Source: a virus. From it: 34,130 nucleotides of DNA. Below, in pieces: positions 1 through 34,130 of this stretch. Positions within the stretch are counted from its first letter, which is position 1. Each line of letters starts with the position of its first letter. Where the stretch lies: IMG/VR virus record IMGVR_UViG_3300022746_000013, positions 1 through 34,130 of that record; one strand, 5' to 3'. The notes under the pieces were generated by a model. The model was not told where the DNA came from and ran no database searches. It was given only the letters and a program-made list of their open reading frames with translations. The translations under genes were made by a program, and so were the position numbers.

Positions 1-77
1 TTTTGCGTGAGCCAGACGTTTTCAACGTCAATCATGGCTTGCATAACATCATTCATGTTTTGTGATCGGATTTTCAT
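1..77 (-). other. Duplicated 5' fragment of the 83-aa ORF at 33829-34080 (consequence of the terminal overlap, not a separate gene)
   Basis: Reverse strand of 1-77 reads MKIRSQNMNDVMQAMIDVENVWLTQK, identical to the start of the 34080 ORF. Confidence 0.85.
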
Positions 78-127
78 AAAGGGCTTTCTGGCAGTTGTTG
101 ACGCTGTTGTTGTGCGTATTCCTTGAT
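1..127. repeat. Terminal overlap copy A: exact 127-bp direct repeat of 34004-34130
   Basis: Read base by base: 1-127 is identical to 34004-34130; the repeat touches both window edges. Confidence 0.97.
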
Positions 128-190
128 CTGATTGGCAGTCCAAGGCATTGCGCCTGTTGCGGGTGGAAAAGGCCAAAATTGGTTATTCAT
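74..190 (-). CDS. Hypothetical 38-aa protein (MNNQFWPFPPATGAMPWTANQIKEYAQQQRQQLPESPL)
   Basis: Below the ORF-track cutoff. Its ATG overlaps the upstream stop (ATGA) and its TGA overlaps the ATG of the next gene (77 = 34080 after circularisation). Confidence 0.4.
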   Translation of the reverse strand: MNNQFWPFPPATGAMPWTANQIKEYAQQQRQQLPESPL

Positions 191-348
191 AGCTTTTCCA
201 ATGCAAAGTCAATTGCCACAAGTGCTTTTTCTTCTATGTCAAACTGGTCTGACATAAAGTTAGTCTCTGTGTTTTCTAATGCTTGACGCGCAAGTTGCAG
301 GGCTTGTTTGAGTTGTTTGAGTTGTTCAATCAATGCTTGTTCGCTCAT
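187..348 (-). CDS. Hypothetical 53-aa helical protein (MSEQALIEQLKQLKQALQLARQALENTE...)
   Basis: Below the ORF-track cutoff. ATGA overlap with the stop of the 345-530 ORF; L/Q heptad-like pattern. Confidence 0.45.
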   Translation of the reverse strand: MSEQALIEQLKQLKQALQLARQALENTETNFMSDQFDIEEKALVAIDFALEKL

Positions 349-530
349 TTTGTGTCTCCATCAACAATGCGGATAAGGGCGGCTATCATGTCTTTGGCTT
401 GTTCCATGTTTAAGCTGACGTGACACCTTGCGGCTTCTGTTACCAAACCAATCCAAACGTGACCATCGTATAAGTCCACGTTTACATGGCGGCGTTTGTG
501 TATCGTTTCAATTTTTGTATCGAGTTCCAT
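345..530 (-). CDS. Hypothetical 61-aa protein
   Basis: ORF track; AAAGG upstream of the ATG; coupled (ATGA) to the downstream ORF. Confidence 0.55.
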   Translation of the reverse strand: MELDTKIETIHKRRHVNVDLYDGHVWIGLVTEAARCHVSLNMEQAKDMIAALIRIVDGDTK

Positions 531-575
531 TCTTAACCTTTCATTTACGTTCGTTTACTCGTTCTCTTACCGCTT

Positions 576-598
576 CAACCAACCCAACCCACAACCCA
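576..598 (-). repeat. G/T-rich microrepeat on the transcribed strand (GGGTTGTGGGTTGGGTTGGTTG)
   Basis: Plus strand reads caaccaacccaacccacaaccca, inside the 80-nt gap 531-610. Confidence 0.6.
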
Positions 599-610
599 GA
601 TTGATCGTTC

Positions 611-817
611 TCAAGTTCCTGCGCCCTTTCCTTGGCGTAGGGAATCCAGCCCTTTTGTAAAGCCATCTTCGTCAAATGCTCCACTTGTTGCTCGAATACT
701 TGGTTGAAATCCATCTAGGTCGCCTGTTAACTCAAGTGCTTTGTTGATTGTGTCTAGATTATAAGACAGATTATCCTTGATTCCGTCAAGAATCTTGTTG
801 GCTTCAAAATAGTTCAT
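611..817 (-). CDS. Hypothetical 68-aa protein (start moved to MNYFEANKILDGIKDN...)
   Basis: ORF track 611-886. The internal ATG at 817 overlaps the end of the 804-944 ORF, and the upstream part of the tracked ORF needs a TTG start. Confidence 0.5.
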   Translation of the reverse strand: MNYFEANKILDGIKDNLSYNLDTINKALELTGDLDGFQPSIRATSGAFDEDGFTKGLDSLRQGKGAGT

Positions 818-944
818 CGTTGTTGGCTTTTTGCAACTCTTGAATCTGTTTTTGAAGATGGTCAATCTTTCTGTCTTGTTCGCCAAGTCTAAAAATCAAA
901 GCATCCAACATATCTTTGATGAAATCCCAATCGCTTTTTGTCAT
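804..944 (-). CDS. Hypothetical 46-aa coiled-coil protein (MTKSDWDFIKDMLDALIFRLGEQDRKIDHLQKQIQELQKANNDELF)
   Basis: Below the ORF-track cutoff. ATGA overlap with the stop of the 941-1759 gene; fills an otherwise uncovered gap. Confidence 0.45.
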   Translation of the reverse strand: MTKSDWDFIKDMLDALIFRLGEQDRKIDHLQKQIQELQKANNDELF

Positions 945-1759
945 ACGCCAGCCTTCCATTTTTTAGCAAGTTCACGAACACTGTCAGGCATTGGGGCAGC
1001 TTTCTTGCTGTCTTCCTCAATCTTGCGTAACGCAGCGTCTTGGTTTGGCGGTGGCGGTGTAGTGACGTGAACAACATCGTATTTGTTGGCAAACTGTTGT
1101 TTTTCGTGAATCTCAAAAACATCCTGCCAGCTACTTGTAATTGATTTCTCAAGTACAGCCTGAATGTTTTGCCCATTCGCCTTAAATTTTGCCAATTTAT
1201 CAACAAGCAACTTCATGGCGTAATCTGTAGGCGGCTTCTTGATTCGCTTACGCATAGCCAAAAACGCTTCCCAAGTTTCCAAAGGCATCCAATCTGGCAA
1301 AACAAGAGCGTCAGCGACCTTTTCTTTTTTAGATGAAGAAGAAGAAGAAGATGTAGATGAAGGGGTTAGTTTTTGCTTATCCTCAAGGTTAACCTTACCC
1401 TTATCCATCAAAGCAGGGTTTCCACCCTTAGAACCACCAGCAGCCCTTATCTGGCGTAGGTTTTCATCACGAATCATGCGCTTTGAGTAAATCACACCTT
1501 CGTCAGTTGTTTCATACACACCAGCCTGTGAAAGCTCCAAAAGCCAATCAGCGACAACCTCTGCGCTATCTCCAACCATACGAGCAAGGTTTGATGGAAG
1601 GATAACCTTATCTCCAACCTTTAAATGTCCGTAAGGCGTTCCTTCGTGCATAAAACAAATCATGTCCATCCACAAACCACGCGCACCTGTTGAGCAAGAA
1701 CGCAAGGCTGTGTCTCTAAGCCAATCGCTTGGGTAAAACTGAAATGAAGGGCGTTTCAT
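941..1759 (-). CDS. Replication-associated protein, 272 aa: N-terminal DUF1376/YdaU-like domain, poly-Ser linker, C-terminal helical DnaD/replication-O-like region
   Basis: N-terminus FQFYPSDWLRDT..L...ARGLW is the DUF1376 signature as I recall it; position in the early/replication module. Confidence 0.7.
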   Translation of the reverse strand: MKRPSFQFYPSDWLRDTALRSCSTGARGLWMDMICFMHEGTPYGHLKVGDKVILPSNLARMVGDSAEVVADWLLELSQAGVYETTDEGVIYSKRMIRDENLRQIRAAGGSKGGNPALMDKGKVNLEDKQKLTPSSTSSSSSSSKKEKVADALVLPDWMPLETWEAFLAMRKRIKKPPTDYAMKLLVDKLAKFKANGQNIQAVLEKSITSSWQDVFEIHEKQQFANKYDVVHVTTPPPPNQDAALRKIEEDSKKAAPMPDSVRELAKKWKAGV

Positions 1760-2160
1760 CGTAATGTTCTCCAGTAATCTGAAGCATCATCACCGCACTT
1801 GTATAGCACTTGCTCATAAAGATAATCCATCTTGATTTCCAAACCAAGAAATCCAGCCAAAAGATAATAAACTTCATCTTTACTGCCAGGGCCATCAAGA
1901 GGAATCCTTGATAACAAATCTTGAAACCGAACATCTAAATCATGTTGGTTTTCATGGCAACTTTCGCACAAGCAAGCAAGTTGCTGGCGCTCATATTCCC
2001 AAACATCATGTCCTTTGATGTATTGCTTATGATGAACATGAAGTGTTGATTCTGTGTCTCCACAAAGTTCACACTGAAATTCAGCATCACTAAGCACCTC
2101 AAGGCGCTTTTTTTGCCAACGTGGGTCTTTTAGCTTTTCAGCATAGGTCTTTTTTGCCAT
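1756..2160 (-). CDS. HNH-motif nuclease, 134 aa (KDPRWQKKR...C..CG...LHVHH...C..CH..QH)
   Basis: Beta-beta-alpha-metal Cys/His motif. Start moved from the tracked TTG (2238) to the ATG at 2160, which has GGAG about 8 nt upstream. Confidence 0.7.
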   Translation of the reverse strand: MAKKTYAEKLKDPRWQKKRLEVLSDAEFQCELCGDTESTLHVHHKQYIKGHDVWEYERQQLACLCESCHENQHDLDVRFQDLLSRIPLDGPGSKDEVYYLLAGFLGLEIKMDYLYEQVLYKCGDDASDYWRTLR

Positions 2161-2218
2161 AAGGCTTCTCCGCAAACTCCCTGAAAGAAACAAGCGGCAG
2201 GGGGGGAGTACCCTTTTC

Positions 2219-2240
2219 GGTTGGGAGATCAGGCCCAACC
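2219..2240 (-). promoter_or_regulatory. Perfect 7-bp stem / 8-nt loop hairpin (GGTTGGG-N8-CCCAACC) in the leader of the HNH/replication genes
   Basis: Inverted repeat read directly; no T-run follows; a C7 tract lies 14 nt downstream on the transcript. Confidence 0.5.
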
Positions 2241-2257
2241 TAGCCGTGTTTCAAAAC

Positions 2258-2285
2258 ATTATATCTTGAGCAAAATCAAGATCAA
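2258..2285 (-). promoter_or_regulatory. Sigma70-like promoter: TTGATC-N16-TATAAT
   Basis: Consensus -10 hexamer (plus-strand attata 2258-2263) and -35 (gatcaa 2280-2285) in the 150-nt gap after the MazG-like gene. Confidence 0.45.
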
Positions 2286-2311
2286 CAGAACAATCACAAA
2301 AAAGTGAAACA

Positions 2312-2617
2312 TCAAATTTGTTTTACAAAGATGCCTTCTTCATTCATGTAACCCTTGCGATCTTTGATCTGCTCGTAAGCAGCTTCCAAGCAATCGGTCA
2401 GGTTTACATCAAGCAAAGCGCATACGTTAATCAAACAAACGATAGTGTCACCCACTGCATCAATGGCTTCTGCTTTGTTGTTTTCATGCAACGCATCAAC
2501 CAATTCGTTGATTTCCTCACAGGCTTTGATTGCTTGTGCCATTGGTGTGCTGTTTGGGATGATTTGACGCGCTTCTGACCAGCGAATCACTTTAAGTTCT
2601 GTTTCTGCGTAACTCAT
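2312..2617 (-). CDS. MazG-like nucleotide pyrophosphohydrolase, 101 aa
   Basis: All-helical, with E..NE...A......EA.D...D motifs typical of phage MazG-like NTP-PPases; ATGA coupling with the upstream ORF. Confidence 0.7.
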   Translation of the reverse strand: MSYAETELKVIRWSEARQIIPNSTPMAQAIKACEEINELVDALHENNKAEAIDAVGDTIVCLINVCALLDVNLTDCLEAAYEQIKDRKGYMNEEGIFVKQI

Positions 2618-2901
2618 TCTGCTACCTCATAAGTCATTTCAAAAATGTCAGGCTTGCAAGGGTAAAACTCGCCAGATACACCCTTGATAATAAAATCCCC
2701 TTCTGTTGCCACGTGCTTAACTAGACCGCCTTCTCCATCTTCTAGCGTTTTAATCCATGCCCAACCTTTAGCGTTTGGATGCCTATCTTTTCCGCATTGA
2801 GCCAATGCAACGCCACAAAATACTTGCAGTTCTTCAATGCCACTATCGGTGTATTTAAACTTTATGGCTTCAATTACAAGTGGTTTTTTGCGATACCTCA
2901 T
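2614..2901 (-). CDS. Conserved phage hypothetical protein, 95 aa (RKKPLVIEAIKF...GEFYPCKPDIFEMTYE)
   Basis: ORF track; the KKP-V-EA start and YPCKPDIFE end match a common phage family whose function I do not know. Confidence 0.65.
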   Translation of the reverse strand: MRYRKKPLVIEAIKFKYTDSGIEELQVFCGVALAQCGKDRHPNAKGWAWIKTLEDGEGGLVKHVATEGDFIIKGVSGEFYPCKPDIFEMTYEVAE

Positions 2902-3059
2902 TTTTTTCCTTTAAACCATTGGGGTTTCAACAATCTCAACTGCCAAATGCGAGCTTTCGGCACTTCTTTCCAAGCGGCAACAGCAGGCTGACTTATGCCA
3001 AGCAACTCGGCAAGCCTGACCTGTGAACCAGCTAATTTGATAAGTTCTTGTTTAGTCAT
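2898..3059 (-). CDS. Cro/YdaS-like HTH regulator, 53 aa (MTKQELIKLAGSQVRLAELLGISQPAVAAWKEVPKARIWQLRLLKPQWFKGKK)
   Basis: Below the ORF-track cutoff. HTH LAELLGISQPAVAAW; first gene of the leftward unit next to the palindromic operator; its stop overlaps the next ATG. Confidence 0.65.
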   Translation of the reverse strand: MTKQELIKLAGSQVRLAELLGISQPAVAAWKEVPKARIWQLRLLKPQWFKGKK

Positions 3060-3070
3060 GCGTGAAATGT

Positions 3071-3100
3071 AACATAAGCTAGGTTGTTGCAGTCAAGCAA
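3071..3100 (-). promoter_or_regulatory. Candidate leftward promoter TTGCTT-N18-TATGTT, 11 nt upstream of the Cro-like ATG (near-leaderless)
   Basis: Hexamers read on the minus strand; no SD between the -10 and the ATG; the -35 overlaps the operator palindrome. Confidence 0.3.
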
Positions 3101-3103
3101 CAA
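3084..3103. promoter_or_regulatory. Palindromic operator candidate TTGTTGC-N6-GCAACAA
   Basis: Perfect 7-bp inverted repeat arms in the divergent intergenic region. Confidence 0.55.
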
Positions 3104-3126
3104 ATGCAAAATATTTTTCTTGAAAG

Positions 3127-3155
3127 TTGTAAACCTTGATAATCTGCGTTATAGT
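3127..3155 (+). promoter_or_regulatory. Candidate rightward early promoter TTGTAA-N17-TATAGT
   Basis: Hexamers and 17-nt spacing read directly; about 45 nt upstream of the first rightward ATG (3201). Confidence 0.4.
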
Positions 3156-3200
3156 TCATTCATCCCGTAGCGCAACGCAAGCGGTAATTTAGGAAACGAT

Positions 3201-3416
3201 ATGAAAGTCATCAAACTCCAAAACATCAACGATACAACTCGTTGCTTTCCACACACAATGGAAGAAGCCTTTGGCGAAAACCATTACGACCTTGAGCGTC
3301 AGCGCCAATGGGAATGGATGGAGCGCCATGTTCCAGACCACGAAAAATATCTCAACATTCTTTATGCATTTGTTGCTGGATTCATCACGGCAATGCTGAT
3401 CTTTGGAGCTAAATAA
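3201..3416 (+). CDS. Small tail-anchored membrane protein, 71 aa
   Basis: AGGA 7 nt upstream of the ATG; C-terminal hydrophobic helix ILYAFVAGFITAMLIFG. Confidence 0.6.
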   Translation: MKVIKLQNINDTTRCFPHTMEEAFGENHYDLERQRQWEWMERHVPDHEKYLNILYAFVAGFITAMLIFGAK

Positions 3417-3970
3417 TGAAAAACATCGCCACCGCTTTGGTCAAAGCACAACGTGAGTTTGGCCCTGCACTTAAGACTTCTACCAATCCACACTTCCGTT
3501 CTCGCTATGCTGACTTGTCGGCTTGCGTTGAAGCTGTGATTGATGCGCTTAACAACAACGGCATTTTCTTGCTTCAGAAGAACTACGACTGCGCCGATGG
3601 AATCATGGTCGAGACTGTGTTTGTCCACGAATCAGGCGAAATGCTTGAGTGCGGCATTGTTCATTTTCCTGCCACCAAGAAAGACCCACAAGGCTATGCT
3701 TCTGCGCTGACTTATGGTCGCCGCTATAGCCTAATGGCTGCTTGCGGTATTGCTCCAGAAGACGATGATGACAACCGCGCTACACGCCCTGAAAAGACTG
3801 TTGTTGATTCCAACATGATGGCTGACCACATCACGGCTATTCAAGACGCTACCGATGAGGCATCCCTTAAAACGGCTTATCAAGCTGCCTACAAAGCCTG
3901 TGGCACAGATGCTAACTGGCAGAAAAAGATTATTGCGGTCAAAGATGAAAAGAAAGCGAGTTTGAAATGA
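3416..3970 (+). CDS. erf: ERF-family single-strand annealing protein, 184 aa
   Basis: ALVKAQ.EF......T.NPHF.S.YADL..........L..NGI......, later Y.RRYSL....GI..EDDDD: ERF pattern as I recall it. Confidence 0.8.
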   Translation: MKNIATALVKAQREFGPALKTSTNPHFRSRYADLSACVEAVIDALNNNGIFLLQKNYDCADGIMVETVFVHESGEMLECGIVHFPATKKDPQGYASALTYGRRYSLMAACGIAPEDDDDNRATRPEKTVVDSNMMADHITAIQDATDEASLKTAYQAAYKACGTDANWQKKIIAVKDEKKASLK

Positions 3971-4140
3971 TTAGGGAAATGGCTGAAGACTTAGAAGGCA
4001 ATGTGCCAGTTCAGCGTTCTAAAGTAATAAATCATCCTGCATATTCCAAACCTGTACTTATGACCCAATACGGTTGGGCAAAAAGAGGAAAAGAAACAGA
4101 TTGGTATGAAACAAAAATTGAGGAAATAAAAAATGACTGA
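3967..4140 (+). CDS. Hypothetical 57-aa protein (MIREMAEDLEGNVPVQRSKV...)
   Basis: Below the ORF-track cutoff. Start overlaps the erf stop (ATGA) and its end overlaps the exonuclease start. Confidence 0.5.
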   Translation: MIREMAEDLEGNVPVQRSKVINHPAYSKPVLMTQYGWAKRGKETDWYETKIEEIKND

Positions 4141-4771
4141 AATTACACAAGGTTCAGATGCTTGGTTTCAACAAAGAATTGGCAAAGTTACCGCCAGTCG
4201 TGTTGCTGACGTTATCGCCAAGACAAAGACAGGTTACAGCACTAGCCGTGACAACTACATGGCTCAGTTGATCTGTGAGCGGATGACAGGCGTTGTAGCG
4301 GAATCTTATTCCAATGCAGCTATGCAACACGGCACAGACACAGAACCACTTGCTAGGGCAGCGTATGAGGCTTATGCAGACGTTTTAGTGGATGAAGTAG
4401 CCATGATTCCACATCCAATGATTGAGCAGGCTGGCGCTTCTCCTGACGGGCTTGTGGACATTGTTGGTCAGCTTGAGATTAAGTGTCCCAACACGGCAAC
4501 GCACATTGATACATTGCTGACCGAGACTGTGCCAGGCAAGTACAACACCCAAATGCAATGGCAAATGGCTTGCACAGGTCGCCAATGGTGTGACTTTGTG
4601 TCTTTCGACCCACGGTTGCCAAAAGAACTTCAATTGTTTGTAAGGCGTGTTTATCGTGACAACGCATACATTCAAATGCTTGAAGAAGAAGTCAAAAAGT
4701 TCCTTGCTGAACTAGATGGCAAAATTAAGAAACTAAACGAATTGAAAGAAGAATATGGCAACAATTTATGA
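4133..4771 (+). CDS. YqaJ/lambda-exonuclease-like recombination exonuclease, 212 aa
   Basis: GSDAWFQQRIGKVTASR N-terminus and a D...LEIKCP PD-(D/E)XK core; adjacent to erf. Confidence 0.8.
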   Translation: MTEITQGSDAWFQQRIGKVTASRVADVIAKTKTGYSTSRDNYMAQLICERMTGVVAESYSNAAMQHGTDTEPLARAAYEAYADVLVDEVAMIPHPMIEQAGASPDGLVDIVGQLEIKCPNTATHIDTLLTETVPGKYNTQMQWQMACTGRQWCDFVSFDPRLPKELQLFVRRVYRDNAYIQMLEEEVKKFLAELDGKIKKLNELKEEYGNNL

Positions 4772-4994
4772 AGTAACTGTCCGCGCAGGCACATATCAAA
4801 AAGACGGTCAAGAAAAAGTGCGTTATCAGCGTATCGGCTCAGTCATCGAGACAAAGAAAGGATTGATGCTTAAATTGGATTCTGTGCCACTTATTGAGAA
4901 TGGATGGGCAGGGTGGGCGTACCTTTTCAGTCCTAAAGACGATGCGCCAAAACAACAATCCAAATCAACAGAATTTGACGATGTTGATTTTTAA
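4755..4994 (+). CDS. Mini SSB-like protein, 79 aa, with acidic C-terminal tail ...STEFDDVDF
   Basis: Beta-rich ~60-aa body, Pro/Gln linker, and a tail resembling the bacterial SSB C-terminus; sits in the recombination module. Confidence 0.5.
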   Translation: MATIYEVTVRAGTYQKDGQEKVRYQRIGSVIETKKGLMLKLDSVPLIENGWAGWAYLFSPKDDAPKQQSKSTEFDDVDF

Positions 4995-5030
4995 TCTACA
5001 ATGATTTTTAGCTAACTCGACGGAGGACAA

Positions 5031-5049
5031 GGGGGATTGAACCTCCCCC
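5031..5049 (+). terminator. GC hairpin GGGGGA-TTGAACC-TCCCCC after the SSB-like gene (weak terminator candidate)
   Basis: 6-bp stem, 7-nt loop; the TTTT run begins only 9 nt after the stem. Confidence 0.25.
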
Positions 5050-5088
5050 CTGCTAACTTTTAACAGGTTCATACATGAAAGGTTCATC

Positions 5089-5571
5089 ATGCTTACGCAA
5101 GAGTTATTGCACAACCTCTTTGAATACAAAGATGGTTTTTTGATTAGAAAAACAACAACATCACACAATGCAAAACAAGGTGATGTAATAAACAACATAG
5201 AGCCAAGAGGCTATGTTGTTGTAGTTGTAAATGGTAAAACATACAAAGTTCATAGGTTGATTTTTTTGATGCACCACGGCTATCTTCCAGAAAAGATTGA
5301 CCATATTGATTGCAACAAGACAAACAACAAAATAGAAAATTTACGACCAGCAACACACACGCAAAATCTTCAAAATCGACCAAAGTACAGAAACAACACA
5401 AGTGGTTTAAAAGGTGTTTCGTTTCACAGAAAAACATCTAAATGGCAAGCATCCATTAGGATTTCTGGAAAGCAAAAATATTTAGGCATTTACGAAAACA
5501 AAGAAGATGCTTATTCCGTCTATTGCGATGCTTGTAAAAAGCATCATGGTAGTTTTTTTAACGTAAACTGA
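5089..5571 (+). CDS. HNH homing endonuclease with C-terminal AP2 DNA-binding domain, 160 aa
   Basis: HRLIFLMHHGYLPEKIDHIDCNKTNNKIENLR...TQN (HNH_3 type), then GVSFHRKTSKWQASI...GKQKYLGIYENKEDA (AP2 type); AAAGG SD. Confidence 0.85.
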   Translation: MLTQELLHNLFEYKDGFLIRKTTTSHNAKQGDVINNIEPRGYVVVVVNGKTYKVHRLIFLMHHGYLPEKIDHIDCNKTNNKIENLRPATHTQNLQNRPKYRNNTSGLKGVSFHRKTSKWQASIRISGKQKYLGIYENKEDAYSVYCDACKKHHGSFFNVN

Positions 5572-5614
5572 TTTTCGGGGGAAAGCGGATGGCGCTAATG
5601 TTTATGTGCTGGAT

Positions 5615-5670
5615 ATGCAAATGCCAGCGCCTCTGTTTTAGGCTGCAGTGAGTACCCCACCCATTTGCAT
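5615..5670. promoter_or_regulatory. 9-bp inverted repeat ATGCAAATG ... CATTTGCAT (38-nt spacer) just upstream of the wHTH gene SD
   Basis: Arms at 5615-5623 and 5662-5670 read directly. Confidence 0.45.
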
Positions 5671-5680
5671 AGGAACCAAT

Positions 5681-5983
5681 ATGTTTAAATTTTTTAGAGC
5701 AAGAGCAACAGACGCAATCACCTCTTTCAAAGCGGCTGATTCCATTAAAGACGTAGCCAAGATGCACCAAGAAGTCATCGTGGCGTGTTTGCAACGGTTT
5801 GGCCCATTGGGTAAAGATGGGATTGCACAGCGCACAGGACTTGAAAGCAATCAAGTCGCTAGACGCATGAACGAACTTCAAAAGCTAGATTTGATTGAAC
5901 TGACAGGCAATCAGGTGCAGTCCAAAAGCGGCAGGGCAGAACGTGAATGGCGCTTTAAGCCAGTACAGCAGGAATTGCTGTGA
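5681..5983 (+). CDS. Winged-helix (MarR-like) DNA-binding protein, 100 aa
   Basis: ORF track 5648-5983. Start moved to the ATG at 5681, which has AGGA 6 nt upstream; GPLGKDGIAQRTGLESNQVARRMNELQKLDLIE is a wHTH pattern. Confidence 0.6.
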   Translation: MFKFFRARATDAITSFKAADSIKDVAKMHQEVIVACLQRFGPLGKDGIAQRTGLESNQVARRMNELQKLDLIELTGNQVQSKSGRAEREWRFKPVQQELL

Positions 5984-6025
5984 TTGAATTACTTGTAATT
6001 GGACTTTTAATTGATTGGATGCTTG

Positions 6026-6271
6026 ATGATTAACGCTTTTCACCCTGCTTACGTTGAAACGTATATGCCAGAGTTTCTTTCCACGATTCGCTCAGAATCA
6101 GCCGCTAAAGCTAATGGCGAAAAGTTTGGCAAGGTAGGTCGTGCAACCCGCGAAAGCCTTGGGGTTTCCGCAAACACAATCAGCGCGTTTCCCAAAACTA
6201 AGCGTTATTCAACAGCGCCAACTGAGTTTCTTATCTATTCAAGGGCAGGAATGCCAAAGGGGGTTAAATGA
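6026..6271 (+). CDS. Small HTH protein, 81 aa (start uncertain)
   Basis: ORF track 6011-6271. ATRESLGVSANTISAF resembles an HTH; first ATG at 6026; weak SD. Confidence 0.45.
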   Translation: MINAFHPAYVETYMPEFLSTIRSESAAKANGEKFGKVGRATRESLGVSANTISAFPKTKRYSTAPTEFLIYSRAGMPKGVK

Positions 6272-6453
6272 ATGATGGCGGCAAGGGCGATAAGCAGCGC
6301 CCAACAGACCACAAGAAATGGTCATCTGGTTACGATCAAATCAAATGGACAACAGAAGAAGATGAAGAATTCACCCGATTACAAGACCGTCTTAGCACCA
6401 AACGCCCCTTGGCCCAAAGTGGAGACACCAAAGCCGAAGACGGGGTGGCGTAA
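6268..6453 (+). CDS. Hypothetical 61-aa protein with GGKGDKQRP...YDQIKW motif
   Basis: ATGA coupling and AAGGGGG SD; the N-terminal motif recurs in small phage proteins. Confidence 0.6.
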   Translation: MNDGGKGDKQRPTDHKKWSSGYDQIKWTTEEDEEFTRLQDRLSTKRPLAQSGDTKAEDGVA

Positions 6454-6604
6454 GAGAGTAGCCACTAACAAGGCTCCAAAGCTAAACTTAAATAGTGTTG
6501 AATTAGACTATTTTAGAGAAGCCCGTGAACAACTCAATAAAGCGAAAATTGCCTCAAAATCTAGAACCCGTGACGAGTTATCGGGGCGATTCAAGAATAA
6601 TTGA
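6362..6604 (+). CDS. Hypothetical basic protein in the +1 frame (start uncertain: ATG 6362 or GTG 6419)
   Basis: Only frame covering 6454-6604; it ends 8 nt before the next gene. There is no ATG/GTG/TTG after 6421, so it must overlap the previous ORF. Confidence 0.35.
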   Translation: MKNSPDYKTVLAPNAPWPKVETPKPKTGWRKRVATNKAPKLNLNSVELDYFREAREQLNKAKIASKSRTRDELSGRFKNN

Positions 6605-6611
6605 AGGCTGG

Positions 6612-6725
6612 ATGGGTCGTCAAGAACGCCTTGCAAGGGTCAAAGAACAACGGCTTTGGCATTGCAAGGTGTGTGACGAATACTTCCAAACATTAGGCGA
6701 AGCAAAGGAGCATCGACATGGATAA
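6612..6725 (+). CDS. Zinc-finger microprotein, 37 aa (WHCKVCDEYFQTLGEAKEHRHG)
   Basis: GAAGG SD 4 nt upstream of the ATG at 6612; C-x2-C-x12-H-x-H arrangement. Confidence 0.5.
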   Translation: MGRQERLARVKEQRLWHCKVCDEYFQTLGEAKEHRHG

Positions 6726-6822
6726 TATTGCCGTTCTTTTAGCCATCCTTGGGGCGGGAACAATACTCTTTTTTGGAGTTTTTGCCCTTGTGCTGTCATT
6801 GATGGTTGCGTTAGACGATTGA
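6718..6822 (+). CDS. Hydrophobic micropeptide, 34 aa (MDNIAVLLAILGAGTILFFGVFALVLSLMVALDD)
   Basis: Below the ORF-track cutoff. ATG overlaps the end of the previous ORF; single TM helix; its 3' end overlaps the endolysin 3' end convergently by 12 nt. Confidence 0.4.
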   Translation: MDNIAVLLAILGAGTILFFGVFALVLSLMVALDD

Positions 6823-7464
6823 AGCTAGGCACTTGTCGTATTTGGCTTGACGTTCTGCCAGGCCAATAAGACCGCCATTGATCTTCTTGGTCATCCCCGC
6901 AATGTCGCTTTTGTCTGCGAATGTGGAAAGGGAATTCGTTTTCCAGAACCATCCTGCTGACCTTGCGGCATACATAGGTTCAAGAAGCAAATCAGGATTG
7001 CCGACAAGATCAACACCCAAAGAAGTTCCGCAACGCGCATAGTTGTCCTTTCCTGTGAGTTGTTTAAGCCCACGACCACGGTATTTCCAACCCTCGCCAG
7101 ATTCAGCAGGACCGTTGCCCATGCGTGACGAATAGACAAGGTTAGCAATAAGTTCAGGCTTGCCAGCGATTGAGTTAGCCACCGCAGTAGGGACTAGCTT
7201 TCCGTTCTCTTTAACGGGCTTCTTATCCGCGCCAAGAACAGCAAAACGGTTAGGCCAACAAGCAGCCAAAGTCGCAGCGCGGTAATTAAGATTTTCGGAA
7301 AGCATCGTATAGCCGCCAGATTCGTGCGAAGTCTGAGCGATAAACGCCGCAATCCTTTGAGGCGTGTTAATTTCAAATTCTTGACAAACGGCAACAATTG
7401 CATCAATCCACTTGGCAGGGTCTTTAACACCAGCCGCAGCTAAGTTAAATCCTGTGGGTGTCAT
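6811..7464 (-). CDS. Endolysin, glycoside hydrolase family 19 (chitinase-like), 217 aa
   Basis: FIAQTSHESGGY...NY...YRGRGLKQLTGKDNY matches GH19 catalytic-region motifs; last gene of the leftward unit. Confidence 0.85.
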   Translation of the reverse strand: MTPTGFNLAAAGVKDPAKWIDAIVAVCQEFEINTPQRIAAFIAQTSHESGGYTMLSENLNYRAATLAACWPNRFAVLGADKKPVKENGKLVPTAVANSIAGKPELIANLVYSSRMGNGPAESGEGWKYRGRGLKQLTGKDNYARCGTSLGVDLVGNPDLLLEPMYAARSAGWFWKTNSLSTFADKSDIAGMTKKINGGLIGLAERQAKYDKCLASIV

Positions 7465-7940
7465 TGTTGTTCCTTTTGTTTCTTGTCCACATCTTCTTGC
7501 GCCTTGTTAGACGAGCCGTAAAAGAATCGAATCAGACTGTTCACCGCAGTACCAATCAAGAAACCCAAAATGATGTTGATGAAATCACGGTTGTGGTTGT
7601 CCACGGGCATGAACGACACAGCCCAGAAGTAAGCAAACGAAGCAATGGTCAAGAACCAAGCGTAGTGTTGGCTAAATCTACGGGTTGATTCGTCATTCAT
7701 ATACATATCCGTGGCACGTTGGGTGGACTTTTCATCGAGTGCAGCCATGAACTCAGAATGACGATTAGCTTCTTCCTGCAACTTAGCGTTGTATTCAGGG
7801 GTCGCTTCGCCTTCTGGCTTGAGTTCCATGCCCAACTTAGACTGAACGGCATCAACGCCTTTTTCAATCACTTCGTCAGCAACTTTGTGCATCCCGTTGT
7901 TAATCAGGTTTGCCACGATTCCAGCTACGATTGGTAACAT
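7461..7940 (-). CDS. Putative holin, 159 aa, resembling the 3-TM GTA-type holin family
   Basis: Soluble N-terminal half, then hydrophobic segments AWFLTIASFAYFWAVSF and FINIILGFLIGTAV; ATGA-coupled to the endolysin. Confidence 0.5.
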   Translation of the reverse strand: MLPIVAGIVANLINNGMHKVADEVIEKGVDAVQSKLGMELKPEGEATPEYNAKLQEEANRHSEFMAALDEKSTQRATDMYMNDESTRRFSQHYAWFLTIASFAYFWAVSFMPVDNHNRDFINIILGFLIGTAVNSLIRFFYGSSNKAQEDVDKKQKEQQ

Positions 7941-8137
7941 TACTTTTCCTTCTTCAGTTCTTCTTTAAGCCTGCGAAGCTCTCTAGCTTCCTTCTTTATC
8001 TCTGCTTTCATCCATAGCGTTTCCACATAGGCAATAAAAGACAAAGCAAACACCACAATAAGCACCGCCAGCACAATCAGATGTGCCAAAAAGACGCTCG
8101 TTGAATCGCTTGGTTTTTTACTTGCCACAACAACCAT
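7940..8137 (-). CDS. Membrane protein, 65 aa: one TM helix plus a charged coiled-coil tail
   Basis: VFLAHLIVLAVLIVVFALSFIAYV followed by KAEIKKEARELRRLKEELKKEK; TAATG junction with the holin gene. Confidence 0.55.
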   Translation of the reverse strand: MVVVASKKPSDSTSVFLAHLIVLAVLIVVFALSFIAYVETLWMKAEIKKEARELRRLKEELKKEK

Positions 8138-8763
8138 CCCAAAAAAAGCAACCCAACTATCGCAACGCCAGCGTCAATTGACTTTTCAGCAATCTCACGC
8201 ATTAGCAGTTCTTTTTCTCTCAACAAGGCAGCGTCTTCTCTAGCCTGTTTCTCACGCGCTAACCTTTGTTCTTCTTCTATTTGCTCACGCATTTCCTCAA
8301 ACTGCGACCACAATGCCCCAAGTTCAGGCGGTGAGTGATAGACCATTTGTTCCCTCAACTCCACTTGCATAGCCAGCAGCTTGTTACGAATCATTATCCG
8401 TCTAAGTGCTAAACGCTTCAGCGAAGTGCCTGAAGACTGAAGTTTCTTGGCTTCCCGTTCCTGCTCCCAAAATAGGGCTTCAAGACGGTCAAACGCATCA
8501 AACATTTCCCCAAGGTTGTCGCCAATCTTAAAGATTACGTCATCAGGGTTGGTTTTTGCTACCTCTTGAATACGCGCCTTCTCTGCCTCAATCTTCTTAG
8601 CTTGTTCCTTAGTAACTGTCTTGCCAGCAAATTGCCCAGAAATTTCATCATAGATTTGTTTGACGTTTCCAGCTACGCCTTTAACTTCTTTGTAAAGAGC
8701 GCAGCCATCTTTGACTAACTGAAAAGCCGTGGTAGCCGCAAAAAGAGCAGTCCCGATTGGCAC
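8077..8763 (-). CDS. Coiled-coil protein with C-terminal TM helix, 228 aa (GTG start)
   Basis: ORF track; long E/R/K/Q helical region, C-terminal AGVAIVGLLFLGWLLW; its last 61 nt overlap the next ORF out of frame. Confidence 0.55.
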   Translation of the reverse strand: MPIGTALFAATTAFQLVKDGCALYKEVKGVAGNVKQIYDEISGQFAGKTVTKEQAKKIEAEKARIQEVAKTNPDDVIFKIGDNLGEMFDAFDRLEALFWEQEREAKKLQSSGTSLKRLALRRIMIRNKLLAMQVELREQMVYHSPPELGALWSQFEEMREQIEEEQRLAREKQAREDAALLREKELLMREIAEKSIDAGVAIVGLLFLGWLLWQVKNQAIQRASFWHI

Positions 8764-8764
8764 A

Positions 8765-8950
8765 TTACTTCACATGAGGAGCAATAGAAGCCCAAATCAC
8801 ACCAGCCATGCTAATGGTCAAAATACCAAAAGCCTTGATGATGATGGATTCAAGACGTTTAAGCCGAGCATTGATTTGCTCGTAGCGCATCGCACAAATT
8901 TCTTCATGCGTTGACAATCGTGCATCTGTTGCGTCAATTGTTGCCATCAT
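8765..8950 (-). CDS. Small membrane protein, 61 aa (HEEICAMRYEQI motif plus C-terminal TM)
   Basis: ORF track; hydrophobic AFGILTISMAGVIWASI; first gene of the lysis-proximal cluster. Confidence 0.5.
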   Translation of the reverse strand: MMATIDATDARLSTHEEICAMRYEQINARLKRLESIIIKAFGILTISMAGVIWASIAPHVK

Positions 8951-9082
8951 TGTTTTCTTGAACTTGTGGGTCGGCTTGCTCTTTAATCTGAATGATTAAA
9001 AGATGAGCATTTGACTTGATTGGCAATTCACTTAAAGCGTTTAAAAGAAAATTGACAGAATCAACAGGGAGCTCTAGTTTAA

Positions 9083-9715
9083 TCACGATTGCTCCTCTGC
9101 GGGTTCAGGTGTGTTGCCTTCTTCCAGCGCTCGTTGTGTTGTCCATCCGTAACGCAGTCGGCTACGCAGTTTATCTGGCTTCATGCCAAGCTCCTTTGCC
9201 CATTGAGCAACTGTTTGTCGTTTGCCGCCATATTCTAAGAATACATTGGCCCTAGTGTTGTTTGCTTGCTGTTCGCGGGTAGCCCATCGGCAGTTTGCCT
9301 TATGGTAGTTCCCGTTGCAATCAATGCGGTCAAGGCTCATACCGTCAGGTACTTCACCCATGTCAGACAAGAAGTTTGCAAAATCATCCCAACGCTCATC
9401 GTATGTGATTCCACGGCACGAATAGTCTTGATTGATGCGGTTACAGCGGTTTCGCATAGCCATCCACAATTTGTATGTGCGGCTCTTGGTCATTCCATGC
9501 GTGACATTTGACTTCGCAATCCGTGCTGCGTGTTCACATCCACAAGAACTGACTCGGCCTTGAACCATGTCGGTGGCTGGAATGTTTTTTTGCGTACCGC
9601 AGTCGCACACACATAGCCACCAAGCACCATTGTGCTGACGTTGCTTTTCACCCAACTGCAAAACAGTCAGGCTACCAAAGCGAAAGCCGACAAGATTATT
9701 CAGCGACTTGCCCAT
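9083..9715 (-). CDS. HNH endonuclease with C-terminal HTH, 210 aa
   Basis: SLDRIDCNGNYHKANCRWATREQQANN core and TVAQWAKELGMKPDKLRSRLRYGW tail. Start placed at the third ATG, which has GAGGAAG 6 nt upstream (the ORF extends to 9739). Confidence 0.8.
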   Translation of the reverse strand: MGKSLNNLVGFRFGSLTVLQLGEKQRQHNGAWWLCVCDCGTQKNIPATDMVQGRVSSCGCEHAARIAKSNVTHGMTKSRTYKLWMAMRNRCNRINQDYSCRGITYDERWDDFANFLSDMGEVPDGMSLDRIDCNGNYHKANCRWATREQQANNTRANVFLEYGGKRQTVAQWAKELGMKPDKLRSRLRYGWTTQRALEEGNTPEPAEEQS

Positions 9716-9869
9716 CTGGGACTTCCTCATCTGCGCCATAGACCTTGCCGCCTTCAGCTTGGTACTTTAAAAAGGCTTGGTAGTCTGTATTAGCGGAGTC
9801 GAAGGGGATGAAAGCCCCATCGCTTTTTCGTTGAACATTATTAAAAAAGGTTAATTTATAGTTTTCCAT
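9696..9869 (-). CDS. Hypothetical 57-aa protein after the tail fibre (MENYKLTFFNNVQRKSDGAFIPFDSANTDYQAFLKYQAEGG...)
   Basis: Below the ORF-track cutoff. ATG directly follows the tail-fibre TAA; IP.D..N.DYQ.FL motif recurs in small ORFs next to fibre genes; its 3' end overlaps the HNH gene. Confidence 0.45.
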   Translation of the reverse strand: MENYKLTFFNNVQRKSDGAFIPFDSANTDYQAFLKYQAEGGKVYGADEEVPDGQVAE

Positions 9870-11084
9870 TTAAAGCTCCGCAGATGCAGTATAAGTTCCT
9901 GTGACTTCAGCGTTTACAGCCGTACCTGTTGAAGATGCTTGCAAATACCATGAACTATCCCCTGCTCCGCCTACAACTGGTGTATTTGCCGTACTTGTTG
10001 TTGTATTTGTTAAAACAACAGAAGTTGATGTTCTTTGCGTGGCGGGTAAAGAGATATTTTGTCTAAAAATAGTTCCTGTTGTGTAAGACCCCCAAATCAT
10101 GCTGTAAATACCTTTAGCATAATACCGCTGACACAAAGCCAACTCAGTACCATACGGGCGGTAGTCAAACGATGTGGCTGTGCTGCCTTTTTCTAGTTGA
10201 ACGCCTGTGATGTAGAAGGTTGCTCCAGATGTAGCCATTGGGTTTTGAGCGCCAGTGACAGAGTAATACGTTGTACCAGACCATGCTCCCGCAGTGCCTT
10301 GGTATGTGCTGCCTGATGCAAGGTTAAAAAACAAAACAATTCCTGCACCGTTTGTAGTCAACCAAGTGCCTGACGTATCGCCAGCAATGGTTACGCTCTT
10401 TTGTTCCCAAGTATTTGCTGCGCTAATTGTGTAGGTAAACGGATAGCAACGTGTTGCCGCAGAATTGTTTACAGAGCCGCCAAAGGTTCCAGTTATAGAA
10501 CTACGCACCCAAAACGACAATGTGACTGTTGCAGCACTTGACGTTCCCCACATTAAATCGGCTACGTTGTAGCCTTCAATGGGTTGGTCTAAAACGTAAA
10601 CGTCACCAGCACTTACTGAGTAAGTACCGCTTGCTGTGCAACCAAGATAATTTCTAAACCCTGCTGGTGGGGTTACAGAACCCGCGTTTTGCTGCTGCGT
10701 TGATTTAACACCTACATTGGAATCAATTTTCCAACGGTCTACTGGGAAGCCAGCGGTAGATGATGCCCCCGCATTACGCTGGTCAATCATCATCGCACCA
10801 TTGATGATGCGGTTACGAAAGCCAAAATTTGATGTATTCAACGCATTAAATTCATCATAACGGACAGATTCACCCGATGCTGTACCAGCAGCCAAACCCG
10901 TCAATTTAAACCCACCCATAGGCAAGTTAGCCGTAGGAGTAGCTTGACCATCGCGGCACAATGTCTTGTTAAATGCCGTAGCCATATCGTTGCGGAGTGT
11001 GTTGTTCTCCGTTGCCGATACGGTATCGCCTGTGTTTAACGCCGCACCTGGCAGCGTATACGTTCCTGAACCGTTAAAAGCCAT
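9870..11084 (-). CDS. Tail fibre protein, 404 aa
   Basis: N-terminal ...T.L.ND......N..L.RDGQ......L.MGG.KLTGLA.G...GESV.Y.. is the conserved podoviral fibre N-domain pattern; S/T/G-rich beta C-terminal part. Confidence 0.75.
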   Translation of the reverse strand: MAFNGSGTYTLPGAALNTGDTVSATENNTLRNDMATAFNKTLCRDGQATPTANLPMGGFKLTGLAAGTASGESVRYDEFNALNTSNFGFRNRIINGAMMIDQRNAGASSTAGFPVDRWKIDSNVGVKSTQQQNAGSVTPPAGFRNYLGCTASGTYSVSAGDVYVLDQPIEGYNVADLMWGTSSAATVTLSFWVRSSITGTFGGSVNNSAATRCYPFTYTISAANTWEQKSVTIAGDTSGTWLTTNGAGIVLFFNLASGSTYQGTAGAWSGTTYYSVTGAQNPMATSGATFYITGVQLEKGSTATSFDYRPYGTELALCQRYYAKGIYSMIWGSYTTGTIFRQNISLPATQRTSTSVVLTNTTTSTANTPVVGGAGDSSWYLQASSTGTAVNAEVTGTYTASAEL

Positions 11085-11093
11085 GATCTATCC

Positions 11094-11459
11094 TTACTTC
11101 AATTGGTCTAGTTTATACAAAGTGCTGAGATAAACACCCACGATTTCGTCAATGATGTTATTCAAAGGCGTGTCTTTTGCATCAATAAAGTCACGAGTGT
11201 CTTCAATGACTTCCATGTGGCGGCGCAAAACCTTGTCTGGCTCACCATCAGGCGATTTGATTGAAGCAATAGCACCGATCTTCTTGCCTGTGCGACCCAT
11301 GTAGGCTTCAGCAAACTTGTCAGCAAGTTCCACAATCTCATCATAAAACGCATTGAGCGCCATGTGTTGAGCATAGCTTGAGGTATTCAGATGGGCGCTG
11401 TGAGCATAGTCACGGCTCATAAAGAGAATACCTACGAATTCTTGTGCGTCAGTTTTCAT
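11094..11459 (-). CDS. Dps/mini-ferritin-like four-helix protein, 121 aa
   Basis: H20, H32, D47 and E51 have the same spacing as Dps ferroxidase ligands (12, 15, 4); QHMALNAFYDEIVELADKFAE parallels Dps LHEKFEELYDE.....DEIAER. Confidence 0.6.
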   Translation of the reverse strand: MKTDAQEFVGILFMSRDYAHSAHLNTSSYAQHMALNAFYDEIVELADKFAEAYMGRTGKKIGAIASIKSPDGEPDKVLRRHMEVIEDTRDFIDAKDTPLNNIIDEIVGVYLSTLYKLDQLK

Positions 11460-11501
11460 TAAAATTCCTTGATGTGGTTTATTTTATGCTTTGCGTTTGC
11501 T

Positions 11502-13589
11502 TTACTGACCGAGTACACCTGCGGCAGCACTAGCACCGCCAAGCACTTTAGCCAAGAGCTTCCGTTGCGCTTCATTCAGTTCAAGTTTGGTAGCTGGTAT
11601 TTCGGCCTTCAACGCCTTGCCTGCGGCAACTTCATTCTTTACTGCGCCCGTAACCGCATTAGCAGCACCAACAGCAATATCGGCGCCAGGGATGTGTGAG
11701 GCGGCTCTACCAGCCAATTTACCCATGGGCGATTGCATCAACGATGCCACCAATGTGTTGGATGTGTTTACAGGCGTAGCGTTTGGATGCTTTTCAATGT
11801 AATTGGCCACACGAACCGCAGCCTCATACCGTTGCATTTCGCTTGGGCTAAAGAAAGCTGACATTTTTTCGCTACCCAATTCACGCAACTTTCGAGCAAG
11901 CATTTCAGGTCGAATAGCAGCATCAGCCGTAATGCCTTCACCAAAAGCAGCGCGGCGAATATCCTCTGCAATTTGTGCTTTGGCTTGGTCAAATGCAGGC
12001 GTATCACGCAACGCTTCGGCAAGATGCTTAACTGAATTGGTATCTGACTTGATGACGTATTTTTGAACGAAATTGTCAGGAATAGCCGTTTTTGATTGAA
12101 CAGCACCCATTGCAGGGATTTCTTCAAGCATTTGGAAGCGTTCTTTTGCCGCCTTAACAGCAGGAGCAAAAACACCACCATCTTCAGCAATACTCATTAC
12201 TGAATTCTTAACCGCTGTACGCAATTCGCCTAAAGCGTTAAGAACGGCAGGGTCGTTGCTTTTGTTGGCGTTAATCGTCTTTAAAAGTTTGTCTGCTTCT
12301 TCAACCGTAAACAATTTAGTTTGCTTGCCGCCCATCAAACCATATTTTTCAAACTCTTTGATTGGTAAAGCATTTAACACGTTCTGGCTGTAACGGCTCA
12401 TTACATCGCCAAAATCATTAGCAAGACCGCCCATTGGCACTTCTAAGTCTTTGCCAGCAGACTGACGAGCAGCCTTGTAAAGATCAGAAACGCGCTTGCT
12501 TGCGGCAGCTTCTTGAGCGCCAAGTTCACCCATTAAGACGTTGCCAGCTTGATAAGCCTCTTGCGCTTGAGATGCAGGCTTGCCAAAAATGTCTTGCAAA
12601 GTGCGGTTTTGCTCTGTCAATCGTTCTTGAATTGCAGGCATAGCGCCACGCAAGTTTTTCTCTTGTGCGTATTGAGCAGCATCACGGGTAATCTGACCAC
12701 GTAAAGGCTGGATGCCCAACAATTCAAAATCATGTTTACGCAACAAAGCAGCAGGGTCAATTTCTTTGCCTTGGCGATATGCTTGAAGCAATTGGCTACC
12801 AACCCAATCAAGCGTTTCTTTTGGGATATTTTCAGGCGCAACACCTGAATCTTCTAAATCCCTTACAAGTTGTTTTAATCCGTTAGCAGTTGCACTTTCC
12901 GCTTCTAAAGCGGCAGCTTGTTCAGGAACTAATTTGCGAAGTCCTGCACCCAACAAAGAACCAATTGGTTTTGCAGCAGCGCCAAACAATGCACCAGCGC
13001 CAGCGCCAGAGCCAACATCTTCAGGGTTTACAAGGCCAGCGGCAGCACCGCCAGTAACAGCACCGCCACCAACACGCAAAGCGGCATTGCCAACTTTACC
13101 CATTGTTGTAGCGGCAGGCGCTACATTAAAACCAGCAGATTCAATGGCTTGACCAATACGACCAGCAGCAGGCGCATATTTAGCCGCAGCCATAAAAGGC
13201 TTGGCAATCACACCGCCCACAGGAGCAGTCAGAGCCGCTTCAGCCGCAAATTCACCAGTGCCAGCAGACATTGGGTTTGCAACCTGATATGGAAAAAACT
13301 CAGATTTAAGTTTTTGACGACCTTGTGCTACGTCTTCTTGAAGGGCTTTGCCTGTTTCTTCAGCACCCAACGCAGACAAGCCTTTGCCTGCTAATTCCTG
13401 AAGTGTCAACCCAACCTGACCCGTACCATAACCAAGACCCGCCAAAGCAGATTTAGCCATGCCAGGCGTTTCTAGCTTGCCAGCACGAATCTTTGCAACG
13501 TGATCTTTTAAGATCGGGTCATCAGGCTTAATGTCATCGGGAATGTCCGAGACTGTGATGCCATCTTTGGTTGTGATTGAGTAACCCAT
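11502..13589 (-). CDS. Internal virion / ejection-type protein, 695 aa
   Basis: Large Ala/Gly-rich protein between the tail and fibre genes, as in T7-like gene order; no enzymatic motif recognised. Confidence 0.55.
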   Translation of the reverse strand: MGYSITTKDGITVSDIPDDIKPDDPILKDHVAKIRAGKLETPGMAKSALAGLGYGTGQVGLTLQELAGKGLSALGAEETGKALQEDVAQGRQKLKSEFFPYQVANPMSAGTGEFAAEAALTAPVGGVIAKPFMAAAKYAPAAGRIGQAIESAGFNVAPAATTMGKVGNAALRVGGGAVTGGAAAGLVNPEDVGSGAGAGALFGAAAKPIGSLLGAGLRKLVPEQAAALEAESATANGLKQLVRDLEDSGVAPENIPKETLDWVGSQLLQAYRQGKEIDPAALLRKHDFELLGIQPLRGQITRDAAQYAQEKNLRGAMPAIQERLTEQNRTLQDIFGKPASQAQEAYQAGNVLMGELGAQEAAASKRVSDLYKAARQSAGKDLEVPMGGLANDFGDVMSRYSQNVLNALPIKEFEKYGLMGGKQTKLFTVEEADKLLKTINANKSNDPAVLNALGELRTAVKNSVMSIAEDGGVFAPAVKAAKERFQMLEEIPAMGAVQSKTAIPDNFVQKYVIKSDTNSVKHLAEALRDTPAFDQAKAQIAEDIRRAAFGEGITADAAIRPEMLARKLRELGSEKMSAFFSPSEMQRYEAAVRVANYIEKHPNATPVNTSNTLVASLMQSPMGKLAGRAASHIPGADIAVGAANAVTGAVKNEVAAGKALKAEIPATKLELNEAQRKLLAKVLGGASAAAGVLGQ

Positions 13590-13590
13590 A

Positions 13591-14607
13591 TCAGTAGTTC
13601 ACTTCCACGTTTTTAGGGTTGGATGATTTTGGCTTCAACGCAGGCGTTCCAGCGTTGTAAATCTCAGCAATGTCCCTTGCTCCTGAACCAGCTTGTCGAG
13701 CAAAGCCCTTAATCACCAATTCACGATTTGCACGTTTTTGTGCAATTACTTCAGGCGTGTCGCCAGGCTGCGGGAAATATTGACGTTTTGCACTATCAAA
13801 CTCGCTAGAACCAATAGAAGCACCAGATTCTTGACGCAAGACAGCATTAATAAAGTCTCGTTGAGCTTGTTCAACTTTCAACGCTTCTTCAGGCAAAGCC
13901 CAATTTGTCAACATACCACCAGCGCGGCTTGCTGCGACTTTCCAAGGCGAAACATCTTCTTCCAAAGAATTAAGAATGTTGTGAGATTGAGCAGCGCGTG
14001 TGCCAAACATTGTGCTTTTGCCTTGGAACTCAGTCAAAGGCTTTTCAGGCTGATTGCCTTTCATTGCCGCCAACATTTGCATATGTTGTTGATCTCGTTT
14101 TAAGGCTTCTTCGCCTCGAATACGAGCTTCAGCAATACGAGCATCACGGGCAGCTTGCATTTCAGCAGATTTAAGACCCATTTGAGCAGCCGTTGCCGCA
14201 TCCATGCCAGGCGCTTTAGTTGCCCAAGCCATATAGTCTTGAGTGCTAGGCTGAATAGTGACTTCTTTATGGAAAGGCGATGGCCCCATTTGATTGACAT
14301 TCTCAGGAGTACGCACTTCCATGTCAGAAGTGGTTGCCTTTGGCATTGCGGCCAAATAGTCAGCAGTTTCCTTTTGACGTTGAGCCATCAAGTCTTTAAT
14401 GCCCTGTTGCGCGTTTGCAACATCTTGACCGCCTAAGTAGCTTTTAAGGGCTTGGGCAAGATATTGAGTGGTTGCAGGTGCAACAAAGCGACCTGAGACT
14501 GTTTGGCCTTGTGGGGCTTCTAAGCCTGAATCACGAAGTTTTTGCGCTAGAGCTTGCTGCTCACGCAAGCCCATAATTTGTTCGCTGTAAGGGTCAAATG
14601 TTGCCAT
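13591..14607 (-). CDS. Internal virion-type protein, 338 aa
   Basis: ORF track 13591-14616; start moved to the ATG at 14607, 2 nt after the upstream stop. Confidence 0.55.
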   Translation of the reverse strand: MATFDPYSEQIMGLREQQALAQKLRDSGLEAPQGQTVSGRFVAPATTQYLAQALKSYLGGQDVANAQQGIKDLMAQRQKETADYLAAMPKATTSDMEVRTPENVNQMGPSPFHKEVTIQPSTQDYMAWATKAPGMDAATAAQMGLKSAEMQAARDARIAEARIRGEEALKRDQQHMQMLAAMKGNQPEKPLTEFQGKSTMFGTRAAQSHNILNSLEEDVSPWKVAASRAGGMLTNWALPEEALKVEQAQRDFINAVLRQESGASIGSSEFDSAKRQYFPQPGDTPEVIAQKRANRELVIKGFARQAGSGARDIAEIYNAGTPALKPKSSNPKNVEVNY

Positions 14608-14609
14608 GT

Positions 14610-15398
14610 TTACCACCCAAAAACGTCACCGATGCTAGAACCGAGGTCGCTAACAGCTTTACCAATTCCACCGCCTGTTAATTTGTCAGCGGCCAATGCC
14701 CCAGTAATCCAACCACCAGTAGGGTCAAGACTACCACTGCCAAACAAACCACCCAAACCACCACCACTGCTAAGACCTAAAGCCTCAAGCGTTTGTGGGT
14801 CAGTAACATTAGCAGCCCAATCAGGTAAGGCAGCATTAGCGCTACCTGAACCAAACAAACCACCCAAGCCAGACAATAAACTACCAGCGCCACTACCAAG
14901 TCCGCTTAATATGTTTCCAACTGCTTTTGAACCAGTAGGCGAACCCAACAAGCCAGCGCCAAGGCTATACATTCCACCAGTTTTCATAGCATCAGCCATC
15001 TTTGCAGCGTTTTCACGCGCCACATCTAATGAGCTTTGCTGAAACATGGTGTTCAAGGCTTGATTAGCACCACCTAAACCTTGTGTGTAGGCTTGACTAC
15101 GAGCTTGTTCGTAGGCTTGATTTTTGTTCTCGCCAAACTGATTCATGGCGTTATTCCATGCCTCAGAGCCGCGAGTGATACCCTGATTCGCCAATTGGCT
15201 TTCTAAGCCAGATTGTTGGCGTTGAAATTGTGGGTCAAGGTAGCGTGTCGCGCTTTGGTAAGCAGTGTCAGCGGCTTGTTGCTGAAGCTGACCTGGGTTC
15301 AAAGCGGCTTGCGTGTTAGAAAACGCAAAAGGCTTATTCAATGCGTCTTGAACGTAGCCAGAAGGTTGAGTTGTGAGTGCGGTGTCGCCGTATGCCAT
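14610..15398 (-). CDS. Gly-rich internal virion-type protein, 262 aa
   Basis: AAGGA SD; C-terminal GLGSGAGSLLSGLGGLFGSGS repeats. Confidence 0.55.
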   Translation of the reverse strand: MAYGDTALTTQPSGYVQDALNKPFAFSNTQAALNPGQLQQQAADTAYQSATRYLDPQFQRQQSGLESQLANQGITRGSEAWNNAMNQFGENKNQAYEQARSQAYTQGLGGANQALNTMFQQSSLDVARENAAKMADAMKTGGMYSLGAGLLGSPTGSKAVGNILSGLGSGAGSLLSGLGGLFGSGSANAALPDWAANVTDPQTLEALGLSSGGGLGGLFGSGSLDPTGGWITGALAADKLTGGGIGKAVSDLGSSIGDVFGW

Positions 15399-15464
15399 GA
15401 TGATTTCCTTAAATCTAAACCATCAGGGTAGCCCGATAGCCGTAATTTACCTTAAATTAAGTGC

Positions 15465-15647
15465 TTAGTCAATTTTCATTGATTGTTTTTTTCCATGCTC
15501 ACGCAAGGCATTGGCAAACTTCTTGCCCTTGTCTGCTTGAACAAAATCTTGTCCTACGGATTGCGGAATACCCACGCGCTTTGCAGCGGCAGGATTGTGA
15601 GCCACAAGTTCCATCAGATTGTGTTGCTTTAAATTTTTAGAAGGCAC
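15465..15647 (-). CDS. Small basic protein, 60 aa, DUF3008-like (GTG start)
   Basis: ORF track; AHNPAAAKRVGIPQSVGQDFVQADKGKK resembles a small conserved phage/bacterial family. Confidence 0.45.
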   Translation of the reverse strand: MPSKNLKQHNLMELVAHNPAAAKRVGIPQSVGQDFVQADKGKKFANALREHGKKQSMKID

Positions 15648-15676
15648 TTGCTTTTCTCACTTTCTAGGCATATACT
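15648..15676 (+). promoter_or_regulatory. Candidate promoter TTGCTT-N17-TATACT ending 6 nt before the HNH ATG (leaderless-type)
   Basis: Hexamers and spacing read directly; no SD between the -10 and the ATG at 15683. Confidence 0.4.
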
Positions 15677-15682
15677 TGCCAA

Positions 15683-16183
15683 ATGAAACGACTTTTTACA
15701 AAACCATGCAACGTATGTGGCACTCCTATTGAGGGTGTAAAACGTGCGGATAGAAATGCTTATCACTATTCTCCAAGATGCAAAGATTGCAGTCATAAGA
15801 ATTTTGACCCAAATTTGAAAAAATTTCGGCAAGATTTGCTTAATAAATTTCGACCAAAATCTGAAGTTGGCGCAAGACAAAAGCACCAATCTAGAGATGG
15901 ATTGTTTTATTGGAGAATTAAAATTGCTCAACCTAATGTTTGGGAATATGAACATAGGGTAATTACTAACGCGCCAAAAGGATTTCATGTTCATCATTTG
16001 AATGGCAATACATTGGACAATCGCCAAGAAAATTTGATGATTATTGCTCCAAGTGAACATTCAAAACACCATGCAACCATCTTGAGATGGTCTAGAAAAT
16101 ATGATTGTTGTCAAGTATGTAAAACCACAATCAAAAAACATTTGGCTAATGGTCTTTGCACAACTTGTTACCAGAGAAAATAG
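15683..16183 (+). CDS. HNH endonuclease with N- and C-terminal Cys-pair zinc motifs, 166 aa, antisense to the late operon
   Basis: EYEHRVITNAPKGFHVHHLNGNTLDNRQENLMIIAPSEHSKHH; the only plus-strand gene between 6823 and 34130. Confidence 0.85.
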   Translation: MKRLFTKPCNVCGTPIEGVKRADRNAYHYSPRCKDCSHKNFDPNLKKFRQDLLNKFRPKSEVGARQKHQSRDGLFYWRIKIAQPNVWEYEHRVITNAPKGFHVHHLNGNTLDNRQENLMIIAPSEHSKHHATILRWSRKYDCCQVCKTTIKKHLANGLCTTCYQRK

Positions 16184-16185
16184 CA

Positions 16186-17730
16186 TTAGATGTTACCCCC
16201 TGCGGCTACTGTTAAATCGTAAGAATACAAACGCACATCGGCATATTTTGATTTCATCTTGATATGCAGACTTCCCCAATATCCCATCCCTGACACGTTA
16301 GCCCATACTTTTTTGACTTGAATCTGACCGCCATAAACCGATGAGCCATAAAGAGAAGTTCCATAAACAGCCGTAGGTTGTTGAACAACGCTAGGAGTTG
16401 TGAACTCTTTGGTGTTTAGGTTGAAGTCCAACTCCATACGAGTGCCGTAGGAAAAGTCAGAACTAGCGCCAACCAAAATTCGTGCCATAGACCAAAACTT
16501 TAATTGGCTACCTTGGCCATGATTTTGGTAAGCAGGCAAAACGTCAGCCGTAATGTCAGCGCCATCATCAGATTGAGTATTCCAAGCCAATGCCACATAG
16601 CCATCAGAGCCAAAGTAAAGCTGATCGTTGATAAAGTACCAGCATCGAGCGTTTAAGCCCTTCCAGCGCGACCATGCACCGCTAATGGTGTTCATCACAT
16701 ACTGATAAGTCTCAGACGATGAAACAGGCACGTTTACCATCAACATATTTTGAGGCGGGTAAAGCAACAAGTCCCAATCTGCGTTATCAGCGTAGGTTGA
16801 TGTGTCTTGAGCTAATTGAGGCTGAATCTTGTCAGTTAGTTGTAACCAAGTGTTAACGCGAGAACTCATCAAAGACTTGGACATTTGAGCCACGCCATCT
16901 TTGTTAATGATGAGCAAATCACCGCCAAACTTACAAGTAAAGCCACGACCAGTAGGCGAACCAATGTAGAAAACGCCTGTCAAAGACCATGTAGAAGCAG
17001 AAGCAGGGTCAGTCCCCGAATAAACGGCAACTTCGCCTTCAGAGCTAAAAACAACAAAGTAGTCATCTAAGCCTGTGCCTGCATCCAAAGACCAAGTGTT
17101 AATTTTTGTGATGTAGCCACCGCGAGGAAAGATTGGAGCAAAGTCAAACTTAACCGCAGCGCCTGCGATTTGGTCTGTTGGCAAATACCAGCAAGCCATT
17201 GAGTTTTGAGGCACAAACCACAATCGGCGCTTGTGTGAAATTACATCTCTGAAATGCGTATTAGATGGGCCTGTGATGGCGTAAGTGGCCGAAACGTCTG
17301 TGACGCTATACCAAGTTGTCCCATCGTACAAAGTGGCGTTATCTGCGCCATTGACGTAATACGAGAAGTTGCCGCCAGAAGTAGCAAAACTTACTTGTTT
17401 GAACTTTCCGTTGGTCAAACCAGTGACTTTGGCAGAGCCTACCGCGCCTGAGTTGGAAATGTCATAGATTGACACAGAGCCAGAGTTGTTCACGGCAGCA
17501 TAGATTTGCTGAACGCCGTTCAACGGGTTGTATTCCAACAAGCTCTCAGCAATCCCTGTAAAGCCAGTAGCCCACTTCGTATAGCCTTTACGCACCATCA
17601 ATTCAGAAGGCAAGCAAAAGACGTTATCCATGACAGGCCCGTAATCAGGGGTCATCATTGGCAATGGGTCGCGCACGTTCCAACCCTTGATTGGGGCTGG
17701 TACTGAAATGATTTGTGATGTTCTTGCCAT
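16186..17730 (-). CDS. Large tail (tubular/nozzle-like) protein, 514 aa
   Basis: ORF track 16186-17844; start moved to the ATG at 17730, 2 nt after the upstream stop. Beta-rich; position between head and internal-protein genes. Confidence 0.5.
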   Translation of the reverse strand: MARTSQIISVPAPIKGWNVRDPLPMMTPDYGPVMDNVFCLPSELMVRKGYTKWATGFTGIAESLLEYNPLNGVQQIYAAVNNSGSVSIYDISNSGAVGSAKVTGLTNGKFKQVSFATSGGNFSYYVNGADNATLYDGTTWYSVTDVSATYAITGPSNTHFRDVISHKRRLWFVPQNSMACWYLPTDQIAGAAVKFDFAPIFPRGGYITKINTWSLDAGTGLDDYFVVFSSEGEVAVYSGTDPASASTWSLTGVFYIGSPTGRGFTCKFGGDLLIINKDGVAQMSKSLMSSRVNTWLQLTDKIQPQLAQDTSTYADNADWDLLLYPPQNMLMVNVPVSSSETYQYVMNTISGAWSRWKGLNARCWYFINDQLYFGSDGYVALAWNTQSDDGADITADVLPAYQNHGQGSQLKFWSMARILVGASSDFSYGTRMELDFNLNTKEFTTPSVVQQPTAVYGTSLYGSSVYGGQIQVKKVWANVSGMGYWGSLHIKMKSKYADVRLYSYDLTVAAGGNI

Positions 17731-17732
17731 TT

Positions 17733-18236
17733 TTAGCTCACTTGGCTGACAGTCATAATGACTGAAGGAATTGCAGGGCGCACAAATGGCGATGTTTGAG
17801 CAACAGAATGGTAAAGAGACACGTTGGTGTCGTCTACGGCCCAAATAAGCTCAAAATATTGACCAGCGTTCATTTGAAACATGAAGTTCCATGCCGCAAC
17901 TTGTTGCGAATTATTGCCAGCAATTGTAATGTCGGTGGCTGAATTTGCCATATCCGTTCCGTTGATTCTTGCCCAGATAGCCACAAGTTTCGTGCTTGCA
18001 CTTGCGCTTTGAAGCTGCAAGGAAAACTGAAAGTTGTAGATGCCAGAAGCAGGGCAAATAATCCGTGACGTATGCAACGGGTCAATGTAAATGCCATCCA
18101 CCAAATCGGTGGTGTTCATCGTAATTGGATAAGCCGTGTTAGTCGCGCCAGGGCTTTGGGAAGTCGTATCCGAAAACGCCCCATACAGAAGACCACTTCC
18201 GCTAGAGTTGTTAGACGGGTAACGAGTAACTCTCAT
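17733..18236 (-). CDS. C1q/TNF-like (BclA-CTD-like) jelly-roll protein, 167 aa; candidate receptor-binding or tail decoration protein
   Basis: RIICPASGIYNFQFSLQ and AAWNFMFQMNAGQYFELIW parallel the C1q-domain F.C..PG.Y.F and L..GD.V motifs. Confidence 0.45.
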   Translation of the reverse strand: MRVTRYPSNNSSGSGLLYGAFSDTTSQSPGATNTAYPITMNTTDLVDGIYIDPLHTSRIICPASGIYNFQFSLQLQSASASTKLVAIWARINGTDMANSATDITIAGNNSQQVAAWNFMFQMNAGQYFELIWAVDDTNVSLYHSVAQTSPFVRPAIPSVIMTVSQVS

Positions 18237-18562
18237 ACGCGCTCAACTCCGCTGATTGTGGCTGTCAATCCTGTTGCAGAGCCAACAGCCAACAAAGATT
18301 CATTGGCATTGAGAATCTGAAACCCGTTGTATTGCATAGACGAATACGCAGGGATTGAAGACGCATACCAGCCAAACGCGTTAGCCGTGGCAACCGAACC
18401 GATATACATGGTTAAGGTCAAAGGCGATGAAGTTGTGTTCACCACCATAATGTCAAGGATAGCAGTCTTGCCATCAGACTTAGCCGTGTAAAGCGTAGTC
18501 GATGAGTTACCAATTGCGGCTTGGCAAAGGCGGCTTGGTGTGCCTGATAGGTTGGCGATCAT
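18233..18562 (-). CDS. Small beta-rich virion-module protein, 109 aa
   Basis: ORF track; ATGA-coupled on both sides. Confidence 0.5.
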   Translation of the reverse strand: MIANLSGTPSRLCQAAIGNSSTTLYTAKSDGKTAILDIMVVNTTSSPLTLTMYIGSVATANAFGWYASSIPAYSSMQYNGFQILNANESLLAVGSATGLTATISGVERV

Positions 18563-19629
18563 TTGTATGCCCCTAAATTAGATTCTTGAGGCTGATAGCC
18601 AAACTCATGGATTGAATCAGCATTTGTCCACAAGTCTTTTGCTTTTACTTTTTTGCTAAGAATTTTGTATTGACCTTTTAAAGCTGATTCGCCATGATCT
18701 TTTGCATATTCTTTAGTCAAAGTTACCCAATCACCAGAATTTATGTCATTGATTCCTTGAATTGGCTCATCAGGCAAATTACGCAATTTTTCTCGTTGAT
18801 CGTATGCCCAGTCATACCATTTACTACCATTGTCTGTAAAAGTATCTTTTGGCAAAGTTCCACGCTTCATGTAAGCCGCCATTTGTTTTTCAATTTCGGC
18901 TAACTTTTCAGAATTTGATGCTTCTTTAGGAACAGCACGATAAATAGTGACCGAAGCATTTGGCTTGTCTTTAAATGATTGAGCAATGCTAAATGCTTTA
19001 GCATCGTAAGGAACACCACCACCATAATATTGTGCAGCTTGTGGGCTATACACATCGGCGGGATACATTTGACCGCCACCTGTTAAATCATGCAATGGAG
19101 CGCCAAAATCAGGGCCTGGCGCAGTATGTGAACCTCTATAAGAAAAATCTTCAACCATTCGCATAGGTTGAGGCGTGACTTCAGCCAAAGGGCCACGACC
19201 ATAGACCATTGCATCATTGATTGCTTCACCAGCCAATTTGCCGTAAGCGCCCAAACCTTTAGTAATGCCTTTAGCCGCTTCAACAGGGCCAACAGGATTC
19301 ATTGCCGCGCCAAGTTGCTCCATGCCTGACGATTCGCGTCTTGCTTCAGTACCGCGAGGAATGTTTGCCAAGATAGCTTCAGTTGTAGGAGCAGCAGGCA
19401 ATGATTCCAATGCTGCTTGAAGTTTTGCAGGTAAACGAGGCGTGACATACTCACGCGCCAAAGCGTTTACATCACCAAAGATGCCCAACGGAGCAACAGC
19501 AGCGCCACGACCTAAAGATTCAGCGTTACTCAATGAGCCGCGCAAAGCGTCAGCCAAAAGATTTGACGAATACGGATTATTTGGGTTTTCAAATGAACCC
19601 TGACGTAGCATTTCGGCGAGTGTTGGCAT
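18559..19629 (-). CDS. Virion-module protein, 356 aa: flexible N-terminal half plus a ~200-aa globular C-terminal domain of unknown (possibly enzymatic) function
   Basis: ORF track; C-terminal motifs FSYRGSH, TIYRAVP, GDWVTLTKEYA, SIHEFGY. Confidence 0.5.
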   Translation of the reverse strand: MPTLAEMLRQGSFENPNNPYSSNLLADALRGSLSNAESLGRGAAVAPLGIFGDVNALAREYVTPRLPAKLQAALESLPAAPTTEAILANIPRGTEARRESSGMEQLGAAMNPVGPVEAAKGITKGLGAYGKLAGEAINDAMVYGRGPLAEVTPQPMRMVEDFSYRGSHTAPGPDFGAPLHDLTGGGQMYPADVYSPQAAQYYGGGVPYDAKAFSIAQSFKDKPNASVTIYRAVPKEASNSEKLAEIEKQMAAYMKRGTLPKDTFTDNGSKWYDWAYDQREKLRNLPDEPIQGINDINSGDWVTLTKEYAKDHGESALKGQYKILSKKVKAKDLWTNADSIHEFGYQPQESNLGAYK

Positions 19630-19638
19630 GGCCTACCC

Positions 19639-20547
19639 TTACGATGTTGTATTGCCAAAACCCGTGTCTGGTAAGTTGTTCTGGGTCAGCAAGATGTTGG
19701 GGTAACGAGGGGCCAGCGATAGGGTATCCGCGCCAGCATCTTGTGCTTTGAACTTCATCAACTCACGCGCAAAGTCAGCTTGCAGCGCGGCAGTATCGAA
19801 GCCCTTGATTTGGAAATACTTGAGTTTTGTACCCAAGACCAACAAACGGTCAGGGAACAAACTTGTATCTGTGTCAGCCGTGAATTTTTGCTTGTAGCTA
19901 CCGTCAGCAGCCACAACCCATGAGCCTGATTGATACTCAAAGCCCAAAATGACTTGAGCCGTAGGCATAGGCCACACAACAAACTTGTTTCCAGCAATAC
20001 GGAAACGCATACGTGGGCCTGTCGTGACATACGAGGCTTTGAGCCATTGCCACTCTTGAGCGTCTTTCGGGCCAATCACAGACCAACGATTAGATTTGTT
20101 GTATTGTGTTTTGTTGACCATCCGCTGATAGTCAGAAGGCATTGCATAGTTCACCTGTCCAAACGTGTATGTTTGACCTGTGTATGCGCCTGTGGCATTG
20201 ATGTTGAAGTTTACGGTACTACCAGAGGCAGAAGTCACAAAAGTGTCCTGCATGATGCCGTTACCCATCACCATGAAATCAGAAGTCAAGCCAGTAATGC
20301 TTGACATATTGGTAAGCTGAGTGGCGTTTAGAGCAACGTCACCTGTATATTGGTAATAAACAGTCTGAAAACGGTACTCTTTAATTAGCGCTTGCCAATC
20401 GTTCTCAGTCGTCAATGAATCACCAACGCGATTCATCAACGCTGAAATCTGCTTAGTCATCTCGTCATCGTTATTAGCGACAACAGACGGAGATGGCAAC
20501 CCTAACTCAAGACAAACATCTTGTACGTTTTGAAGAAAGGTCGCCAT
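19639..20547 (-). CDS. Head-tail adaptor or tail tubular-A-like virion protein, 302 aa
   Basis: GGAG SD; assignment by position only. Confidence 0.4.
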   Translation of the reverse strand: MATFLQNVQDVCLELGLPSPSVVANNDDEMTKQISALMNRVGDSLTTENDWQALIKEYRFQTVYYQYTGDVALNATQLTNMSSITGLTSDFMVMGNGIMQDTFVTSASGSTVNFNINATGAYTGQTYTFGQVNYAMPSDYQRMVNKTQYNKSNRWSVIGPKDAQEWQWLKASYVTTGPRMRFRIAGNKFVVWPMPTAQVILGFEYQSGSWVVAADGSYKQKFTADTDTSLFPDRLLVLGTKLKYFQIKGFDTAALQADFARELMKFKAQDAGADTLSLAPRYPNILLTQNNLPDTGFGNTTS

Positions 20548-20558
20548 ATATCACTCCA

Positions 20559-21092
20559 TTAAGATGCCTCGGATTCTACTTCATCAGTAGCTTCTTTGGG
20601 CTTTCGACCGCGCTTTGGCGCTTCTCCCAAGAGAGCAGCCATTTGCGCTTGCAATTGTTCAATTTGGGCTTGTTGTTGCTTAACAATATCGTCAGAGCCA
20701 ACTTTGCCACGGTTCAAAAAGGCTTGTGCTTTAACACGCCATTGGATACCGCCCATGATGCGAGTAAACGCTGAATCAGGTGCGCCAGCGACTTGCTCAA
20801 CAAAACGGAAGCCAAGATAGGCTAATTCACGTTTAAAGCCATCGGGTGCGTCAGTCCACTCCTCAATAGGAGTGCCAACCATGTCTTGCATTTGCTTGTA
20901 AGCGGAATACTTACGAGAAAATCTGCGTTTGTAGTTGTCAGTCGCTTCTACGTCAATCTCTAGCGTTTTGTCGCCAGGGACTTTCACATTCACGAATTCA
21001 ACTTCATTTCCATCAACGATTTTTGAATAGAAGGTTACATCCAGAAACTCATCGCCAGAGGTGTCTCCAACGTATGCGATTTCATCAGCCAT
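20559..21092 (-). CDS. Virion-module protein, 177 aa, with C-terminal Q-rich coil and basic/acidic tail
   Basis: ORF track 20559-21134; start moved to the ATG at 21092 with GGAGAA SD, directly after the terminator. Confidence 0.5.
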   Translation of the reverse strand: MADEIAYVGDTSGDEFLDVTFYSKIVDGNEVEFVNVKVPGDKTLEIDVEATDNYKRRFSRKYSAYKQMQDMVGTPIEEWTDAPDGFKRELAYLGFRFVEQVAGAPDSAFTRIMGGIQWRVKAQAFLNRGKVGSDDIVKQQQAQIEQLQAQMAALLGEAPKRGRKPKEATDEVESEAS

Positions 21093-21102
21093 TGATTTCT
21101 CC

Positions 21103-21139
21103 AATAAAAAAGGGTGCAAGCGAAATGCCTGCACCCTTA
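21103..21139 (-). terminator. Intrinsic terminator after the capsid/decoration genes
   Basis: Minus strand reads AAGGGTGCA-ggcatttcgct-TGCACCCTT followed by TTTTATT. Confidence 0.7.
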
Positions 21140-21151
21140 TATTACAACAGA

Positions 21152-21634
21152 TTAACCGTTGCCGTTCAAGCTAGGATGGCAAATCTGCATGATTGCCAAG
21201 CCAGTGCCAGGAGTGCCGTTAGCGGTCTTAAACACGCCACCGTCAATCTTGTCGCCAGAAACAACAGCGTCATCCAATGTGCCAGCAGTAGCAGTCACAT
21301 AAGCCAATGCGTTTGCAGCCACAGTGCCTGTGGTCACAACAGCAGAGCCAGAAACTTGATACCAGCCGTATTGCGAAGCCACGTTAGCCGACATTGCGAT
21401 AGCAACAGGGCCACGGGCGCTTGCGACAGCGCGTGTAGAAGTACCAGCATACTGGTCATAAATGACAGGGTTGCCGACAACAGTAGAAGCCACGCCCTTG
21501 AGGTAAATGAATTCGCCAGCGCCGTAAGTTGGGTCTGTTGCGAAAACGCGAGTACCGAGGGGATGGTTTTGCACTGTGTCGGTCACAGCGATAGGTTGTG
21601 CGCCAACCAAAGCGGTTTGAATGGTGTAAGCCAT
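21152..21634 (-). CDS. Capsid decoration/cement-like protein, 160 aa
   Basis: GGAG SD; beta-rich A/G/T/V composition; immediately downstream of the major capsid gene and upstream of the terminator. Confidence 0.45.
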   Translation of the reverse strand: MAYTIQTALVGAQPIAVTDTVQNHPLGTRVFATDPTYGAGEFIYLKGVASTVVGNPVIYDQYAGTSTRAVASARGPVAIAMSANVASQYGWYQVSGSAVVTTGTVAANALAYVTATAGTLDDAVVSGDKIDGGVFKTANGTPGTGLAIMQICHPSLNGNG

Positions 21635-21656
21635 GATTTTTCTCCGAACTTAAATA

Positions 21657-22655
21657 TTAGGTGATAGACAAGGTTGCGTTGAACTGAGCGCCAGAGCAAG
21701 TCAAAGCACCAGACCAGCCGATCAAGCGCACGATAGCGTCTTGGTTAACGGCTTGACGGTCACCACCGATTGCAACGAAGTTGCGATCTTTGTGTGGGCG
21801 GAAGTGTGTGAACTTGGTGTTAATGAAGTCCATGCGAGTTGCAGTTTGGTTGCCACCGATACCACCACCCAACACAACGTCAGCAGAACCGCCAGAACCG
21901 TAGTATTTGATAGCTGTAAAGCCAGCAGCACCCATCTTCTCATCGGTAATACGCTGAATAGCTTGCAGAGATTGCAAGTACATAGCGTATGCAGTTGTAC
22001 CTGCATAGATGAAGTCAGGGCGGTCGTTACCGCGAACACGGCTCAAAGCCACGGTGTTCATAGCTTGCTGGATGTTAGAAGCAGTTACGGCTGTACCGAG
22101 AACGGTAGAAGCAACGTAAGCGCCGTTTTGCCAGAAAGACCAAGAAGCGCGGTCGATACCACCGTAAGTGCCAGACGAAGGCGAAGTGGAGATCATTGCA
22201 GCCAAACCAACCAAGGCTTTGCCGCCGTTGGCAGTACCGTCACCATGCAAGTCGGTGTCGATCTTGTTAGCCAAACGAGCTTGTGCAACTTCAACGCGAG
22301 TAGCGATCAATTCGATCATCTGCTCTTTGCCGCTGTTTTGCAACATTTCTGGGCCAGAGATAGTCACAGCGTCAGCATAGTGCTTCAATGTGAACTGAGC
22401 GGCAGAAATGGGGCTATCAGGGCTAATGTTGATAGTTTCGTAGCCAGAGTAGCTGTTAGCAAAGTTGGTGTTTGGGTCATTGTAGAAAATCTCTTGCAAG
22501 ACAGTAGAACCGCCAGAGATAGTCTTAATGTTGCCACGCTCTTTCAAGCGGCTCAACAATGCGTTGTTGTTTGTCAAGTTATCTTGAGCCGATTTTGTGC
22601 GGCTCTCGATGGTGGTAGCGATAATGTCGCTAATTGCGCTGTTAGCAAATGCCAT
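21657..22655 (-). CDS. Major capsid protein, 332 aa
   Basis: AGGAG SD; follows the scaffold gene; size and N-terminal pattern typical of HK97-fold podoviral capsid proteins; strong codon bias (stop-free antisense frame). Confidence 0.8.
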   Translation of the reverse strand: MAFANSAISDIIATTIESRTKSAQDNLTNNNALLSRLKERGNIKTISGGSTVLQEIFYNDPNTNFANSYSGYETINISPDSPISAAQFTLKHYADAVTISGPEMLQNSGKEQMIELIATRVEVAQARLANKIDTDLHGDGTANGGKALVGLAAMISTSPSSGTYGGIDRASWSFWQNGAYVASTVLGTAVTASNIQQAMNTVALSRVRGNDRPDFIYAGTTAYAMYLQSLQAIQRITDEKMGAAGFTAIKYYGSGGSADVVLGGGIGGNQTATRMDFINTKFTHFRPHKDRNFVAIGGDRQAVNQDAIVRLIGWSGALTCSGAQFNATLSIT

Positions 22656-22677
22656 GATTGGCTCCTATGTTAAAAAA

Positions 22678-23688
22678 TCAAAGACCGAGATTTGCCATCG
22701 CTTGCCGCACAGCTTCTTCGGTAGTCTTTGGTTCAGGAGCGCGTGTTACACCCGTTGGAGAACCTTTGACAGACACGGCAGAAGCCTTGGCTGCTTTGGC
22801 AGCTTCATTCGCACGTTGAATTGGATTTACTTGCTGTGTAGGCTGTTGGCTAACGCGAGAAAATACATCGTCATTCAGACGCACTGCTTTTGCGTAAGCA
22901 TCATTCAGGTCGCTTGCGAAGCCCTTGTCTAAAAGGTCAGCCATCGTTTCACGAACGTCATCGAAATGCTCATGCGTTTGCGCGAATTGCTCAATCGTTT
23001 GACCGAGTTGCGCTTGTTCCGCCATCTGTCGAGATTGCGTAATTTGTTCGAGTGCCGCCTGCTGTTGGGCAAGGCGTTGCTCTAGGTTGTGATGATAAGG
23101 GTCAAAAGGGATACTTGTCAAACTATTTAAGTCAATACCGTAATCGTGGGCTAACCGAACGAACTCTTTTGCCTTTGTTTCAGGGTCAGAAGTGCGTAAG
23201 CGGCGCTCAGTCTCAATCAGCTTAGAAACCGCCACTTCGGGGGCAACTTGAAGCTGTTGCAGATATTCCATGTGCGGAGCAATAGCATTGCCCAAAGTCC
23301 GCCCTTTTTGAGCGTCTTCTTTGTATTGCTGGATACCCTTATGGAACTGTTGTTCACGCTCAACAATATATTGCTGAGTTTCGGGTGGCAAAGCACGAAG
23401 CGCCTCTTGAGCAGGCTTTTTCCAAGCGGCAAACGGGTTGCGTTCTTGCTCAGTCTTTGGCGCTTCCTCTTTTTCCTCAGTTGGTGCTTCTTTAGCAAGT
23501 TCAGGCTTTTCCTCTTGAGGTTCAGCCTGTTTGGGCTTAAATCGCCCTTTTTCATCGCGTTTTTCTACTGATTGCTCAGTTTCGGCTTGTTCAGCCTGCT
23601 CTAGCTTTTCAAACTCACGGGCAACAATGTCGCGTGTTTCCGTGGGTTCCTGAACTTCTTGGGTATCCAAGTTTTGTTCTTCTGACAT
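22678..23688 (-). CDS. Scaffolding protein, 336 aa
   Basis: E/K/Q/A-rich helical protein between the portal-proximal genes and the capsid gene; GGAG SD. Confidence 0.7.
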   Translation of the reverse strand: MSEEQNLDTQEVQEPTETRDIVAREFEKLEQAEQAETEQSVEKRDEKGRFKPKQAEPQEEKPELAKEAPTEEKEEAPKTEQERNPFAAWKKPAQEALRALPPETQQYIVEREQQFHKGIQQYKEDAQKGRTLGNAIAPHMEYLQQLQVAPEVAVSKLIETERRLRTSDPETKAKEFVRLAHDYGIDLNSLTSIPFDPYHHNLEQRLAQQQAALEQITQSRQMAEQAQLGQTIEQFAQTHEHFDDVRETMADLLDKGFASDLNDAYAKAVRLNDDVFSRVSQQPTQQVNPIQRANEAAKAAKASAVSVKGSPTGVTRAPEPKTTEEAVRQAMANLGL

Positions 23689-23696
23689 TTTTTCTC

Positions 23697-24032
23697 CTAG
23701 ATTGTGTCAAAACGTGCTGCGATTTCCTTGCGGAGTGATTCTTTTTGAGACTTTTGCTCAATCCATGACTGTGTTTTTGGTTTTACAGGCTCATTGCCTA
23801 CTTCAACACAGCCGTGGGATTTTAGGTGATCTCGATGCTGCGATCGGGATGTAATCATTTCGCCAGTCAATTGGGACTGATATGGTTGAATGTCAGCAAC
23901 AACCATAGGGGCGCATATCTGACGCTCTACTCTTACGCCACAACATTCTGGCAAATCGTCAAAGTTTGCAAGCGAACGAAAAATGTCTGTGACAGATTCG
24001 CATTTTGGGCATTTAACAACGTAGAGCGGCAT
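23697..24032 (-). CDS. FmdB-type CxxC...CC zinc-ribbon protein, 111 aa
   Basis: MPLYVVKCPKCESVTD...LPECCGVRVERQICAP matches the CxxC_CxxC_SSSS zinc-ribbon pattern. Confidence 0.6.
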   Translation of the reverse strand: MPLYVVKCPKCESVTDIFRSLANFDDLPECCGVRVERQICAPMVVADIQPYQSQLTGEMITSRSQHRDHLKSHGCVEVGNEPVKPKTQSWIEQKSQKESLRKEIAARFDTI

Positions 24033-24796
24033 CAGATTAGCATCAGTAGTGATTCTTCATCATCAATCTCGGCTTCATACTCCTGAAGCCTCAATCTTGC
24101 TTGTAATAATAACGCATTTATTTGACCAATTGCGTAATCATGTTCACTTAAATCAATTTGTTTGATTTCACGCTTAACTTCTTGCTGAATATCTGCCACG
24201 ACTTCAGGCGCTACATAAGTACCATCCATCTTGTCAAAGGCTTCACGGACAATCGCCTCAACTTCATCCCGTTGGCTTTTCTTGACCTTGGTTTTGACCT
24301 TTTTGGGCAATCCACCCGTAGAAACAATCTCAGTCACAACAGGGGTAACTTGCAAACCAGCATCTTTGCCAGTAATTGCGTAAGAACCCGCATCGCTTGT
24401 TAGGACTGAAGCCTTGAGCAAGGTAGCATCGCCACCCGTAATTGAGTAAGCGCCTGCCTCAGAGGTCAAGAGCCTATTAGCAATCAGCCCTGCGTCATAT
24501 CCCGTATAAGTAAACGCAAAAGCACCAGCGTAAATAACTTCATCACGGATTAAGGTGGATGAGTACCCTGTAAGCGCATAAGCACCTGCGTCTGCGGTCA
24601 GGATACGGCTTGCCAACAATGAAGCGGCAACGCCTGTAAGCGCAAATGAGCCTGCCTCACCCTGAACAACAAGGTCGCGCTTAAACGTAGCCGCACCGCC
24701 AGTAAGCGTATAGCTACCAGCGTCTGCGGTTACAAATAACGTGCCGTATTGACTACTGCCATAAGCGGCAACGCCATAAACAGCGTTTGTTGCCAT
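24032..24796 (-). CDS. Repeat protein, 254 aa: six ~22-aa (A/S)(D/E)AG(S/A)(Y/F)x(L/I)TGxxAxL units plus an acidic helical C-terminus
   Basis: Repeats ADAGSYTLTGGAATF, GEAGSFALTGVAASL, ADAGAYALTGYSSTL, AGAFAFTYTGYDAGL, SEAGAYSITGGDATL, SDAGSYAITGKDAGL. Confidence 0.6.
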   Translation of the reverse strand: MATNAVYGVAAYGSSQYGTLFVTADAGSYTLTGGAATFKRDLVVQGEAGSFALTGVAASLLASRILTADAGAYALTGYSSTLIRDEVIYAGAFAFTYTGYDAGLIANRLLTSEAGAYSITGGDATLLKASVLTSDAGSYAITGKDAGLQVTPVVTEIVSTGGLPKKVKTKVKKSQRDEVEAIVREAFDKMDGTYVAPEVVADIQQEVKREIKQIDLSEHDYAIGQINALLLQARLRLQEYEAEIDDEESLLMLI

Positions 24797-25212
24797 TAGG
24801 CCACCGTGAACACGCCGTTAGTACCGTCTAAGCTGACGGTAAACGATTCGCCAGTTGCCAAGGTAACTGAAGAACCGTAATCCCAATAGCCAATTAAGTT
24901 GTTTGTAGTTGAATCGTACAAAACAGCGTAGCGGAATGGGCCAAGCGAACCACCCGTAGCAGTCCATGCTGTTGGGCTTGCCAAGATCAACTTGTAAGTA
25001 CCGCCCGTCTGAGTTGACGAGGTGGTGGTGGCAGCATTACCGCCTGCCGTGTAACCATTGCCAGCAGAAATTTCACTTGCATCTGTCAACGTAGAATCAG
25101 AAGCCACCACAGGAGCGCGGTTGGTCAGGGCTACTTTCCAAGCGTCTGAACCAGCATTGATGCTTTCCATTAGGGCTTCAACGCCCTTTTGGTATTTGTT
25201 AAAACTAGCCAT
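24796..25212 (-). CDS. Portal-proximal virion-module protein, 138 aa
   Basis: ORF track; TAAATG and TAATG junctions; beta-rich. Confidence 0.5.
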   Translation of the reverse strand: MASFNKYQKGVEALMESINAGSDAWKVALTNRAPVVASDSTLTDASEISAGNGYTAGGNAATTTSSTQTGGTYKLILASPTAWTATGGSLGPFRYAVLYDSTTNNLIGYWDYGSSVTLATGESFTVSLDGTNGVFTVA

Positions 25213-27408
25213 TTAATTTACTCCTACGATTTTGCCATTTTGGTCACGAATGACTTGTTTGGGGCGGGTTAAGTGCGCCATCATTTGACCAATGGCTTCG
25301 GATTGTTGGGCGTGTGAGTTTTGGATTGCACCCAAGACTTGACCCATGTTTTCTGCCAATGCTTGATTAGACTGAGCCAATACGCCTTGCAACAGAGCCG
25401 AGGCTTGCTGATTGCCAGAATTGTCGTACTCAATCAAAGCGGTTGACTTGTCCATGCCCTTCAAACGAAGGTCGGTCTCGGCTTGCAATTGAGCCACAGC
25501 CATCTTAGTTTCAGCCTCAAGATTAGCTTTCCATTGAGCCAATTGAGCATCTTGTTGGGCTTTTTGTTGCTCAAACTGGATGCGTTGGGCTTCCATTTGC
25601 GCTTCCATTTGGGCTTTTTGAGCTTCGGCTTGGGCGCGAATTTGGTCAGGACTTGGTTGAGGCGGTTGAGCCATGCGTTGCTGTTGTCTTTGCTCAAGCT
25701 GTTGCATGGTTGTTTCAAATACGCCCTCAAGCTCACGACCAGCTTTAAAGCCACGCACCCCAAACAACAACATTTGCATATACAAAGGAGCCATTTCGGG
25801 CGTAACCTGTGATGCTTGTGTAGCTTGGGTCAAGAAGTTGCCAGCGGCTTGCAGGAATTGCACACGGTTTTGCTTTTCGCTTTGCTCGTCAAGCTCAACC
25901 AAAGTGTCGGTTTCAATGTCAATATTGAAATTACGCAACTTCTCGTTTTTGAGCAATGCGATAGCCTGGGCAACCAACTCAGGGTTTTGACCATCAGGCG
26001 TGTTGGCAATGCCAGATACTTCCAAAATGATCTCAGGCTGATACTTAGAGCAAATGATTTCCGCTTTCATGCGGAGCAAATCACGGGCAAATCGAGCAAC
26101 ATCGTCTTTCATGTCATTTAGACGGATAGAAGCGAATTGCGACTTAATTTGTTGGGCAGTAGCAGTTTCAGAAGCCACAGAAGCGCCACGGAGAATGTCA
26201 GAAATGCCTGTGGTTTCGTAAATGATCTGCTTGCAAGCATCACGGGCGCGATACAGCGAAGTCAGGGAATTCACTACGTCAGTCAATGGCAAGAACTGCA
26301 CAGCGCTATTTAAACCGCCCTTTTCAACAAAAGCAGGCCAGTTAGTGACGGGAACCATCACGGCATCGTTGCCTTCTTTCATCAATCGAGCCAAGGCAGG
26401 TTCGTCAGCAGCGTAAATGCCCATTACCTTCAAGGCTTTGGTCAAATGTTGGATGCGACCTGTAATATCGTCAATCTCGTCAGCTTGGTCTTGGTACATC
26501 TTGAAGTCCGCTACGGGAATCAAGCTGTCTGTTGTGACTGTTGCAAAGATTGGCTTGGGACAAGGGAAAAAGCCTTCCAACTCTAGCGGGTCTTCTTTTT
26601 CATCCAAGATTTCATCAAAGTGGTCAGCAACCCAATAGACGGTCTTGCTTGACTTGCACCAGATTTCCCAAACTGGGGCCTTTTTCAAGGCTTGAGTGGT
26701 TGCCAAGTCTTCGCCATCTTTGTCAGGCGAATGGGTCAATGGCACTTCTTTGAATTTGTCGCCAAAACGCTCAACGCCTTCTTCTTGGCTCATGTAGACC
26801 CTACGGGCTACCCAAGTCACTTCTTCCCAAGTACGGGCAGGCAAATGCGCAAAATCTTCCCAAAAGACGTAATCAACAGGGGTGCGCTCATCGGTAACTT
26901 GTTCTAACGGTTCAGCATCTTCACCAGCCAAACCATTAGTTTCTAGGTCGCCTTCGCCTTGACCTGCTGCGTAACCTTCGTCTTCTACGTCATCCGTAAT
27001 TTGAGGTTCTTCAACAGTCTCGATCTTTGGCTCATAACGCAACCAAGACACGCCACGGCCAATAAGCAATCGGTCATCAACCGAATGTGACATTGCTGAA
27101 TGGTAATCACCATATTGACGCAATTCGTAGTCAATGACGCGCTCAACAATGATTGCAGCCACGCGGCCAATGTCGTTTTGGTCTTTGAATCGGCGTGATG
27201 CCTCAATCTTGGGTGGTCGAGAGTAAACCGCAGGCTTTAGCGTCTTAATGTTTGACCAAAGGATGTTAAATCGCGCATCCGTGTAGTCTGTATCTTTGCG
27301 AACATCACGGAAACGCTTAACGATCTTGCGACCTTGCTCAGTAAATTTGCGATAGTCCTCTGTGTATCGGTGCAACTCATCGCGCCAATAGATCGCGTTA
27401 TAGGCCAT
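25213..27408 (-). CDS. Portal protein, 731 aa, with long Q/A-rich helical C-terminal extension
   Basis: ORF track 25213-27432; start moved to the ATG at 27408 with AGGAG SD. Size and position directly after terL. Confidence 0.8.
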   Translation of the reverse strand: MAYNAIYWRDELHRYTEDYRKFTEQGRKIVKRFRDVRKDTDYTDARFNILWSNIKTLKPAVYSRPPKIEASRRFKDQNDIGRVAAIIVERVIDYELRQYGDYHSAMSHSVDDRLLIGRGVSWLRYEPKIETVEEPQITDDVEDEGYAAGQGEGDLETNGLAGEDAEPLEQVTDERTPVDYVFWEDFAHLPARTWEEVTWVARRVYMSQEEGVERFGDKFKEVPLTHSPDKDGEDLATTQALKKAPVWEIWCKSSKTVYWVADHFDEILDEKEDPLELEGFFPCPKPIFATVTTDSLIPVADFKMYQDQADEIDDITGRIQHLTKALKVMGIYAADEPALARLMKEGNDAVMVPVTNWPAFVEKGGLNSAVQFLPLTDVVNSLTSLYRARDACKQIIYETTGISDILRGASVASETATAQQIKSQFASIRLNDMKDDVARFARDLLRMKAEIICSKYQPEIILEVSGIANTPDGQNPELVAQAIALLKNEKLRNFNIDIETDTLVELDEQSEKQNRVQFLQAAGNFLTQATQASQVTPEMAPLYMQMLLFGVRGFKAGRELEGVFETTMQQLEQRQQQRMAQPPQPSPDQIRAQAEAQKAQMEAQMEAQRIQFEQQKAQQDAQLAQWKANLEAETKMAVAQLQAETDLRLKGMDKSTALIEYDNSGNQQASALLQGVLAQSNQALAENMGQVLGAIQNSHAQQSEAIGQMMAHLTRPKQVIRDQNGKIVGVN

Positions 27409-27446
27409 AAAAACTCCTGAAAGTTGGCGCATTTTAACGCCATATA

Positions 27447-28691
27447 TCAGATTCTAGTATGCCTTTTAGCTGGCGTTTCGTCAAATATCTCCTGAAGCGT
27501 CTGCTCATGCCACCATTTTGGCTTGACGGGTTCAGGCGCTTTGTATTCCTCACGCCAGGCTATTGCCATGTAACGGACTGAATCGGCTCCGTGGCTTGTC
27601 CAATCGTGTCTTGGTCTGTCTCGATAACGCTTCTTGTCGTCATCCCATTCCCGTTGGTATTGGCGCAAAGATTCCAACAAGCTATATTCCTTGCATTTTT
27701 TGGCATCCATCCAAAGTTTTGGAAATAACGCTCTGACAGCTTGAATTCCATCTTGCAGCGATAAATCAGGCACGATTCTGACATTGGCAATCCCTAGTTG
27801 TTTTTGAGCCATCTCTTGAATTGACTTGCCGCCTGAAGCCAAGGTCTTAGCCCTAGCATCGTGCGGTAGCCAGTGTTTACCGTATCGGTAACCTTTGGAC
27901 TTGACTACGGCAATATAGTCATCCATTGCCAAGCCTGACCCTGAGAAGTGGTCAATGATGTGGACTTCACCACCGATAACCTGAAAGAACACAATTGAAG
28001 TGTCATCCGTGTAACCCAAGTCCCAAGCGGTATGAACCAAGGCGTTTCGGTCATACGGAACGGCTGAAATCCTGCCTTCTTGCTCGGCAATCCTCATTTC
28101 CTTGCCGTAGTACGCCCCAAGAATAGCCGCCTCAAACGAACACTCAAACTCTTGAAGGTATTGGTCTTCACTCATCATGGACTTGGCATCGTCTAATTCT
28201 GAAGCAGGCAAAAGGTTAGTTTCTGAGGCTTTCAGGGTCGTAACGTGCCAGTTTGGAGATTGTTGGGCGCTATCGTAAACATCCCAAAAGTTGTTTTTTC
28301 CCTTTGGTGTACCAATAAACACAGCCCAACCCTGACGGTCAGCTAGTAAGGGGCGGATAACCTCACCCCACACACGGGGCTTCATGTCGGCGTATTCATC
28401 ACAGACTATTCCGTCAAGATACATACCTCGCAACGCATCGGCATTGTCAGCGCCAAAAAGACGGATGCGAGCGCCAGTCATTAACTCAACCCACAATTCA
28501 GAAGCATTTGCTTTTGTCCTTACGTTTTCAGTAAAACGCAACAAATACATCCATGCAACAGATTTTGCTTGGCTTAAAAACGGACAAATGTAAGCATATT
28601 GACCGTCAGACTTTCCTTCGGTCAGTGCTCGCTTGATTAAATCATTTACACAAGAAACAGTTTTACCAGCACGATCTTCGGCGGTGGGCAA
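27447..28691 (-). CDS. terL: Terminase large subunit, main part (414 codons from a TTG); N-terminal segment missing
   Basis: Walker A AEDRAGKT at codons 4-11, Walker B LDGIVCDEYA, GTPKGKNNF, nuclease motifs HTAWDLGYTDD and HGADSVRYM; in-frame TAG at 28692-28694. Confidence 0.85.
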   Translation of the reverse strand: MPTAEDRAGKTVSCVNDLIKRALTEGKSDGQYAYICPFLSQAKSVAWMYLLRFTENVRTKANASELWVELMTGARIRLFGADNADALRGMYLDGIVCDEYADMKPRVWGEVIRPLLADRQGWAVFIGTPKGKNNFWDVYDSAQQSPNWHVTTLKASETNLLPASELDDAKSMMSEDQYLQEFECSFEAAILGAYYGKEMRIAEQEGRISAVPYDRNALVHTAWDLGYTDDTSIVFFQVIGGEVHIIDHFSGSGLAMDDYIAVVKSKGYRYGKHWLPHDARAKTLASGGKSIQEMAQKQLGIANVRIVPDLSLQDGIQAVRALFPKLWMDAKKCKEYSLLESLRQYQREWDDDKKRYRDRPRHDWTSHGADSVRYMAIAWREEYKAPEPVKPKWWHEQTLQEIFDETPAKRHTRI

Positions 28692-28708
28692 CTAAACACG
28701 CCCACCGC
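28681..28708 (-). promoter_or_regulatory. Perfect 9-bp GC-rich hairpin GCGGTGGGC-N10-GCCCACCGC enclosing the terL TTG and the preceding TAG
   Basis: Inverted repeat read directly; the TTG (28691-28689) lies at the loop/stem boundary. Confidence 0.6.
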
Positions 28709-28731
28709 TCACTCCTATCGTGAAATGGTTT

Positions 28732-28759
28732 AAAAACATTCCGTGGTTTATACGGAATG
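28732..28759 (-). terminator. Terminator-like hairpin CATTCCGT-N7-ACGGAATG plus TTTTT, 15 nt after the HNH stop and upstream of terL
   Basis: 8-bp perfect stem and T5 run read on the minus strand. Confidence 0.4.
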
Positions 28760-28774
28760 GTGATTCGCTTAACT

Positions 28775-29260
28775 TCAGTCATATTTCCAGTTTACGTTTC
28801 TCCATATAGCGAATACTGTGCTTTTGCTTACGCCAAAGTCTTTAGCGTATTGTCGTCCTGTTTTTTCTTTCTTTCTAATGATGTTTACTTGCTCTAACGT
28901 CAATTTGACTGAATTTGATAGTTCACCACGATTGTTTGGAACAAAGTTGCGTTTTCGCCTTGCACAATCTTGCGAATTCTGTGCAAGTGTGCCTTCATAA
29001 AGATGATTTGGATTGACGCATGATGGATTGTCGCAATCATGCAAAATGTTCATTCCATTAGCAATTTTGCCTTTGTGCAATTCATAGGCAACTCTATGCG
29101 CTTTGGCTGTACCTTGCTCTCTAGTACCAAGACCAATAACTCCATATCCTTGTTCTTTGACTGCGCCAGTCCATATCCAACAACCAGTCAATGCTTCAGG
29201 GGATACTTTTTCGTGAAATCTATCCCACAATGGCTTAATAATTTCGCCAGGTTTTCTCAT
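28775..29260 (-). CDS. HNH homing endonuclease with C-terminal HTH, 161 aa
   Basis: GCWIWTGAVKEQGYG...HRVAYELHKG...ILHDCDNPSCVNPNHLYEGTLAQN (HNH_3 type); own GGAG-N6-ATG at 29260; the ORF is open upstream to 29341. Confidence 0.85.
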   Translation of the reverse strand: MRKPGEIIKPLWDRFHEKVSPEALTGCWIWTGAVKEQGYGVIGLGTREQGTAKAHRVAYELHKGKIANGMNILHDCDNPSCVNPNHLYEGTLAQNSQDCARRKRNFVPNNRGELSNSVKLTLEQVNIIRKKEKTGRQYAKDFGVSKSTVFAIWRNVNWKYD

Positions 29261-29341
29261 GTGAATCTCCATGCATGAATCAAAAGAAGTTGTGGCAGGC
29301 AGTGATTCAATCTGCTTTTCCCCCGCTAAAGGTAGCCACAT
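29261..29341 (-). other. 27 codons (MWLPLAGEKQIESLPATTSFDSCMEIH): candidate terL 5' exon/remnant, in frame with the HNH ORF
   Basis: ATG lies 8 nt after the terS stop, where terL would normally begin; it contains a KQ that would sit ~20 residues before the Walker A glycine if joined. Confidence 0.4.
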
Positions 29342-29348
29342 CTATATT

Positions 29349-29675
29349 TTACTTACTTTCCCATTCAAAAACCACTTTTGTAACAACTGGTGCATCAGGG
29401 TCGCCAATGTGTTCAGTTCTAGCTAACTTGGGCGCGGCGTACTCTGCCAATTTAGCCATTAAGTCCAATGCTTTATAAGGGTCTGGTTTGCGGTCGTGAA
29501 CTATGTCACCCTCTGCAACCTCTTTAAGCCACTTTTCCACGTTTTCTGCGTTGTTCTCTAGCAGGCTATTAACCGTGTCTCTAAAGTGCTTTGTAGCCTT
29601 GTTTATGGCTCCCTTGGGCCTGCCTCTGCCTTTATTGGTCAAATTGGCAGAATTTCCATTGTCTATTTTATTCAT
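29349..29675 (-). CDS. terS: Terminase small subunit, 108 aa
   Basis: Basic N-terminus NKGRGRPKGAINK and LMAKLAEYAAPKLARTEH motif typical of small terminases; directly upstream of terL. Confidence 0.7.
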   Translation of the reverse strand: MNKIDNGNSANLTNKGRGRPKGAINKATKHFRDTVNSLLENNAENVEKWLKEVAEGDIVHDRKPDPYKALDLMAKLAEYAAPKLARTEHIGDPDAPVVTKVVFEWESK

Positions 29676-29715
29676 GCTAATCCTTTAGGTTTCTAACTGA
29701 TTACGCTCATTTTAG

Positions 29716-30024
29716 TCACAAATCAGGCCACTTGTTCATAGCTTTCAGTTTGCTTACAGTCTTAGCGTAAGCCATTTGCCACAACATTCGGCGTTGCTCT
29801 TTACTAAGCCTAGCACCTTGGTCTAGTTCCGTGTGGCATTTTTGACACAAAGCGGCTGTGAATTCGTCACTTGCCTTGATTCCCCTGCCTTTACCGTGTT
29901 CAGCCCAATTTGAATGTGCGGCTTGGGTTTGACCCTCGATGTAGCAGTTTTGGCAGGGTAGGCTTGCCACGTTCTTCAGGTGTTCTTTGCTTCTGAAGTA
30001 GTTAAATTTAGGAATTGCTGTCAT
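29716..30024 (-). CDS. YbcO/DUF1364-like putative nuclease, 102 aa
   Basis: LPCQNC......AAH......GKGRGIKASD....ALCQKCH.ELD pattern. Confidence 0.55.
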   Translation of the reverse strand: MTAIPKFNYFRSKEHLKNVASLPCQNCYIEGQTQAAHSNWAEHGKGRGIKASDEFTAALCQKCHTELDQGARLSKEQRRMLWQMAYAKTVSKLKAMNKWPDL

Positions 30025-30146
30025 TTTTTGTCGTAATCACCGCGCAAAAACTTTTCACGCTCAATTTCACTATAAACCCAGATTGCTCCAAACGCTATGC
30101 CAGCCAAGGCGCAGCATAAAGCATCAAGCCAAATGTTTCCTGTCAT
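30021..30146 (-). CDS. Membrane micropeptide, 41 aa (MTGNIWLDALCCALAGIAFGAIWVYSEIEREKFLRGDYDKK)
   Basis: Below the ORF-track cutoff. Starts 2 nt after the upstream stop and is ATGA-coupled downstream. Confidence 0.45.
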   Translation of the reverse strand: MTGNIWLDALCCALAGIAFGAIWVYSEIEREKFLRGDYDKK

Positions 30147-30148
30147 GT

Positions 30149-30367
30149 TTAAACCTCAAATTCACCAGTAGAACTACGCAAAAGCCAATATTCATTGTCA
30201 TTTTTGAAATAAAGATCACCAGCAATGTCATTCCAATACAAATATTCCAATTGAGCTTCCATTGCAAATTCAAATTGCCAATCTTCAATGTGAACTTGCA
30301 TCATCAGCAAAGCACATGATTTTTGCCATTCAGCATCAAGAAAAGTAACAAGACAATCTTTTTTCAT
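30149..30367 (-). CDS. Hypothetical acidic 72-aa protein
   Basis: ORF track 30149-30481; start moved to the ATG at 30367 (ATGA overlap). Confidence 0.5.
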   Translation of the reverse strand: MKKDCLVTFLDAEWQKSCALLMMQVHIEDWQFEFAMEAQLEYLYWNDIAGDLYFKNDNEYWLLRSSTGEFEV

Positions 30368-30825
30368 ACGATCTCCACTACATCCTTGCCGTGGCTGCGT
30401 ATGTAATTTGACGTTTTCTTTATCATTTTCTCGTATTCTGACCGAGCAACGCTTGTCCTCTGAAGGTCGTGATATTCCCACAACTCTTTCATTTTGCTGA
30501 TTCCAACGCCTGACAGACCCATCTTGCCTGTGTTTTGATAGCGTTCTGCGGCTTCCAATAGGGCTTTTTGGACTTCTTGGCAGTAAGGCAAGACTTCAGG
30601 GCCAATGCCGTGTTTGCCCATTGTTTCGGCAATATTGACCACATCAGCAAGCCAGCGCCAATCTTCTGTGGTTCCCATGCCCTTGGTCATTGCGTCTATT
30701 GCAGAAAGCTCACAAAGGCGTAGTTTGTCTAGTGACTTTTCGTCAGATACGGCAGCGCCAGCGATTGCGTGGGCTATTGGGTTGATGTTTGTTGACCAGA
30801 CTTTGCGGTTACAGCGTTTTCTCAT
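30364..30825 (-). CDS. Conserved phage hypothetical protein, 153 aa
   Basis: ORF track; helical; ATGA-coupled. Confidence 0.55.
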   Translation of the reverse strand: MRKRCNRKVWSTNINPIAHAIAGAAVSDEKSLDKLRLCELSAIDAMTKGMGTTEDWRWLADVVNIAETMGKHGIGPEVLPYCQEVQKALLEAAERYQNTGKMGLSGVGISKMKELWEYHDLQRTSVARSEYEKMIKKTSNYIRSHGKDVVEIV

Positions 30826-31151
30826 GCTTCACCTCTTGCTCGGATTGCTGCATCAATCATCTTTTGCACCTGTGTTATGACGTGCTTCATGTTGCTTGCG
30901 CTGATTGCATCCAACGTCATGCCGTTTGCCTTCAACACTTCATGCGCCTTTTTGAAGTCAGGCTCAGGAAACACGCTGATTGGATATGCTTCACACCAAT
31001 TTTTGATTTGGTCAAACAAGTCATCGTAAATCTCACGCTCTTTATCTGCTACCAGTTTGGCAAAGGCTTCATGCTTCGACAATGCAGGGCTTCCGTATCC
31101 AACTGTAAAACCAGCCTGTCGAGCCATCTCAATAATTTCATCTTGGTTCAT
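30822..31151 (-). CDS. Hypothetical 109-aa protein
   Basis: ORF track; ATGA-coupled on both sides. Confidence 0.55.
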   Translation of the reverse strand: MNQDEIIEMARQAGFTVGYGSPALSKHEAFAKLVADKEREIYDDLFDQIKNWCEAYPISVFPEPDFKKAHEVLKANGMTLDAISASNMKHVITQVQKMIDAAIRARGEA

Positions 31152-31480
31152 TGCATCGCCTTATCTGTTGCTCGGTTTGTTGCTTCCTCACTACGCCAAA
31201 CGTCAACTCTCATCCTTGCGGCTTCTAATTTCCATTTCAGCATTTCCTCTGTTTCAATGGCACTTGCCAAGCCTTCCAGAAGTTCCAAATACTCAGGATG
31301 CGCATAGGCTTCGCGTTCTTGTGCGTTTGCCGCCTCAATGCCTCTCAGCATAGCATCTCGCATCAATAAAGCCTTTTTAGACTTTCGGAATTCTTCAAGA
31401 TGAACTCTTTTTGCTTTTGCGGCAGCAAAGTGCTTTGCGTTAGCCAAGATGAAATCAATGGCTTTTTGTGGTGCGCTCAT
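31148..31480 (-). CDS. Hypothetical helical 110-aa protein
   Basis: ORF track 31148-31528; start moved to the ATG at 31480 (ATGA overlap). Confidence 0.5.
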   Translation of the reverse strand: MSAPQKAIDFILANAKHFAAAKAKRVHLEEFRKSKKALLMRDAMLRGIEAANAQEREAYAHPEYLELLEGLASAIETEEMLKWKLEAARMRVDVWRSEEATNRATDKAMQ

Positions 31481-31731
31481 TCCAAAGTTTCCGCTACCAA
31501 TGTGGCATAACCAGCAATGTCGTGCCAATGGTCATGTACGTTTGGGTTGCCATTCAAAATGCGAGCGATTTTGTGAGCAATCATGTCCAATGCTTCGCGT
31601 TGAGTTGCACCCAAAGAGCCATAACCGTGAGCGTTAAACATTTGGCATTTGATGCTTTGTGCAATCAATGCGTGTGTTTCAAAATTGCCATGTGTCTTTT
31701 GACGCTGTTTCAATGTTTTCTCGATACTCAT
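31477..31731 (-). CDS. Helical 84-aa protein (DUF6378-like; HGN...ALDMIAHKIARIL...HDHWHDIAGYA)
   Basis: ORF track; the motif resembles a widespread small phage family. Confidence 0.5.
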   Translation of the reverse strand: MSIEKTLKQRQKTHGNFETHALIAQSIKCQMFNAHGYGSLGATQREALDMIAHKIARILNGNPNVHDHWHDIAGYATLVAETLE

Positions 31732-32018
31732 TTAATTGCCCCTATAAATTTCAAAGCCTCATCAGGACTTTCTACAACGCCCAAGAAGGCGCATTTCCAT
31801 TCGTTGTGCCACTTCAACTGATCGTCAGTTAATTTACGCTGTGATGGCGGTTTACGCCCGTCTTTGACCTCAATAAGATAGATCGAGCCTTGGTATTTGC
31901 AAAGCAAGTCAGGTACGCCCTTGCCAACAGCCGCCAAAGACTGAACCGTAGCGCCAGCCGCCCGTAGCGCCGAAACAACCGCTTCTTGATTTGCGTCAAC
32001 TTTTGCCGCCCTTCTCAT
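31728..32018 (-). CDS. PD-(D/E)XK nuclease (VRR-NUC / resolvase-like), 96 aa
   Basis: KVDANQ..VV..L...G......GKGVPDLL....G..YLIEVK core. Confidence 0.6.
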   Translation of the reverse strand: MRRAAKVDANQEAVVSALRAAGATVQSLAAVGKGVPDLLCKYQGSIYLIEVKDGRKPPSQRKLTDDQLKWHNEWKCAFLGVVESPDEALKFIGAIK

Positions 32019-32170
32019 TTAACGTCTAACGGCAAAGTCACAACTGGCAAAGCCAACATAGTCTCTTTGGCGTATTCAAAGCCCAAGTCATATGCGTTGC
32101 TCATAGCCGTGATTGTGTTTTCATCGCAGCCTACGCCACGCAACATCAAAATCATGTCTTCTTTAGTCAT
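32015..32170 (-). CDS. Hypothetical 51-aa protein
   Basis: ORF track 32015-32251; start moved to the ATG at 32170 with GGGGGAAG SD. Confidence 0.45.
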   Translation of the reverse strand: MTKEDMILMLRGVGCDENTITAMSNAYDLGFEYAKETMLALPVVTLPLDVK

Positions 32171-32204
32171 TTTGGTCTTCCCCCACCACGTTTGCGCCAG
32201 CCTG

Positions 32205-32468
32205 TCATGCGTTCTCCTTAATGCCGTGGGCGGCTTCGATTGCTCGACCAATGCTGATACTTATTCTTCCAGCCATTCCCTGTAATGTGTGTTGTCTTGC
32301 GGAATTCCAGACAATCTCATCAATCTGCTCATCCGTCAACGGCTTGCGTTGTTGTGGTTGCAAATCTCTGATAGCCATAGACATTCGTATCAGCGCACTT
32401 CGTTGTGGGTCATGTCGGCTAAGTTGTTGAGCGCATTCAACGGCGTAATCTGCGTTACTTTTACTCAT
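32205..32468 (-). CDS. Mosaic paralogue 1, 87 aa (QQRKPLTDEQIDE ... IEAAHGI)
   Basis: ORF track; shares exact DNA blocks and the AAGGAGTAAGACATGAGTAAA start context with paralogue 2. Confidence 0.65.
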   Translation of the reverse strand: MSKSNADYAVECAQQLSRHDPQRSALIRMSMAIRDLQPQQRKPLTDEQIDEIVWNSARQHTLQGMAGRISISIGRAIEAAHGIKENA

Positions 32469-33125
32469 GTCTTACTCCTTAAAGTCCGAAGGACGTATGC
32501 CGTGGGCGGCTTCGATTGATCTGGCAAAGGCAAGCAAGCCTTTAGGAAGCCTCACTGCGTGTTCATCTATCCTGACTAACAACCCAAAAATCTGCTCATC
32601 CGTCATCGGCTTCTGTGCTGGTTGTAATGTGGTGTAAAGCTTTGCGCCAATTGGCGGTAGCTTTCCATTTTTCCAAGACACTTCTTTGTAGTCGCCGTTG
32701 GTCAGCAATATCTCACCCACAGGCTCACCCTGCTCTTGCTCCATCACACACTCAATGCAACTGCAATACGAAGTTCCGCAGTTTTGTGGGCGTTTTTGTT
32801 CTTGCTCTTTTGCAAGCAACTCAAACATATCTGCGATTTGCTCGTTTGTGTAAACGCCAATATGAGAGTCAGGAAACTTCACCCATTGACGGTCAATGCC
32901 TGAGATGTGGATAACGCAAAACTCATCTGTCTCAAGGCACACCAATCTGTCGCCACGGCGATATTTTTGCTCTTGCTTGGTTAGTGCTTCTTCTAGTTCA
33001 GCTATGACTCTTTTGGTGTATCTCAAAACAGGGTCGCACATTGCATTGTGTTCAACAGCACCTAATAAATTCTTCAACGCATCAAGCGCCAGCTTTATTG
33101 CTTCTTTACTCATGTCTTACTCCTT
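32460..33125. repeat. 21-nt exact repeat tttactcatgtcttactcctt (SD plus start codon context), 2 copies
   Basis: 32460-32480 = 33105-33125. Confidence 0.9.
32472..33113 (-). CDS. Mosaic paralogue 2, 213 aa (EQGEPV, LYTT, MTDEQI, IEAAHGI modules)
   Basis: ORF track; ATGA-coupled; shared modules. Confidence 0.65.
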   Translation of the reverse strand: MSKEAIKLALDALKNLLGAVEHNAMCDPVLRYTKRVIAELEEALTKQEQKYRRGDRLVCLETDEFCVIHISGIDRQWVKFPDSHIGVYTNEQIADMFELLAKEQEQKRPQNCGTSYCSCIECVMEQEQGEPVGEILLTNGDYKEVSWKNGKLPPIGAKLYTTLQPAQKPMTDEQIFGLLVRIDEHAVRLPKGLLAFARSIEAAHGIRPSDFKE

Positions 33126-33592
33126 GCTGAGAACTCAGCTTCGCTTGCGGTAATTCCGTGGGCGGCTTCGATTGCTCTGGCGAACGGCTCATAAACCATG
33201 TGATCTAGAGCGTGCCATTCAGCAAGTTCATCAATCTGCTCATCCGTCAGCGGCTTTCGTTGTTGTGGTGTGGTGTAGAGAGGCTGACCAACATTATTTC
33301 CGTTACCGTCAAGGATAGGGTCATCAAAATCTCGATAAACCCAATCGTCAGGTGAATGTCCCCAGTTATAACCGCGCCACGCCACAGGCTCACCCTGCTC
33401 TTGCTTGCGTTGTTGTGGTGTGGTGTAGAGAGGTCGCCATTCGTAAGGAATATGGTCACAAGCCTCTGCCTGCGCCTCATCAATGGTTCGATAGCGGCAT
33501 GGATACCAATTTGTCCATTCGGTTACTACACCATCTTGCATCCGTCTTGCTTGTCGTTCTTGCCACGCCACAGGCTCACCCTGCTCTTGCTT
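32717..33592. repeat. Exact repeat ccacaggctcaccctgctcttgct (encodes EQGEPV), 3 copies
   Basis: 31-nt identity 33376-33406 = 33562-33592; 24-nt subset at 32717-32740. Confidence 0.9.
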
Positions 33593-33832
33593 TTGACAAC
33601 ACTCACCAAATTCACCACAGTTATTGCATTTGCGCTGCTCTTGCTGAGTTGTCAAGGAATCCTTTACACCTGAAACCATTTTCGTGGTGTCAGGAATATG
33701 GTTGGCTAGTGCTTCTTCTAATGCTTGGCGCATTTCTTCTATCATTTGCCACAAGCGCCCATCTTTGTTTTTTGGCAACGTTGTGCTATCCCATGCGTTA
33801 ATTACGCGAATCATTGTTTGAATGTGTGTCAT
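33110..33832 (-). CDS. Mosaic paralogue 3, 240 aa (two EQGEPVAW and two PLYTTPQQRK modules, LTDEQIDE, IEAAHGI)
   Basis: ORF track 33110-33865; start moved to the ATG at 33832 (ATGA overlap). Confidence 0.65.
   Translation of the reverse strand: MTHIQTMIRVINAWDSTTLPKNKDGRLWQMIEEMRQALEEALANHIPDTTKMVSGVKDSLTTQQEQRKCNNCGEFGECCQKQEQGEPVAWQERQARRMQDGVVTEWTNWYPCRYRTIDEAQAEACDHIPYEWRPLYTTPQQRKQEQGEPVAWRGYNWGHSPDDWVYRDFDDPILDGNGNNVGQPLYTTPQQRKPLTDEQIDELAEWHALDHMVYEPFARAIEAAHGITASEAEFSARSKT
33258..33433. repeat. 26-nt exact repeat cgttgttgtggtgtggtgtagagagg (encodes LYTTPQQR), 2 copies exactly 150 nt apart
   Basis: 33258-33283 = 33408-33433. Confidence 0.9.
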
Positions 33833-34080
33833 AACTTGATGCACTCCATGCCTTCCCATTTGCACACAGGAGTTTCTTTACACATGATGACAAAGCCCTC
33901 TACGTCTTCATCTCCGCCAACACTTTGAACTTCATATCCATAGTCACCGACTTGGATAATGACTGGAGCATTTGGGTTAATCATGTCATCAATGTTTCTG
34001 TCTTTTTGCGTGAGCCAGACGTTTTCAACGTCAATCATGGCTTGCATAACATCATTCATGTTTTGTGATCGGATTTTCAT
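33829..34080 (-). CDS. Hypothetical acidic 83-aa protein
   Basis: ORF track; its start lies inside the terminal overlap. Confidence 0.55.
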   Translation of the reverse strand: MKIRSQNMNDVMQAMIDVENVWLTQKDRNIDDMINPNAPVIIQVGDYGYEVQSVGGDEDVEGFVIMCKETPVCKWEGMECIKL

Positions 34081-34130
34081 AAAGGGCTTTCTGGCAGTTG
34101 TTGACGCTGTTGTTGTGCGTATTCCTTGAT
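34004..34130. repeat. Terminal overlap copy B: exact 127-bp direct repeat of 1-127
   Basis: Same comparison; no mismatch seen. Confidence 0.97.

Follow-up and report, generated by a model that had tools for sequence, protein, structure and literature searches.

A 34,130-nucleotide stretch of viral DNA (IMG/VR record IMGVR_UViG_3300022746_000013, positions 1 to 34,130; hereinafter the window) raises the question of where its large terminase subunit gene (terL) begins and how the Walker A P-loop of the product is encoded. The long TerL open reading frame on the minus strand (27447-28691) opens at a TTG right after an in-frame TAG (28692-28694), with the string AEDRAGKT within its first codons. 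From these features a preliminary description of the DNA had inferred that TerL starts at the TTG without its usual N-terminal segment, and that terL is interrupted just 5' of Walker A by a cassette encoding an HNH homing endonuclease, either an intron or an intronless insertion. The frame is indeed broken at Walker A, but by a 7-nt gap and not by the HNH cassette. The locus has the order putative terS, HNH_3 gene, terL, with the cassette in the terS-terL intergenic position, and its main elements are:

29349..29675, minus strand: a 108-aa ORF, putative terS, assigned from position only.
29273..29342, minus strand: an int-alpA RNA motif (Rfam RF02996), located in the HNH cassette's 5' leader.
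28775..29260, minus strand: a free-standing HNH_3 endonuclease gene, 161 aa (Pfam HNH_3, PF13392, E = 2.7e-11).
28678..28782, minus strand: terL ORF1, 35 codons (MTEVKRITIPYKPRNVFKPFHDRSERWACLVAHRR) from the ATG through the proposed take-off codon CGA, matching the N-termini of homologues.
28671..28677, minus strand: the coding gap AGATCGT, 7 nt, which separates the HRR from the AGKT codons in Walker A.
27447..28670, minus strand: terL ORF2, 407 codons that begin with GCT (Ala36), where decoding would resume, and run to a TGA stop; compared with ORF1 the frame is +1.
25213-27432: the portal gene, directly downstream of terL (phrog_12082, E = 4.5e-185).

The 108-aa ORF drew no match in a Pfam search, and its PHROG family is of unknown function. 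The HNH protein matches PHROG HNH endonuclease families and has an HTH-like region at its C-terminus; a PDB sequence search with it returned nothing useful. Its gene has its own start signal, as noted earlier (GGAG-N6-ATG at 29260), and its stop overlaps the terL ATG at 28782 as ATGA. No tRNA genes were found in the window, which hence offers no phage-encoded suppressor or Arg tRNA.

The true start of TerL is this ATG at 28782, and not the TTG. It lies in the stretch between the HNH stop and the TTG, whose length had been correctly given as 83 nt but which had been taken as non-coding; it encodes TerL residues 1-35, and the N-terminal segment supposed to be absent is thus present. The ORF1 peptide matches N-termini in 119 of 120 homologues, and ORF1 joined to ORF2 gives a 442-aa protein, whose homologues (440-444 aa) are 76-83% identical over 97-100% of the length. 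Differences between ORF2 and its counterpart in the related locus L001 fall mostly at third codon positions (35/24/121 at first, second and third). Judged by their matches to uninterrupted homologues, ORF1 and ORF2 are both coding. Removal of the 7 nt gives AHRRAGKT, as homologues read, and the spacing HRRxGK[ST] is exact in 119/120 homologues and in all uninterrupted loci. The residues AEDR, previously regarded as part of the Walker A box, are an out-of-frame reading of the HRR codons plus the insert.

Structural evidence points to the same product. In an AF2 model of the joined protein, AHRRAGKT is preceded by strand β-1 (residues 27-32), which leads into the P-loop, and followed by helix α-1 (residues 38-53), with pLDDT above 90; the junction sits in the middle of this confidently modelled β1-P-loop-α1 unit. 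Only the joined product has both elements around its P-loop, the TTG-started ORF being without β-1. Concomitantly, the joined protein scores 23.0 bits with Pfam Terminase_6N (cut-off 22), against 20.9 bits for the TTG-started ORF. TerL matches PHROG phrog_2 (E = 1.8e-34), and in Foldseek its fold matches D6E, T4 gp17, Sf6 gp2 and the P74-26 ATPase domain (E 1e-18 to 1e-11). The joined product is a large terminase subunit, with an ASCE ATPase and an RNase H-like nuclease.

These results bear directly on the proposal that the HNH cassette is an intron or intronless insertion in terL, with its upstream exon at 29341-29261. The ATG at 29341, 7 nt behind the putative terS stop (29351-29349), does open 27 codons in frame with the HNH gene, and a group I intron detected elsewhere in a related contig (L175) shows that phages of this group can carry introns. 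Against the proposal, TerL actually begins 3' of the HNH gene, and the supposed exon has no counterpart in aligned N-termini of TerL homologues; instead it matches the int-alpA motif (41.8 bits, the gathering score being 35.8; model positions 1-71), which in L001 also lies upstream of the HNH gene (41.1 bits). Covariance models gave no group I or group II match in 27300-30100, even at E <= 10, and no intron in the whole window at Rfam gathering scores. Furthermore, the HNH-free relative L007 shares the terL 5' end and the gap with the window but lacks the whole cassette, its terL beginning right after the putative terS stop. The proposal is refuted by these sequence comparisons, and we assign it a negligible probability.

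The gap is not peculiar to the window. About 57 distinct interrupted loci or contigs were identified from independent metagenomes, carrying 12 different gap sequences of 4, 5, 6 or 7 nt, all at exactly the same codon boundary, with both terL parts intact and conserved. Net frame shifts among the gaps are +1 and +2; the sole 6-nt gap (TAA-CGG, in L347) begins with an in-frame TAA, and no stop-free inserts of 3, 6 or 9 nt were seen among the terL loci scanned. The gap AGATCGT recurs unchanged in L001, L002 and L007, three further assemblies that are independent of the window's. Sequencing error is ruled out because independent assemblies share the gap and 12 variants of it exist, and transcriptional slippage because the site, read directly, has no homopolymer run.

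Megablast and blastn found no match to the region among 50,697 phage records, and no cultured carrier of the cassette emerged; the closest TerL proteins among isolates, 41-45% identical, are from Pelagibacter HTVC010P-type phages, Rhodoferax P26218 and Methylophilales Venkman. The interrupted pattern had 0 matches in bacterial and archaeal genomes, and hence there are neither prophage copies nor a clue to the host. A suspected split terL in the Microcystis phage record H25 proved normal. Full-text literature searching found no account of this interrupted-terL family; one paper (PMC6811365) goes no further than remarking on the sporadic presence of an HNH gene in HTVC010P-related phages.

The immediate surroundings of the gap contain the following elements:

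28712..28715, minus strand: a Shine-Dalgarno-like GGAG, 3-4 nt 5' of the hairpin.
28681..28708, minus strand: a 9-bp hairpin, ending immediately 5' of the take-off codon.
28708-28700, minus strand: hairpin 5' arm, GCGGTGGGC.
28699-28690, minus strand: hairpin loop, GTGTTTAGTT.
28689-28681, minus strand: hairpin 3' arm, GCCCACCGC.
28678..28680, minus strand: the proposed take-off codon CGA (Arg35), the last frame-0 codon matching homologues.
28673-28671, minus strand: the proposed landing triplet CGT, the last three bases of the gap.
28663..28665, minus strand: a frame-0 stop TAA, which ends a 39-aa peptide if the gap is not bypassed.

Two ORF parts with a non-coding gap between them, and a joined product collinear with uninterrupted homologues, suggest how this gene is likely to be read: probably, the short gap undergoes programmed translational bypassing and belongs to a mobile patch of ~65 nt linked to an HNH homing endonuclease. 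Translation would start at ATG 28782 and proceed through 35 codons to CGA (28680-28678), where the peptidyl-tRNA-Arg would detach. The mRNA would then move by 7 nt, the same tRNA would re-pair at CGU (28673-28671), and decoding would resume at GCU (28670), yielding the canonical P-loop AHRRAGKT and the 442-aa TerL. Ribosomes that do not skip would terminate at the TAA at 28665-28663. We propose that the conserved GGAG and a hairpin of 8-9 bp, re-forming in the mRNA as it leaves the ribosome, stimulate the hop, probably aided by slow decoding of the A-site triplet, which is AGA in the window and AGG or a stop codon in relatives.

We infer the skipping itself and the tRNA involved from the following regularities. 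The take-off codon is CGN in every interrupted locus, and the gaps all end in NGN (CGT, GGT, AGT, AGA or CGG); with these triplets an anticodon reading the take-off codon can form pairs at one or two positions. In relatives the landing triplet is GGU, AGU, AGA or CGG, mostly one of the first two, and agrees with the take-off codon in two bases out of three. CGA and CGU are both decoded by tRNA-Arg(ICG) in most bacteria, though the tRNA set of the host may differ. The first gap triplet, AGA in the window, is the A-site codon at take-off; across gap types it is TAG or TAA in 5, AGG or AGA in 5, and AAA or AAG in 2. AGA accounts for 14% of the Arg codons in the phage's own genes, though host usage may differ. 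As A-site codons, AGA, AAA and AAG are not obviously slow.

A programmed +1 frameshift at CGA-AGA, in which one base is skipped and the rest of the insert translated, would insert two extra residues in the P-loop (AHRR-DR-AGKT, with the junction ...VAHRRDRAGKTV...). It would account for the window's net shift of +1, and the four 7-nt gaps have a mildly conservative look when read in this frame (DR, DS, DR and NR). The rare-Arg or stop codon after the shift site and the upstream Shine-Dalgarno-like element also recall prfB and the Ty elements, which are known +1 frameshift sites. The likeness to prfB (RF2) extends to the proposed forward movement of the ribosome past a stop or, presumably, poorly decoded A-site codon, but the terL site lacks a slippery P-site codon, its GGAG lies 31 nt from the shift codon, unless the hairpin folds, as against 3 nt in prfB, and shifts of +4 to +7 nt are needed, including +2 and in-frame cases. 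A tRNA on CGA would meet GAA in the +1 frame and could not re-pair there, the 5-nt gaps, with the same site and signals, require +2 or -1, and the TAA-CGG gap is beyond repair by any frameshift. Moreover, P-loop length would vary by one or two extra residues, against the fixed spacing of nearly all homologues. We therefore regard a +1 frameshift as unlikely; as far as the sequences tell, only skipping of the gap would give a sensible product from all 12 gap types.

The hairpin and the GGAG accompany the gap with great regularity. GGAG is present in 33/33 and 43/44 interrupted loci in two scans, against 2/167 uninterrupted loci, and the search patterns for interrupted loci never included it. 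A hairpin of 8-9 bp accompanies every gap, ending just 5' of the last Arg codon; its invariant 8-bp core (CGGUGGGC/GCCCACCG) is perfect in every interrupted locus and in 0/17 of the closest gap-less relatives. A scan specifying neither feature returned a stem of at least 8/9 bp in 44/44 loci, with GGAG in 43/44. In pairs matched with their closest gap-less relatives (TerL 84-99.5% identical), both features occur in 17/17 interrupted members and 0/17 partners. The fold energy in the window is -28.6 kcal/mol (z = -3.76), and the hairpin uses CGG, the window's rarest Arg codon (4.8%). The preliminary description had listed it as the second of two perfect hairpins in non-coding DNA; the 9-bp structure is real, but it lies inside the terL coding sequence and reaches into the TTG-started ORF. 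Covariation is uninformative because the 8-bp core never varies: 7/9 pairs are invariant, and the ninth is unpaired in 12/27 sequences. What supports the hairpin is its enrichment relative to alleles without the gap; part of this enrichment could reflect common descent of a mobile patch, and the inverted repeat might function in DNA rather than in RNA. When CGA occupies the P site, the ribosome should still cover the 3' arm, and any mode of action for the hairpin is therefore tentative. An extended pairing, CACGAU/AUCGUG, in the window's minimum-energy fold was rejected as it is not common to the other gap types.

Alternatively, terL might be made as two chains, the 39-aa peptide and a 414-aa TTG-started protein, or the gene might be inactive. 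The position of the TTG directly after an in-frame TAG would fit two chains, as would the 5-nt-gap relatives, in which the conserved GGAG stands 6 nt before a body-frame GTG; genes split by MobA and MobE can work as two chains (bioRxiv 10.1101/2022.08.31.505936). Against this, β-1 would be parted from the P-loop, and the TTG has no Shine-Dalgarno sequence and is located inside the hairpin. Internal initiation is ruled out because many alleles have no body-frame start codon: among AGGT-gap loci, 12/22 lack any upstream of the resume codon. Both parts are, moreover, maintained across the ~57 loci, and the window has no second terL. We consider two chains or an inactive gene very improbable.

The part played by the HNH gene emerges from its distribution. 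It lies directly upstream of terL in 26/52 interrupted and 2/148 uninterrupted loci (odds ratio 73, p = 4.5e-16), a linkage that upholds the earlier suggestion of a part for a homing-type HNH endonuclease. The other half of the interrupted loci, including L007 (94% identical to the window), nevertheless lack it; the gene is missing from the nearest relatives (L003-L008) and frameshifted in L001, and the terL gap persists in relatives without it. Interrupted alleles occur in TerL backgrounds 92-99.5% identical to gap-less ones and differ from them mainly in a ~65-nt patch, found replaced where the TerL backgrounds are otherwise 98-99.5% identical; between the window and L003-L006 a divergence gradient fades ~300 nt downstream of the gap. 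With its sporadic distribution and recombination tracts around the site, the gap behaves in these alignments as a mobile patch, repeatedly gained or lost in near-identical terL backgrounds. Its anatomy, conservation, mobility and HNH linkage can be read directly from the comparisons.

We accordingly propose that gap, hairpin and GGAG constitute a ~65-nt patch that recombination carries from one terL allele to another along with the neighbouring HNH gene. The gap probably breaks up the endonuclease target in the conserved Walker A DNA, and carriers would therefore be immune to the enzyme. On balance, we lean towards a mobile 'bypass cassette', made up of the GGAG, a hairpin on the exit side, an Arg take-off codon and the 4-7-nt gap, whose spread through the terL Walker A codons of a large group of aquatic podovirus-like phages was shared with an HNH homing endonuclease.

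The recoding might, on the other hand, be real but serve mainly to limit TerL synthesis or to make the 39-aa ORF1 peptide, the HNH link being incidental or secondary. The many interrupted loci without the endonuclease gene, L007 among them, are compatible with such a role, and the terminase inserts of phage Hau3 have been proposed to be regulatory (PMC10732093). The gene 60 family, however, also keeps its gap after endonuclease loss (bioRxiv 10.1101/2022.08.31.505936). The very strong HNH association and the repeated gain or loss of the patch in near-identical backgrounds likewise speak against a primarily regulatory role, which we hold to be rather improbable.

To our knowledge, natural programmed bypassing is very rare, the instances being T4 gene 60 and its relatives, the yeast mitochondrial byps and the Hau3 terminase candidates. 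T4 gene 60/MobA provides the precedent for a bypassed gap associated with a homing endonuclease, in a family where the gap is retained once the enzyme is lost (bioRxiv 10.1101/2022.08.31.505936), and pairing in the exiting mRNA has been described as a forward driver (bioRxiv 10.1101/2024.12.09.627546). Drawing on both studies, we note the following likenesses: 1) a highly conserved, essential gene whose frame is broken by a non-coding insert; 2) an adjacent HNH homing endonuclease; 3) an insert kept where the endonuclease is lost; 4) recent, repeated insertions at one site; 5) a stop or rare AGG, here in some gap types, as the A-site codon at take-off; 6) take-off and landing triplets that one tRNA may be able to read; and 7) a stem-loop 5' of the take-off codon. 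There are also clear differences. The gap is 4-7 nt here and 50 nt in gene 60, so there is no room inside it for an A-site take-off stem-loop or mini-SD; unlike in T4, the SD-like element precedes the hairpin. The target is the Walker A region of terL and not a topoisomerase gene, and the take-off codon is Arg CGN in place of Gly GGA. Here the HNH gene precedes a terL whose 5' end is intact, whereas in T4 it lies between the two halves of the split gene. Finally, unlike in gene 60, no dedicated nascent-peptide signal is evident in terL, where bypassing is predicted from sequence.

In the Hau3 terminase, bypassing of a 10-nt insert is supported by a junction peptide identified in mass spectrometry (PMC10732093), GWG|KD..., obtained in E. 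coli (PMC10732093, PMC5009743). The Streptomyces phage Hau3 and a prophage resemble the present family in having short frame-disrupting inserts (7-10 nt, UUA-initiated) in a large terminase, with flanks that are contiguous in relatives; the proposed stimulators are likewise a 5' stem-loop and a flanking internal Shine-Dalgarno sequence, and extra residues at the highly conserved junction are similarly argued not to be tolerated. They differ in terminase family and hosts, in a trigger that is the rare Streptomyces UUA codon, with a proposed role in lysis/lysogeny sensing, and in that no homing endonuclease link has been reported. Three such genes are known, against ~57 loci, 12 gap variants and an evidently mobile cassette here.

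If true, the bypass cassette would be the second natural system to join a homing endonuclease with translational bypassing, and would comprise the shortest set of natural programmed hops. A homing endonuclease with a protective untranslated insert would then be a recurring strategy and not a peculiarity of T4. The family would add dozens of independent natural variants with a minimal gap, simple architecture and matched gap-less alleles. These would allow direct tests of how a short hop is triggered, how the landing site is chosen, and whether pairing in the exiting mRNA pushes the ribosome forward, the 12 gap variants serving to test the latter role for the hairpin. The interruption also has a practical consequence: gene callers shorten such TerL proteins, as in database entry P0011 (413 aa), which starts MPTAEDRAGKT, and entries shortened in this way skew terL-based phylogenies and estimates of phage genome completeness.

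The 5' end of terL in the window differs from its earlier reading at several points, and the relevant features are these:

27447-28691, minus strand: long TerL ORF, opening at a TTG right behind an in-frame TAG
28663-28782, minus strand: terL ORF1 frame, whose ATG (28782) overlaps the HNH stop (ATGA), encoding MTEVKRITIPYKPRNVFKPFHDRSERWACLVAHRR, then RSCW and a stop
28677-28671, minus strand: 7-nt excess AGATCGT between Arg35 CGA (28680-28678) and Ala36 GCT (28670-28668), coordinates verified
29260-28775, minus strand: HNH_3 gene, free-standing between the putative terS and terL
29273-29342, minus strand: int-alpA RNA motif (Rfam), full-length, 41.8 bits (gathering score 35.8), leader of the HNH cassette

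The TTG start behind a TAG had been correctly read from the sequence in the preliminary description. The 83 nt from the HNH stop to this TTG, there regarded as non-coding, are in fact terL codons in another frame, beginning at the ATG at 28782. When the 35 residues of ORF1 were fused to AGKTVSC... and the joined protein was used as the query of a homologue search, it matched proteins of 440-444 aa with 76-83% identity across 97-100% of its length. The N-termini of these homologues read ...RWA(C/V)xVAHRR(A/C)GKTV..., and the spacing from HRR to GK[ST] is exactly one residue in 119 of the 120 listed. Given this match and this spacing, the terL anomaly amounts to a 7-nt excess, hereafter the gap. 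The sole exception, database protein P0011, begins MPTAEDRAGKT and comes from another interrupted gene whose call was truncated; this 413-aa product, entered from the related contigs L001 and L002, illustrates how public gene calls cut interrupted TerL short, an annotation artefact likely to be met again throughout this phage group.

The preliminary description had terL split by the HNH cassette, as a candidate intron or intronless insertion with a 27-codon upstream exon. Its recognition of a frame break at Walker A and of homing endonuclease involvement stands, but the intron or split-gene reading does not: the HNH_3 gene lies between the putative terS and an intact terL 5' end, group I and group II intron models give no match in 27300-30100 even at E <= 10, and the supposed exon occupies the place of the int-alpA match. 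Moreover, the related contig L007 (TerL 94% identical to that of the window) has no HNH gene, its terL starting directly after the terS stop, yet it shares with the window both the terL 5' end and the 7-nt gap. A second int-alpA match lies upstream of the HNH gene in L001 (5354-5424, plus strand; 41.1 bits, gathering score 35.8), whereas in seven other contigs (L083, L084, L164, L168, L175, L218 and L222), whose HNH genes are more distant, no match upstream of that gene reaches the gathering score.

The gap is neither a sequencing error nor the sign of a dead gene. It is identical in L001 (ENA), L002 (Logan) and L007 (IMG/VR), and the window holds only one terL. The terL bodies of the window and L001 share 82% amino-acid identity, with differences of 35/24/121 by codon position; these fall mostly at third positions, so purifying selection acts on ORF2 in its own frame. 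For the joined TerL, AlphaFold2 gave a model (mean pLDDT 83) that matches the solved TerL structures of D6E, T4, Sf6 and P74-26 and places strand β-1 at residues 27-32, the P-loop at 33-37 and helix α-1 at 38-53, with confidence above 90 there. The junction therefore sits in the middle of the P-loop, and according to the model a protein started at the TTG would be without β-1.

We then combined three scans: 1) a search of viral contigs with the hairpin sequence described below; 2) a search of viral contigs with a pattern that specified neither hairpin nor GGAG and tolerated 0-10 extra bases; 3) a search of metagenome contigs with a similar pattern that tolerated 4-7 extra bases. Together they yielded about 57 distinct interrupted loci with 12 gap sequences, each precisely at the HRR/AGKT boundary:

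Gap sequences in terL, by length
7 nt: AGATCGT, AGATAGT, AGACCGT, AAACCGT
6 nt: TAACGG
5 nt: AGGGT, AAGGT, TAGGT, TAAGT
4 nt: AGGT, TAGT, TAGA

Stop-free inserts of 3, 6 or 9 nt did not occur in the scans. ORF1, which has a start codon, comprises 32-38 codons, and about 390-435 make up the body of ORF2, both being intact wherever the contig allows. The take-off codon is CGN in every interrupted locus, the first gap triplet is AGG, AGA, AAA, AAG, TAG or TAA, and the last three gap bases are NGN without exception (CGT, GGT, AGT, AGA, CGG). The single 6-nt gap, in L347 (metagenome contig Ga0208980_10085071, 889-932), reads CGA TAA CGG GCG, placing an in-frame stop and CGG between HRR and AGKT, with the TerL frames on either side otherwise intact; this allele is the best discriminator between bypassing and frameshifting.

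All these gaps follow a common signal. An 8-bp core helix, CGGUGGGC/GCCCACCG, has its 3' end one or two bases ahead of the take-off codon, with GGAG 3-5 nt upstream of it, and takes this form in the window:

28708-28700 with 28689-28681, minus strand: 9-bp helix, fold energy -28.6 kcal/mol, z = -3.76

The 44 loci of the metagenome scan, which was blind to the hairpin, all have at least 8 of the 9 stem positions paired, and GGAG is present in 43, the other having GAGGG; among 167 distinct uninterrupted contexts a perfect 9-bp stem occurs in 14 and GGAG in 2. When 17 interrupted alleles were each matched with the gap-less relative nearest to them (TerL body 84-99.5% identical), hairpin and GGAG were both present in every interrupted member and both absent from every gap-less one. 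The helix, which contains CGG, the rarest Arg codon of this phage (4.8% of Arg codons), stays the same where loop, spacer and adjacent codons have diverged. Support for the hairpin comes from this enrichment and invariance, not from covariation, for which the count over 27 sequences is uninformative, 7 of 9 pairs being invariant and the ninth G-C in 13, A-U in 2 and unpaired in 12. In the minimum-energy fold of the window, CACGAU (28717-28722, minus strand; codons His21-Asp22) also pairs with AUCGUG (28670-28675), which takes in the final 5 nt of the gap and the base opening the resume codon. This pairing encloses GGAG and hairpin; it recurs in L001 and, at 5/6 positions, in L356, and is absent from the other gap types.

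We favour programmed bypassing of the gap, because skipping it is the only event that yields a sensible product, canonical AHRRAGKT, for all 12 variants, and because conventional frameshifting fails across them. The latter would have to be +1 for some alleles and +2 or -1 for others despite the same site and signals, would add to the P-loop one or two variable residues such as no homologue has, and could not repair the TAA-CGG allele. Internal initiation is formally possible in the 5-nt-gap alleles alone (e.g. L083 3480-3530, L163), where the conserved GGAG stands 6 nt before a GTG that lies within the hairpin 5' arm and shares the frame of the terL body. Under bypassing, the peptidyl-tRNA-Arg would let go of CGA while the A-site triplet is slowly decoded, the mRNA would advance by 7 nt, and the same tRNA would re-pair at CGU, with decoding restarting at GCU. 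The hairpin, whose 8-9-bp stem exceeds every gap (4-7 nt), might re-form behind the ribosome and pull the mRNA forward, by analogy with the 5' stem-loop of T4 gene 60 and the proposal of the exiting mRNA as driver of forward movement (bioRxiv 10.1101/2024.12.09.627546), and GGAG may assist by pairing with the anti-SD sequence. For the terminase inserts of Streptomyces phage Hau3 the same arrangement of 5' stem-loop and flanking SD has been proposed, and bypassing was shown by a junction peptide in E. coli (PMC10732093). As caveats, the landing triplets of most relatives match at only 2/3 positions, the first gap codon is AAA or AAG in two gap types, and the action of the hairpin is uncertain while its 3' arm is still within the ribosome.

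The distribution of the gap points to mobility linked to the HNH gene. Of 52 distinct interrupted loci, 26 have a homologue of the window HNH gene no more than 1.3 kb upstream, as against 2 of 148 uninterrupted ones (odds ratio 73, Fisher p = 4.5e-16). Interrupted alleles are dispersed over TerL lineages only 55-70% identical, many with gap-less neighbours at 92-99.5%, and the pairs L343/L312, L191/L336, L163/L242 and L172/L258 have near-identical flanks around a replaced patch of ~65 nt that runs from GGAG through hairpin and gap to GGT AAA codons. Against the gap-less L003-L006, the window is only 50-63% identical in the terL 5' segment, 67-80% over the next ~300 nt and about 90% thereafter (95-100% for L006); against L001, identity peaks exactly at the 5' segment (87-95%) and falls to ~60% just past the gap. 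Judged from these alignments, the pattern is as expected if recombination around a cleavage site has spread the cassette. The endonuclease is subsequently lost or decays: L007 has no HNH gene, and in L001 (5433-5914) the gene gives two tblastn segments (residues 1-150 and 129-161) in different frames; its C-terminal DNA-binding part appears frameshifted, suggesting an endonuclease that is decaying while the gap is kept.

In the MobA and gene 60 system the insert blocks self-cleavage and persists after endonuclease loss (bioRxiv 10.1101/2022.08.31.505936). By analogy, the terL gap most likely disrupts the HNH target where terL is most conserved, which would make carriers immune and leave gap-less competitors to be cut and converted. 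With a frame-breaking gap, non-skipping ribosomes would yield a short peptide instead of a defective motor subunit of full length. Alternatively, the gap may limit TerL synthesis. A full-text literature search found the T4 and Hau3 precedents and no description of this terL gap family; an HNH gene is reported as sporadically present in HTVC010P-related phages, with no more said on the point (PMC6811365), and the cassette was found in none of the cultured phage records or bacterial genomes searched. Beyond those precedents, what is new is the proposed short-gap programmed bypassing tied to a homing endonuclease, here in terL.

Some further observations concern the surroundings. The first perfect hairpin of the preliminary description, CATTCCG-N9-CGGAATG (28735-28757, minus strand), lies inside terL codons 9-16 and is probably incidental, its stem being kept with another loop in L001, weaker in L007 and missing from L083. 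A group I intron match in the related phage contig L175 (RF00028, 2868-3090, minus strand; 56.2 bits, gathering score 50) is ~7 kb away from the terL gap of that contig and unrelated to the terL site. The ORF at 29349-29675 (minus strand) matches nothing in Pfam and, in PHROG, just a family of unknown function, and is called terS, putatively, from its position alone. Just upstream of it, a second nuclease-like gene (29716-30024, minus strand; Pfam DUF968, E = 7.6e-8; PHROG phrog_131 'HNH endonuclease', E = 1.1e-24) might be an HNH associated with packaging, not with homing.
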